Assembly: GCA_030264375.1 (NCBI GenBank)
Contig: JASCQW010000139.1
Location: forward strand, 22,369,971 to 22,433,970
Direction of reading: 5' to 3'
DNA: 64,000 bases
Origin: Carcharhinus longimanus
Taxonomy: Eukaryota
Shown here: in pieces, positions 1-64,000 of the stretch
How the letters are laid out: each line of letters opens with the position of its first letter
How positions within the stretch are numbered: the first letter of the stretch is position 1
Made by a program: the position numbers and the translations under genes
The notes under the pieces: model-generated
The model's database searches: none
Seen by the model: only the letters and a program-made list of their open reading frames with translations
Told to the model about the DNA's origin: nothing

Positions 1-87
1 CATCCGAGGAAAAAGGCTATCACTGTCCACCCTATCTAAACCTCTAATCATCTTATATGTTTCAATATGTTTCAATATGTTTCAATA

Positions 88-403
88 TGGATGGCATAGT
101 GACATAGTGACGTAGTCCTGCCTCACACATCAACGACCCGGGTTCAATACTGGCCTTGGGTGACTGTGTAGAGTTTGCACATTCTCCCTGTGTCTGCATG
201 GGTTTCCTCTGGATGCTCCGGTTTTCTCCCACTGTCCAAAAGATGTGTGGGTTAGGTAGATTGGCCATGCTAGATTGTTCCTTAGTGTCAGAGGGACTAG
301 CTAGGGTAAATGCATGGGGTTGTCAGGGTGGGCCATGGGTGGGATTGTGGCCAGTGCAGACTCAATGGGCCGAATGGCCTTCTTGTGCATTGCTGGATTC
401 TAT
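88..403 (+). mobile_element. HE1/V-SINE-like tRNA-derived SINE, tail type A
   Basis: tRNA-like head (B box gggttcaatact), core gagtttgcacattctccctgtgtctgcatgggtttcctc, tail gggccgaatggccttcttgtgcattgctggattctatg. Confidence 0.8.
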
Positions 404-1067
404 GAATCAAACATTAGCTGACAATTACATAAAACTTAGACTATTCCACAATTCTTAGTAGAGTCTGTGCTAATCTTGGGAAATTTTTTTCTTGTTATTC
501 TTATTTACAATTTGAGGTGCAATGCAACTCAATTAGAAAAGACTGCAGTAAATAAGGAAGATAATCATAACATAATAAAATCTGTTAATCGGATTAAAAT
601 ATGGCTAATATTTTACATTCCATAATGCAAAGTACATCAAAATATTTTTGGTTTTAATTTTGTGCTTGATTCCAGTTAGTGTGTAGGTTGAATATTTACA
701 GATCAAGTATTGTAAGTTGTAGAGTCTTCTAGAGTGCTGTGGAATGGGAACCCGCACTGTGTGGTACCTCAATGTCCTGATCTTGGTAATTTCCACACTG
801 AATGCAGTTGATGATCACATTAATTTTGAAAACTCAATGAATTTCTCTTGAATGAATCCTCAGAGATCATGGAGGCTAAGGTTTATGGGCAATTGTTTCA
901 GTCCATAATTACTCTTGGGGCGGGCGGGGTGTCTGAGGAGTTAGCAGCCTCAGTGTATATACAGCTGGTTGTGAATTCTTTGAACTCAGTCACTTCTGAT
1001 ATTGAATTGTCCATTTAAAATGTTACAGAAGCATGTCAACCTGTGGGCCTTTCTGTGGTTAGAATAG

Positions 1068-1640
1068 AATAAGATCCCGACATTGCAGAAGGAGGCCATT
1101 CGGCCCATCGAGCCTGCACCGCCAACAATCCCACCCAGATCCTATCCCTGAAACCACATGCACGTACCCCACTAATCCCTCTTNNNNNNNNNNNNNNNNN
1201 NNNNNNNNNNNNNNNNNNNNNNNNNNNNNNNNNNNNNNNNNNNNNNNNNNNNNNNNNNNNNNNNNNNNNNNNNNNNNNNNNNNNNNNNNNNNNNNNNNNN
1301 NNNNNNNNNNNNNNNNNNNNNNNNNNNNNNNNNNNNNNNNNNNNNNNNNNNNNNNNNNNNNNNNNNNNNNNNNNNNNNNNNNNNNNNNNNNNNNNNNNNN
1401 NNNNNNNNNNNNNNNNNNNNNNNNNNNNNNNNNNNNNNNNNNNNNNNNNNNNNNNNNNNNNNNNNNNNNNNNNNNNNNNNNNNNNNNNNATTGGCCATGC
1501 TAAATTGCCCCTTAGTGTCAGGGGAGTTAACAGGATAAATATGTGGACTTATGGGGATAGGACCTGGGAAGGAATATTGTCAGCGCAGGCTCGATGGACC
1601 GAATGGCCTCCTCCTGCACTGTAGGGATTCTGCGATTCCA
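1068..1640. mobile_element. Two partial HE1-like SINE tails (minus, then plus) flanking a gap
   Basis: gcagaaggaggccattcggcccatcgag on the left and ttggccatgctaaattgcccc...gaatggcctcctcctgcactgtagggattct on the right. Confidence 0.65.
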
Positions 1641-3447
1641 TTGGGTTAATGAGTTGAAACAGCCTTCTGCAGAACATGGGAACCGAGAGTTACAACAATA
1701 GACAGAATTTTACCTGCACATCTGCCTGAGGTTTTTACGATCCCGCCCGAGGCCAAGGGAGAATGCTGTTCTCCGAGCCTCACCCACTGCTGGAATCGGG
1801 GCTGGTGTGCCAGTAAAATTCCAGCCAATATGTGGGATTTTCCCTTGCCCCAGAACCAAAAAATCCCGTCTGAAGTCAATGGACCTTTCCATGGTCTCAA
1901 GGTGGGCAGGACGGTAAAATTCCAGCCAATGTGTTGGAGCAGTGGGGGACGCGATCAGTTCTGAAGATAAANNNNNNNNNNAGAGGGTGATGGAATGTCT
2001 GAAAGTAGTGGATCAGTAATGAATGTGATGACTTTGAATATGACTGGCTGATCATTTGTGCTCAAGGGAATGGGACTGAGTTAACCAAGGCAATGCAACC
2101 ACGGTAATGGGATAATTGGAAGGGATTAAGCAAGGCAGAACTAATCCAGGTGAAGCCTGTGAAATTTGAGACCTTTTAATCTGCAAGCTATACGTGAGTA
2201 TTGAAATGAAGATGAAACGTGGACTCTCACAAACTTGTGGTGGTCAATTGAATCATGTATTCCATAGAGATTGGAGCCGAGCTCATTCTGTTCATCATCT
2301 ACATAAATGACTTGGATTGCAAATTTGGAAATATGACTTTCTCTTGCACCCTCCCCCTAGATTGTGGAGGGCATGCTCCCCCCACCCCCTCCCCGCCTCC
2401 ACCCACCCCCCCACCCCCGGCACCCAACCTTCTGGGTGTCGCNNNNNNNNNNNNNNNNNNNNNNNNNNNNNNNNNNNNNNNNNNNNNNNNNNNNNNNNNN
2501 NNNNNNNNNNNNNNNNNNNNNNNNNNNNNNNNNNNNNNNNNNGTGTCGCGGCGGGTGTTTAGCTGGCCCTCCCTTCACTCCAGCAGGGTCAGGCCATTAG
2601 CTCCTCGCAAGTGGGGATCTATATTAAATCCTGCTGGAGTGAAATACTCCTGGCGGGGTCGGGGTGAGGCTAGTGGGCCTGGAGATTTCAGTCCTGGACC
2701 CGCTAATGGGATTTTAGTTGTATGGAAATGAGGTCTGTAAACATTTTGCAGCTCCATGTCTAGTTCCAAGGAGGTTGTGGCATCCAACAGGGAACGACCT
2801 CTGCTAGAGTCTACCGCCCCGCTGCGCTACAAAAGCAGGGCTGGGAGAATCGCCCCCCCATTAAGTTTGCTTTTGGATTTTGGTCTCACTGCTCTAATTC
2901 TGCTGAAAAATAGGCAGTAGGGAACTCAAAGTCACCATCAATACCTCTCCATGTTTTGGCTTCTTCAGATTGCTGCTTCTTTTCATTCATACTTAAGTCC
3001 CATTTACTGCTGGGTTGTTGATTATGATCAAAACTGAATCGACACATTAGACCACCTGCTCTAATGTTTAAGGTGATGTGCAAATAGGGACTGGCAAAGT
3101 CAATTTAAACNNNNNNNNNNNNNNNNNNNNNNNNNNNNNNNNNNNNNNNNNNNNNNNNNNNNAACCAAGCTTATAAAAAGGGCTATTCAAGAAATAATCA
3201 AACCGCTTTGAATAAAATGTGCCAGAGCATCCCTCCCCGTATTTGTGAACTTGAATTTTGCAAAGTTTATCTAAGTTAAAGGTGTGTGGAATGAATGCAT
3301 GTTGAATTAGAATAAAAGAGGCAAGCAATATGTTTAAACAAGTTAAACTGAATCCAAGCCCCCTTCACTTGTACAGTAGGCTTTCTCTGCACTCTCTCCC
3401 TACGGTTCAGTTGGCAAGTTGATTATAACAGACGACATATTGTTAGA

Positions 3448-3795
3448 GGGAGGTGATGGTCTGGTGGTACTATTGCTAGATCATTAATCCAGAAACTCAG
3501 CTAAGGTTCTGGGGACCTGGATTCGAATCCTGCCACAGTAGCTGGGGTAATTTGAATTTGATATAAAGTGAGCAGTTAAGAATCTACTGATGACCATGAA
3601 ACCATTGTCATTTGTTGGAAAAACCCATCTGGTTCACTAATGTCCTTTGAGGAGGGAAATGCTGTCCTTAGCTGGTCTTCAGAGCCATGGCATTGTGGTT
3701 GAATCTCAATTGCCCTGTGAGCAAGGGCAGCAAGGGAGGGCAATAAAGGCTGGCCAGCCTACGACGCCCATGTCCCATAAATGAATAAAAAAAAA
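3448..3795 (+). mobile_element. SacSINE1/DeuSINE-like SINE
   Basis: tRNA head (ggattcgaatcc), core aaaacccatctggttcactaatgtccttt, tail acgcccatgtcccataaatgaataaaaaaa. Repeated elsewhere in the window. Confidence 0.7.
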
Positions 3796-5281
3796 TTCTG
3801 TGTGCCGGTGATAAATCAAGATGTAGTTGAGAATTCTGATTACTTCTAAATGCCCAACATGAGGGTGATGAGCATTTAATGTTTTAATATGTGGTTTGAG
3901 AATAATACAAAATATTTAAGTAACATATTAATAATGTCTCTAAGAAATTAATTTGTAACATGCCTGTAAAATGAAAGATGCATTCATGAAAGGTATCAGC
4001 ACAAGTCAGGCACAAATTATGCAACAAAACAAATTACCCATACATATCCAGGCCAGGGGTTAATGCCAAAAGATAACGGTACCTTCATTTGGTATTCGAG
4101 CCAATTTAAACTGGCTAGAGAAATGCTGAATCGTGAGAAGCCATTTTTGAGAGCGAACTTTCACATAACGGAGAGACAAATGACAGATCAATATTTAAAG
4201 GTGTCAAACTATAATTGAATGAAGGACATTGTTAGATTGACAGAACAGTGAATGATTGAAATTGCTTTTAATCATATGCTGGGCTGAATAATCTGCTAAC
4301 AAAAAATATAACCATTCTGCTTTTTGGCGTGAAATCTGAGATCTTCTGAGAATGCCTCATAGCTAATTTGCTGCATTGTTGAAATCAGAGATCCTCCTTT
4401 TGGCCGAAAGAAATTTGTCTTATCTTAATTGTATGTTTGTCTGAATATTTTTACTTTGTAATTTTTTTGATTCTAACATTTCAATAAAAACTAGTTTAAT
4501 TGAAGAATTTTAATTGAACTGAATAAACTTTTTTTTTGCCTTTGTGAAATGAAATGCTTAATGAAAAGTCTTTAAATTAATCGGGCCACCTGGAAGAATT
4601 TCCCACTACACAATGTGTTGGACCTGGTCTGTGTGAGAAATGGTTAAGAAGTTAAACATATTTCCCGTCCACGGTGATTAACTAGAAATAGTTTATAAAG
4701 TGGTTATCAACATCATATTGAATGAGAAACAAGTGAGAAAAATGTTACCTTGGGAGATCTTTGACTGCATCACAAAATGTTTGCCAGTCTTAGTCTTTCA
4801 GAAGAAAAGAGGAACCATAAAGGTCAGCAATTAACTTTATTTCATTAAATGTCAGGACAGGCGGGAAGCAGAGTTTCATATTAACTTTCTGTTGACAACA
4901 CTTTGAGTACAGGTGTTTATTCAGAGTTGGTGCTGTGTAATCATTTTTTCTTGTCATTTTAGGATTTTTTTTGAAAATGAGGAGAGTGAAAGGACATGGC
5001 AGCTTCAATAACATGTAACTGAAAATATTTTCCAAAAGTTTATGAATATTCTACTGTTATACTTCAGGGAGTTGATGAAGAATCTTCATTCATCAAGCAG
5101 GTAAAATTATGCTCGATGTCTGCCATACTATTGCAGTAAGTGAAAGATAACTTTCTGGTCATCTTCCTTGCTGGAGTGTGATGGGGAGAAGTTTCCAACA
5201 TGTATGTAGTCCTAAATTCCACGTATTATTTTATGGTTGCGTGTAAGGGAGGAATGGTTAGTTTGACAGGGTAGTTTCAGA

Positions 5282-5622
5282 AAGAATGTTCCCAGTGGTG
5301 GAAGAATCCAAAACTAGGGGGTCATAGTTTGAGGATAAGGGGTAAACCTTTTAGAACAGAGGTGAGGAGAAATTTCTACACTCAGAGGGTGGTGAATGTG
5401 TGGAATTCACTACCACAGAATGTACTTGAGGCCAAAACATTGTCTGATTTCAAGAAGAAATTAGATATAGCCCTTGGGGCTCAAGGGATCAAGGGATATG
5501 GGGAAAAGCGGGGAATCAGGATATTGAATTTGATGATCAGCCAGGATCAAAATGAATGGTGGAGCAGGCTCAAAGGGCCAAATAGCCTACCCCTGCTTCT
5601 AGTTTCTAGGTTTCTATGTATG
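5282..5622 (+). mobile_element. CR1/HER1-like LINE 3' end
   Basis: Encodes TRG(H)SLRIRGKPFRTEVRRNFYTQRVVNVWNSLPQ, the typical CR1 ORF2 C-terminus, followed by a tttctatgt-type tail. Confidence 0.9.
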
Positions 5623-5799
5623 CCCTATTATAAAACCATGCATTATATATCAAAAATAACTTAATGTATTTATTGACCAACAATTGAAACAATATTCTGG
5701 TGATACAGCAGTTCCTAAGATGGCTGAACATTTGCATGATTTTGTACCAGAAATTCCAATCCCATTAGGTCATTTATGTAGAGAAAACCCCATCAGAAA

Positions 5800-6680
5800 C
5801 AATCACCTTGAAGGAGCATGAATAAGCCATATCTTAACCCATTCACAAAGCAACCAGACAATTGCCTGGTACTTAACTAGGTGGGGACAAATCATTGGAT
5901 CTTATCACCTCAGATAATAAACTCTGGCTATGAAAATAACTCACCTAGCTATAATCTAATCATGTAAATTGAAATCTACTGGTCATGACCATGTTTAAGT
6001 AACTGGTCAGTTGAAGAAGAAGGATCATGTGACAAGCCAACTAACCCTCTTTGTGTTAAAGAAATTGTTTTTCCCTAGGCCATGGACAGTTGCGGAAGAG
6101 ATGTCGAAAAGACAGGACTCCTGAATGGGACACACCCTCTCTCTCTCTCTCTTGCCATCCAGCCTGCAAGTCTGAGTCATGGCTGCTGTCTGACCATCCA
6201 TACATTGTGGGCAGCATTTTAAGAATCAACATGGCAGCTGCTAACTTCATCAGATACAAGTCGTCTGTCAACATATTTGAATTGCCTTGATACCGAATCC
6301 AAAGTAACTTTTGAGCTAGCTGAAACCATCCAAGTCACCAATCTTTAATTCTAACTGGACTTTAAAACAAAGCTTAAACAATTCTCCTATTTTGTAACAT
6401 ACTTATGTGTCTGCTTGAACCTTTGAGTGTGAGTGTGTGAAATTCAGCGTATTTTTATTATTTTATTTAGACTGGATTAGATTCAACAAATTTTATTCTC
6501 TTTTCTTTTTGAAAACCTACATGGACACCTACCAGTTTATATTTTTTATAGGCACAGCGTACAAAAAGTTAAACACTCACTGAACTGACAAACGTTCTTT
6601 AAAAAAAAACCCATTGCAGTCAAAAAAGATATGTGAAAAGAGGGGAACCACTTACTATCTTTTTTCATCTAATCGTAACA
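5800..6680 (+). mobile_element. Possible solo LTR
   Basis: Internal (CT)n and (GT) tracts and a ...cgtaaca terminus. The 5' end and TSD were not found. Confidence 0.3.
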
Positions 6681-6737
6681 GCCAGCAGCAGGATTTGTGA
6701 TTTTATTTTTGGGAGAATTTCCCCCTATATTGTTCTC

Positions 6738-6895
6738 ATTGTCACTGGATCAAAACCCTGCATCTCCTTTCCTAAAAGCATTGTGGGTGTCCCTGCATCA
6801 CATGGACCGTGGCAGCTCACCACCACCTTCTCGAGGACAATTAGGAATGGACAACAAATGCTGCTTTTGCCAGTGGTGCCCATATTCCTTGAAAT
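6738..6895 (+). mobile_element. LINE 3' end sharing its tail with the SacSINE1-like SINEs
   Basis: gcagctcaccaccaccttctcgaggacaattaggaatggacaacaaatgctg...gcccatattcc resembles the SINE tail gggcaactagggatgggcaataaatgctggccagc. Confidence 0.55.
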
Positions 6896-7687
6896 ATTTT
6901 TTAAAAAAGTATCAAAATGTATAATATCAGCTAATTGATTTAAGCCTAGATGCTTTAAATCGATCAACGTCCACCATAGAGTGATTGATAGATATTCCAT
7001 GGATGCACTAAATAACTGCAACATAGCATCGCCAACAGTAATAATAGGCCTTCATTTCATATACTGTGCTGATCCTTTTTGAGGTTTCTGCATGAATTAG
7101 TTTTCTATCCATGCATAACATCGCACTGCTTTACTTTTGACTGGTTGCAGAGCTTAACGCATCTGCCAATTGTCAAAAACATCTCAAGAATTATTTGATT
7201 TGGCTCAAATTTCAGCAGGAAGCCAAACAATTTATCCCTTAGATACTTCTGATAACCAGATGGGAACATAGGCCACAGGATCAGGCCTAAAGTGTTATAT
7301 ACTATTCTTAAATCTTGTTGGCAAGCAAATAAGATATTTTAAAAGTAGCGCACTCAATATAAATGTAACTACTTAGCTGGGATCACGCAAGTTTCTTTCC
7401 AGTTTTCAAGTGGAACACATTTGATTATATAGAAAAAGCTCTGCTTGCTGCTTGAAAGCTTTTTTTTAATCCCAAGTCATGAAGGAGAATTAAGTGCATT
7501 AGAGCAGATCAACTGAACTAATGCCAGATACATTCTACAACCCAATTTTCCATCAGTATAGGGGAAGAATATCTGACTCCAAATAGCTGGTGTTAGTCGT
7601 TGCTCCCAGGGAGTGCATGTTTGTAGCTCTGGGATATGGGTCAGGGAAGATGCAGGATTCTTTTTATTCATTCATGGGATGTTTGAC

Positions 7688-7980
7688 ATAGTGGCACAGC
7701 GCTCAGCTCCGCTGCCTCACGGTGTCACGGTCCCGGGTCAATTCCTGGTTTGGGTCACTGTTTGTGCCGAGTCTGCACATTCTCCCCATGTCTGCGTGGG
7801 TTTCTTTGGGTGCTCCGGTTTCTTTTCGTAGTCTGAAAGATGTGCTGCTTAGGTGGATTGGCCATGCTAAATTCTCTCTCAGTGTACCTGAACAGGTGGC
7901 GGATGGGGGATTTTCATTGTAACTTCATTTCAGTGCTAATGTAGGTCTACTTGTGACACTAGTAAATCAATTTTAAACTT
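7688..7980 (+). mobile_element. HE1-like SINE, tail type B
   Basis: V-SINE head/core, then attctctctcagtgtacctgaacagg...aacttcatttcagtgctaatgtaggtctacttgtgacact. Confidence 0.8.
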
Positions 7981-7984
7981 ATGT

Positions 7985-8298
7985 GAGTGTCGTTGGCTGT
8001 GTATTGTCCATACCTAATTGCGTTCGGACTGAATGCCTTGTGAGGGCATTTAAACATCACCCACATTGCTGTGGATCTGGAATCATGTGTAGGTTGGACC
8101 AAAACCAGGTAAGGATGGCAGGTTTCCTCCTCTGAGCGAGTCAGGTGGGGTTTTATTAAAATCAAACATGGTTGCATCAGTAAACCTTTAATTCCAGATT
8201 TTTATTGCAATTCAAATTTCACCATCCGCCTAATGGGATGCGAACCTAGGTTTCAGCGTTACTAATCCTGACACAATACCACTACACCACTGCCTCCT
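7985..8298 (-). mobile_element. SacSINE1-like SINE (degenerate)
   Basis: Reverse complement of the 3448 family (accaggtaaggatggcaggtttcc, aattcaaatttcaccatc). Confidence 0.6.
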
Positions 8299-8399
8299 CT
8301 CGATTTCCCCACCACCAAAGTGAATGGACAGAGAGTCTCGATCGTTGCTGACCTTCCTGTCCAATTTCTCAACCTAGCGAGCAAAACCTTCACAAAGAT

Positions 8400-8600
8400 A
8401 AAGGCAAAACACTGCGGATGTTGGAATCTGAAACAAGGACAGAAAATGCTGGAAAGTCTCAGCAGGCCTGGCAGCATCTATGGAGGGAAAACAGAGCCGA
8501 CATTTTGAATCTGGATGACCCTTGACCTGAAACATTGACTCAATTCTCTCCTCGGATAATATCAGACCTGCTGAGTTTTTCCAGCATTTTCTGTTTTGGT
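8400..8600. mobile_element. Penelope-like element remnant forming an inverted repeat
   Basis: acagaaaatgctggaaagtctcagcagg is inverted as cctgctgagtttttccagcattttctgt. Same terminal sequence as the GIY-YIG-bearing copy at 44246. Confidence 0.65.
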
Positions 8601-9919
8601 TGAGTAAAGCCTCACACCGGCCGCACACACTTTATAATCTGTTTAGTTGGCTAATTGTCGTGATTGTCTCCGCTAGTTATGAAAAAATACATCATTCTCT
8701 CCGACAGCGTTGAATAATCAGCTTGGATTAGGTGCTCAAGGTCTCTCGCAGCGCAATCTTAACTTTCAACTCAAACCTTATCAGTGAACCATAACTGACA
8801 TGAAATTATAGTTTATAACACCCGTGGCTGTGGCCTCAAACGCCATCCCCAGGTGTGAGCACAAAACCCAGGCTGACAATCTGTATTTTTGGATGTGCTA
8901 TCTATCAATTACAATGTTAAACCAAGGCTGGGCTTCACCATCATTCATTCTTCAATGCCACCAAAACTAGACATAGATCGCGTTGCTGTTTGTGCAAATT
9001 CGCTGCATTGTTCACCAACAAAGCAACAGTGGCTTAATGAGCGTGGAGAACTTTGTGGTGTCAGAAGAGTATGAAAGGCATTATTTAAGTACAAGTTCAT
9101 ACTTAGACTATGGTTTTGAGTAATGATTAATGAGAGCTATTAATGAGTGCAATTCTAAAAGTATTGCTCACTTTTCAGTGAGTTACACACTGTCAAAATG
9201 CAATCAAAGATTATGCCACCTTCTTGCCCACCGCTATCCAAATTGCATTTAAACATGGCATAGGGGAACCATCAGGTGGCCTGTCCACGCTTGCATCTAT
9301 TAAGGCTTTCAATTGATCAATTAATAGGCACTTAAGGCCTCATCCACTGTGGTCAGTACGATAGGGGAGACACATATCAGTTGGGAAGCCACAGCAGTTT
9401 TAGCTGTGTGGGCTGGTGCCAGGCAAACAGGAGATCCTGTGTGGGCTGCTCTTGGCACAGAGGAGGCAGATCTTATGGTCTCCCTTTATAACCCTCACGC
9501 TTGGCTTGTTGAACCCATCCCACACCAACCGCCATCCCTCTCTCCACCCTCCGCACCACCCCGCCCCCTCCCCCCCACACCAAGCTAGCCCTGGTGAGAG
9601 TCCAAACCCGGGACTTAACTAGCTCCTCAATATGGTGGGACTGCCTGTAGTCCCAAAAGTGCCCACAGCTCCTGGTGGCGCTACTGAGACTACAGAGCTG
9701 CTGGCCATCCGATTAGGCAACAGCTCTCTAAGGCAGGACTTTCTCACAGTGTTAAATGGCTGTTGGGCAACAGGGATTGTAGGTGGACTCCTCCTAACAT
9801 TTTAGCTGAGGGTTGAAGTGAGGACTGTGCCAATTTCTTGTGTTTTAATCTGTGAGTTTCAACCCCAGGGCTACATTTGTTATTGTGATATAATCAATAT
9901 TAGAAGATGTAGTTCACAG

Positions 9920-10182
9920 AATCATATAAGCCCTACAGTGCAGAAGGAGGTCATTTGGTCCATCGAGTGTGCACTGACTGTCTGACAGAGCATCTTATCC
10001 AGGCCCATCCCACCCCTGTGCTATCCCCTTAATCCCACAAAGAGGAGGAAACTGGAAAACCCGAAGGAAACACATGCAGAAACAAGGAGAACATGCAAAC
10101 TCCACAAAGATCGCGACCCAAGGTCGGAATTGAACCTGGGTCCCTGGCACTGTGAGGCAACAGTGATAACCACTGTGCCACC
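9920..10182 (-). mobile_element. HE1-like SINE, tail A, internally deleted
   Basis: ctacagtgcagaaggagg ... ccctggcactgtgaggcaacagtgataaccactgtgccacc. Confidence 0.75.
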
Positions 10183-10523
10183 AAAATAAATTTGGTGCAA
10201 TATTTGTTATTGACATGGTCAACAATATCATTCTAAAGCCTAAAATTCATTGAAAAAGGTGCAAAAGTTAACATTTAAGGCCCCTGTTTTTCTGCTTGGA
10301 ATTTGGGTGTCCAGTCTCCTGTTGTTTCCATTCAAACTAACTGTAATAGATAAAGTAACTTTCTTCCACTGAAAACTCCCAGCTACCAAATTAGATTAAC
10401 AAGTTAACATTTGATAGTGCTTCTGTCTGAACTGAGATTCTTCCCTCAAATTTCTCAGTTTTGAGAAGCAAGTTCTTCCAGCTCAAGCTTTAGTTAATAA
10501 CTTTGCGCTTGTGTGAGTACCTC

Positions 10524-10925
10524 ATCTTCTTCTTAGGCAGTCCCTCGGGGTCAAGGGTGATTTGCTTCCACACTGCAAGTGAGTTCTCAGGTGACTGAGG
10601 AATCCAATGCAAGACATTCTCTGCCAACTTGACAATACAGTCTCTGTCACAGGTGGGACACAGTAAGAGGTCTCACAACACCAGATTAAAGTCCAAAAGC
10701 CACTAGGACAGACAGTGGTTGGAGGAGCAAGTGGATGGACTGCCAGGGTTGCCAAGTGCTCATTTCGCTGTTGCTTCCACTTGCTCTTGGCTATGAAACT
10801 TGAGTGTCCCTCTCCTTCCCAGATGTTTGATTTTTCACTTCGGCTGTAGTGGGTCAGGAATTCCCCAGTGTTGATGAGGATGTTGCACTTTTTCAATGGA
10901 GGCTTTGAGGGTGCCCTTGAAGAAT
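10524..10925 (-). mobile_element. RTE-clade LINE 3' end
   Basis: The minus strand encodes FKGTLKAS/KKCNI...CIGFLSHLRTH (RTE C-terminal motif) and ends in a (GAA)n tail. It contains a short Penelope-arm fragment at ~10659-10698. Confidence 0.7.
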
Positions 10926-11002
10926 TTACTTTGTGAGTCCTTTCTGGTGCTCACATGCCCTGCTGTAGCTGGCATATCATCATGGAGCAGCCAGAGAATT
11001 TT

Positions 11003-11290
11003 AATTTATTTATCAGTGTCACAAGTAGGCTTACATTAACACTGCAATGAAATCACTGTGAAAATCCTCTAGTTGCCACACTTCAGCACCTGTTCGGATA
11101 CACCGAGGGAGAATTTCACATGGCCAGTACACCCAACCAGCACATCTTTCGGCCTGTGAGAGGAAACCAGAGCACCTGGAGGAAACCCACATAGACACGG
11201 GAAAACATGCAGACTGGGCACAGACAGTGACCCAAGCCAGGAATCGAACCCTGGTCCCTGGTATTGTGAGGCAGCAGTGCTAACCATTGT
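11003..11290 (-). mobile_element. HE1-like SINE, tail B
   Basis: Full head, core and tail B in reverse orientation. Confidence 0.8.
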
Positions 11291-11536
11291 TACTTCATTG
11301 CACTATTAATATAAGCTGACTTGTGACAGCAATAAATAAACTTTAAGCTATAATTCTGATAAAGATTCTCCAGCTTATAGGAAGTTAAGAAATGGCACTA
11401 AAAAGAAACACATTTTAAATGCTGCAAGATTTGTTTTAAAAGGTTTTTGGCACACTGGGCGGGCGCTGGCCAATGGTGAAAATATTTAAGCCTTAATTCA
11501 ATGATCCTTTCGTTTTTTGATTCACAGGCTGCAAGT

Positions 11537-11564
11537 TTCAGCACCACGGTATCTGGACAGCGCC
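11537..11564 (+). promoter_or_regulatory. Non-canonical RE1/NRSE (REST) site in the CPLX3 intron
   Basis: TTCAGCACC-acggtatct-GGACAGCGCC: perfect half-sites, 9-bp spacer. Confidence 0.75.
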
Positions 11565-12020
11565 CGACTGAATGACCACAGCAAGGCAATTTTCCTATGA
11601 GTGTAAAGCTTACTTACTGTCACAAGTCGACTTACATTAATGCTGCCTTAAAGTTACTGCGAAAAATCCCACTCCTTAAACTGTGATGCAAATCGTTTCC
11701 ATAGGAAAATGAACTTGACAGAGAATCCCAATACTTTTTTAAATCCTGGTATCCATTCTTAGATAACTCGTTGACTATATTATTAGGATGGTATCGTTGG
11801 TTTTTGAAACGTGTATAACATTTGAGGAGGTTGTTCTTGGCGTCTCGATTAGTACACACTAGAACCGAGGTGAATGAAAAGTAAATTCGCCTTTTAATTC
11901 TTACCATTTATCAAAGCAGTTTCAATTCTGTGTGATTGTACTTGTGGGATTTTCAGTTTGGGAGCATTCAGCTGTCTTGGGTTTTCAGAAATTCAACAAG
12001 ATTTAAAAAAAGACACTTAC

Positions 12021-12181
12021 TTTTCTTCCACTAGCTGCCGTTGGTATTCCTCAAATTCTTCTCTCGTCATCCCCTGCGCTGCTGCTTCCGATTTCTCCCC
12101 CTCGCCCTTGTCATCGCCCCCGCGACCACCCGTCAGGTTCTTCAGCTGCCCCCCTACCATGGATTTAACCATGAAAGCCAT
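12021..12181 (-). CDS. CPLX3: Complexin-3, first coding exon (partial CDS, ends at a phase-2 intron)
   Basis: Translates [53 protein letters not shown](K), nearly identical to the vertebrate CPLX3 N-terminus as recalled. Strong Kozak context (GGCAGCATGG). Ends GAA GAA AA|GTAAGT, a canonical splice donor. Confidence 0.95.
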
Positions 12182-12445
12182 GCTGCCGGGTTGGAGGAGT
12201 TCGCCGCCGCTTGCAGGAGGAGGGGAAGAGGAGGGCTTGGGGGGGGAGTGGGGAGGGCTGTAGGTGATCGGACACAGCTCCCCTGCTCCGCTTGTGGGAT
12301 CGGAGGAACTTTCAGCACCACGCTCTGTGGACAGCGCCCGGCTGAATGGACAGGTTGCAGATTGGTGGACAACGCAATATTTCCTTCTCCTCCCCCTTTC
12401 CAACCGCAGCCACTCACAGTCCTGATAATAAAACCGGATTAAGTT
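12182..12445 (-). promoter_or_regulatory. CPLX3 5'UTR/proximal promoter (GC/CpG-rich, CCAAT box, CRX/OTX-type TAATCC site)
   Basis: CpG-retaining GC-rich segment directly upstream of the ATG. ATTGG (CCAAT on minus) at 12361-12365 and GGATTA (TAATCC on minus) at 12436-12441. The TSS cannot be determined. Confidence 0.5.
12311..12338 (+). promoter_or_regulatory. Non-canonical RE1/NRSE (REST) site upstream of the CPLX3 ATG
   Basis: TTCAGCACC-acgctctgt-GGACAGCGCC: both consensus half-sites are perfect, with a 9-bp spacer instead of 2 bp. Confidence 0.75.
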
Positions 12446-12565
12446 TGCTGTTTCGGACACTTACACATGTCTACAGGCAAGATTGAGCTGTGGATCTGAT
12501 CCCAATGAGAATGAAACAACCAGATATACAGCCTTATCCAGGCGATCCAATCTGTTATGAGTCGA

Positions 12566-12737
12566 TTTTTTTTTAAGTCATTCCTGGGGCATGGACGTCA
12601 CTGGCTGGCCAGCATTTATTGCCCATCCCTAGTTGCCCTTGGAGGGCAGTTGAGAGTCAATCAATATTGTTGTGGCTCTGGAGTCACATGTAGGCCAGAC
12701 CAGGTAAGGATGGCAGATTTCCATCTGCGAGAAGGCG
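12566..12737 (-). mobile_element. SacSINE1-like SINE, partial (runs into a gap)
   Basis: ggctggccagcatttattgcccatccctagttgccc...accaggtaaggatggcagatttcc. Confidence 0.7.
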
Positions 12738-13131
12738 NNNNNNNNNNNNNNNNNNNNNNNNNNNNNNNNNNNNNNNNNNNNNNNNNNNNNNNNNNNNNNN
12801 NNNNNNNNNNNNNNNNNNNNNNNNNNNNNNNNNNNNNGGATTGTGGCGTCTTTCTCACCTAGGTCAAGGCAATGTATGCATTAATTTATCACTGTAGCGC
12901 TAACATATCTGTGTTCATTATTCTCTAACAGTGATGAAATTCACTGGAAGATCTTTCATAAAGTCACTCCACCATGTGCTTTCCCAACTTTTAGCAATTA
13001 GTATTTCAATTCTTGGAGTTTTCAATGTCGCTATGAGGGCAGGACTTGTTTTACATTTGGAAATGACCATTAGACAATTTCAACTCTTAATTGGAAGCTG
13101 TTTCCCTTGAGTTACTTGCTTGTTTAAATGG

Positions 13132-13345
13132 ACAGTAAGTAGTCTCACAACACCAGGTTAAAGTCCAACAGGTTTATTTGGTAACACAAGCTTTCAGAGC
13201 GCTGCTCTTTCATTAGATAAGTCAAATGATGAAGGTGCAGTGCTCTGAAAGCTTGTGCTATCAAATAAACCTATTGGACTTTAACCTGGTGTTGTGAGAC
13301 TACTCACTGTGCCTACCCTAATCCAACGCCGGCAATTCTATATCA
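13132..13345. mobile_element. Penelope-like palindromic mini-element with 12-bp flanking direct repeat
   Basis: Inverted repeat spanning 13132-13310. Direct repeat tgtttaaatgga at 13121-13132 and 13346-13357. Confidence 0.75.
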
Positions 13346-13878
13346 TGTTTAAATGGAAGTTTTGCTTCCCGTACTGCTTAATTCAGATTGCTTCATTCAT
13401 AAAACTATTGGACAATTGGAATATCAAGCCTAAATCGCTCTGGGAGAGTTGGATTAGATGATAGAGCTTTATCCCATATGCCCATCATGGAAGTTTCTCA
13501 TTACGAGAGAGAATGAATCATTGTGGTAAGCTTTGAAAAATGAATTCAGTCTATCTTTATCGAAATGAATAGAAAAGTTCTGAAAAAGCTCCTCGATTTT
13601 CACTAAGCTGCAACAAACGAAAGGAAAATTGGTCTGGAAATAACTAGTGCTGATATGTTACACATGATTTTAAGCTGTTACCTTGCATGGGCAAATAATT
13701 TGCATTTGATTCACAGAACAGCTGATGGAGATATTTGTTAGGTACTGAATCAGATGCGATGACCATTGGTCCACAATCTAATTACATCCATTCCTGGGCT
13801 AACCCTGGAGAGACTCAGCAGTGGCATCATTGCAGCTGTCTAATCTCTGAGTCAGAGGATTGTGGGTTCAAAACTTAA

Positions 13879-13972
13879 AGGGGAGTTAGTTAGCTCATTT
13901 GGCCAGACAGCTGGTTTGTGATGCAGAATGACACCAATAGTGCCAGTTCAATTCCTGTACAAGCTGAGGTTA
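13879..13972 (+). mobile_element. tRNA-derived SINE head (third family; second copy at ~20775-20900 on minus)
   Basis: tagctcatttggccagacagctggtttgtgatgcagaatgacaccaatagtgccagttcaattcctgtac has A/B-box-like motifs and recurs inverted at 20.8 kb. Confidence 0.45.
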
Positions 13973-13991
13973 TTCAATCTCAATATTGCCT

Positions 13992-14152
13992 CATTTCACT
14001 GGTGGGTGGAACTAGGGGGCATGGCTTCAAAATAAAGGGGAGCAGATTTAGGACTGGGTTGAGGAGGAACTTTTTCACACAAAGAATCATGAATCTGTGG
14101 ATTCCCCTGCCCAGTGAAGCAGTTGATACTACCTCAATGAATATTTTTAAAC
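13992..14152 (+). mobile_element. CR1 LINE 3' fragment
   Basis: GTRGHGFKIKGSRFRTGLRRNFFTQRIMNLW. Confidence 0.85.
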
Positions 14153-14154
14153 GT

Positions 14155-14333
14155 GGCTAATCCATCTAGCCTGCAAACCTTTGGACTATGGGAGTAACCT
14201 GGAATATCCGGAGAAAACCAGCAAGCAGACATGGGGAGAATGTGCAAAACTCCACACAGGCAGTTACCCAAAAGCGGGAATTGAACCTGCGTCCTGGGTG
14301 CTGTGAGGCAGCAGTGCTAGCCACTGTGCCACC
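14155..14333 (-). mobile_element. HE1-like SINE, partial
   Basis: ggggagaatgtgcaaaactccacacag...gctgtgaggcagcagtgctagccactgtgccacc. Confidence 0.75.
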
Positions 14334-15049
14334 TGCCAAGACAGGAGAACGAGTAAATGCAGAATACTTCACTTAGTATACAAGACCAGGAACCCCAAAT
14401 GGATTGTATTTATGTGTTCTGGCCCATTCCTATAGGCACCCAACCGACGTGTAGTTTTGTTATGCTGGAAAGCACTGATCCAGACTCTGATGAACCTAAT
14501 ATTACCACACAGCAGATTTGCCCAAATTATGCACATCCATCATTGTCAGTCCTAATGAAGCACATCTGTTCAGAGGGCAGTAAAACAGCTGAAGGGAACC
14601 CAGATTAGTGTGGATGTTGATAGAAACTGATGGCTTATTGTGCATTAAGCGGTGCGACACAGAACCTCATGACAGAAGGGTCATGGGTAGGGATATAATG
14701 GTATTCAACTGGTTATTGCATTAGTAGACAAATAAGTGGCTAGGAAGCAACAGTAGTCAGGCCAACAGGACTAAATGGTGCTTGACTAGCTGATGCTACA
14801 AGATGGCAAAGGCACTGTGCTGAATAATCTGGCTAATTTTCCTATAAGTAAGAATCAATGTCATCTGTAGGGACTACATCTATCTGAATAGTCAAGCATC
14901 ATTTGGTAATGATATCAGTCATCAATTCCATAACCAGAAAAGCTGCAGAGACCAGCGAATGATCATTGTCAACTCACTGGAGCAAGAAAGTACACGACTC
15001 GAAGCCCAGATATGGAACCCTCTTAAAGATACAGCGTCATAACTTTCAA

Positions 15050-15395
15050 CCAATCTTTTTGTCAAAACAAGTAAACTAACTCAAATTAACAAGGCAATAA
15101 ATTAAAAGGGGCAGCTCCCAAAAAGGAGGGGAAACAAAAGACAAAGCAGAAAGGGAACTTAAGTCATCAAATCAAAATGTGATTAATGGGGAAATAATGC
15201 ACTCCAGTCCCTGCGGTGCCCAACAGGCACAGAAAATGTTAACGGTGCCCTTGGAAACTGCATGCTCCCTCTCCAGGGACACCTGGTCATGAATATAGCT
15301 GTGGTAAAGGGGCAGATAGTCAGGTCGGACGAACCCTTCAGTTGCCCACTGCCTGGACTTGTAGTTGGCAAGTTTTGCCAGGTTCAGGAGGAGGT
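15050..15395 (-). mobile_element. Tx1-clade LINE 3' end
   Basis: The minus strand encodes LLLNLAKLANY...QVSLEREHAVSKGTVNIFCACWAPQGLECIISP, resembling Tx1 ORF2 C-termini. Confidence 0.6.
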
Positions 15396-15919
15396 TTAGC
15401 CATAACTTTCAACCAGCACCAGAAAGTGATGGTCTGGTGTAATGACTTCAACAGGGTCTGTGAGGTGGGCCTCTTGGAGTATGAGCTCCTTGATTGAGGT
15501 AATGATTGTCCACCCAATCAGGGAGACTCATCTGTATGTATATTTAGGAGTGTCAGGGATACTGACACTCTGGATTCTGGCTATGTAGCAAAAACACTTT
15601 TAGGAATGGAGGGAAGCTTATAAATAAAGGGAATCTGAGGAGCTATTTCATTCATTAGATTTAGAAGACCTTAAAGACTTACCTGCTCTTGAAAACTACA
15701 CCGAATCTACAATGGTCAGAGCTGCTTGGGGCTGCATCAAAAGAGGCCATGCGAGCCCCAGCGTTGACAATCAGCATCAGATTCAGGGAGGACACCTCCT
15801 TTCTTTATTTGCACTAGCTGCCATGAAACAGATAAACTTAAAGGGCCCAGTGAAACTGACAGGTCAGCGAGAAGGTAAATGGATGGAATTTGTGTGGTTA
15901 GGAGGTGTCGGAGGTCGAG

Positions 15920-16008
15920 GGGTGGGTCAAGGAGGCGTATGGTGTGCTGGCCTTCATTAATCGAGGGATTGAGTTTAGGAGTCGGGAGGTAATGCTGCAA
16001 CTTTATAA
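15920..16008 (+). mobile_element. CR1 RT fragment
   Basis: VKEAYGVLAFINRGIEFRSREVMLQLY, a typical CR1 ORF2 motif, runs into a gap. Confidence 0.8.
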
Positions 16009-17880
16009 NNNNNNNNNNNNNNNNNNNNNNNNNNNNNNNNNNNNNNNNNNNNNNNNNNNNNNNNNNNNNNNNNNNNNNNNNNNNNNNNNNNNNNNNNNNN
16101 NNNNNNNNGAGGGGTCTAGTCAGATCGAGTGCTGGGTTTGAGAATCGGCTTGGGACGGTGGGGTCTCATGTGGCTGGGGGGGGGCGGGGTGTCATAGAGT
16201 AGGGGGATTCCCATGGGTGGGGTTGGGATGGGAAGAATATGGTTGGAGGGGTGAGTGATTATTCAATGGGAGATTCCTGTGCAGGGATTTGTTTGGATAC
16301 TTAAAATGTGCAGAAATTGGAAGAGGTTTTATTTCTTTTAACTTTTTCTGAGTGCCTGTTAGTATAACACTGGCAAAACCATCTGATGATTTAAATCATT
16401 TTATTGGATGGTTTCCAGCACAATTGTCCAGGGAACGTTAGCATTTCTGGACAATAGCTGTGTAAACCATTCTCTGGGAAATTCCGAGAGGGAATCCCCA
16501 GTATCTCTGGGGTATCCCCCAAATCTGACACTGGGAAGTCATGAGCTACAGTGTCCTCCTTTTAAAGTTTACTTAAGTGGAATAGTTTAAGCAATTCTGA
16601 CTCCAATAATGTCTCTGCTAATTCACTAGCATCACAATAACTGGGGGGAACTTGGGGTGGCAGAATGGGTACCACTCCCGGCGAGGCCATAACGGCAAGC
16701 AAACCTGGACGATTCTGTGGTGGGCATGTTAGTACCATTTAAATTAGCATTAAAATATATGTATTTAATATATTCAGCCTCTTGCCCATTTCCGGTGAGA
16801 GGCTGACCTCGCCAGAAATCCAGCTCTTGTAAGATTGCAAGAGCCGAGGAAATTGGATGTGATCTTGATTTTTTGGCTCTCGCACAATGGGAGGGATGAA
16901 CCTGTAAAATCCCAGCCCTTGGGAAATGCCAGCAATGAACTCCATTGAAACTGTAGGAATCGCCTATCAATTACAGCAGTCCAGCAGCTGGGGTATTTCA
17001 AACTATGGCCGCTTCTGCCTATGTCAGCTTTTTTACATTGTTTAAAGGGTTTGGGGTTTAAATAACTTAATATCATGACACTTAAACAAACCTGATCTAC
17101 CCTTCTCAAGTGTTTTGTCTCCTCCATTAATTTGTGACCCCCAAATTGCAGAATAATGCTCTTGGAACAGCAAAAATGGAGTTTTGAACTTAACACAAAT
17201 TTCAGATGGGATTCTGCTGACTTTGTGTTTCCTGCCAGTATGAGTCACAGTTCACCCCCTTCCTGCTGCCTGACCCTTGGTAAATGGGGGTGGGGCTGTC
17301 TCATCCAGGTCCTGTCCACCATTTTTTAAAGATTTATAGAGCTGTTAGATCTCCTGACCTTAATTCAATCAGTTGTGGATGCCAGAAGTACCAACTTAAT
17401 TTCCAAGTATCAATTTGAGTGGTGCCTAAATGGCCTAGTCTCAGTTGCAATGTTAGAAGAAGGCCATGAGTAGGCATCTTTGCAATTCCTGGGTGCTTGT
17501 GCCAGAATTGCACTAAGCTATATCTCTGCTCATGGAAAACAGGCATCCAAGGTTGCTCTAAGTGAACGTGTATACGAAGGAATGCCCACAAGAAGATTTA
17601 TTCCTGTCTTTTCAGGCCTTCTTTCCCTATTCGTATTTCCCACAGCACCACTTCCATTTTACCGGCTTTCAACAGGGAGCTTAAATTTTCTGCTGCTGCC
17701 TAGAAGTTAACATCTTTCAGCTCCGAGCAACCTGGAGAACACGTTAGAAGGTTTTGTAAAGTCCATTAATGTTTATCCCCCACCACCCCACATGCCCCCT
17801 TGCCATTTACAGATAATTTAGCAATCAAACATTGAAGATGCTTCTTAAAGTTTAATTGCATCTGATTTCCCGTCCTTCTT

Positions 17881-18150
17881 AGTTTAAAGTTTATTTATTA
17901 ATTAGTCGCAAGTAGGCTTACATTCACATCATAATGAAGTGACAGTGAAAATCCCCGACTCGCCACACTCCGGCACCTGTTCGGGTACACTGAGGGAGAA
18001 CTTAGCACGGCCAATGCACCTAACCAGCATGTCTTCTGGACTGTGGGAGGAAACCAGAGCACCCAGAGGAAACCCACACAGATACAGGGGGGAATCATGC
18101 AAATTCCGCACAGGCAGTGAACCAAGCCGGGAATTTAACCCAGGTCCATA
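17881..18150 (-). mobile_element. HE1-like SINE, tail B
   Basis: aaagtttatttattaattagtcgcaagtaggcttac...ggaggaaaccagagcacccagaggaaaccc. Confidence 0.8.
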
Positions 18151-19241
18151 CACTTTAATGTCAGAGGGAGGAGCTTCTTGTTATCACTATATATTATTCT
18201 CCAAAATCAGGCAAGGAAGTCACACTAACAACAGTGCTGATATGCCCTTTCTTTAATAATACCTTGCAAAAATAATGTATTAATTATTAATAGTTAATTG
18301 TGTTTTTTGCAGTATAGTAATTTATTTAACAATATTTCCTGAGCAATACTTTTTGTAATCAGGAATTGCATCAACTTGCCTCAGAATTGTTACCAATGAC
18401 TGTTTAGAAAGCGTTGTTTGAGGCAATTGAAACTGAATGATTGCTTCATACATTATCTACAAGAAAAACACACAAGCAATTAATTTTTCTTTTACAAAAA
18501 GAATATGCATCCAAATATTAGTGAGTATGGCCGTCCCTTTAAAGGAAGTAGCACTGTTTCGTATTGAAGCTATTAATTATTACACATAGATTAGATGTCA
18601 CATTGATGAGAAAACTACAATTTAATGTGCAGTTTTTGGAATTTTACATATTGTGCAATTTTAATTTTATCACCAGCTGCAAAATGAAGTGAACAAGTAA
18701 CTACTTCATGTCTGACAGTTCTTCTAAAGATTGTTGGAACTACTTGTTAATCCTACCTGCCCAATGGAAATTGGGTTGGTGTTCAGCACCTATCTTGGAA
18801 CTGCTGGGGGTTGACTGATCCCAGTTTTAACCTGTTCCGCAGACCTGATAGTAAGGGTACCTGTTTAAAACCAATAGAGTTTGGGAGAAAATACAACACC
18901 CTGATACAAACATGTGTGTCTCTAATTTTCATCAATGGGAACGAGCTATGAAATGGAATGACATCTATTTAAAATGCATCCTCACTCTGTTCCAGACTTA
19001 AAACTCTTCCCAAATCCTTCAACACACACATTAGACTTAACTCAGTGACCAATATAGTACTATTTCAGCTAATTTTCTGGGGTTACAAACAAACCAAAAC
19101 TTTAGTTCATTTCAATGTTTGCATTGCAAAATACATCCTTTGTTGGAATGAAGAAAAGGACTGGCTTTGCTTGCCATTTCCATCACTATTTTTCTGTTTC
19201 CCAGAGGAATGCTGTCAAAATTAATGTTTTCTAATGAGTTC

Positions 19242-20025
19242 TGTTATGATGGCCCAGGGAGGAATCATCAATAGATCTCCCCATGGGCTGTACAATACAA
19301 ATTCCCCAATTAGACAAGTGAAGGCTCTCCAATAGGGAAGGAGCAGTGTGGAAGGGGTAGGGGTGGGAGGATGGTGTTAAAACCAGCTGGCTCTACTCAG
19401 GCCGGCAGTTAACATACTCGGGGCTTGATACTGTGGCTGCTGAACAGCGTTCTGAACACACTGTAAATAAAGGGTGATTGGAGGCGGAAGACTGACCGTG
19501 GCAACATCATCACATTAGTGCTGAGGAATAAAGCCGGTCTTTTTCCTTCTCTTGCAGACAAGAAATCCTCCGGAAAATGAAATGCCTCTTTTTGGTAAAA
19601 TTAAAGCCTATAATGCAAGGCTGGGTCTCTCTGGGAAGAGCAAATGCATTACTTTTTCAGGCTAACCATATTGAGGGGGATGAGAAGCAGAACCTGATCC
19701 TGTTGGTGGCATGAGGGTTCCTGACCTTCAATACAATAAAAAATCTGAACTACCCAAAACCTTACATAATACTCTGGTGATGCTGCTTTAACACGGCAAG
19801 GAGAACCCCTGGGGAGCCCGTGACCGAATTCCTGACCAGATCGTGAAAGGTATCAGAGCACTGTGAATTCAGGCTACTCCTGAATGAGATGTTGTATGAT
19901 CGACTGGTCTGTGTATTTAACAATATGGCAGCCCAAAAAAAAAATTGGTAGAACCCAATTTGGATCTAAAGAAGGCCATTGAGGTAGTTCTATCACTGGA
20001 GAATGCAGTGAAAGGAGGTCAGGAA
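19242..20025 (+). mobile_element. Gypsy/Ty3 LTR retrotransposon relic: 5' LTR (19242-19514), PBS-like site and broken gag
   Basis: TG...CA segment containing AATAAA. ATG at 19582 gives MPLFGKIKAY...FQANHIEGDEKQNLILLVA*G...FNTARRTPGEPVTEFLTRS*KVSEHCEFRLLLNEMLYDRLVC, which are Gypsy gag motifs with stops and frameshifts. Confidence 0.8.
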
Positions 20026-20092
20026 ATAGAGGGGATGTCAGACAGTAGTATCATTTGATTGGGGGGATGGACCTCAAGCAATGTCCATCTCT

Positions 20093-20200
20093 TTTGATTT
20101 GATTTATTGCCACATGTATATGTATACAGTGAAAAGTATTGTTTCTTGCACACTATACAGACAAAACATTCCATTCAGAGAGTGCACAGGGGAGAAGAAA
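20093..20200 (-). mobile_element. Rex/Babar-like LINE 3' tail (others at ~32120-32250 and 60795-60890 on plus)
   Basis: Matches the tail of the 43223-43982 element (aagaaacaatacttttcactgtat...aataaatcaaatcaaa). Confidence 0.65.
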
Positions 20201-21489
20201 ATGAGAGGTTGCTCTGAGCAGATGATTCCCTACCTGTCAATCAATACATTTAATATTCTAACAATGTTAGGGGTTTTGAGTTTCACACACAAAAAAGGAT
20301 GTGGTAGCCACACGTAGATTCAAACTATCAACAACAGGTTTATGCTAGGGTCCTTGCCTATACAGAGCACAAATGAAGTAAAACAGAGGCCTGTCACAGC
20401 ACCCTAATGACATCACTATCGAATCATGTGATCAGCTCTTAAAGCAATCTGCAACCCCTTCAAATATATAACAGCATGCTAGAAGGGAAGTCAGCCTGAC
20501 TCTTTAAATGCTTCCTTGCCTAAAATTCCTCAGATGAATATTTGGATTAAATGTATGTTTGCTACATGATGTTGGATCTGGGCATCTAGCAGTATGGAAA
20601 ATGTTCTAAGTCACTCCTGTTATTATACTGAAGATAGATCCATTGTGTCACTGATGGGGAAACTCTGTTTTAGGGTACAACTTACTACTTATTGCTTTTA
20701 CTGTCCACATGAAGGAAGATAGATAGGAACTTCTCCCTCCGAAATCTTGATGGTTGATATTTGAGAATCGCCACACCTCAGCGAGGGGCAAAGTTGAGAA
20801 GGCAGGGCCTTCATGAATAATCTCAGCTGGTACAGGAATTTAATCCATGCTATTAGCATTGGTCTGCATCACAAACCAACCAACTGAGCCAACTGGCCCC
20901 CACATGATCATTTAAGTGACCAGCAATATTGCTTCTGAGGATCGACTGAATAACTTGACCCAGAATCAGTAACAAATACTTTATGATCAGTTATAAATCA
21001 AACCTAATGCACAACAAATTCCTTTGTGTTCTTGCCTCTCTAATCCATTTAAACCTCAGACGTGGAAGATCCTCTGGTCGCCTTGAATCCTCTATCAAAT
21101 TTGAATTTACTTGGCACAAAGATACCCTGGCCCATGGCATGTCTGAGTGAGATTGCCAAATCATTTTTCATTCTGTACTTTTCTTTTCAATGCCCTGGAT
21201 CTGTGCCCATTAGTCTTTAAGTGCAAATTGCCAAACTCATTTCATGTAGAATTCTCATTGCTGGCAGAGAGGCAGTTTATTCTAATCGACTGGATTAGAT
21301 CCCAGGTCTCAGAGGTGAACGGAGAGTGCATCTAGCCCCATGCTTCTAACTAGTTCTATTGAAAATATTAGCACTGTGTTCTTAGTGGTGTTTTAGAGAG
21401 TCAACAAATGCACTCAGATAGTTGATGGGTGTGAGGTAAACCACTGTTATATTCATCTGTGTTTCTGGTTCCAATTCTGTATAATAAGA

Positions 21490-22015
21490 CTATAAGATAT
21501 AGGAGCAGAATTGGACCATTCGGCCCATCAAGTCTGCCATTCAATCATGGCTGTTTTAGGTTTCTCAACACCATTCTCCCACCTTTTCCCCATAACCTTC
21601 AATCCTTTACCAATCAAGAACCTATCCATCTCCGTCTTAAATACACTCAATGACCTGGCCTCTACAGCCTTCTGTGGCAATGAATCCCATTGATTCACCA
21701 TTCTCTGGCTGAATAAATTCCTCCTCATTTCAATTTTTATGGGTTGTCCCTTTTATTCTAAGGCTGTGCCCTGGGATCCTAATCTCTCATATTAATGGAA
21801 ATGTCTTCTCCATGTCCACTCTATCCAGGTCTTTCAATATTCTATAAGTTTCAATGAGATTCCTTCTAAACTTCAAGTACAAACCCAGCGTCCCCAAACT
21901 CTCCTCATACGTCAGATTTTTAATTCCTGGGATCGTGAACCTTCTCTGGCACCTCTCCAGGGCCACCACATCCTTCCTTAGATATGGGACCCAAAATTGT
22001 TCACAATACTCCCAA
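21490..22015 (-). mobile_element. CR1 LINE 3' end
   Basis: ALERCQRRFT...RNLIETYRILKDLDRVD...MRRNLFSQRMVNQWDSLPQKAVEA. Confidence 0.9.
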
Positions 22016-22239
22016 TCTGTGATAACTTCCCTGCACTTCCGTTAGAGGAAGGATATCATATAATGATTCATGGAACAAAAGCATCAGCATAATTCAATAT
22101 GATTTTACAAATATATAATAACTAAGATTTGCATTTATTTGGTGCCACTAAAAGGCCATAACAGTAGCGATCATTTATAAAGTGCCTTTAGCATGAAAAA
22201 CAGGACAGCAATGTTCTTCCTGTAATAAACTACCTTTTT

Positions 22240-22505
22240 AATCTAGCCAGCCCTATCCTCCTAACCCTACGTATTTCCCCCACTAATCCCCACCTAACCT
22301 ACACACCCTGGGACACTAAGGGGCAACTTAGCATGACGGATCCACCTCACCTGCGCATCTTTGGTCTGTGGGAGGAAACCGGAGCAACTCTCACAGACAC
22401 GAGTAGAATGTGCAAATTCCGTGCAGACAGTCACACAAGGTTGGAATCGAACCTGGGTCCCTGGCTCTCTGAGGGGCTGACCACTGTGCTAACCACTGTG
22501 CCACC
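22240..22505 (-). mobile_element. HE1-like SINE
   Basis: ggacactaaggggcaacttagcatg...aaccactgtgccaccc. Confidence 0.75.
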
Positions 22506-22599
22506 CAACTGAGCTTCTACTGTAGCTCAGTTGGTAGTAGCTGGGTTCAAGGCTTACTCAAGGACTTGAATGCAAAAGTCTAGACTGACACTCAGTCCC

Positions 22600-25500
22600 A
22601 CTCCGAAACACAGCACCTACGATTTTGTGGGTGCAGGAATGGAACAGGATTTGCACACACGCATTTTGAGGAGGCAGCTGCCCACATAAAACAAAAGCTC
22701 CTGCCAGTCATGTCTGATTTTCATTAGCCAGGAGGTGAGAAACAGAAAGTGTTTTAGGCTAGAGCTAGCCCAAACTCTGCAGTGTCTTTGGGAGAGGTGG
22801 AGTGCCCCTCTGGATGTGATCCCAGGACCCTTTTGGAGAGATCAGATTCACTTTGGGAGAGGTAACGTGTCCTTTGGAATTTTTCAAAGTGACATGACTC
22901 TGCGTAAAACATAAATATGTACATGAACTTACTTGAACTGTCCACTTGTCAAGAGGAACATTAAAGCTGTCAAAAGTATTAAAGCAACTGTCAAGAGCAA
23001 CTATCAAAAGTGTCAGAAGCAAATATTGCGAGGAACTGTCAATGCATGTAAAACTCTGGACTTTAAATCTTTGAAGAAACTGTCTGGGATTTTAAAAAAA
23101 TTGCTTGCTATTTCACTCTGTCTCTGGTAAAAGACTGAGTGTCATCATTACTGGAATTGTTCGTCATGACTGATTTCACAACCTTCCATTATCACAGTAG
23201 GGTGTATTCCTTTGTATAGTTTGTTGAGAGATCCAAGTGGTAAGAGACTTTTTGAAGTGGGACTATGCTTGTTTTTATGTTGCATTAAGCACTCGAATGA
23301 AATGTTTGTTCTTATAAGGGATTATTTAGTTGAAGGAATGCAAATGTAGTGAATGGGTTTTTATTCATGTGAGTGCTTTCAAAAAAGTAAAGTTTGCAAT
23401 ACAGACTTGAACCTGACCTTCATGCCTGTTGGGTTCACCGGGTCAGCGGGCCCGAAAGCAAATGTAGAATCCACTTCCTGACAAAATTGCCATTTTCAAG
23501 CCAAGATCACGCTGGTTGGCTAATAAAGATCCACACAGCCTGAGACATTTCTTTATACTGGTCAGAAGGGCAGTGCAGGGGTGGAACTTGTCAGACACTG
23601 GGTCCAATGGTGACCTGGTGGAGGATTCAAAAATGGCAAAGGTTGCTCCCTGAAGGCTGCCAGGGGACATAGGGGGAGTGGTCAAGCTCCAGGAAGAAAG
23701 ATTTGTGCAGAAAAGCAATGGCATCCCCGCCTGCTGAGCTCGCCACATGAGTGGGCTAGTTCAGTGTTCACTTGCCAATACCCCCTCTGTGCCATATCCC
23801 CCTCCAATTCTCAGGTGAGTACCTAAGAAAACTTATGGATGAGGTCGGTGCTTCAGTGCCAGTTGGGATATTGTGATGACCAAGGATAACAAGAGGAGAT
23901 CACTACACCTCACTAAGTAGGCATGGGCAGAGGCAGCAGCCCAGGTCAATGGCCATGATGTTGTGTGGCACCCATGGGTGTAGAGTGTAAAAGGTTCAAT
24001 GACCTGTTGCACCCAGCAAGGTGAGTACTGAGTTGGCATCGATCTGTTTGGAGCTGGCATTCGCCCTCCACCCGCTCCCCCCCCGCCCCCCGTCCCCATC
24101 CATTGGTGCTCAGGGGCCTAAGAGTCTGAGTGCTAACAGTCACTGATATCAGTGCCAGCCAAGGCAATGAGCTCTGTCCGCTTGGCCTGATTGCTCTGTG
24201 GGTTGAGGGTTATGACTCTGTCGTGCCCTGCAAAGAGTTCCTCAGGTGAGGTTGGCCAGGCTGCAGTGATGCTGTAGGTAGAGGGTGGAGTCCTCAATGT
24301 TGCTTTCCCCTTTCAGGGGAAGAGAAGCTATCGAGAATGGGCGGTGGCCCCTCAAACCTGATGATTCTGATGAGGTACCAGATGGATGCCCTGAGTGTTG
24401 ACACCCAGCTCAGTCCAGCGGTTGTGGAGAGGCAGGGGTCTCTGACTATGGTAAAAGTGCAGAGCACAGCACAGGAAAGTCAGGGTGGGCACATTGTTGT
24501 GTTGTCTCTTCTGAAATGGCAACCTCAAACCTGGAGTCACCATTCTTCCCATGAAAGATGATGGCACCATGATGCAGATCTCCATTATCTCTCCAGTCCG
24601 CCTAGCATGCACAGTGACAGTCTGATGACTGATACTTCAGCCATATTGCTTTTCTTCCCTAGAATCACCTTCCAGCAGATGATTTCAGGACCCCAAGGAG
24701 CCGCCATCATCTCTGGAGGATTGTCAGCTGTCAGATGCATTTACGTCACACCCCTCTCTCTGCACCAGTGCAGATACAAGCACCTTGGTGGACATTTCAT
24801 CTTTGGCTACAATGTCAGGGGGTAGAGCATGGCACGTTCGCATGAGGAGCTTGTGGAAACAGAGTGCCCAGGGTGAAGGCGGTTGGAGGACTGCTGAAGA
24901 GCAGGACTATGCTGGGTCTGAGACAGATGATAAGTCTCCAGAGTGTCAATTAGGCAGCGATGCTCAATGTCCAGCGGAATGCATAGGAGGATCTGACAAA
25001 GATTCTTGAGGGTTTGCGAGCCATGGGGGACTTGAGATGGGGCATGAGCACTGTGTTGACCCGAACACTAAGTGTACTCCACTAGAGAATGGTGAATCCC
25101 ACAGAGATCCAGTTCCTGGAACAGAATCTGGGGTCTTTGAACTAATGCGTGGATTGGTAAACCCTCAAACAGGAACTGACCTCAGGAGATCACTGCCAGT
25201 CTGAGAGAAGGATGAGGCACTAGTAGCTCTGTAAGGTGCCTGGCCATCAATGGCGAGCAGTTAGATCCAGACCAACCTTGTGCCATCTCTCCTCCTCGGA
25301 GCGCTCTGGACAGCAGCCGTAACTCCTCTGGCCCTCTGCCAGTGACTGTGCCATCTGATGAGACTGCGATTTAAATGCAGCACTCACAAACATAAGTTCA
25401 AATCGCTGAGAGGGCATGAAGGACTTTTCACGGGCGATATTCCATTCTGCTATTATTTGTTAAACTGTTTACTGGTGTTAACACCTAATAAATTTATGTA

Positions 25501-27420
25501 CGTTGTCTGTAAGTGCCAAGAACAAATATATATTGCCTTTGTGTTAATGGCCTGAGGATGCTTGACTTATAGGAGTAGGACACACCAATGCTTCACACCG
25601 GATATGAGGAGCTGTAAATTTTATTGCACTGATATTGAGTAGCTTTTGGGTGCAATGGAATGGCTCATTATAAACATCTGGTAAGGAAGCAGCACCCCGG
25701 CACAAAGTGAAAGCATTGCCCTTTCAGCCTTGTTGAAGATCATTGAATCAAGAGCCCCTTGGTCACCCTGCCACCATGAGGATTCCAGTCATGTCTTCCT
25801 CCATATCTTCACCATGTTCTTCCCTGGGATCCGCTTCTGACCCAATGCTGAAATTATCATCTCTGGCCTTTGGAGTTGCCCCAGCATCCTCAACCTCCAG
25901 TGCGTACCATTTAATATTTTAATGACCTTACTTTCTTATGTAATTGTGTTGCTGACTCCCATGCATGCCCACTGATTAATATGGCTCCAGTGTGAAGTGA
26001 CACCAGGATACAAGATTTCATATGAGGTTAGGTCAGGTGCATCTGACTGCATTTACAGTTAGAATTCTGGCCTTCCAGTTTTCTTATTTAATTTTAGAAG
26101 ACTACTGATGCACCCACTGTGCATACTGGGTGAGTTGACATGGTAGGTGTAAGGGTCAAGGATGATGGGTGGGGAAACATGAGTTGACATGGAGGGTGTG
26201 AGTGGTTATAGGTTGATATAGAGGATGTGAGAGGTGTGACATTAGTGTACATTTAAGAAATGTTTTGTTTTAAATCATGTTCTCTGCAATCGTAAGCAGG
26301 CATTTTTGGTTTCAGTGTTGCTAGAAGTCTNNNNNNNNNNGTGGAGTTTTGTTTATTTTTACTATGGGCTTCAGGTACTTTCTGGGATTAGTTTTATAAT
26401 CAATTTTTAGGAGGAAGGCTGGTTGATAGGTCACGTTTTGGACAGTTTTGTTTCCTCATAGTGAATTCAAGGTTTCACTTTTAATTCAGCTGGCAGTTTA
26501 GAAGGGAGTGGACATCAGACTGAAAGCAGTGTTATCCTCTCTTTCTCTCTCTTTTTCTCCCTGATATTAGAAGTTCTGCTGGTTAGCTGAAAGCAGGTCT
26601 TCTTACCTTCCTGCAGTAGGAAATCTGTTAGTGGTTAGCCGGCCTAGATTCTCTCTCAGCTCCCAGCTGGAAAACTTCTCTGATTTCAAACTTTTCTGGG
26701 TGTATCCAGAGGGCTGCTAGATGTTACAAGGCCGAGAAATCAGGATTTCTGTTCTTCACCCCAACGATTGAAGCTGGTCTGACTCCAAAATTGTCTGTGT
26801 GCGCCTCAAGAGAATTGTAGCATTCAACCAGAGGGCTAAATTCCATATCACCTGAGCATTAGTCTTTGCTGTGTTAAACCTGTGGAAAAGGTTTGGTTTG
26901 TGGGATTGGTTTCGTTGGAACAGTGTTTAACAATTAAGGTTGATACTATATCATGATTACTTTTTCTCTTGTTTGTAATTGGTTAAAGGTATTGCTAATT
27001 TTCTTTCTGTACATGTTAATTGCATTCTCAAATGAACTTTCTTTGATAAAAAGCTCCCTAGTGGGTCACTTGAATCATTCCCAAAGTGAAATACCTCATT
27101 TTCACCCTAGCCAAATTCAAAGTGCAAAACTTACGATCCAGGCAGACTTCATAAAAGACATGGAGTTCCTGACTTGAATTCTAACAGAGGCCATGACATG
27201 GCATAGATTGACATGAATGGAACATGAGGCTGGTGTGGCGGTGAGAGGCATGTGAGGGTGAGGACTAAAGGGTTGTTTTATATTTTAATGCTTTTTCAAA
27301 ATCTTTGTAAAAGTGCCTCTGCACCCAACAGCCTTTGCATTTGTTCTGTGGGGGGGGGGGGGGGTCCAACCTACCCAACCATTTAATCCCACTGTTTCAG
27401 AATAAAAATCCCAACTTCTA
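22600..27420 (+). mobile_element. Decayed PIF/Harbinger-like DNA transposon (Myb/SANT exon relic at 23882-24020); boundaries approximate
   Basis: 23882-24020 translates KDNKRRSLHLTK*AWAEAAAQVNGHDVVWHPWV*/KRFNDLLHPAR|GTGAGT, matching the trihelix Myb/SANT pattern W.EVA..VN...W.QC.KRFNDL. Confidence 0.55.
26235..27186 (+). mobile_element. Solo LTR with 4-bp TSD (GAGG)
   Basis: TGTGAC...TAACA termini, GAGG at 26231-26234 and 27187-27190. The 3' part is homologous to 46910-47726. Confidence 0.8.
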
Positions 27421-27429
27421 AACAAATCT

Positions 27430-27812
27430 TTGTTGGGATATGGGTATCAGTGGAAAGGCCAGTATTTGTCACCCATCCTTAATTGCCCTTAAAGGATTTG
27501 CTGGACCATTCAGAAGGCTGTTAAGTTTCAGTCACATTGGTGTGGATCTGGAGTCACATGCAGGCCAGACCAGGTAAGGACGGCAGACTTTTTTTCCCAA
27601 AAGCACTTTAGTGAACCAGATGGGTTTTTACCACAATCGATTATAGCTTCATGCTCACCATTACTGAGAGTGACTTTCAATTCCAGATTTTTATCAATTG
27701 AAATTAAATTCCAGCAGCTACCATGGTGGCATTTGAACCCATGCCCCAATATTATAAACCAATGTATGTGGATTTCTTATCCAGTGACATTACCTCTATC
27801 CCACTGTCTTCC
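27430..27812 (-). mobile_element. SacSINE1-like SINE
   Basis: ggagtcacatgcaggccagaccaggtaaggacggcaga...gtgaaccagatgggttttt. Confidence 0.7.
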
Positions 27813-30689
27813 CTCCCTTCCAGGATGCTTTCTCTTGGGCCGGATTTGTGGACCTGGGAAATATCTAGATTCTGTACTCCCAACCTAAAAACAACAAATC
27901 AAGGCTTACAGTGCAGTACAAGGGAGTGCTGCATTGTCACAAGTAGCATTGTGCATTTTGTCCACTTTAGACAGCTATGCACACATATACCAGCAGAGGG
28001 AGTCTGGTAGGAGGAGCAACAAACCGAGTCCATGTTTAACAACACATGCATTCAATGGCATGTGGCTGAATCTTACATTTTCTTCCTAAGAACTTTGCTT
28101 TTAGGTGAAGACAAGAAATCAAATGGCATTATTTGAAAGAATTACTCAACTAAATTTGAATCCACCTTATTTGAGTGATTTTTGATTTGAAAGAGCTGAA
28201 TCCTTTCTTAAGTTTGTCTAAATTGCACTTAAGCCAATAACAAAATAATGCTGTTCATCTTTAGGGGTCATTTTGCCATTCATTGATTCATTCTATGCTG
28301 TAGATATCTATTAGCAATAATGTGGTAATTTCTTGGTGCAACATCTCAAAGAATTTTCTCAAGGATAGTTTGCATATCATCATGTTCTAAATAAATCCAT
28401 GATATTGAACTGTTAATTCCTACTTTAAGGGAGTTCCTTTGGCATGTGTCACAGAATACACCTTTTGCAGAAATAGAGAGCCCTGTATTGGGGGTTATTG
28501 ACTAATGTTCACTCCTTCCTGCACAACAAAACTATGAGAAACTTACGTGGGCATTTACACTTACTCAGTACGTCAAGTTTATTGAAATAAAATGTTAAGA
28601 TGGGATAATACTCATCTTTTAATTTGATTAAATTGGGCATCAGTTCTTCCTCCTTTCTCATTATCAGTCTTCAGCATTGCACTGAAATTACTCAGCAAAC
28701 TTTTGTTGGTGTGAATTATCTGTGACTTTAATGATCAGTTGATATTTCAATTCTTCATGGCATGTTCTTGGTCTTGAGTGACGAGTTGAATTGGACAATA
28801 AAGAGAGATGCTTTTTTTTGGTGTGAGATGGGAACAAATTAAGGTGGGCTTGCTTGTTTTTTTTATACTCACATTAGCTGACATCAATACATTTGTGAAA
28901 GGAATGTTGCCTGGTTTAGGGAACTGTATTCCACAGTGGCCAATTATGAGCTTTTTTGAGAAAGTGGTTGGTAATTCATCCCCTAGAGGCTAATGATCAA
29001 ATATCTTTAGCGCTGGATGTAAAAAGCTAAGTCAATGTGTGTGGAGGTGCTTCTTCTGCATATAGATAGGCTTCAAAGCGAAGTTGTCTCGGTAACTTGT
29101 ACTGAAGTTGAAACCTTTCACCAACTACCTATTGTGTAGCTAATCAGAATTGACATCATGATGGCACATTGCACTAGACTAGAAGGAAATTCTGAAATCT
29201 CTAGTGCGAATCAAAATGGGTATATACTTGCTATATTTTTAGCGGCTTCACGATTTTGATTTTCCTTCATTAGTATGACTTTCTAGCTGCCTCTGGCATT
29301 GATGTGCAAAAGACAGTAAGGAAACCACATGCTGTGTCCTTCTCTGGACAGTTCTCCGAAAACCTGATGGAATACACAAAGTAGTCAAGATCTTGGTGAA
29401 ATTGAATTGGAAGCAGCGAAATGTTAATAAACCTAAGACCCGAATCATTGCGTGTAGCTTTACTCATCTGGGATAACTATATCTGGGATAACTGCATTAG
29501 GCCTCTCTTCATTAAATGTCTCTAGCACTGAAAACAGTCATCAGTTTAGACAAAGGTGAAAGACATTGGTGTCTGATCTACTCCGGCTCTGTAAATGGAC
29601 AATCTTTCCAACAGTGTCCTCAGTAACTGATGTCAACCTTGGTTAAAATCAAAACACTTACTCAGCTGCATATTTGATCTTGGGCTGCACAAAAAGCTTG
29701 CTACTCACAATGGAATGTTTTGTTTTGGAAGTACAAAATTCAGAGTAGATCAGAAAAAGAGAAATAGTTAAATAGTCACCTCCTTAAGGTTTTAGACAAC
29801 AGCTACTGTTGTCGTTTTTAGAATGACAATTTTGGAAAGAGTTGAAGTTTTGTGTGACGCTTGCCTAATACCTNNNNNNNNNNNNNNNNNNNNNNNNNNN
29901 NNNNNNNNNNNNNNNNNNNNNNNNNNNNNNNNNNNNNNNNNNNNNNNNNNNNNNNNNNNNNNNNNNNNNNNNNTTCTGAACAAGGATCTTGAAATGATAT
30001 GTGTCACCTACACTGTAACTGTGTTTGCTGACTCCTCGATATGATGCATTTCATTTGACTACGTTACTTCAGTACAGATGTAAGATGGGCAAATTAACTT
30101 AAGAATTTTGGAAGACCATCAAAGCGGTCCTCAGATGCCTTGCAATTTGACAAAACAATGTGAACTATTTAAAATGAATCAACTATGCAGGTCATTGAAA
30201 TTGCTCTGTCTTTTGTATGCCATGGCAACTCTTCATATTTTTAAATATTAATTTGCATTATATTACGTAGTACCTAATAGAGAATTAAGTAATTTTGCCC
30301 AATCAGACCATGCTGGCATTTATGATTTACATGAAACTCCTACAACCATACGTAATCTCACTCCATCAATATTATCTTCTATTCCTTCCTCTCTCATGTA
30401 GATAGATAGCTTCTTCTTAAGTGCACCTATGCTACTTACCTCAACTACTTCAAGTACCTACAGTATCATGTTCCATGCTCTGGTTGCTCTGAGAAAGCAA
30501 CCTTCTCCTAAATTCCTAACTGGATTTATTAGTGACTCCATTATATTTTGTAGCCCCGAGTTATGAATTCCCACAGGGGTCCTGGGCTACCATTGGGAGT
30601 GATAAAGCATCCTTTCGGAGAGTTAAAACATTCTTTTGGGACTGTTAAAAGTGAACATGATGTTGCACTTTTTAAGCACAAGCCCTTTG

Positions 30690-31065
30690 GAACTGTCAAA
30701 CTGTAAAAACTCTCTGGTTGTCAAGTGGTTTCCAGAAACTATCCTCCTGTCAAAGAAATATCCAGCCATCAAAGAGCTGTCCAACTATCAACAAAATGTC
30801 CAGCTGTCAAGAAAATGTTCAGGAGCTTCCCAGCTGTCAAAGAGCTTTCAAGGAAATGTCCAGCGGTCAAGAAAATGTGAAGGAGCTATCCAACTGTAAA
30901 AGAAGTGTTAAGGAATTGTCCAGCTGTCAAGGAAATGTCCAGACGTCAACGCACTGCCCGGCTATCAAGGAGTTTTCAAGGAAATGCCCAGCTGTCAAGG
31001 AAATATCAGGGAGCTGAACTACTGTTTAAGCTATCCAGAAAGTGTCAAAGCTGTTCACAAACTGC
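30690..31065 (+). repeat. Degenerate minisatellite-like array of CAGCTGTCAAGGAAATGTC-type units
   Basis: Many ctgtcaa/ctatcaa/gtgtcaa words spaced at multiples of about 10 bp. Confidence 0.75.
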
Positions 31066-34021
31066 CCTGGGATACCAGGTGAGTTGGCATGGAGGCTAAG
31101 AGCAAAGGACAATGGGGGTACATGGGTTGGCATGAATTGACACTGAGATGTCATAAGGTTAATGGGGTGGGTATGAATTTGCACAGTTGACATAGGGATA
31201 TGAGGGGCCATGGAGATGGGCAGTGGAACATTAATTTGACACAAGGGTTTGGGGGCTGTGGGGGTGCATGGGAAATTTTAATTAGCATTGTTGGTATGGA
31301 TGAGACGTAGGTAGTCTGTGTGTGTGTGTGTGTTAGGGTGAGCCAGGAGGGCTGGAGGGTTTTTTTTGTTTTATGTTTCATTTATTTAAATACAGCATTG
31401 TGACACAGTAGCCAGCCTTGTGCCCAGCCAGTCTTTGCATCTGACAGCCTGCAGATTTGTTCTGGGTCTCCTGTCCTCACTCTTGTTTCAGCCCATTCCC
31501 CCACATCCCACACCAATCAGAACTCCCACCTGCAGGCAGCTATTTTAAAAGGTTGGGTTTAGTGAACACAACCCGGGGGTGGAAATCTGGCCATATTCTC
31601 GATAACCCAATTGAACACGTATATAGTTTAATGTTCTTTCTCGGTTCCTTCATACTTTTTATTCCCAATTAAGTCTCAACCTTGTTCCTGAGCACCTCAA
31701 TGCTTTGAGCTTGTGACCTGCAGAGAATACAGCATTTTACATTCCTACCATGCTTTGATGAATTTCTGAAATTACTGTGTGTGTCGGGGGGGGGGAGGGG
31801 TAACTTTCTTCATTGGGTTGGCACCGGGATGTATGTCACCCCCCCAGCGCTCCCCCCGCCCCGGCTGGCCCTCTCGATGACATCAACAGGAGGCCCAAAC
31901 AATTTTGGTGGATGGGCTTGTTTAAAAGAATGGCAAGGTGTCTGCACTTAAAGATTACACTGGAGTGAGGCGACTTCTTGCAAGCTGTGTCCAGCATATC
32001 TTCTAATTCTACCTCTTACTCTAGTTCTGTGCTTCTAAAACTTTATTCTAACTCTTATAAACTCTCTAACAAGGCTTTAATGCAATTTCTTACAGATTTG
32101 GCAATCCTTAGGATCCTGGCTACACCCTAACTGTAACACTATATTCTGCACTCTCCTGTTTCCTTCTCTATGAACAGTATGCTTTGTCTATATAGCACGC
32201 AAGAAGCAATATTTTTCACTGTATACGTATAGATGTGACAATAAATCAAATTAATCCCATCACTTGCTGTTTGGGAAAGCAGGAAATCTGAAGGGTCCGT
32301 TGCTCACTAATGTGGGCTTGCAACCTCTCAAAAGGGTGGGCTCTGGAAAGCACCCTGTTGTCCACAATGTCAATGGCTGGTAGCGTCATTCCTTGGACCT
32401 GGTTCTCATGCATTGTCAACGTATGATTTCTTTTCCAATGTCTCTAACTCTGTATTCAGTCTTGCAACATCACACCCGTCCCTAGCCGGACCGATCCTTC
32501 CCTGTTGAACAAACCCCCCTTCCAAATGCACTTTCTCTGTACAACCCCCTCTGCTTATATTCACACACTCAGCACCTGCCACTGCCTCAACATTGGCACA
32601 GGAACAACCTGTTTTTGTTTTGTTTGGACTTGGAATTATTCCCACATTTTTGTTAAGTTCTTTGATACTTCACACCGCATAAATTTCTTTCATCTACAGA
32701 CTTTGCATTCTTACTGTTTCTTCCTCTCAGCATGCATGTTATGTTCAGCTCCCTCACATCCCTTTTGCACGTCATGCACTAACCCGGTCCGTTTTCCTGG
32801 TGATACAAACTTGCACTCAATTTGAGGATGATTCAGGACTGGGTGAGGTGCAACATCATAGTGAGAACACTTTCATCTGCATCATTGGCAGAGAGAGGGC
32901 TCAAATACACAGAAGACACACAGCATTTTCGCTTTAACTAAACTCACCACACACACACAGCATTGCATCTTTGGACTGCAGCGTGCGACTGCTCATCTGC
33001 TACTGATTACCCTGGCCATTAAGGGTGGGATTTTCCAGAAGTGCTTGCCCCAAGGCCAAAAAATTCTGCCCGAGATCAATGGACATTTGCACTGTGCGTG
33101 TCCCACCTGATTTCCATGGTGAGCAGACAGGAAAATTCCACCCTATGTTTGAAGAATTCTCCCCATGCTCTGTTTCTATCTGCAGATCAATATTCCTGGC
33201 CTCTGGATTGTTATTGCAGCAATGTAACCTGTATGATATTGTAAACAACTGGCTCTCCAAGTGCTGTGGATTGTATGTTGGAGGGATCTACACAGGAATT
33301 TGTGGCACCAATTATAGTACCATGATGGTGCGATGTAGATTCTTTGCTCCATCATTAACTCTGCATTAGACATGCTAGCAGGTTATAGGATAGGATCTTC
33401 AGTCCCATTATGGATCTCCTATAGTATAACTTCCCACAGATTGAAAGGAGATTTGATCCATTGCTCCATAATTGAGGCAATCGTGCAATGGGCGTGGGGC
33501 ATGTTTTGTTCTCTCGAGATTTCCATAAATTCAACACCTCCTCAAACAATGCTTTTTTCAGTGCCAGCAGGGGCAGACTGTTCCAAAAGCATCTGAAATG
33601 CTGGCCATGAACAGATCGGCAGAACTCATCTAAGTCAAGCCAGGCTTCCATCTCCCATGCCGAAACTATTGAGGGAGCATCTCATGGGAATAATAGGGTA
33701 GACACTTATAATATAGGAGGCCGCTTAAGAAATCATGATGGGATGAGTCCTGGCTGATAATCAGTTTGTCAATATATGAAATCTTTGTAAGTCAAATGTT
33801 TCTGTTGTAGTTGGTGATTTGCAGTGCCTATTGATAATTATATCAATGTTGACTTCGGGTTGAAAAGATTTTCTTTAGGATGGAAGGACTGGGACAGATG
33901 TTGAATATTGCTTCTGTTATGAGGCAGGAACCAGGCTTGTTCCCATGAAGAGATTTTAAATGATGCCGTGCTGGAGGGATCTGGCTGCAAGCAAGCATTT
34001 GATCCTGTAATGATCTGGTGT

Positions 34022-34312
34022 GGGCGGCACGGTAGCACAGTGGTTAGAACTGCTGCCTCACAGCATCAGGGACCCGGGTTCGATTCCTGGCTTGGGTCAC
34101 TGTCTGTGTGGAGGTTGCACATTCTCTCTGTCTGCGTGGGTTTCCTCCAGTGCTCTGGTTTCCTCCCATACTCCAAAGATGTATGGGTTAGGTTGGTTGG
34201 CTAATCAGGGGGATTAGCAGCGTAATGGGGATGGGATAGATGGGACGGTGGTCAGTGCAGACTCGATGGGCTGAATGGCCTCTTTCTGCACTGTAGGATT
34301 ATATGATTCTAT
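34022..34312 (+). mobile_element. HE1-like SINE, tail A
   Basis: gggcggcacggtagcacagtggttag...gaatggcctctttctgcactgtaggatt. Confidence 0.85.
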
Positions 34313-35360
34313 TAATGATTACAAACTTTTTCAGGAGCACAAAGGATATTTATTAGTAAGAAAAAGCTGTGTAGATCCTGGCAGCCTCCTGGCTATCCTG
34401 GAGCAGCCCATTGGCTGCCCCAGTCTCTATATATCTCAGACTGTCTTCTGCCTAAGGTAGGACTCCACTCTCTGGGGTGATTACCCACTCAGTTACAATT
34501 GATCCCTGATGCCAGGTGACCCTCTTTTGCTGTGTTGCCCTCAAATTTCCTCCCTGCTTCTTTGAGTTTGTCAATGTCATTCGGATGACAGCCTTCATCT
34601 CATGGCAACTCCATATGTTATTTCTAATGCCGAGCCCATTCATGTATTATTGAAAGCTCCCCAATAAATTCATTTCGCAAATGAAAATGATAGACTTGCA
34701 TTTACACAGCGCTTCCCAAAGTCCATTACACTCAGTGGAGTATTTTTTTGTCAGGTTGGAAACACGCCAGGCAATTTGCACGTAGCCCATAATACACAAA
34801 GCAATCAGAATTCTTCTTTTTGTTTGTTTTCCTTTTTCCACAATAAATTATTAACTAAATTGTTTTGCCCTAGGCCAAGTCTACAATAGAAGGTCACGTA
34901 AGTGTGAGAGCTCTGCTTGTAATCTGTTGAGAAAAATTGTACCAGTATATTTGGCTGCCTTGGGGGTGCAAATAAAGAACAATGTGACTCCTGCATCTCT
35001 TTGTTTTTTTGCAACCTAAGTGAAATAAGAGCTTTAGGGCACCTAATGATTGTTATTGAAAATGAACACTTCTTGTTTGCTTTAGTGTTATTTTGTTTCA
35101 CTAACATGGGTGACAAGGAAATGACTTACTCAGTGACCTGAGTTTCTTTACAAAATCTAGCACAGCTTTTCAGGGATTCGTATCCCACAAACTAATTATG
35201 ATTCATTAGCATTGTATCCCCTTGGCTGTTTATTTATCGATCGCTTGGCTCTTAAGTAGCAAGCTTGGAAGAAAAAATATATCTGATATATTTTGAGGTA
35301 AAAAAAAATTCCAAGGGATATTGAGAAAAATCTTTGGCCCTTACTTTGTTAGCCTTTATA

Positions 35361-35710
35361 GGGGAGGCAATGGCCTAATGGTATTATCGCTAGACTATTA
35401 ATGCAGAAACTCAACAAATATTCTGGAGACCCGGAATTGAATCCCACCATTGCAGACGGTGGAATTTGAATTCAATAAAAAATATCTGGAATTAACAATC
35501 TACTGATGATCGTGAAACCACAGTCAATTGTTGGGAAAAACCCATCTGGTTCATTCATGTCCTTTAGGGAAGGAAATCTGCCGTCCTTACCTGGTTTGGC
35601 CTAGATATGACTCTCGAGTCACAGCAATGTGGTTGACTCTCAATGTCTTCGGGCAACTAGGCATGGGCAACAAATGCTGACCAGCCAGCAACACCCATGT
35701 CCCACGAGTT
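35361..35710 (+). mobile_element. SacSINE1-like SINE followed by an (AGAACAT)n CR1-type tail of an opposite-strand element
   Basis: Full head, core and tail, then agaacat x4 at 35711-35738. Confidence 0.75.
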
Positions 35711-36264
35711 AGAACATAGAACATAGAACATAGAACATTACAGCGCAGAACAGGCCCTTCGGCCCACGATGTTGNNNNNNNNNNNNNNNNNNNNNNNNNN
35801 NNNNNNNNNNNNNNNNNNNNNNNNNNNNNNNNNNNNNNNNNNNNNNNNNNNNNNNNNNNNNNNNNNNNNNNNNNTCCTAAATTCAATCCCCCTACCAATG
35901 AACGCCAAGACACCGTACGCCTTCTTAACAACCTTATCTACTTGATTCCCAGTTAATAAAGCAAAACCATAGACATAGAAAATAGAAGCAGAAGTAGGCC
36001 ATTTGGCCCTTCAAGCCTGTTCTGCCATTTGATCATGGCTGATCATCAAATTCAATATCCTGATCCCACCTTCCCTCCCCATCTCCCTTGATCCCTATCC
36101 CTCATCAGTCCAGCTGTGCCACAATAGGTGACCTTTTACTCCTTGTGTACCAGCTTCCAAACCTTCTCTTTTTCAAACTAATATCATTATAATCTGCAGT
36201 TGTTTCAGATTGTAAGGGGCAATGGAATGTTAAAGAAGGAAAGTTTGGTAAAAAATACACAGAG

Positions 36265-37095
36265 CATTGGTGAGACCACATCTAGATTACTGTGTAGAGC
36301 TTTGGTCTCCTTATTTATAGGGACATTTTGCCTGCATTGGAGGAAGTTCACGAGAAGGTTCACTTGGGTGATTGTTGGAACGAAATGTTGAGCATGTTGG
36401 AGTTCAGAGAATGAGAGGCGATGGTATTGGGTGGCATGGTGACACAACGGTTAGCACGGCTACCTCACAGCACAGGGATCTGGGTTCAATTCCTGGCATG
36501 AGTCACTGCCTGCACAGCATCTACACATTCTCCCCGTGTCTGCATGGGTTTTCTCCGGGTGCTCTGGTTTCCCCTCTCAGCCCAAAGGATGTGCTGGTTA
36601 GGCACATTTGGCTATATTAAATTCTCCCTCAGTGTACCTGAGCAGGTGCTGGAATGTGATGACTAGGGGATTTTCACAGTAACGTCACTGCGATGTTAAT
36701 GTAAGACTACTTGTGACACTGATAAATAAACTTATAAAAACTTATTGAAACATACAGGATTCTGAGGTGACTTGAAAGAGGGAATGCTGAGAGGAAGTTT
36801 GCCCTTGTGGGGGAATCTAGAACTAAGGAGTACAGTTTTTATTTAAGGCAACAATGAGAAGAAATTTCTTCTCTCAGGGTTGGTAATCTTTGGAATTCCC
36901 TATCTCTGCGACTAGTAGATGCTGGGCTGTTGAAAATATTCAAGACTGAGTTGGACAAATTTCTGATCTACAGTGGGGTTGAGGATTATGGGGGCAGGCA
37001 TGGAAGTGGATTTATAGCCACAATCATTTCAGCCATGATCTTATTATATTGAGAGCTTAATAGCCAACTCCTGCTCCTATTTCTTTTGATCTTGT
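36265..37095 (+). mobile_element. CR1 LINE 3' region interrupted by an HE1-like SINE (tail B, 36428-36740)
   Basis: CR1 motifs continue across the SINE: ...agaatgagaggcgat [SINE] cttattgaaacatacaggattctgagg... Confidence 0.8.
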
Positions 37096-37236
37096 GTCCT
37101 TGTGATTTCCTGCACTTCACTTCAGAGCCGCGCTAAGACAAATCTGAATCAACAGTTATCACTTTTACCGCCTGTCCCTGCTCTTCCCTACTGCATAGTT
37201 GTCAATAATCATTTGGTAACACAACTTGAGCATTAT

Positions 37237-37780
37237 TGAAAAAAAGAGACATACTGTCAAAGCTTTTCATCTTGCACTCATCAGGGCATTTTCAAGTATA
37301 CCAAATGTAAAGGGAAAAACAATTCCTGCTTCAGAGTAAAGTTTATTTACTTATTAGTCAAAGTAGGCTTACATTCAACTGCAATGAGGTTCCTGTGAAA
37401 ATCCCCATNNNNNNNNNNCCATATTTCATGAGAGGACAGTACTGATTGGTTGGCAAGTAGCCTCTTATTTGTTGAGGCGATGCAACGGGGAGTTTTTTTT
37501 AATTCATTCATGGGACATGGGCATCTCTGCCTGGCCAGCATTTATTGCCCATCCTGGTTGCCCGAGGGCAGTTGAGAGTCAACCACATTGCTGTGGCTCT
37601 GGAGTCACATGTAGATCAGACCAGGTAAGGATGACAGATTTCCTTCCCCAAAGGGCATTTGTGAACCAGATGGGGTTTTCCACCAATCGGCACAGTTAAC
37701 TGATCCCTTTTACATTTGGTAATCTTTCAAACGTCCTGAGGTGTGCAAGGCAAAATGCTTCGACGTGTCTCTTTTTTCAG
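37237..37780. mobile_element. Penelope-like element with inverted arms (37237-37315 and 37704-37780) enclosing SINE fragments
   Basis: The arms are approximate reverse complements. The left arm carries CTGATGAGTGCAAGATGAAA on minus. Confidence 0.65.
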
Positions 37781-38553
37781 TGAAGTCTTGATCTGAGTTA
37801 GGTGGCATGCGCCTATCCTGGGACATACACTCTCCATTTATTCAGGCAGCCTAACTTCCAAGTCAAATTACTGAACACTGCAGCAATTTGTTCTCACCTG
37901 CCAAACACAACTAGGCCTGAGAACTTCACTAAGTCTTTGTAGCTGGTAATGGGATTCAGACTTATCTGAGTGGTCGGCCCAATGGGGCTTTGCCCAGTTG
38001 CTAGATGAGTAATTGTCGAGGCCAGCTTTTCAGCGGTGAGCTTGAGGAGTGGCAGCTTGTGTTGCCGACAGAATTGAGAAGCTGGGCCTCGGGGCACTCC
38101 GGGCCACGCTCCTGAATTTAAAAAGGTTTGCAGACACGCTGTGTGCATACCAGCCTCATTATGAACGACAAATTTATGTAAATGGATGTAAACCGCTGCC
38201 ATTTTGCATTCCCCAAGCCGTTTTGTCGGAAGATTCTTTATTTGCCGAGGCACTGGGAAGACTGCAAGCTGGCGGTCAGTGAAATCCACTGTTTAAAGCT
38301 GTGCTAATGTTATTAATGAGTTTGCATTCTGACTGACTTTGGGCTTGACAACATGTTAAATGTTTCACTTTTGCCTGCTGTTCTCCTCGAATCCAACCCT
38401 CATTTGTTGCCCAGCATTAACTCCAGTGTTCCAGTTCACCTCAATGACTACAGGCAGTGGGGACTATGCATGTCCCATTCAGCCTGCCAAAGACCGTCCT
38501 GGATTTCAATTTGGAAGAAGAATTTTTGAGGGTTGGGGAGTGAATGAGGTTAT

Positions 38554-38905
38554 TTTTTATTTATTTGTGGGACATGGATGTTACTGGTTGGCCAGCATTT
38601 ATTGCCCATCCCTAGTTACCCAAGAACAGTCGAGAGTCAATCACACTGCCATGGCTCTAGCGTCATATGTAGCCCAGACCAGGTAAGAACGGCAGATTTC
38701 CTTCCCTGAAGGGCGTTAATGACCCAGACAGGATTTTCTGACAAACAACAATGGTTTCATGGTCATCAGTAGATTCTTAATTCCAGATTTTTTTTATTGA
38801 ATTCAAATTTCACCATCTGCCGTGATGGGATTCGAACCCAGATGGCCAGAAAATTAGTTGAGTTTCTGGATGAATAGTCTAGCGACAATACCACAAGGCC
38901 ACTGC
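38554..38905 (-). mobile_element. SacSINE1-like SINE
   Basis: Near full-length reverse copy. Confidence 0.75.
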
Positions 38906-39785
38906 CAAGTGTGTTGGCATGGCAGATGCTTGGCACCCATCTGCAGCTTGCCCAGCAATTGTAGCATAACCAGTTGTAATGATTTGGGCACATTGTAAGA
39001 TACATTTCTGTACTGTCGCCAAGTCAGCAGGCAGACAACAGATTGCCCCAAGTACTGGTGCCTGAACTTCCGGAGACTTCCAGCACAAAGACAGCTCTAC
39101 ATCCTGTGATTAAATCACTACTGCATTGACTTACGAGTCAGCAGTTCATCTGAAGCATCCATTTTATTGAGGTAATCATTTGCCTGTATACAAGTGTAAC
39201 CAATTGGTCAGTAGTGGAGTTTTGTTGCCCAGGCAACAGGTGTCACTTTCTCGGCAAATTGGGAGAAACTACTGAAGGGGGCGTGAAACTTCTACTGGGA
39301 GGTGGGGAGACCGAGTTCCCAGAAGCACAGGATGGCATTGATGGCACAAAACTCTCAGGGTCCCATAGTTTAACAACCCCATTGCCATTTGATCGACATA
39401 CTGCTCGATTTAGTAACCACAGCCGAATAATGGAGATAACTGCCAGATACTTTAGCAAGAATTGTCATCCTTCCATTATGAAGCAGTCAATTTTGCCATA
39501 ATTTGACTGTCTTCTGCCCTGTAAGGATTCTGTGAACTCTGTGGCGGTAAGGTAGAACGGATGAGTAAGCTATTGCCACCAGTTTGATCATAGATCAGGG
39601 AAGGTCTTACACTACAGCCCTGAAAAGGTCTCAGGGATCACTTACATCTCTTGTTCTGAGACTTTGACAGAATAGATTCCATTGCTTCATGAAACCCTTC
39701 TGCATGTTGACATCGATACTTAGACACAATTGTTATCCTGCTTTGATATTCCACACAGGGACTTGGCAAAGAACTCACTGAAAAT

Positions 39786-40112
39786 AGAACCATAGAATTC
39801 TAACAGTGCAGGAGGAGGTCATCTGGCCCATCAAGTCATCACAAATTCACCAGAAGAACGGCTTACTCAAGCCCACCCCTATCCCCGTAACCCGCTAATC
39901 ATTGCTAATCTACCTGACACACACATCTTTGGACACTAAAGTGCAATTTAGCAAGGCCAATCCACCTAACCTGAACGTCTTTGGACTGTGGGAGGAAACC
40001 GGACCACCAGGAGGAAACCCACGCAGACACGGGGAGAATGTGCATACAGAGTCACCCAAGCCTGGAACTGAACCTGGGTCCATGGTGCTGTGTGGCAGCA
40101 GTGCTAACTACG
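39786..40112 (-). mobile_element. HE1-like SINE, tail A
   Basis: Full reverse copy. Confidence 0.8.
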
Positions 40113-40944
40113 TGTCGAGGTGAACCTTAAAGACAAGTACAACTCCTGCAAAATATAAATGTGTGGATTTTCTAGCAGCCATCTGTGTAGCTATAACCCT
40201 GTCTTCCTTCTATAATGCTTCATCCGCTGCCATCACCACTTTTCCCCATTGGTAATTGGTACTTCAGCTGGTATTTCCTCCTGACTCCCTCCCGTCAATA
40301 CATCTGAGCCAGTGTGTCTGGAATCTGGAGAGCTTGATGGGGACTGATGTGATGAGTTGCTTCTTGTTCTGGATGACGGCTTCCTGACCTTAGGAGATCC
40401 TTACACAAAGAGAAGTGGGGCATGGACAAGCATAGCAAATGTAGCCGATTGCAGTAGGCTGCCTCATTGATCATAAGATGCCAGCAAGATAAAAGTTTGG
40501 TGAATTCTTAAACTTCCCCACTCAGTTGCACAGTGGAGCAAACTTCTGAAATTTTTCTCCCAATAATGTACATTTTACACAGAAAGTTTTTCATCAACTG
40601 ACTGCCCTCTGTGCACAGCGCACTATGTATTAGTTATTTATAAATGTGTACCACCTTGTCTCCTATGGTGTACTAACAATGGAGAAATGATGAGGGTTGT
40701 AAAAAAAACATAATGGATTCTGTTGGATCCCAACCTACAGCCAGAGAACTAAGTACATATAGACTTCAAACAAAATAACAACATCAGTTGTTTCTTATTT
40801 CTTGCAGGCATCAACTTAGTTCTGTTTGTAACACTTCATGAGGCTTTGCGTTCAATTTTCAGTCCAGGATTTGAGCATATTATCTAGATTCATATTGTAG
40901 TCCATAGTTAGTGGTGACAGTCTTCAGAGAAGATGTTTATAGAG

Positions 40945-41670
40945 TCATCGAGACACATGGAATGGAATCAGGCCCTTCTGCTCTAAACTAAACTAGTCCC
41001 ATATCCCTCTAAACTTTTCCTTTCCGTGTGCGTGTACAAATGTCTTTTAAATGTTGTAATTGTACCCACCTCCATCATCTTCTCTGGCAGCTCACTCCAT
41101 ATACGTACCGCTCGCTGTTTGAAAAGATGGCCCTCAGGTCCCTTCCAAATATTTCCCTTCTCACCTCAAACCTATGTGCTCTAGTCATGGACTCCCCTTC
41201 CCTGGAGAAAATACCTTGGCTATTTACCTTATCTACGCTTCTCATGATTTTATAAACTTCTATATGCTCACTTTGCATCCCCCTACACTCCAGGGTAAAA
41301 ATTATTGAACCTACAGTGCAGAAGGAGGCCATTTGACCCATCAAGCCTGTACTGACAACAATCCCACCCAGGTCCTATCACTGTAACCCCACAAATTTAT
41401 CCTCCTAATCCCGCTGACAATAAGGAGCAATTTATCTTGGCCAATCAACCTAATCTGCACATCTTTGGACTGTGGGAAGAAACTGGGGCACCCACGCAGA
41501 CACGGGGAGAATGTGCAAACTCCACACAGATAGTGACCCAAGGCCAGAATTGAACGCGGGTCCCTGGGACTGTGGGGCAGCAGTGTTAACCACTATGCCA
41601 CTGTGCCATCCATAAAAGTCCCAGTCTATCCAACTACTTCTTATAATTCAAACCTTCTAGCCTCGGTAAC
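40945..41670 (-). mobile_element. CR1 3' end interrupted by an HE1-like SINE (41305-41610)
   Basis: IEVYKIMRSVDKVNSQGIFSREGESMTRAHRFEVR. The CR1 sequence resumes after the SINE. Confidence 0.8.
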
Positions 41671-43222
41671 ATGTTAAGAAAGTAAATTCTGCTAACCTGT
41701 TTCAATAGTTCAGGAGGGTGTTCAGTGTCCAGCAGCAGGATTTGAAGGGCAAAAATACTCGCTCTCTCCTGTCCAAAAGCCCTTCTTGGTACATCCCCAT
41801 ATGCATCTTAACTGTTTGCTCATCTTTATGCTGATTAGTTGCGCTCGTTCACCACTTGAAGCAAAATGGAAGCAGTTGAAATTGAAGTTCTTGAATTTTA
41901 AATAATTAAGAGGTCTGCTTATACCAGAAATGATGCAAGCTCACACCCTCTCGTTAACTAAATTAATGATGTGTTGCATAATGGGACAGTAGCCCTTGGC
42001 CTCTGTTGGCGGAATCAAAAATTCAANNNNNNNNNNNNNNNNNNNNNNNNNNNNNNNNNNNNNNNNNNNNNNNNNNNNNNNNNNNNNNNNNNNNNNNNNN
42101 NNNNNNNNNNNNNNNNNNNNNNNNNNNNNNNNNNNNNNNNNNNNNNNNNNNNNNNNNNNNNNNNNNNNNNNNNNNNNNNNNNNNNNNNNNNNNNNNNNNN
42201 NNNNNNNNNNNNNNNNNNNNNNNNNNNNNNNNNNNNNNNNNNNNNNNNGGAACGTCTTCACCAGCTGGAGTATTAGAAGGCGGCGCCGATTTGTGGGATT
42301 CACGCTTGCGTTCCTGACAGCGGGAAACTGGCGGGAAGACCAGGTGAGTAATTTAAATCTATTCTTAATGTTATTTGAATGTCATTATCAGGCCCAGGAC
42401 TGAATTCTCCAGGCCCCATAGCACCTCCCATCCTGCCTGTACATAGTCATTCTGGTGGTGTTTAGAGTAGCTCCCCACTTCTGGGGAACTGCCTGCTGGA
42501 GCAAAGGGAGGGAAGCAATCAGGTTGGACAATGGGGGGGGGAAGTGATGCCCCCTGGGCATGGGCACCCTGGCAGTGTCAGCCTGTGGCACTGCCCAAGG
42601 GGGAAAGTGCCCATGCCTAGGGAGCAACTTGACACTGCACACCGGGCATTGGGTGGGGCTTATTGGGTTGGGGCTTAGGGAGTGGGGCCCAATGGGGGCA
42701 GGGCTTAGGGGCAATCGGTAGGGGTGGGGAGTCCCACTGCCACTCTGTCATTTGGATTGATCCGGCCTGGAGGGAAGCCAATGATCGGGGCAGGTGGGGA
42801 GAGTCGGCCATGAGTTTCTGCCTCCCATGGGGGGATCATCACTATTGATGGGGCAATGCTGGAGATCTGGGCACTCTGGCATGGGGAAGAAGTCGGGACT
42901 GGCCTAACAATGCTTGCGGGGGTGACGATTGAACAATAGGAGGGGTGGTGGGAGAGCAGTATCGTGAGGGTCCCAGGCTGACCAGCGATCGAGCTGGCCA
43001 GCAAATGAGAGGCTGACAGGTTAGGGCTACTGCGCAAGCACAGAGTTCCAGAACTGTCAGCCTCTGGCATGAAGAGGCCTCAACCCCCGAGCTTTTAATG
43101 ATATTCCTGATTGTGACCTCTGCATTGTACAGAGTGTGGGAGATTGGAGTCTGATCTCCCACTGAAAAAATAATTGTGATTTACACCATTTTACCCACAA
43201 ATTCAGCACTTCGAATTTTTCT

Positions 43223-43982
43223 GGGAGAATCGCCTCCAGAGAACCTGGTGAACTGGTGTGACGACAATAATCCTTCCCTTAATGTCAGTAAAACGAAGGA
43301 GATAGTCATCAAATTTAGGAAACCTAATGGAGGACATACCTCTGTCTAATCAACAGGGATCAAGTCAAAATGGTCCAGAGCTTCAAGTTTCCAGGTTTTC
43401 AGATCACCTGTCCTAGTCCTGCCACACTGACACAATTATTGAGAAAGCCCATCAATGCTTCTACTTTCTCAGGAAGCTAAGGAAATTTGACTCTCTAACT
43501 TCCACAGATGCACCATAAAAAGCATCCTTTCTGGATGTATCACAGCCTGGAATAACTCCTGCTCTGACCAAGTCCGGAAAAAACTACAAAGGGCGAATAT
43601 AGCCCAGTCCATCACGCAAACCAGCCTCCCATCCACTAACTTTGCCTACACTTCCCATTGCCTTGAAAAAGCAGCCGGCGTAATCTAGGACCCCACACAC
43701 CCCAGACAGTCTCTATCACTTTCTTCCATCAGGAAAAAGATACAAAAGTCTGAGATCATGTAAGAACTGACTAAAGAACACCATCTTCCCTGCTGCCATC
43801 AGACTTTTGAATGGACCTATCACATATTAAGTTGATTTTCTCTATGCCCTAGCTATGACTGTAGTACATTCTGCACCCTCTCCCCAATGTCAACTATGAA
43901 CAGTACTTTCTCTGTATAGGACGCAAGAAACAATACTGTTCACTGCATCGCAATACATGTGACAACAATAAATCAAATCAAA
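43223..43982 (+). mobile_element. Rex1/Babar-like LINE 3' end
   Basis: NLVNWCDDNNPSLNVSKTKEIVIKFRK RT C-terminal motif, degenerate downstream coding sequence and an (AAATC)n tail. Confidence 0.8.
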
Positions 43983-44245
43983 ATTTTTATGGCTTGTATG
44001 GCTGACTCATAGTTTAGGAAAAATGTGATGGTATAGGGATTGCAAAGTGAAAGCTGTTTTATTATTGCAGAAGTTTTTGGGATAATTATTGATTTATAGT
44101 CAATTTATGGCCACTTAATTGTTCACATTCTCTCTTTACCTTTTGATCAAATGCAATGGCATTGAATTATTTGGTCAGCTCCAATTGAGTGTTTGGATAT
44201 CTCATGTAGAAATTGGAATGACCATGGCAACCTGGAATCCTTGTA

Positions 44246-44844
44246 CCCAAAAGAGAAAATGCTGGTAAATCTCAGCAGGGCTGGCAGCATCTGTAAGGAG
44301 GGAAAGGAGCTGATGTTTTGATTCCAGGCAACCCTTTGTCAAAGCTAAAAGGCATTGAAAGTGGGAGATATTTATACTGTGGTGGAGGGTATGAAAGATG
44401 AGTCATAGCCGGGGGAAAAGACTGCNNNNNNNNNNNNNNNNNNNNNNNNNNNNNNNNNNNNNNNNNNNNNNNNNNNNNNNNNNNNNNNNNNNNNNNNNNN
44501 NNNNNNNNNNNNNNNNNNNNNNNNNNNNNNNNNNNNNNNNNNNNNNNNNNNNNNNNNNNNNGAAGGGGATGATGCGGAGGAAAGACGTGGGGTGGGGGGG
44601 AAGAAAAATGAAGAAAGATAATAAAGAAATAAAAGGTAGAGAACAGTAAAAAATTAAATAAAATAGAATGAAAACAAAGGGGGCCTAGGTGGGGTCGAGC
44701 AAATCATCTGAAGTTGTTGGATTTGATGTTGAGATCGGAAGGCTGTAAAGTGCCTAGCCGGAAGATGAGATGGTCTTCCTCCAGTTTGCATTGAGCTTCA
44801 CTAGGACTTTGCAGCAAGCCAAGGACAGACATGTGGGCAAGGGA
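44246..44844 (-). mobile_element. 5'-truncated Penelope-like element with GIY-YIG C-terminus and 10-bp TSD
   Basis: Minus 44844-44704 reads SLAHMSVLGLLQSPSEAQCKLEEDHLIFRLGTLQPSDLNIKSNNFR*. aatccttgta occurs at 44236-44245 and 44845-44854. Confidence 0.8.
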
Positions 44845-45379
44845 AATCCTTGTAACTGAGCAAAATAAGCATTCATCTACATATTTTGTACAATTTTAAA
44901 ATATCCTTGCTCTGCTGTGAAATATCAAGTTGACTTCCGATGAAGAAGAAATCAAGGATAGCATGGCTACATTTTCACTTTCTAATAGCAGGAACCTGGC
45001 CATCGAGGAATCAAGGGTATATTAATAACAGAACACAACATCTTCTGCAACATCAGATGAGACCAGTAATAACATTTTGAGTTTTTATTGTGGAGGAACA
45101 AAATTTTGAGGTGATTTGTGTTGTGGGAAATGCATAAACTGTTCCTGAGAAATTGCAGCATTATAAAAGAAAACAGACTACTTTTTCCTGTCAGTGTTAA
45201 TATATTGAATCGTATAGCATTTGATTTTATGATACCTGCAATACTTACAGTACAGTTGTGTTTCTTGTTATGAACTTGTTATGGCTTAAGGCAATCTTCA
45301 GAATTGAGTCCAAGATTCTCGAACCTCCATCCTCTCTTCCTCTTTATATGTCAGTTCTTTGGGACTAAGGATGTATCAT

Positions 45380-45675
45380 AAAATCACAGGCACCCTAAGG
45401 CACAGAAAGAGGGCCATTTGGCCCATCAAGTCTGCACGCACTCTTACACAGGCTTACCCTGTAACCCCATGTATTTACCCTTTGATCTATATATATAGGG
45501 GCACTTTAGCATGGCCAATCAACATAACCCGCACATCTTTGGACTGAAACCAGAGACCCAGGAGGAAACCCATGGAGATATAGGGAGAATGTGCAAACTC
45601 CACACTGACAGTAACCCGAGGCTGGAATCGAACCCTGGTCCCTGACGCTGTGAAGCAGCAGTGCTAACCACTGTA
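45380..45675 (-). mobile_element. HE1-like SINE, tail A
   Basis: Reverse copy. Confidence 0.75.
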
Positions 45676-46207
45676 CAACTGTGACAAAGAGGAAGATCAA
45701 AGGGCTAATGACTGTGCCACCCCAAATGTACCATTTAAACATACCATTTAAAGTTTTATGTCTTTTGATGCACTTGAGCAAGATTTGCACTTTATTTTGT
45801 TTTGTAATTTTCTTCTATTTTTCTTTTAAAAATGAATCAATTGTTGGCTTGGGTCAGTTCTTCAAATAGTAAACATCTGGAACCCAATTCTAACCCGCCT
45901 CCAGGGTTTAAGAAGGCGGGACAAGTGATGGACAGCTAATTCTCTACCTGATCTTATGGCCAGCTGAAATGTTAGTCTACTAATCAGGGCAAACTGTGAG
46001 GGACAGAAGATGCACACTGTGAGTCTAAATCTTTCTTGTAATAAGGAACTGACACAGTGGAAGAATTTTCCCATCCCACAAACCAAGGGAATAGTCGGGG
46101 GGGGGCGGTGGTGAAGGTGGGCTATACAAAGGTCTGTTGACCTTGGGCAGGATTTTCTGGTTTTGGAGCAAGCATGGCTGGAAAATCCCACCCAGTATCT
46201 AACATGT

Positions 46208-46395
46208 GGCTGGCACAATGGCAGAGTGATTAGCACTACTGCCTCACAATGTCAGGGACACCAGTTTGATTCCAGGCTTGGGTGACTATGTGGCGTCTGC
46301 TCATTCTTCCTGTGTCTGCCTGGGTTTCTTCCGAGTGTCCTGGTTTCCTCCNNNNNNNNNNAATGGCCTCCTTCTACACTGTAGGGATTCTATGT
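46208..46395 (+). mobile_element. HE1-like SINE (gapped)
   Basis: Head and tail A are separated by a 10-N gap. Confidence 0.7.
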
Positions 46396-46909
46396 TATGT
46401 CATGTGGTCTAACCAAAATTCAATACAGGTTTGGCACATCCTTACTTTTCAATTTGAGAAAGTGTAGTACTTGATTAGCTTTCGTAGCGGTCTTACTAAC
46501 CTATGGCATAATTTTTAGTGACTGCTGTGTTTGTACTCCGAATTCCCTTTGTTGCCCTAACTCTAATGCAAACACCTTCCAGGTAATAAGTGACCTCCCT
46601 ATTCTTCCTAATCAAACCTTATATTTATCTGTGTTGAACTTCATTCAACAATTATTTGCCCATTCCAAAAGCTTATTAATATATTCCTGTAATTTTTACA
46701 GCTCCCACCCCCCAACTCCAGTATTGACTATTAACTTCAATCACACCCCAGCCATCAAATTTTGTGCTATTCCCAAATTTACAAATTATGGCTGGAAATC
46801 CCTGCTATTCACGCCAGCAGTATTTTCTGGTTCTCTGATGGCGCATTCCCATTGTGGGTTTCCTAGCTGTGTGGGGTGGGATCAATGGGAAATCTCATTG
46901 ACAGCGTTG

Positions 46910-47726
46910 TGTGATAATATAGTGCTTTAAGAAATACATTTTAGTCATGATTCTGTGCAGGATATTTCCAGCAGTTCTTGCCATTTTATCAGAGTCATTT
47001 TGTCTGGCTCGAGAAGCTCTGCATTGTTACTGCAGCAACATAACTGTTCTTAGTTGATGCAATGATTGTTTTGATTTGAATCAATGCAGGGTACGCTTCT
47101 TGATGTTCCCCTAGGATTTTGCAGAATGGGGCTTGTTTGGCATGATTAACAGGTCTGGTCATGTGATGGAGTAAAGCTAGCCTTAAACAGTGAATTCCAG
47201 CTTAGTTGGTTTTTAGATGCTGCTTTTGAGTTGGAGAGAACAGTGTGTCTCTTTTCTATCTCTGAGGTCTGAGACTGGGAGCTACCAGAGACTAGGTTTA
47301 TTTATCTTAAATATTTTTGTTTTGAGGATATATCCTCTGGAAACTGCTGTCTGGATCTCTGTCAAGAAGTATTAAAATTTAGCATCACGTAAGCGTCCTG
47401 GGTTTCTGTGCTAACTGGTTCGACGTAAGGAATCTATGTCTATGGAAGATACTACTGAATTGGAACAGTAGAGATGGAAAGGTATTAAGAATTATACTTT
47501 GTCATGTTCAAGCATTTTAATTGGGAAAAGTTTCGCTAGCTATTTTTGTTATATTCTGTGTTTTTAAGTAAAGATTTGTTTTGATTAAAAACTTTCTAGT
47601 GGGTCACTTGAAATATACCTGGAGTGAAACATATTATGCTCATCCTAATGTCAAAAACAAATGTACAAGTTGGGGTCTAGGCTAACTTCATAACATACCT
47701 TGGAGTTTCTGATCTGGTCCATAACA
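46910..47726 (+). mobile_element. Solo LTR related to 26235-27186
   Basis: TGTGAT...TAACA termini. Shares ctagtgggtcacttgaa and ggagttYctga...taaca with the other copy. TSD is degenerate. Confidence 0.7.
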
Positions 47727-48074
47727 GGGGGAACCAAAAATTCTTGCCACTGGCCAGTGGCATACTGCCTCTCACCACTGAGAAACATGAGAGAATCCCA
47801 CTGTATGGGAAGGATTTTACAGCCTCCCTTATCCAGGAACCATAAAGTCCTGTCTGAGGTCAATGGACCTTCCCATTATCCATTCCTTGTCTGTTCCGAT
47901 TCCTGTGGCAGGTGAGCCAGTAAAATACCTATGTCTTTGAAAGTTTCAAATCATTAGTGTAAATTTTGAACATCAGTGATCCCAGCACTGATTCCTGTGA
48001 ATAATCACTTCACCATCACCCCTCCCCTTCCTTTTGCTACTCTGAATAAGTACAATTTATCCCCACTCTCTATA

Positions 48075-48740
48075 AAGCAAATTACTGTGGATGCTGGAAT
48101 CTGAAACCAAAAGAGAAAATGCTGNNNNNNNNNNNNNNNNNNNNNNNNNNNNNNNNNNNNNNNNNNNNNNNNNNNNNNNNNNNNNNNNNNNNNNNNNNNN
48201 NNNNNNNNNNNNNNNNNNNNNNNNTGAAACCAAAAGAGAAAATGCTGGAAAATCTCAGCAGGTCTGGCTGTAAGGTACATCTAAAAGGCAAGTTTCCGCT
48301 AGTGTTTCCACTAGTAGGATAAAAACTAGAACCAGAGGGCACGACTCAGGCTAAAGGGGTGATCCCTTAAAACAGAGATGAGGAGGAATTTCTTCAGCCA
48401 GAGAGTGGTGAATCTGTGGAACTCTTTGCCGCACAAGGCTGTGGAGGCCAGGTCATTGAATGTCTTTAAGATAGAGATCGTAAGGTTCTTGATTAATAAG
48501 GGGATCACGGGTTATAGGGAAATGGCAAATAGGGATGAGAAAAATATCAGCCATGATTAAATAGTGGAGGAGACTCAGTGGGCCAAGTGGCTTAATTCGA
48601 CTCCTATGTCTTATGGTCTTAAGGAGATAAAACAGCTGGTGTTTCAAGTCCAGATGACCCTTTATCATAGCTAAAAGGGCATATGACTCATCTTTCATTC
48701 CCTCACCCTACAGTATAAATATCTCCCACTTTCTATGCTT
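48075..48740. mobile_element. Penelope-like terminal repeat interrupted by a CR1 3' end (~48290-48620, plus)
   Basis: aaaatgctggaaaatctcagcaggtctgg...[MRRNFFSQRVVNLWNSLPHKAVEA]...taaggagataaaacagctggtgtttcaagtccagatgaccc. Confidence 0.7.
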
Positions 48741-48749
48741 TTAGCGCAT

Positions 48750-48905
48750 TTTGGATGGTGGGAGGAAACCAGAGATTCCAGAGGAAACCCACGGAAGCAC
48801 CAGGAGAATGTACATACTTCACACAGACAGTCACCTGAGGCCAGAAATGAACCCGGGTCCCTGGTGCTGTGAGGCAGCAATGCTAACTCTACCACCATGC
48901 TGCCT
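48750..48905 (-). mobile_element. HE1-like SINE, partial
   Basis: Head and core only. Confidence 0.75.
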
Positions 48906-50027
48906 GGTATTATGTTGTTTCACATAGTTATATGCCAACATAATTGCCTATTTTATTTTCCAAAATTTTATTCCCAGCCCCTCAGTCTTTTCTCCTGGTT
49001 TCCATCAGACTTATGTTCTTCTCTATCATTAGCTTAAAGCGCATTATATTGTGATTGCTGTTGTTGAGCTGCTCCCCTACATTTACTTCCCTTATCTTCC
49101 CTGGTCTATTCACCATCAGTTAGTCCAATTGTGAAACTTCTCTTGTGCACTTTGAACCTATTGGCTGGAATTCTCCAACCTTTACAGCAATTGGGATTCC
49201 CCTGTCCCATTGAGTGCCAAATTCTCCATTCTCACAGGTTAGAGAATTCCAGCCACTGGGTTAGAATCAAGCCCTGTATACATTGCAGGAATGTTATTCT
49301 TTTATCCCCTTTATCCACCTCCTCTATCCAATTACTGCCAAGATCATTTCTATTTTTTAACTCAATGCTGTAAGTTGTCTACAAATTTTTTCCTCCACCT
49401 CAATTGCACCATTAGGTGGTTTGTAAATTACATCCGTGTTTGATCCTGTAAAATCTTTCAGCCCTATCCATACGGATTCTATTTTAGCCTTGCTAAAAGT
49501 GGTGTCCCTTTTCTCTGCTGCCGTTGTGTTANNNNNNNNNNNNNNNNNNNNNNNNNNNNNNNNNNNNNNNNNNNNNNNNNNNNNNNNNNNNNNNNNNNNN
49601 NNNNNNNNNNNNNNNNNNNNNNNNNNNNNNNTTATTCTGAATAACATTAATTACGAGGCGTTCAGTTCTTGATTTACCTGTTGAGACATTTAAAAATATT
49701 AATATGAGAAAAAATTAAGTTCAACGTTCATGAGGTGAAACACATATTCAGGGCGAAAACAGGTTTAAAATTGAATTAATGAATTTAAATTGATTGTACT
49801 CATTAACAGTATTTTTTTTGACCAGCAGTAAATAACAAACTCTTCGAAAATTAGTATTCTTCACTTTGTTGGTTTTATTCCGAATTAGTTCTGTATTTTC
49901 CTCCTTCAGAAGTAATTATTAAAGTTTCTATTCATAAACATCACATTAATCAAATGCCTAATTGGATTTCCAGTTGTCAGACTGGTACCTAATGTAATGC
50001 AGTAATCTGCACTGATGCAGACTCACA

Positions 50028-50316
50028 GACAGAATCCCTGCAGTGCAGAAGGAGGCCATTTGGCCCATCAAGTCTGCACAACTACAGTCCTACCCAAGCC
50101 ATACCCCTGTAATGCCACATATTTCCCCTGCTAATCCCCCTAACACTAAGGGACAATTTAGCACCTAACCCTCTCATCTCTGGAGTGTGGGTGGAAACCG
50201 GAGCAGTCGGAGGAAATCCACACAGACACAGGGAGAATGTGCAAACTCCACACAGACAGTCATTGGAATTGAACCCAGGTCCTTGGTGCTGTGAAGCTGC
50301 AGTGCTAACCACTGTG
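50028..50316 (-). mobile_element. HE1-like SINE, tail A
   Basis: Reverse copy. Confidence 0.8.
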
Positions 50317-51736
50317 TCAAGGGTTGTTCAGCCACTGTATGTCTGAACAAGCTGGTACAATCAGCAGTTAACCATGAACTCTGACTGGCTGCACACATTT
50401 AGAAACCCCCTTTTAAAAAAGTAAGTATAAAGGTAATTTTTATTCTATGATGGAATAAACTGGACCCGGGATGATTTTCTTAATCACTTTCACAACAAAG
50501 TAGAAAGTGACTCACTGTTTTCCTCTCTTCCTTTGGGATATCGAAATCATACTTGTCACTTTAGCAGCCTGGTAAGTTCTTACTGAAGTCATTTCAAAGC
50601 TGGGGTGGAATGGTATGAATCTAGGGCAAGTGCACAGCTGAGATTTGATAAGCGATTGTGTTACATGACATTACTTGTTTAAGTGCATGGTTCCATGAGC
50701 CAGCGTTTTTGTACAATATACTGTAGAAAGCAACAGTGGTTTAGTGAGCTGACAGGGTGATTTAGATTACCGACACTCTTGGCAAAAGTTTCCAATGCAC
50801 GTTCTTCACTGTGATGAAAGGACAGGCTTGCCCTCCAAAGCAAATATGCCAGCTTCTTACAGAATTCACATCAAACCATCATTAACTCCAACAAGTCAGA
50901 TGGAGGCCAGAATTCTCTGGCCGTTCACACCCCGCGCTACCGCTTGGAAAGATGGAGAATTTTGGTGCTCGGCAGTGTCATTGCCTTTGCCACTGTAATG
51001 CCAATCTCTGCCAAGGGGCGTTGCCAGGGCACATTGCCTGACCACATCCCTCTCCCCGGGGGCTCTACTTAACATTATGACCCTGGGGAGACCCCCACAT
51101 CAGGAGGTGAACCTGTTACAAGTGCCACCAGGGTGACATCATGTCAATATTCGGTGAGGGAGGGAGGTCCTGGAGGGAGTGCTTGCTAATGTATTCAAAT
51201 AAGCTACCTGTGGCATACTTTATTGCACTTCACCAGCGAGGGGTCAGTAAGATTGTAACTCGGAAACATGCAGGTATCACATTCTCCGGATTTTGAACAC
51301 ATGCCCCAATTCCTGCAGACGGAGAGTCTGGACTCAAAATTGCTCTCCCCCCCGCAGATGTTTCATCTCTCCATGGGAATTCATTTGCTGGATGAGAATA
51401 TCGTCATCTTTGAATTGCTTCCATGTTGAATAAAGCACCAACTGTTTCTTTGTAAAAGCAACCAGCAAGTACATTCCAGATGGCAAACAAATGTTCATCA
51501 CACCCTGAACAAGATTTTACTTCCCCTGCGTGTTACACATCAGCATGTCACAAATTGGAGAAATTTACTTATAATGCAGCTAGAAGAGGATTTTCCACAT
51601 CCAATCTCAGCGGCTGTACACTGCACCACTGTCATAATGGCTGGTGCCATGAAGTAAAATTATGACTTAAAAATCGCAATTACTGTCCTTGCCACCACTT
51701 TCATTTGGGAGGCAGGCAAGTTTTAGATATTGGATA

Positions 51737-51865
51737 AAAGCAAATTATTGCAGATGCTGGAATCTGAAACCAAGAGAGAAAATGCTGGAAAATTTCAGTA
51801 GATCTGGCAGCATCTGTAAGGAGAGGAAGGAGCTGATGTTTTGAGTCTAGACAACCCTTTGTCAA
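51737..51865 (-). mobile_element. Penelope-like terminal repeat fragment
   Basis: Same sequence family as 44246-44345 and 48075. Confidence 0.65.
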
Positions 51866-54274
51866 AACTCAAGTTTTAGATTTTGGAGGGAATTTTCCAT
51901 CCTCGTCCACGGCTGGGATTCTCCAGGCCCCGCCGGTATGAATGGTGACCGAGATGCTCTGACCTCGCCTGTGGCTTGGATTTTCCAGTCCCGCTGCTGT
52001 GAATGGAGATTTGGTTGAGTGCCACATTTTCCTTTCTCACTGCAACAGTGACGGGGCTTGCAACATCGGAGCATTCCAGTCATTGAGTTTCTCCTTGGCC
52101 GTAGTCACAACTGGCCCATGATAGCTCCACACTGAATTGTCTCTACTATTTCTTTTAACCATTAGAAGAAATAGCTCACCTTGTCGACAACTGCTAAGTA
52201 ACCCAAGGAAAATGGAACCAATCAAGTATAAATGAATACTGCCTTTCTCAAATTAAAGACCTAATTGGGCTACTTACCATCTCATTTATAGTAGACAATA
52301 TAATAAATAGCTTTAGGACTTTAATAATTGATGTGTATCATAATTAGACTGATTTATGAATTATTTCTGGCAGGGATTTGTGTGATAATTACCTTATGCC
52401 AAGATGATATACTATCTTTGCAAAAGGAGGAGAAATAAGGGAGCAAATTGAGAATTTTACTGACTTCATGTGACATATTTACATGCAGTAAGTTACACAG
52501 TGTCAGTTGCATTGGGGAAGCATTCATAAATTGAACCCCAATCCATAGATAAGTGTCATTACGTAGCTGTTCCCTACAATTAATCATCAGAATGACAAAT
52601 TTCTCGCTGCTTATCCAATATAAATTCCATCCGCAGGTGAATTTTTAGTTTCTCTTTTCAGCCCAGAATCTTTACAAACTTCATAAGAACATAAGAAATA
52701 GGAGCAGGAGTAGGCCATCTAGCCCTTCGAGCCTGCCCCACCATTCAATAAGATCNNNNNNNNNNNNNNNNNNNNNNNNNNNNNNNNNNNNNNNNNNNNN
52801 NNNNNNNNNNNNNNNNNNNNNNNNNNNNNNNNNNNNNNNNNNNNNNNNNNNNNNNAAGGACCCTGGGGTCCACCAGCTCCCACATCATACAGAAACAGCA
52901 CATCACATGCCCCTCCATTATTCCCTGTAGTAGTATTGAACGATTTCAACGCAAACTTACCTGGCCCTTTCTCCAAAGCCCTTCAGTGTCTTCTGATTAT
53001 TTCTAATAGAATTCAATGATCAGCCACAATCAAAATGAATGGTGGAGCAGGCTTAAAGGTCTGAATGGCCTACTCCTCCATCTACTTTCTATCCTAGTGA
53101 ATTATTTCTGTTACACTTTCAAGACACTATTACTGCTTCCATTGGAGCGGACGAGGCTTAAGAAAGATTGTGCAAGTTTTTGTTTGGGTGGATAAAGCAA
53201 AACTATTTCTTCTGACAGGTGGATCGGTGATGGGGCCCATCGTGGTGGGGTCATCAGTTTAGTATTGTCACTAAGAAAATGACAAGGAGCTTGTGAGAAA
53301 TTTCTTTGCATGAGAGAGTTGCTACAGCATATATTGCTTTGCCTCTGTGTTTAGTTGAGGCAAGAGACCACTACAACTTTTAATAAAAAAAAAATCTGAA
53401 ACAGAGGTAAATATGGGTTATGGTGATAGAGCAATGGGATTAGGCTTGGATTGCTCTCCAAACAGGAATCTGGTGGGATAAAAGCAATAACCATCCACAA
53501 GGATTTCGGGAATGAGGCCCAATCCACAACCCTTTAATTCACACGGGTGTGAGTGATAACCCCAATGATCTGCATGGGGAATCACAAATTGACCTCCTAG
53601 TTTGGCTCATTCAATATGAGTACCCCGGGGAATTGGTAATTAGCCAACCAGGTGGAGCTTGTATACCAAGTCCTGCATAAAGCAAGACCCTGAGAGGGTC
53701 CATTAACCTTTTAGTCCTGGTTGGGACCTGTTATATTCATCACAGGCTTGTGGTTATTGTTTATTTTCATTTATGCATTAAAAGCACGATTCTTTCACAG
53801 CCGACTCCTGCAGTTATCTAAGTATGGTCAGCCAGTGGTATGAAATGTGTTTGTAATGTGAACGGTACTTTGGGGAATTGCCTATGACAAAGTGAGACAT
53901 TGAGCATCACTGCAGGTTCTTCAGAAACAACAACAGCTGACAAGAAAGGTACTTGTTAATGTCTAAATTGGAGAAGCAACTGAGCTGAAGAGGAGTTCCA
54001 GCAGGATGCTGTGTTTCAAAAACAATAGAGATGCAGGTGGAGCAAAATTTGGTTGGAAAGGCAATCACCTTCCCCTTGGATGGTGAACGTCAAGTCAGAT
54101 TAGTCAATGGGCATGTTAGGAATGTGAATGCACCATGTATTTTCTCCAGAAGCTGATTGTAGAATACCAACACTGTAAAACTACACTATCATACTGGACC
54201 CTATCGTTACTTCAGCACTATGAATCCTTCATTTCCCTTCTTGCTATAGCTATCTCTACCTGAAGATGGAGATG

Positions 54275-54575
54275 TCAATTACAAAGGGGGCACAGGTTCA
54301 AGGTGAGAGAGGGAAAGTTTAAGGGAGATGTGCAGGGGATGTTTTTCACACAGAGAGCGGTGGGTACCTGGAACGTGCTGCCACAGGAGGTGGTGGAAGC
54401 AGGCACATTAGCAACATTTAAAAGGCATCTGGATGGGTACATGAACAGGGAGTGGGTAGAGGGGTACAGTCTGTGCAAGGGCGGAAGGTTTCTTTTGTAG
54501 TTTAGTTGGGGCATTATGATCGGCATTGGCTTGGAGGGCCGAAGGGCCTGTTTCTGTGCTGGACTTTTCTTTGTT
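54275..54575 (+). mobile_element. CR1 LINE 3' end
   Basis: KFKGDVQGMFFTQRAVGTWNVLPQEVVEAGTLATFKRHLD. Confidence 0.85.
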
Positions 54576-55057
54576 CCTTCTTTGTAAGGATGGAACAGTT
54601 TTTTGTGCCCGGTTACTACTTCGATTCACTTTGAAAAATTGTTGCTGCCCTTACAACTATTTCTCCTCTTGGAGTTGCTGTTGCCGTTTGTTTCTCCCTG
54701 CCGTCATGTAAATGTGCAGGCAATCGCCCTTGTCTGCACGCAGCCAGTCATTAACTCACTGTGTAGGAACAGCTCACCCCACCGGCTTCTTTCTCACTTC
54801 GTAAACCCTGTACCTTCCTCCAGTGTAATATAAAGGTATCATGGCAGCTGCCAGATAAACTGACACTGATGTGCATTGCTGGTCATCACACAGGAATTGC
54901 ACAGTGGAACCAGATCAGTTACTCACTCCATTCTCGCAGAGTAGAGATTAGAATGCCTCACTCATTCAAGAGCCTGATACATTCAGTGGCCCTGTACAGT
55001 AATAGGATTCTGGCCTTTTAACTGCCCAAGTCCCTGCTCAATGAAAGAACCTCCAAA

Positions 55058-55360
55058 GAGTTTAAAGTCTATTTATTAGTGCCACATGTAGGCTTACATT
55101 AACACTGCAATGAAGTTACTGTGAAAATTCCCACATTCCAGCACCTGTTTGAGTACACTGAGGGAAAATTTAGCATGGCTAATGCACTCTAACCAGCACA
55201 GTCCTTTCAGACTGTGGGAGGAAACCAGAGCAACTAGACGAAACCCACACAGACTCAAGGAGAATGTGTAGACTCCGCGCAGACAGTGATCCTGGCCAGG
55301 AATCGAACCCAGGTCCATGGCGCTTAGAAGCAGGAGTGCTAACCACTGTGCCCGTGCCAC
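55058..55360 (-). mobile_element. HE1-like SINE, tail B
   Basis: Reverse copy. Confidence 0.8.
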
Positions 55361-55659
55361 CTGTGAGACCACAAAATGTAACTGTTAGGCCAAGAGGAGA
55401 TGTCTTGACCTTTTTTCCTTTTTGCTCTGAGCACCACCCCCACCCCCAACATTTCAACCCATCCATTAAAACCCCGCTGAAGCCGTTACCCTACCACCTA
55501 ACCTTCAAGCGGATGGTCTCCAAGCCTTTCATTGGTCACCTGCCATTTACTTCTTTCTACCCATTTCAGGTAAACAGCTCACCAGCAAGGTGTAACTGGG
55601 CTTAAATTAGTCCAGGCCCTAAATTGATGCCTATTCCCCCACTGCCATAATCACCTTTC

Positions 55660-56420
55660 TGTGCCACAAATAGAGATAAATGATTTAGATTTAACCACCA
55701 TTACAGAATGGTCACAGGTTGGCCAAAGCTGGGAAATAAATATCCCAGGCAACAGTAAAGGGGAACAGAATGAAAAAGGTGACATTAGCCCTTATAGTAA
55801 AGGATGTCATGTGGACATTAGTGGGAAAGCATCTGGCCTCAGAAGATCATGAAATAGAATCACAATTGGTGGAAATTAGCAATACTGGGAGTAAGAAAAC
55901 ACTGTGGGTTTGGTTTGTAGACCCCTAACATCAGTTATATTGTTGGGAAGAGCATTGAAAAATAAATGATAGAAGCTTGCAACAAAGGAAATGTATTAAT
56001 TGTGGGGAACATTAATCCTCATTTTAGTTTCAGAGAATCAAATTGGCAAGAATGGTCTAGAAGCTTAATTTACAGAACATTTTCTTGCCAGTTTCTTAGA
56101 GCAGTATATAGTAGAACTGATGAGAATAAAACTATATTGGATCTAATACTGCGTAATGAAGCAGAATTAATCAAAAATGTCCCATTGAAATATCCATGGG
56201 GAAATAGTGATCATAATACATTCAAATCCACGTTAAGTTTGAAAGTGATAAATTCCAATCTCAAAAATAGATCTTTAGTTTAAACAAAGCTGTATGAGGG
56301 GAGAACTGGCTATGGTAAGTTGGGTAAATAGGCTAAAGATTATGGAAGTAAGTGAACAGTGGGAAACATTTAAAGGAAAAAATTAAAATGTTCAACAAAA
56401 ATATATTTCATTGAAGAACC
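55660..56420 (+). mobile_element. CR1 ORF2 AP-endonuclease region, degenerate (another at ~49280-49530 on minus)
   Basis: QIEINDLDLTTITEW...VLIVGNIN...ILDLILRNE...GNSDHN endonuclease motifs. Confidence 0.75.
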
Positions 56421-57577
56421 AAAGCTCAAAAATTAGCCTAATTTTGAAAAGTGCTGTTGTAAAAGCAATAATGCTGGAGTTAGATGGGTAAGAGGGCTCA
56501 TCTTTCTTAGAAATATGAGCAGCTGCATGTTTCCAAGGGGAAGGAATGTGAGCAGAGGTTGAGAGAATTCAAAGAAATAACACAGTCGGCTTGGAAGCAT
56601 AGGAGGGAATTTCCATACAGCTCAACAGGAAGGATTGGATGCAGCTTGTGGACAGGGTTAAATGGGTATATTTTCCAGCTTGAGGGAGTGGCTCCGACAT
56701 GCTGATTTCTGGGTTTTGATGAGACAGGACAGAGGATAGGCAGCTAAACTACTTGCAGGAGGTGGGCTGGATTGGTAAATATGTTAATGAGGCCAGAAAC
56801 CTCGGAGATGATGTGCTTTGCAAGTTTCCTAGACCTCAGGAAACCTGCCAGCTGCGGTGATAGGGAGGAAGCCTTGACAGGAAAGTAATATTGGTCTTTG
56901 CAGCACTCCTTGTGGGCCAAGAGGAACAGGAGTACTTCTTCCCCAACTTCAAGCTCCTCTATCTTCAGATGGCCCCATGGAAAAATTGTCTGTCCAGGAT
57001 TGCACCCTTCCCGGTATCAGGAATTGTAATTCCACCGAGTGTTGGAGATTGAACACCATCCCCAGGGTCAGGGATCAGATTTCCAAGAGTTGTGCATCGG
57101 AGACTCCAGATCTTAATCTGCCATGCTCCTTGCCCAACTGAAAGCGTAAGCTAGGTGGGAAACCTGCCAGGGCCCACAAATCCAAACCTTGGAGTGAAAA
57201 TCCACAATAAGTGGGGACATCCAGAATCCTCATCTGGGTTTCCTGTGTACTACCAGATACCATCCCACTCCCAACATGTTAGCACATAAAAATTCCCCCA
57301 TATATAGCAGAAAAAGAAATTTGAACCAAAGCCCTTCTGAGAAACTAATGTATGCATGAACAGTTCTAGTTGTTGGGCATGTCAGTTATAATGGTTTGTG
57401 GAGCTGGGAATTGTCCCAAAACCAGGGCAATGTTTCTCTAGTTGAAGTATATAAGTTACATTTGGATTTTTATAGTTCAGTGGTTGTTGGGGTGTCTTCA
57501 GAGATAACGAGGTACAAATATCCCTGATCCTGCCAAAAGTTCTTACTGTTCCAGGGTCATACCAGGTATGGTTTCAG

Positions 57578-57900
57578 TCAGTGCAGAAGGAGGCCGTTTG
57601 GCTCATCAGGTCTGCATCGACTTTCTGACAGAGCATCTTACCCAGGCCTATTCTTGTAACACTACATAGTTACCTCACTAATTCCCTGAAACTATATACC
57701 TTGGGACATTAAAGGGCAATTTAGCATGGTTAATCAGCCTAACCTCACATCTTTGGAGTGTGGGAAAAAAATGGAGCACCTGGAGGAAACCCACACAGAC
57801 ATGGGGAGAATGTGCAAATTCCACACAGATAGTGACCCGTGGCCGGAATTCAACCTGGGTCCCTGGCACTGAGGCGGAAGTGCTAACCATGGTGCCACCT
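57578..57900 (-). mobile_element. HE1-like SINE, tail A
   Basis: Reverse copy. Confidence 0.8.
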
Positions 57901-58634
57901 ATGCTGTCTGTGCATATATAGTGAGGTCTTAGCCTTGTTATAATACATATTGAAGGATGCAATGGTGCATGTTTGATAATTGTACTGTGCTAAAAGGGAC
58001 TACATTTGCTGTTTTTCAGGGATATTGCCAATAATTTTACTTTAGAATTCAAATGGCAATGGCCATGCCCTCCAACATCCATATCTTAATGTTAAAAATG
58101 AAACTTCAAACCCTCTTCTACCCTATTACAGCTGGAGATGTGGAAACATTTTGCACTGCTTTCAATATTGATATAAATGAAGTTGTTCTCAGAACTGACT
58201 GATCAGGGGAGTATAGTCACTTTACCATCAAGGATCATCTGTAGTCATTGCTGGCTGGCATGCCAGCAAGAAATCAATGGTGCAAAAGTATGTTGAAATT
58301 GTATCCAAGTGTGCATTACAAAGTTCATCTGGCAGTACTAGATTCAAGTTCAAAAGGAGATTGTCAAAAAGATATGGATTATTTAACACCAAATAACCTA
58401 GGATTTCCCTCTGGCATCTCCATGAACCCCAATGTATATTGCAAAATTAAAATCATAGCCATTGTATTTAAACCATTGTGGAATAGGTTTAAGGGAAGAA
58501 TTATTTCAAATGATGCTGGACAAGAGCAATTGTTTAAAATGTGATTTGTTCTTACATGACACTTACTTGTGAAATTGCATAATGGCATTGAACATGAATA
58601 GTCTGTCTACCAAGTTTTGGTCTAAGGAGAGAGT

Positions 58635-58975
58635 TTTTTTTTATTCATTCATGGGACTTGGGCTTTGCTCACTATTGGATTATTGCCCATCCCCAGTTAC
58701 ACTTGAAGGGCAGTGGTTCTGGAGTCAGATGTAGGCCAGGCCAGGTAAAGATGGCAGATTTCCTTCCCTAAAGGGACATGAGTGAACCAGATAGGTTTTT
58801 CCAACAATCAGCAATGATTTAATGATCATCAGTAGTAACTTAATTCCAGATTTTTTTTATTGAATTCAAATTCCACCATTTGCCATGGTGGGATTTGAAC
58901 CCAGGTACCCAGAACTTTAGCTGAGTTTCTGGATTAATAGACCAGTGATAATACCACTAAACCATCACCTCCCTA
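58635..58975 (-). mobile_element. SacSINE1-like SINE
   Basis: Reverse copy. Confidence 0.75.
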
Positions 58976-59084
58976 TAATTTTACTTTATAGTACTTAGGG
59001 ATCCATGATTATCTGTACATGAACAAACAATGAGATCTTGAGCTATGTTCAGCAAACCTTCATAATTCTGCCAGAAAAACCAAT

Positions 59085-59340
59085 CTTCAGCCCATTTGTT
59101 GCACTCCATGTGGTATCAAGAAATGGCTGAGTGTGCTGGATCCTGCAAAGGCCATGGGTCCTGACAGCATTCCAACTGTAGTTAGGAACATTTGTACACC
59201 AGCTAAGCCTCTGGCCAAGTTATCTCAGCACAGCTATAACACTGACATCTGCTTGACAATGAGGATGATTGCCAGGCATGTCCTGTCCACAAAAAGCCAG
59301 CCATATCCAATTTGAGCAATTACTGTGCCATCAGACTGCC
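59085..59340 (+). mobile_element. LINE RT fragment (CR1/L2 group)
   Basis: LDPAKAMGPDSIPTVVRNICTPAKPLAKLSQHSY, the K(A)xGPDxIP pre-RT motif. Confidence 0.7.
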
Positions 59341-59511
59341 CTTGACATCAAGGTTGTCTCACTCTTAAATGTTCTTGAATGCTTTTGAATACATATCGTT
59401 ACAAGAAAAAAGGAAAAGCTGTTTTAATACCTAATACTCTGTGATTTCTGGGCAACAGCCCAGACTGAAGTGGCTGTCGTAACTCTTTTAAAAACACTTG
59501 AATTCATCTAT

Positions 59512-59820
59512 AATCATAGAATTCTATAGTGCAGAAGGAAACCATTCGGCCCATTGAGTCTGCACTGACCACAATCTCTTCCCAGGCCCTATTCCCATAA
59601 CCAATTATCCTAGCTAGTCCCCCTGACACTAGGGGGAAATTTAGCATGGCCAATCCACCTAACCCGTACATCTTTGGACTGTGGGAGGAAACTGGAGTAC
59701 CTGGAGGAAACCCACACAGACACAGGGAGAATAGGCAAACTCCACACAAACAGTGACCCAAGCCGGGAATCGATCCCAGATTCCTGATGCTGTGAGATAG
59801 CAGTGCTATCTTCTGTGCCA
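59512..59820 (-). mobile_element. HE1-like SINE, tail A
   Basis: Reverse copy. Confidence 0.8.
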
Positions 59821-61544
59821 ATATAGGTTTCTGAGAAACTCAAAGTTACTTCTTCATAGGGAAGTCTTTTCTTACTTAATGGCCTCAACTCTGAAATACT
59901 TGTATTCTCTTGGGCCTGCTCTCTCGGTCATCCTCAATGTCACCACAGTAATGGACACTTATCGGGGAGGGCTCATTCTAAATCATAGTGCAACTGCTGT
60001 TTGTTTTATCTGTATCTAGGGCTCAACAATATTTGGCATTGCTAAACTAGGTACTTATTGCAAAAAACAATGAATTGAAACGCATTTGAAGCACAACTAA
60101 TTTTTACATTTCCGAGCTTTAATGAACTGTGTCAACAAAATGTGCATGACATAATGAGAACTTGGCTCATGAATTACTGAATAATTTTTCTAGGTTCAAA
60201 GACCAGAAATAGTGACATTGCAGCTGGTGACTTCAGTAAAAATGCTAAAAACTAAATTAGCTAGTCACACTTATTGTCCTCCCTTGTACATTTACTAAAG
60301 TAGTCTTGTCACATTTACTCAAGTATAATATCTTAACATTGTCAACGACAAGAGAATCAGTGATATCCTTGAATTGCTGCAATCAATGTGTAGAACAAAG
60401 CCAAGGTTTACTGAAACGAGTTTCTGTACCATCTTCCTCATCCCCCCCCCCCACCCCCCCAACCCCTAAAAAGAGTAACATTTTCTCTTTGTTCTTACTC
60501 CAATTCNNNNNNNNNNNNNNNNNNNNNNNNNNNNNNNNNNNNNNNNNNNNNNNNNNNNNNNNNNNNNNNNNNNNNNNNNNNNNNNNNNNNNNNNNNNNNN
60601 NNNNNNNNNNNNNNNNNNNNNNNNNNNNNNNNNNNNNNNNNNNNNNNNNNNNNNNNNNNNNNNNNNNNNNNNNNNNNNNNNNNNNNNNNNNNNNNNNNNN
60701 NNNNNNNNNNNNNNNNNNNNNNNNNNNNNNNNNNNNNNNNNNNNNNNNNNNNNNNNNNNNNNNNNNNNNNNNNNNNNNNNNNNNNNNNNNNNNNTATGTA
60801 CGGTATGCTCTGTCTGTACAGCGTGCAAGAAACAATACTTTTCACTGTATGGTAATACATGTGACAATAATGAATCAAATCAAAATCAAATACTCTTGCT
60901 CTTTCAATGTGAGGGAGAAAGATTCTGTAAATCTTCCACATAATTCCATCTTTGTGTTTTTTTAAATAATCTTTCTTTTATGCTATCAGGATTTAAATCC
61001 CATGTTGCCTAATAACCACTTTCTTGCTTATCAATCTTTTTAACGCTATATTGATGCCTTCAATACATTGGTTACCATCTCTGGCAATAATGCCATCCAT
61101 ATTTCTCGTATGAATACAGATGAGAAGAAATTATTCAAAAGCTTCACCATCCCCTGATCTAATACTAAAAAGTCATCTTGCCCTTTAGTGGCTTTCTTTG
61201 TTCTTTAATGTTCTGCCTGTCATAGTGTAACCAAAACATTAATTAATGCTCCCCTTTCTACCCAAAGCAATTTATTTTTCACATTTTCATTTATTCTTGC
61301 TTGACTCATGTATTGCTAAGCCTCATTTTGTATTTGTACTCAAATCCTATCATCTTCCGTGCCTGTTTCAGAGTATCATTTAAAGTATTTTAGCTTGCCT
61401 TTCATACAAACTGATTTTCACGTCTATTGACTTCAGTTTTAATCTTGAAAATAATGCTTCGTTGAAGCAATGCTCTTTCCTTTTAAAGCTAACCACATCC
61501 AGTATCTAACATTTATTTCAATTCAGGATTCCAGTTGGTATTTA

Positions 61545-61876
61545 GGTGGCGCAGTGGTTAGCACTGCTGCCTTACAGCTCCAGGGACCTGGGTTCAATTC
61601 CCAGCTTGGATCATTGTGTATGGAGCTTGTACTGTCTCTCCATGTCTGCATGGGCTTCCTCCAGGTTCTTCTGTTTCCTCCCACAGCACAAAGTTGTGTG
61701 GATTTGGTGGATTGGCCATGCCAAATTGCTGCTTAGTGTCCCAGGATGCGTAGTTTAGAGGGATTAGCGGGCTAGATGTGTGGGGTTGCGGGGATGGGAC
61801 CTGGGTGAGATTGTTGCTGCTGCAGACTTGATGGGCTGAATGGCTTCCTTCTACGCTGTAGGGTTTCTATGATTCT
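61545..61876 (+). mobile_element. HE1-like SINE, tail A
   Basis: Full copy. Confidence 0.8.
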
Positions 61877-62177
61877 TTCTATTTCCCACCTTTTATTGTA
61901 TATACTTAGATGCTTTTGCTATTCATTTGCCTGATTTACAATTTTCTTTACATGTGAAAAGTGTAAGATTTATAATATGATGATGTTTATTGTGATGTTT
62001 CAAATAGTGAATAATTTATATAGTGTTTGGTTCCTTGTCTAAAATGACCAGATGCTCTTTCATTCCAATGTTTTAAAGCTTTATTTAGAAGTCCCTATAT
62101 AAATAGTAAATACGTTAAAATACAAAAACACAATCATGCCATACTTATTAAGATACAACGAGGCAAAGCTTAATGCC

Positions 62178-62815
62178 CAGGCGATGGGCTCGTGTACTAT
62201 CACTTGACTATCATTGGTGGCATCGTGGCACAATGGTTAGCACTACTACCTCACGGACCCAGGTTCGATTCCTGGCCTGGGTCACTTTGCATAGGTTTCC
62301 TCTGGGTACTCCGGTTTCCTCCCACAATCCGGAAGATGTGCTGATTATTGACCATGCTAAATTTTCCCTCTGTGTACCCAAACAGGTGCTGGAGTATGCT
62401 GACTAGGGGATTTTCATAGTAACTTCATTGCATTGTTAATGAAAGCCTACTTGTGACACTAATAAATAAACTTTAAAACTATTAATCCAGAGACTCAGGT
62501 AATGTTCTGGGGACCCAGATTCAAATCCCACCACAACAGCTGGTAGAATCTGAATTCAATAAAAAAAATCTGGAATTAAGAATCTACTGATGACCAAAGA
62601 CTATGAATGCGTTGTCAATTGTTGGAAAAACACATCTGGTTCACTAATATCCTTTAGGGAAGGAAATCTGCTATCCTTATCTGATCTGGCCTACATGTGA
62701 CTCTAGAGCCACAGCAATGTGGTTGATTCTCAACTATCCTCCAAGGGCAAATAGGGATGGGTAATAGATGCTGGCCAGCCAGCGATGCTCATGTACCACG
62801 AATGAAAAAAAAACA
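62178..62815 (+). mobile_element. SacSINE1-like SINE interrupted by an HE1-like tail-B SINE (~62216-62478)
   Basis: The head ggcgatgg...gactatcatt is continued after the insert as actattaatccagagactcag. Confidence 0.75.
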
Positions 62816-63493
62816 AGATTCTGAGATGCAGTCTGAAAGGACCTTGCAATAACACTTCAACCTCCCCATGAGGACATTCTATATCTATAACTTGCATCTT
62901 GGCCAATTCACTTTATCATGGCCCAGTCTCCTTAAATAGATAACTACTGGTTTTCTATATGATCCTATAAGTTAGGAGGATTAGAGGGGTAAATACGTAG
63001 TGTTACGAGGATAGGGCCTGAATAAGGTGCTCTGACGGAGAGTCGGTGCAGACTCAATGGTCCGATTAGCTTCTTTCTGCACTATCGAGATTCTATGATT
63101 CTAATTGTAAAACTTTAATATTCACAAGGCATCTTGGGAATTAGTCCCATTGTTCCTATTTATAGTGCCTGAAACAAGGGTGGCAGTGTGACTACCATGG
63201 AAGATGTGAGTGAAAGCCAGCCTGCACCTGAAAGCATTTCATACCTCATATGAATGCACATAGTGGGGTGGAAGCAGCTCGCAATCAGATTCCATTCTTA
63301 TCGTGTTCTCCTTTGTACAAAAGAAAAGATTGCCTACAATGAGAATGACAATGGAAGGGAACAGTGACAATCAGAACAAAGATCATAATTTGCTGTCGCG
63401 GGGGATCTCACAACATTTGCCATTAGTTAGACTTGTCTTTTCACATTTAAGTTTTCAACATTTTTTTAAAACAAGTTTCTGAACTTAAGGAAG

Positions 63494-63782
63494 CACGGCG
63501 GCACGGTGCTGAGCACTGCTGCCTCACAGCACCAGGGACTTGTTTNNNNNNNTCACTATCTGTGTGGAGTCTGCACGCTTTCCCTGTGTCTGCTTGGGTT
63601 TCCTCTGGGTGCTCCGGTTTCCTCCCACAGTCCAAAAGACGTGCTGGTTAGACACATTGGCCATGCTAAATTCTCCCTTAGTGTACCTGAACAGACACAG
63701 GAATGTGGCGACTAGGGGATTTTCACAGTAACTTCATTGCAGTGTTAATGTAAGCCTACTTGTGCCACTAATAAATAAACTT
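63494..63782 (+). mobile_element. HE1-like SINE, tail B
   Basis: Full copy with a small gap. Confidence 0.8.
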
Positions 63783-64000
63783 CTGAAAGTGGATGCTGAT
63801 AAAGATGCACTCTGTGGCGTAGAGCATCCAGGCCCTCGGTGAATAGGACAAGCAACTGTGTATCTCCTTAACCAATCATTAGAAGGACTGAGAAGGAAGT
63901 GTAAATTAGAATTGGATGTACCAAAAGAGACATTGGGTGGGATTTTACTGCCTCATTTGAGCGAGACTGGAAATTGCTGCCCGAGGTGAATGGACATTTC

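What the first reader, a model, noticed from the sequence alone, without database searches (positions are those of the whole stretch)
11537..12348. Twin non-canonical REST/RE1 sites with 9-bp spacers bracket CPLX3 exon 1
Seen: TTCAGCACC-N9-GGACAGCGCC occurs twice in the same orientation (11537-11564 intronic, 12311-12338 upstream of the ATG). Both spacers begin with acg and both sites are followed by CG(A/G)CTGAATG, so the shared pattern extends beyond the known motif. Known: REST binds canonical RE1 (2-bp spacer) and also variants with longer spacers, and represses neuronal and synaptic genes. Inference: an old or locally duplicated dual silencer restricts complexin-3 to neurons, possibly with a constrained 3' extension bound by a co-factor.
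Basis: partly seen in the sequence, partly recalled or inferred. Interest (0 to 1): 0.7.

Follow-up and report, generated by a model that had tools for sequence, protein, structure and literature searches.

The report
Duplicated REST silencer at shark complexin-3
Two near-identical wide-spaced motifs of the kind bound by the neuronal-gene repressor REST flank the first coding exon of a shark complexin-3 gene; they are likely an old local duplicate that likely keeps the gene off outside nerve cells, and REST is already known to bind the human and mouse gene, so this is mostly known biology.

Summary
Two perfect half-site pairs with 9-bp spacers lie at 11537-11564 (intron) and 12311-12338 (130 bp before the ATG), antisense to the first coding exon of complexin-3. 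They are 2 of only 4 such exact sites in 2.68 Gb. They belong to a known class: 8- and 9-bp spacers repress in human reporter assays, and shark REST has the same DNA-contact residues as tetrapod REST. CPLX3 is already a REST target, with a conserved human/mouse peak and up-regulation on REST loss. The 'extended motif' is weaker than claimed. The 'ac' spacer start is a genome-wide preference. CGRCTGAATG is shared only by this pair and is best read as carry-over from a local duplication; other wide-spacer clusters in this genome also share spacer length and flanks. Neither site lies in a transposon. The scan found similar arrays before in other genomes (NMBR, NEFM, SRRM3, MAPK8IP2). One lead: wide-spaced perfect pairs are about as numerous as canonical ones in this genome (excess about 110 vs 126), against roughly 1:4 or less in human data, but that comparison is not like-for-like.

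The parts
12021..12181 (-). First coding exon of complexin-3 (ATG at 12181-12179; donor GT follows at 12020)
   Evidence: Pfam Synaphin; best hits named complexin-3; tblastn of P0121 residues 1-54, 94%; sequence view
12311..12338 (+). Site 2: non-canonical RE1, both halves exact, 9-bp spacer, 130 bp upstream of the ATG, antisense to the gene; likely counterpart of the mammalian CPLX3 promoter site
   Evidence: no differences at 12310-12348 in organisms E and G; human peak and half-site
11537..11564 (+). Site 1: non-canonical RE1, both halves exact, 9-bp spacer, 456 bp into the intron after the first coding exon
   Evidence: covered at single-copy depth by contigs of 4 runs, no listed difference, table cut
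12339..12348 (+). 3' flank of site 2, 9 of 10 bases shared with site 1
11565..11574 (+). 3' flank of site 1, 9 of 10 bases shared with site 2
11582..11596 (+). Second weak similarity block behind site 1 (partner 12370-12385); possible relic of the duplicated segment
   Evidence: 14 of 16 columns, 28 of 3000 shuffles reach the score; substitution at 11590 in X7
12370..12385 (+). Partner of the second similarity block, behind site 2
   Evidence: substitutions at 12377 and 12379 in relatives
12245..12480 (.). Conserved 5' block (promoter or 5' UTR) that contains site 2
   Evidence: 6 and 9 other letters in 236 in organisms E and G, against 76 over 11430-12520 in G
11614..11665 (+). End fragment of a high-copy repeat, 40 bp behind site 1; not part of the element
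   Evidence: depth in the thousands

Best explanation
The two motifs are wide-spaced RE1 half-site pairs that likely each bind one REST molecule and likely repress complexin-3 in non-neuronal and progenitor cells, and the intronic copy likely arose by a local duplication of the promoter-side site. By the model of Tang et al., zinc fingers 7-8 would read the left half, fingers 3-5 the right half, and finger 6 would bridge the 9-bp gap. The shared spacer bases and the CGRCTGAATG flank are likely carried over from the duplication, partly held by known motif preferences. Two copies would raise occupancy when REST is scarce. Shown here: sequence, rarity, gene identity, REST contact residues, single-copy context, presence in related genomes. 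Taken from papers: function of 9-bp spacers, REST binding and derepression at mammalian CPLX3. Inferred: binding and repression in shark, the duplication and its direction.
For: 2 of 4 exact genome-wide matches are here. Spacers of 7-11 are enriched genome-wide: 224 vs 114 for spacers 14-18. Only 8- and 9-bp spacers repressed in MPRA, and scrambling the gap weakened repression (PMC9903721). Shark REST fingers 3-8 have the same -1/2/3/6 residues as echidna, bird and frog. Human CPLX3 has an ESC peak conserved with mouse and is listed as up-regulated on REST loss in T47D and mouse ESC (PMC4499139 supplements). A peak found in 23 of 23 ENCODE sets, with a right half-site on the minus strand, lies at the matching hg38 place (PMC11025195; coordinate conversion and human gene strand recalled). 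The 9-of-10 flank match is the best of 561 pairs among 34 wide sites; a second weak block follows and drifts in relatives. Other clusters in this genome share spacer length and flanks, as proposed for human tandem RE1s (PMC1557810).
Against: No binding or expression data for any shark. The copies are 774 bp apart, while units within the other clusters lie about 30-150 bp apart, and 5' flanks show no similarity beyond 4 bases (1537 of 3000 shuffles). The second block was found after looking; 54 of 1122 ordered pairs of wide-site flanks score as high, the top ones mostly from tandem arrays. The flank is unchanged in the relatives that could be read fully, which also fits constraint. The human table lists only one half-site in the peak.
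Confidence: 0.65

Rival explanations
1. Both sites are REST sites and the 3' extension is a constrained third module, read by a co-factor or by REST fingers 1-2, so the likeness reflects selection and not only descent.
For: A third exact 9-bp site (C146, about 13 kb upstream of an orexin-receptor-like exon, name recalled) is followed by GGCTGA, also in organisms E and G. 3 of 5 genome-wide hits of right half plus extension have a left half 9 bp upstream. No difference in 12339-12348 in E and G. MPRA found unexplained sequence constraint in the gap.
Against: Only 2 independent loci; the 6-base pattern was chosen after seeing the third site; it matches 6 of 10 bases only. 31 of 34 wide sites lack it. 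The surrounding block differs at only about 3-4% of positions, so invariance has little power. Downstream mutations did not alter REST binding at a human right-half site.
Confidence: 0.12
2. Only the promoter-side site matters; the intronic copy is a recent or neutral duplicate that has not yet decayed.
For: Mammalian data show one peak and one listed half-site at the 5' end; the second mouse peak lies about 3.7 kb away.
Against: All 5 differences between the copies fall outside the 19 half-site bases (0 of 19 vs 5 of 23), as expected if both sets of half-sites are kept by selection. No difference was listed in site 1 in four runs (table cut).
Confidence: 0.18
3. The sites arose independently, or were delivered by a repeat, and the flank match is chance.
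For: A repeat end lies 40 bp behind site 1, and a nearby repeat copy holds a lone left half at 11082-11090.
Against: Depth over both elements is near single-copy while the repeat end is in the thousands; little similarity to 834 kb of other held sequence outside RE1 motifs; the flank match is unique among 561 pairs.
Confidence: 0.05

Closest known systems
Non-canonical (wide-spacer) RE1/NRSE, e.g. PCDH HS5-1 with an 8-bp gap (PMC8096226, passages; PMC9903721, abstract and section 11; PMC2573930, passages; PMC2926608, passages)
   Same: [quoted passage not shown]
   Different: Both halves are exact consensus and the site occurs twice; no binding data in shark.
Mammalian CPLX3 promoter REST site (PMC4499139 supplement rows; PMC11025195 supplement row)
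   Same: Same gene, 5' end, and (human gene strand recalled) same antisense orientation; gene up-regulated on REST loss.
   Different: Human site is scored as right half only, with a CTCC tail; no second motif listed; human flank could not be read here.
Tandem head-to-tail RE1 groups: SNAP25, L1CAM, CELSR3 (PMC1557810, passages; PMC8096226, passages)
   Same: Head-to-tail copies with similar flanks, attributed to duplication and proposed to recruit REST at low concentration.
   Different: 774 bp apart and separated by a coding exon, against under 100 bp in the defined tandem groups.

Membership tests
Non-canonical RE1/NRSE | Left and right half-sites matching the consensus, same strand, left before right | tested here: met
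   exact in both copies
Non-canonical RE1/NRSE | Spacer in the functional range (7-11 bound; 8-9 repressive) | tested here: met
   9 bp; ranges; the range is enriched in this genome
Non-canonical RE1/NRSE | A REST protein with the same specificity in the organism | tested here: met
   fingers 3-8 contact residues identical to tetrapods; finger 2 is interrupted by an assembly gap
Non-canonical RE1/NRSE | REST occupancy at the site | not testable with these tools
   only the mammalian orthologous promoter has ChIP data
Non-canonical RE1/NRSE | Repression of the linked gene | not testable with these tools
   mammalian CPLX3 is listed as up-regulated on REST depletion; no shark data
Non-canonical RE1/NRSE | Conservation above flanking sequence | tested here: inconclusive
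   site 2 unchanged in E and G but the flank differs little; site 1 table cut
Tandem RE1 group (Johnson 2006) | Head-to-tail orientation with similar flanks | tested here: met
Tandem RE1 group (Johnson 2006) | Copies within 100 bp | tested here: not met
   774 bp; so not filed as a tandem group in that strict sense
Transposon-borne RE1 | Motif lies inside a repeated element | tested here: not met
   4 exact copies genome-wide with unrelated surroundings

The most novel reading that the evidence does not exclude
In sharks the wide-spaced RE1 is not a minor variant but a co-dominant, probably ancestral binding mode of REST: perfect wide pairs are about as numerous as canonical ones, sit at the starts of core neuronal genes (CPLX3, CKMT1-like, CELSR-like, GPR151-like, MINAR-like) and multiply by local duplication, while the canonical excess of mammals came later. 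The CPLX3 pair would be an intact example of a site that has decayed to a half-site in human.
Probability: 0.3. Interest if true: 0.6.

Novelty: new member of a known kind. Interest (0 to 1): 0.3.

Why it matters
If the best reading holds, REST control of complexin-3 predates the shark/bony-vertebrate split and gives a clean natural pair for testing how two distant RE1s cooperate across an exon. That extends known biology. The larger stake is the side result: near parity of wide and canonical sites, with unchanged REST fingers, would bear on why REST has two binding modes. It can be settled by one identical pattern count across vertebrate genomes.

Tried and rejected
1) 'Wide sites outnumber canonical ones 2:1' (43 vs 22): this depends on requiring the 3' CC tail; without it the excess counts are about 110 vs 126. 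2) 'Sharks prefer 9 bp where humans prefer 8': holds for tail-bearing sites, but in the first 100 of 224 tail-free rows spacers 8, 9 and 10 are level (24, 24, 23; hand count). 3) RE1s at paralogous complexins: none in 3-kb stretches around the first coding exons of the two CPLX4-like genes or around one exon each of the CPLX1/2-like genes; promoters further away were not read. 4) REST by synteny with POLR2B: not in the 200 kb upstream; found by Pfam instead. 5) PDB holds no REST finger match among the 60 shown. 6) Rfam: no match in 6 loci. 7) No RNA holder listed; runs X20 and X13 gave no or partial cover. 8) The Xenopus screen has no cplx3 row but covers canonical sites only. 9) MPRA supplements: no hit for gene name or coordinates, file 13 unsearched. 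10) Three papers not held. 11) No DIRAS-like gene within 60 kb of the C43 element.

Full report
Observation. They form a 42-nt direct repeat, 88% identical, 774 bp apart. The gene lies on the minus strand, ATG at 12181 and donor at 12020, and is complexin-3 by Pfam and by its best hits. The genome is shark-like by these hits. The exact 9-bp pattern with CGCC tail occurs 4 times in 2.68 Gb: twice here, once upstream of a creatine-kinase-like first exon (name recalled, no Pfam match) and once on C146.

Class. Wide-spaced RE1s are known. In mouse ESC about 5% of REST sites had altered spacing, mostly 0-1 or 7-11 (PMC2573930, passages). Gaps are 2 or 7-9 bp, with finger 6 flipped out as a bridge (PMC8096226, abstract and passages). 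Only 8- and 9-bp spacers repressed in MPRA, more weakly than canonical, and scrambling the gap reduced repression (PMC9903721, abstract and section 11). Fugu REST binds such sites (PMC2926608, passages). In this genome spacers 7-11 give 224 exact pairs against 114 for spacers 14-18. REST is present on C43, and fingers 3-8 carry the same contact residues as echidna, bird and frog.

Target. CPLX3 is already a REST target in mammals: a human ESC peak at chr15:75118855-75119114 marked conserved, a conserved mouse peak and a second non-conserved one, and entries among genes up-regulated on REST depletion in T47D and mouse ESC (PMC4499139, passages and supplement rows, file 1 not searched). A table of 23 ENCODE sets has a peak at 15:74826463-74827152 in 23 of 23 sets with a right half-site on the minus strand, classed right-only (PMC11025195, abstract, Results, supplement rows). 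Linking that row to CPLX3 uses a recalled hg19-to-hg38 offset; the human gene strand is also recalled. On that basis site 2 is the likely counterpart; no second human motif is listed.

The 'extension'. Among 34 wide sites with a CTCC or CGCC tail, the spacer opens with A in 23 and C in 16 and ends with T in 22; the first flank base is C in 21. So 'acg' and part of the flank are general preferences. The 9-of-10 flank match is still the best of 561 pairs, so it needs an explanation. Right half plus the 6-base core has 5 hits genome-wide, control 1: the two here, the C146 site, and two with no left half. The C146 site is the one result in favour of a shared module, and it persists in organisms E and G, but the pattern was chosen after seeing it. 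In favour of descent: a second block 3' of both sites (14 of 16 columns, 28 of 3000 shuffles) that has changed in relatives, and other clusters whose units share spacer length and flanks: 6 units at a GPR151-like gene (five with 9 bp), 4 with 7 bp on C132, 4 at a MINAR-like gene, 5 plus 4 with 8 bp on C187, and 2 pairs with 9 bp. Human tandem RE1s were explained the same way (PMC1557810, passages). Against descent: the long distance and the lack of 5' similarity.

Conservation and repeats. Contigs of four runs cover both sites at near single-copy depth, whereas the repeat end at 11614-11665 reaches thousands; a search of 834 kb of held sequence agrees. Site 2 with its flank has no difference in E and G, but the whole 236-bp block differs at only 6 and 9 letters, so this has little power. 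For site 1 no difference is listed, but 67 rows were not shown. All 5 differences between the copies avoid the 19 half-site bases. Distant vertebrates could not be read.

Mechanism. Most likely each site binds one REST molecule and the pair represses the gene outside neurons, the second copy raising occupancy at low REST levels. Binding, repression, the duplication and its direction are inferred.

Side result. Canonical exact pairs number 149. After subtracting 22.8 per spacer, the excess is about 126 canonical and 110 wide. With a degenerate pattern that includes the tail, 27 canonical and 46 wide among the 100 of 106 rows listed (hand count). Human figures lean the other way: 58.4% vs 3.4% of ESC peaks; 350 canonical vs 125 altered-gap rows, of which 21 of the first 30 have gaps of 7-11 (hand count). 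Methods differ, the assembly has many gaps, and the tool calls its counts lower bounds, so this is a lead. My first version of it was too strong (see Tried and rejected).

Print status. Searches found no paper on this shark locus or on spacer ratios in cartilaginous fishes; three key papers were not held, so this is weak. PMC4430910 was seen as abstract, passages and supplement rows. Earlier scan notes report similar arrays in other genomes and none at this locus.

Verdict. Real, probably functional, a new member of a known kind at a known target; co-factor extension unlikely. Interest 0.3.

Noticed in passing
G000:C171:7471149-7471244 (L151) and G000:C130:38799227-38799394 (L153): The remaining complexin-3 exons are not in the window or the 60 kb beyond it. 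A last exon 89% identical to P0121 lies on C130 and an unassigned middle exon on C171. Probably mis-scaffolding; a 6.3-kb gap abuts the window start.
   Followed up: partly
G000:C150:29.50-29.51 Mb (L152, L156, L157): A third complexin-3/4-type gene besides CPLX3 and the CPLX4-like gene on C1.
   Followed up: partly
L115:8331-8732 (G000:C1:7.380 Mb): Array of at least six wide-spaced RE1 units directly before the ATG of a 7TM receptor that looks like GPR151 (name recalled).
   Followed up: partly
L117, L119-L120, L121-L122, L052, L039: Further head-to-tail arrays of wide RE1s, mostly with one spacer length per array; one precedes a MINAR-family gene.
   Followed up: partly
L048:1561-1589 (G000:C162:122.70 Mb): 11-bp-spacer RE1 inside the first long exon of a CELSR-like cadherin gene; human CELSR3 exon 1 also has 11-bp gaps.
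   Followed up: partly
L016 (C43:102.92 Mb) and L040 (C150:7.885 Mb): Two 10-bp-spacer RE1s on different scaffolds share about 94 bp at 74% identity; the C150 copy lies about 7.7 kb before a DIRAS-like ORF (name recalled), none found near the C43 copy. Possibly an old paralogous element.
   Followed up: partly
genome-wide: Only 22 of 149 exact canonical pairs carry the NNCC tail; tail-bearing sites are a larger share of the wide class after background correction, as if wide sites need the finger-3 contact more.
   Followed up: partly
window 12436-12441: A TAATCC homeodomain-type site (CRX/OTX, recalled) on the gene's strand within the conserved 5' block, unchanged in E and G; may relate to retinal expression.
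   Followed up: no
window 11005-11340: Small repeat with terminal inverted repeats that holds a lone left half-site at 11082-11090.
   Followed up: no
L103:6738-7367 (G000:C1:156.327 Mb); G000:C43:94.81-94.83 Mb: A JUN-family gene lies about 50 kb upstream of the POLR2B-like gene, and REST is on another scaffold, unlike the recalled mammalian order.
   Followed up: no
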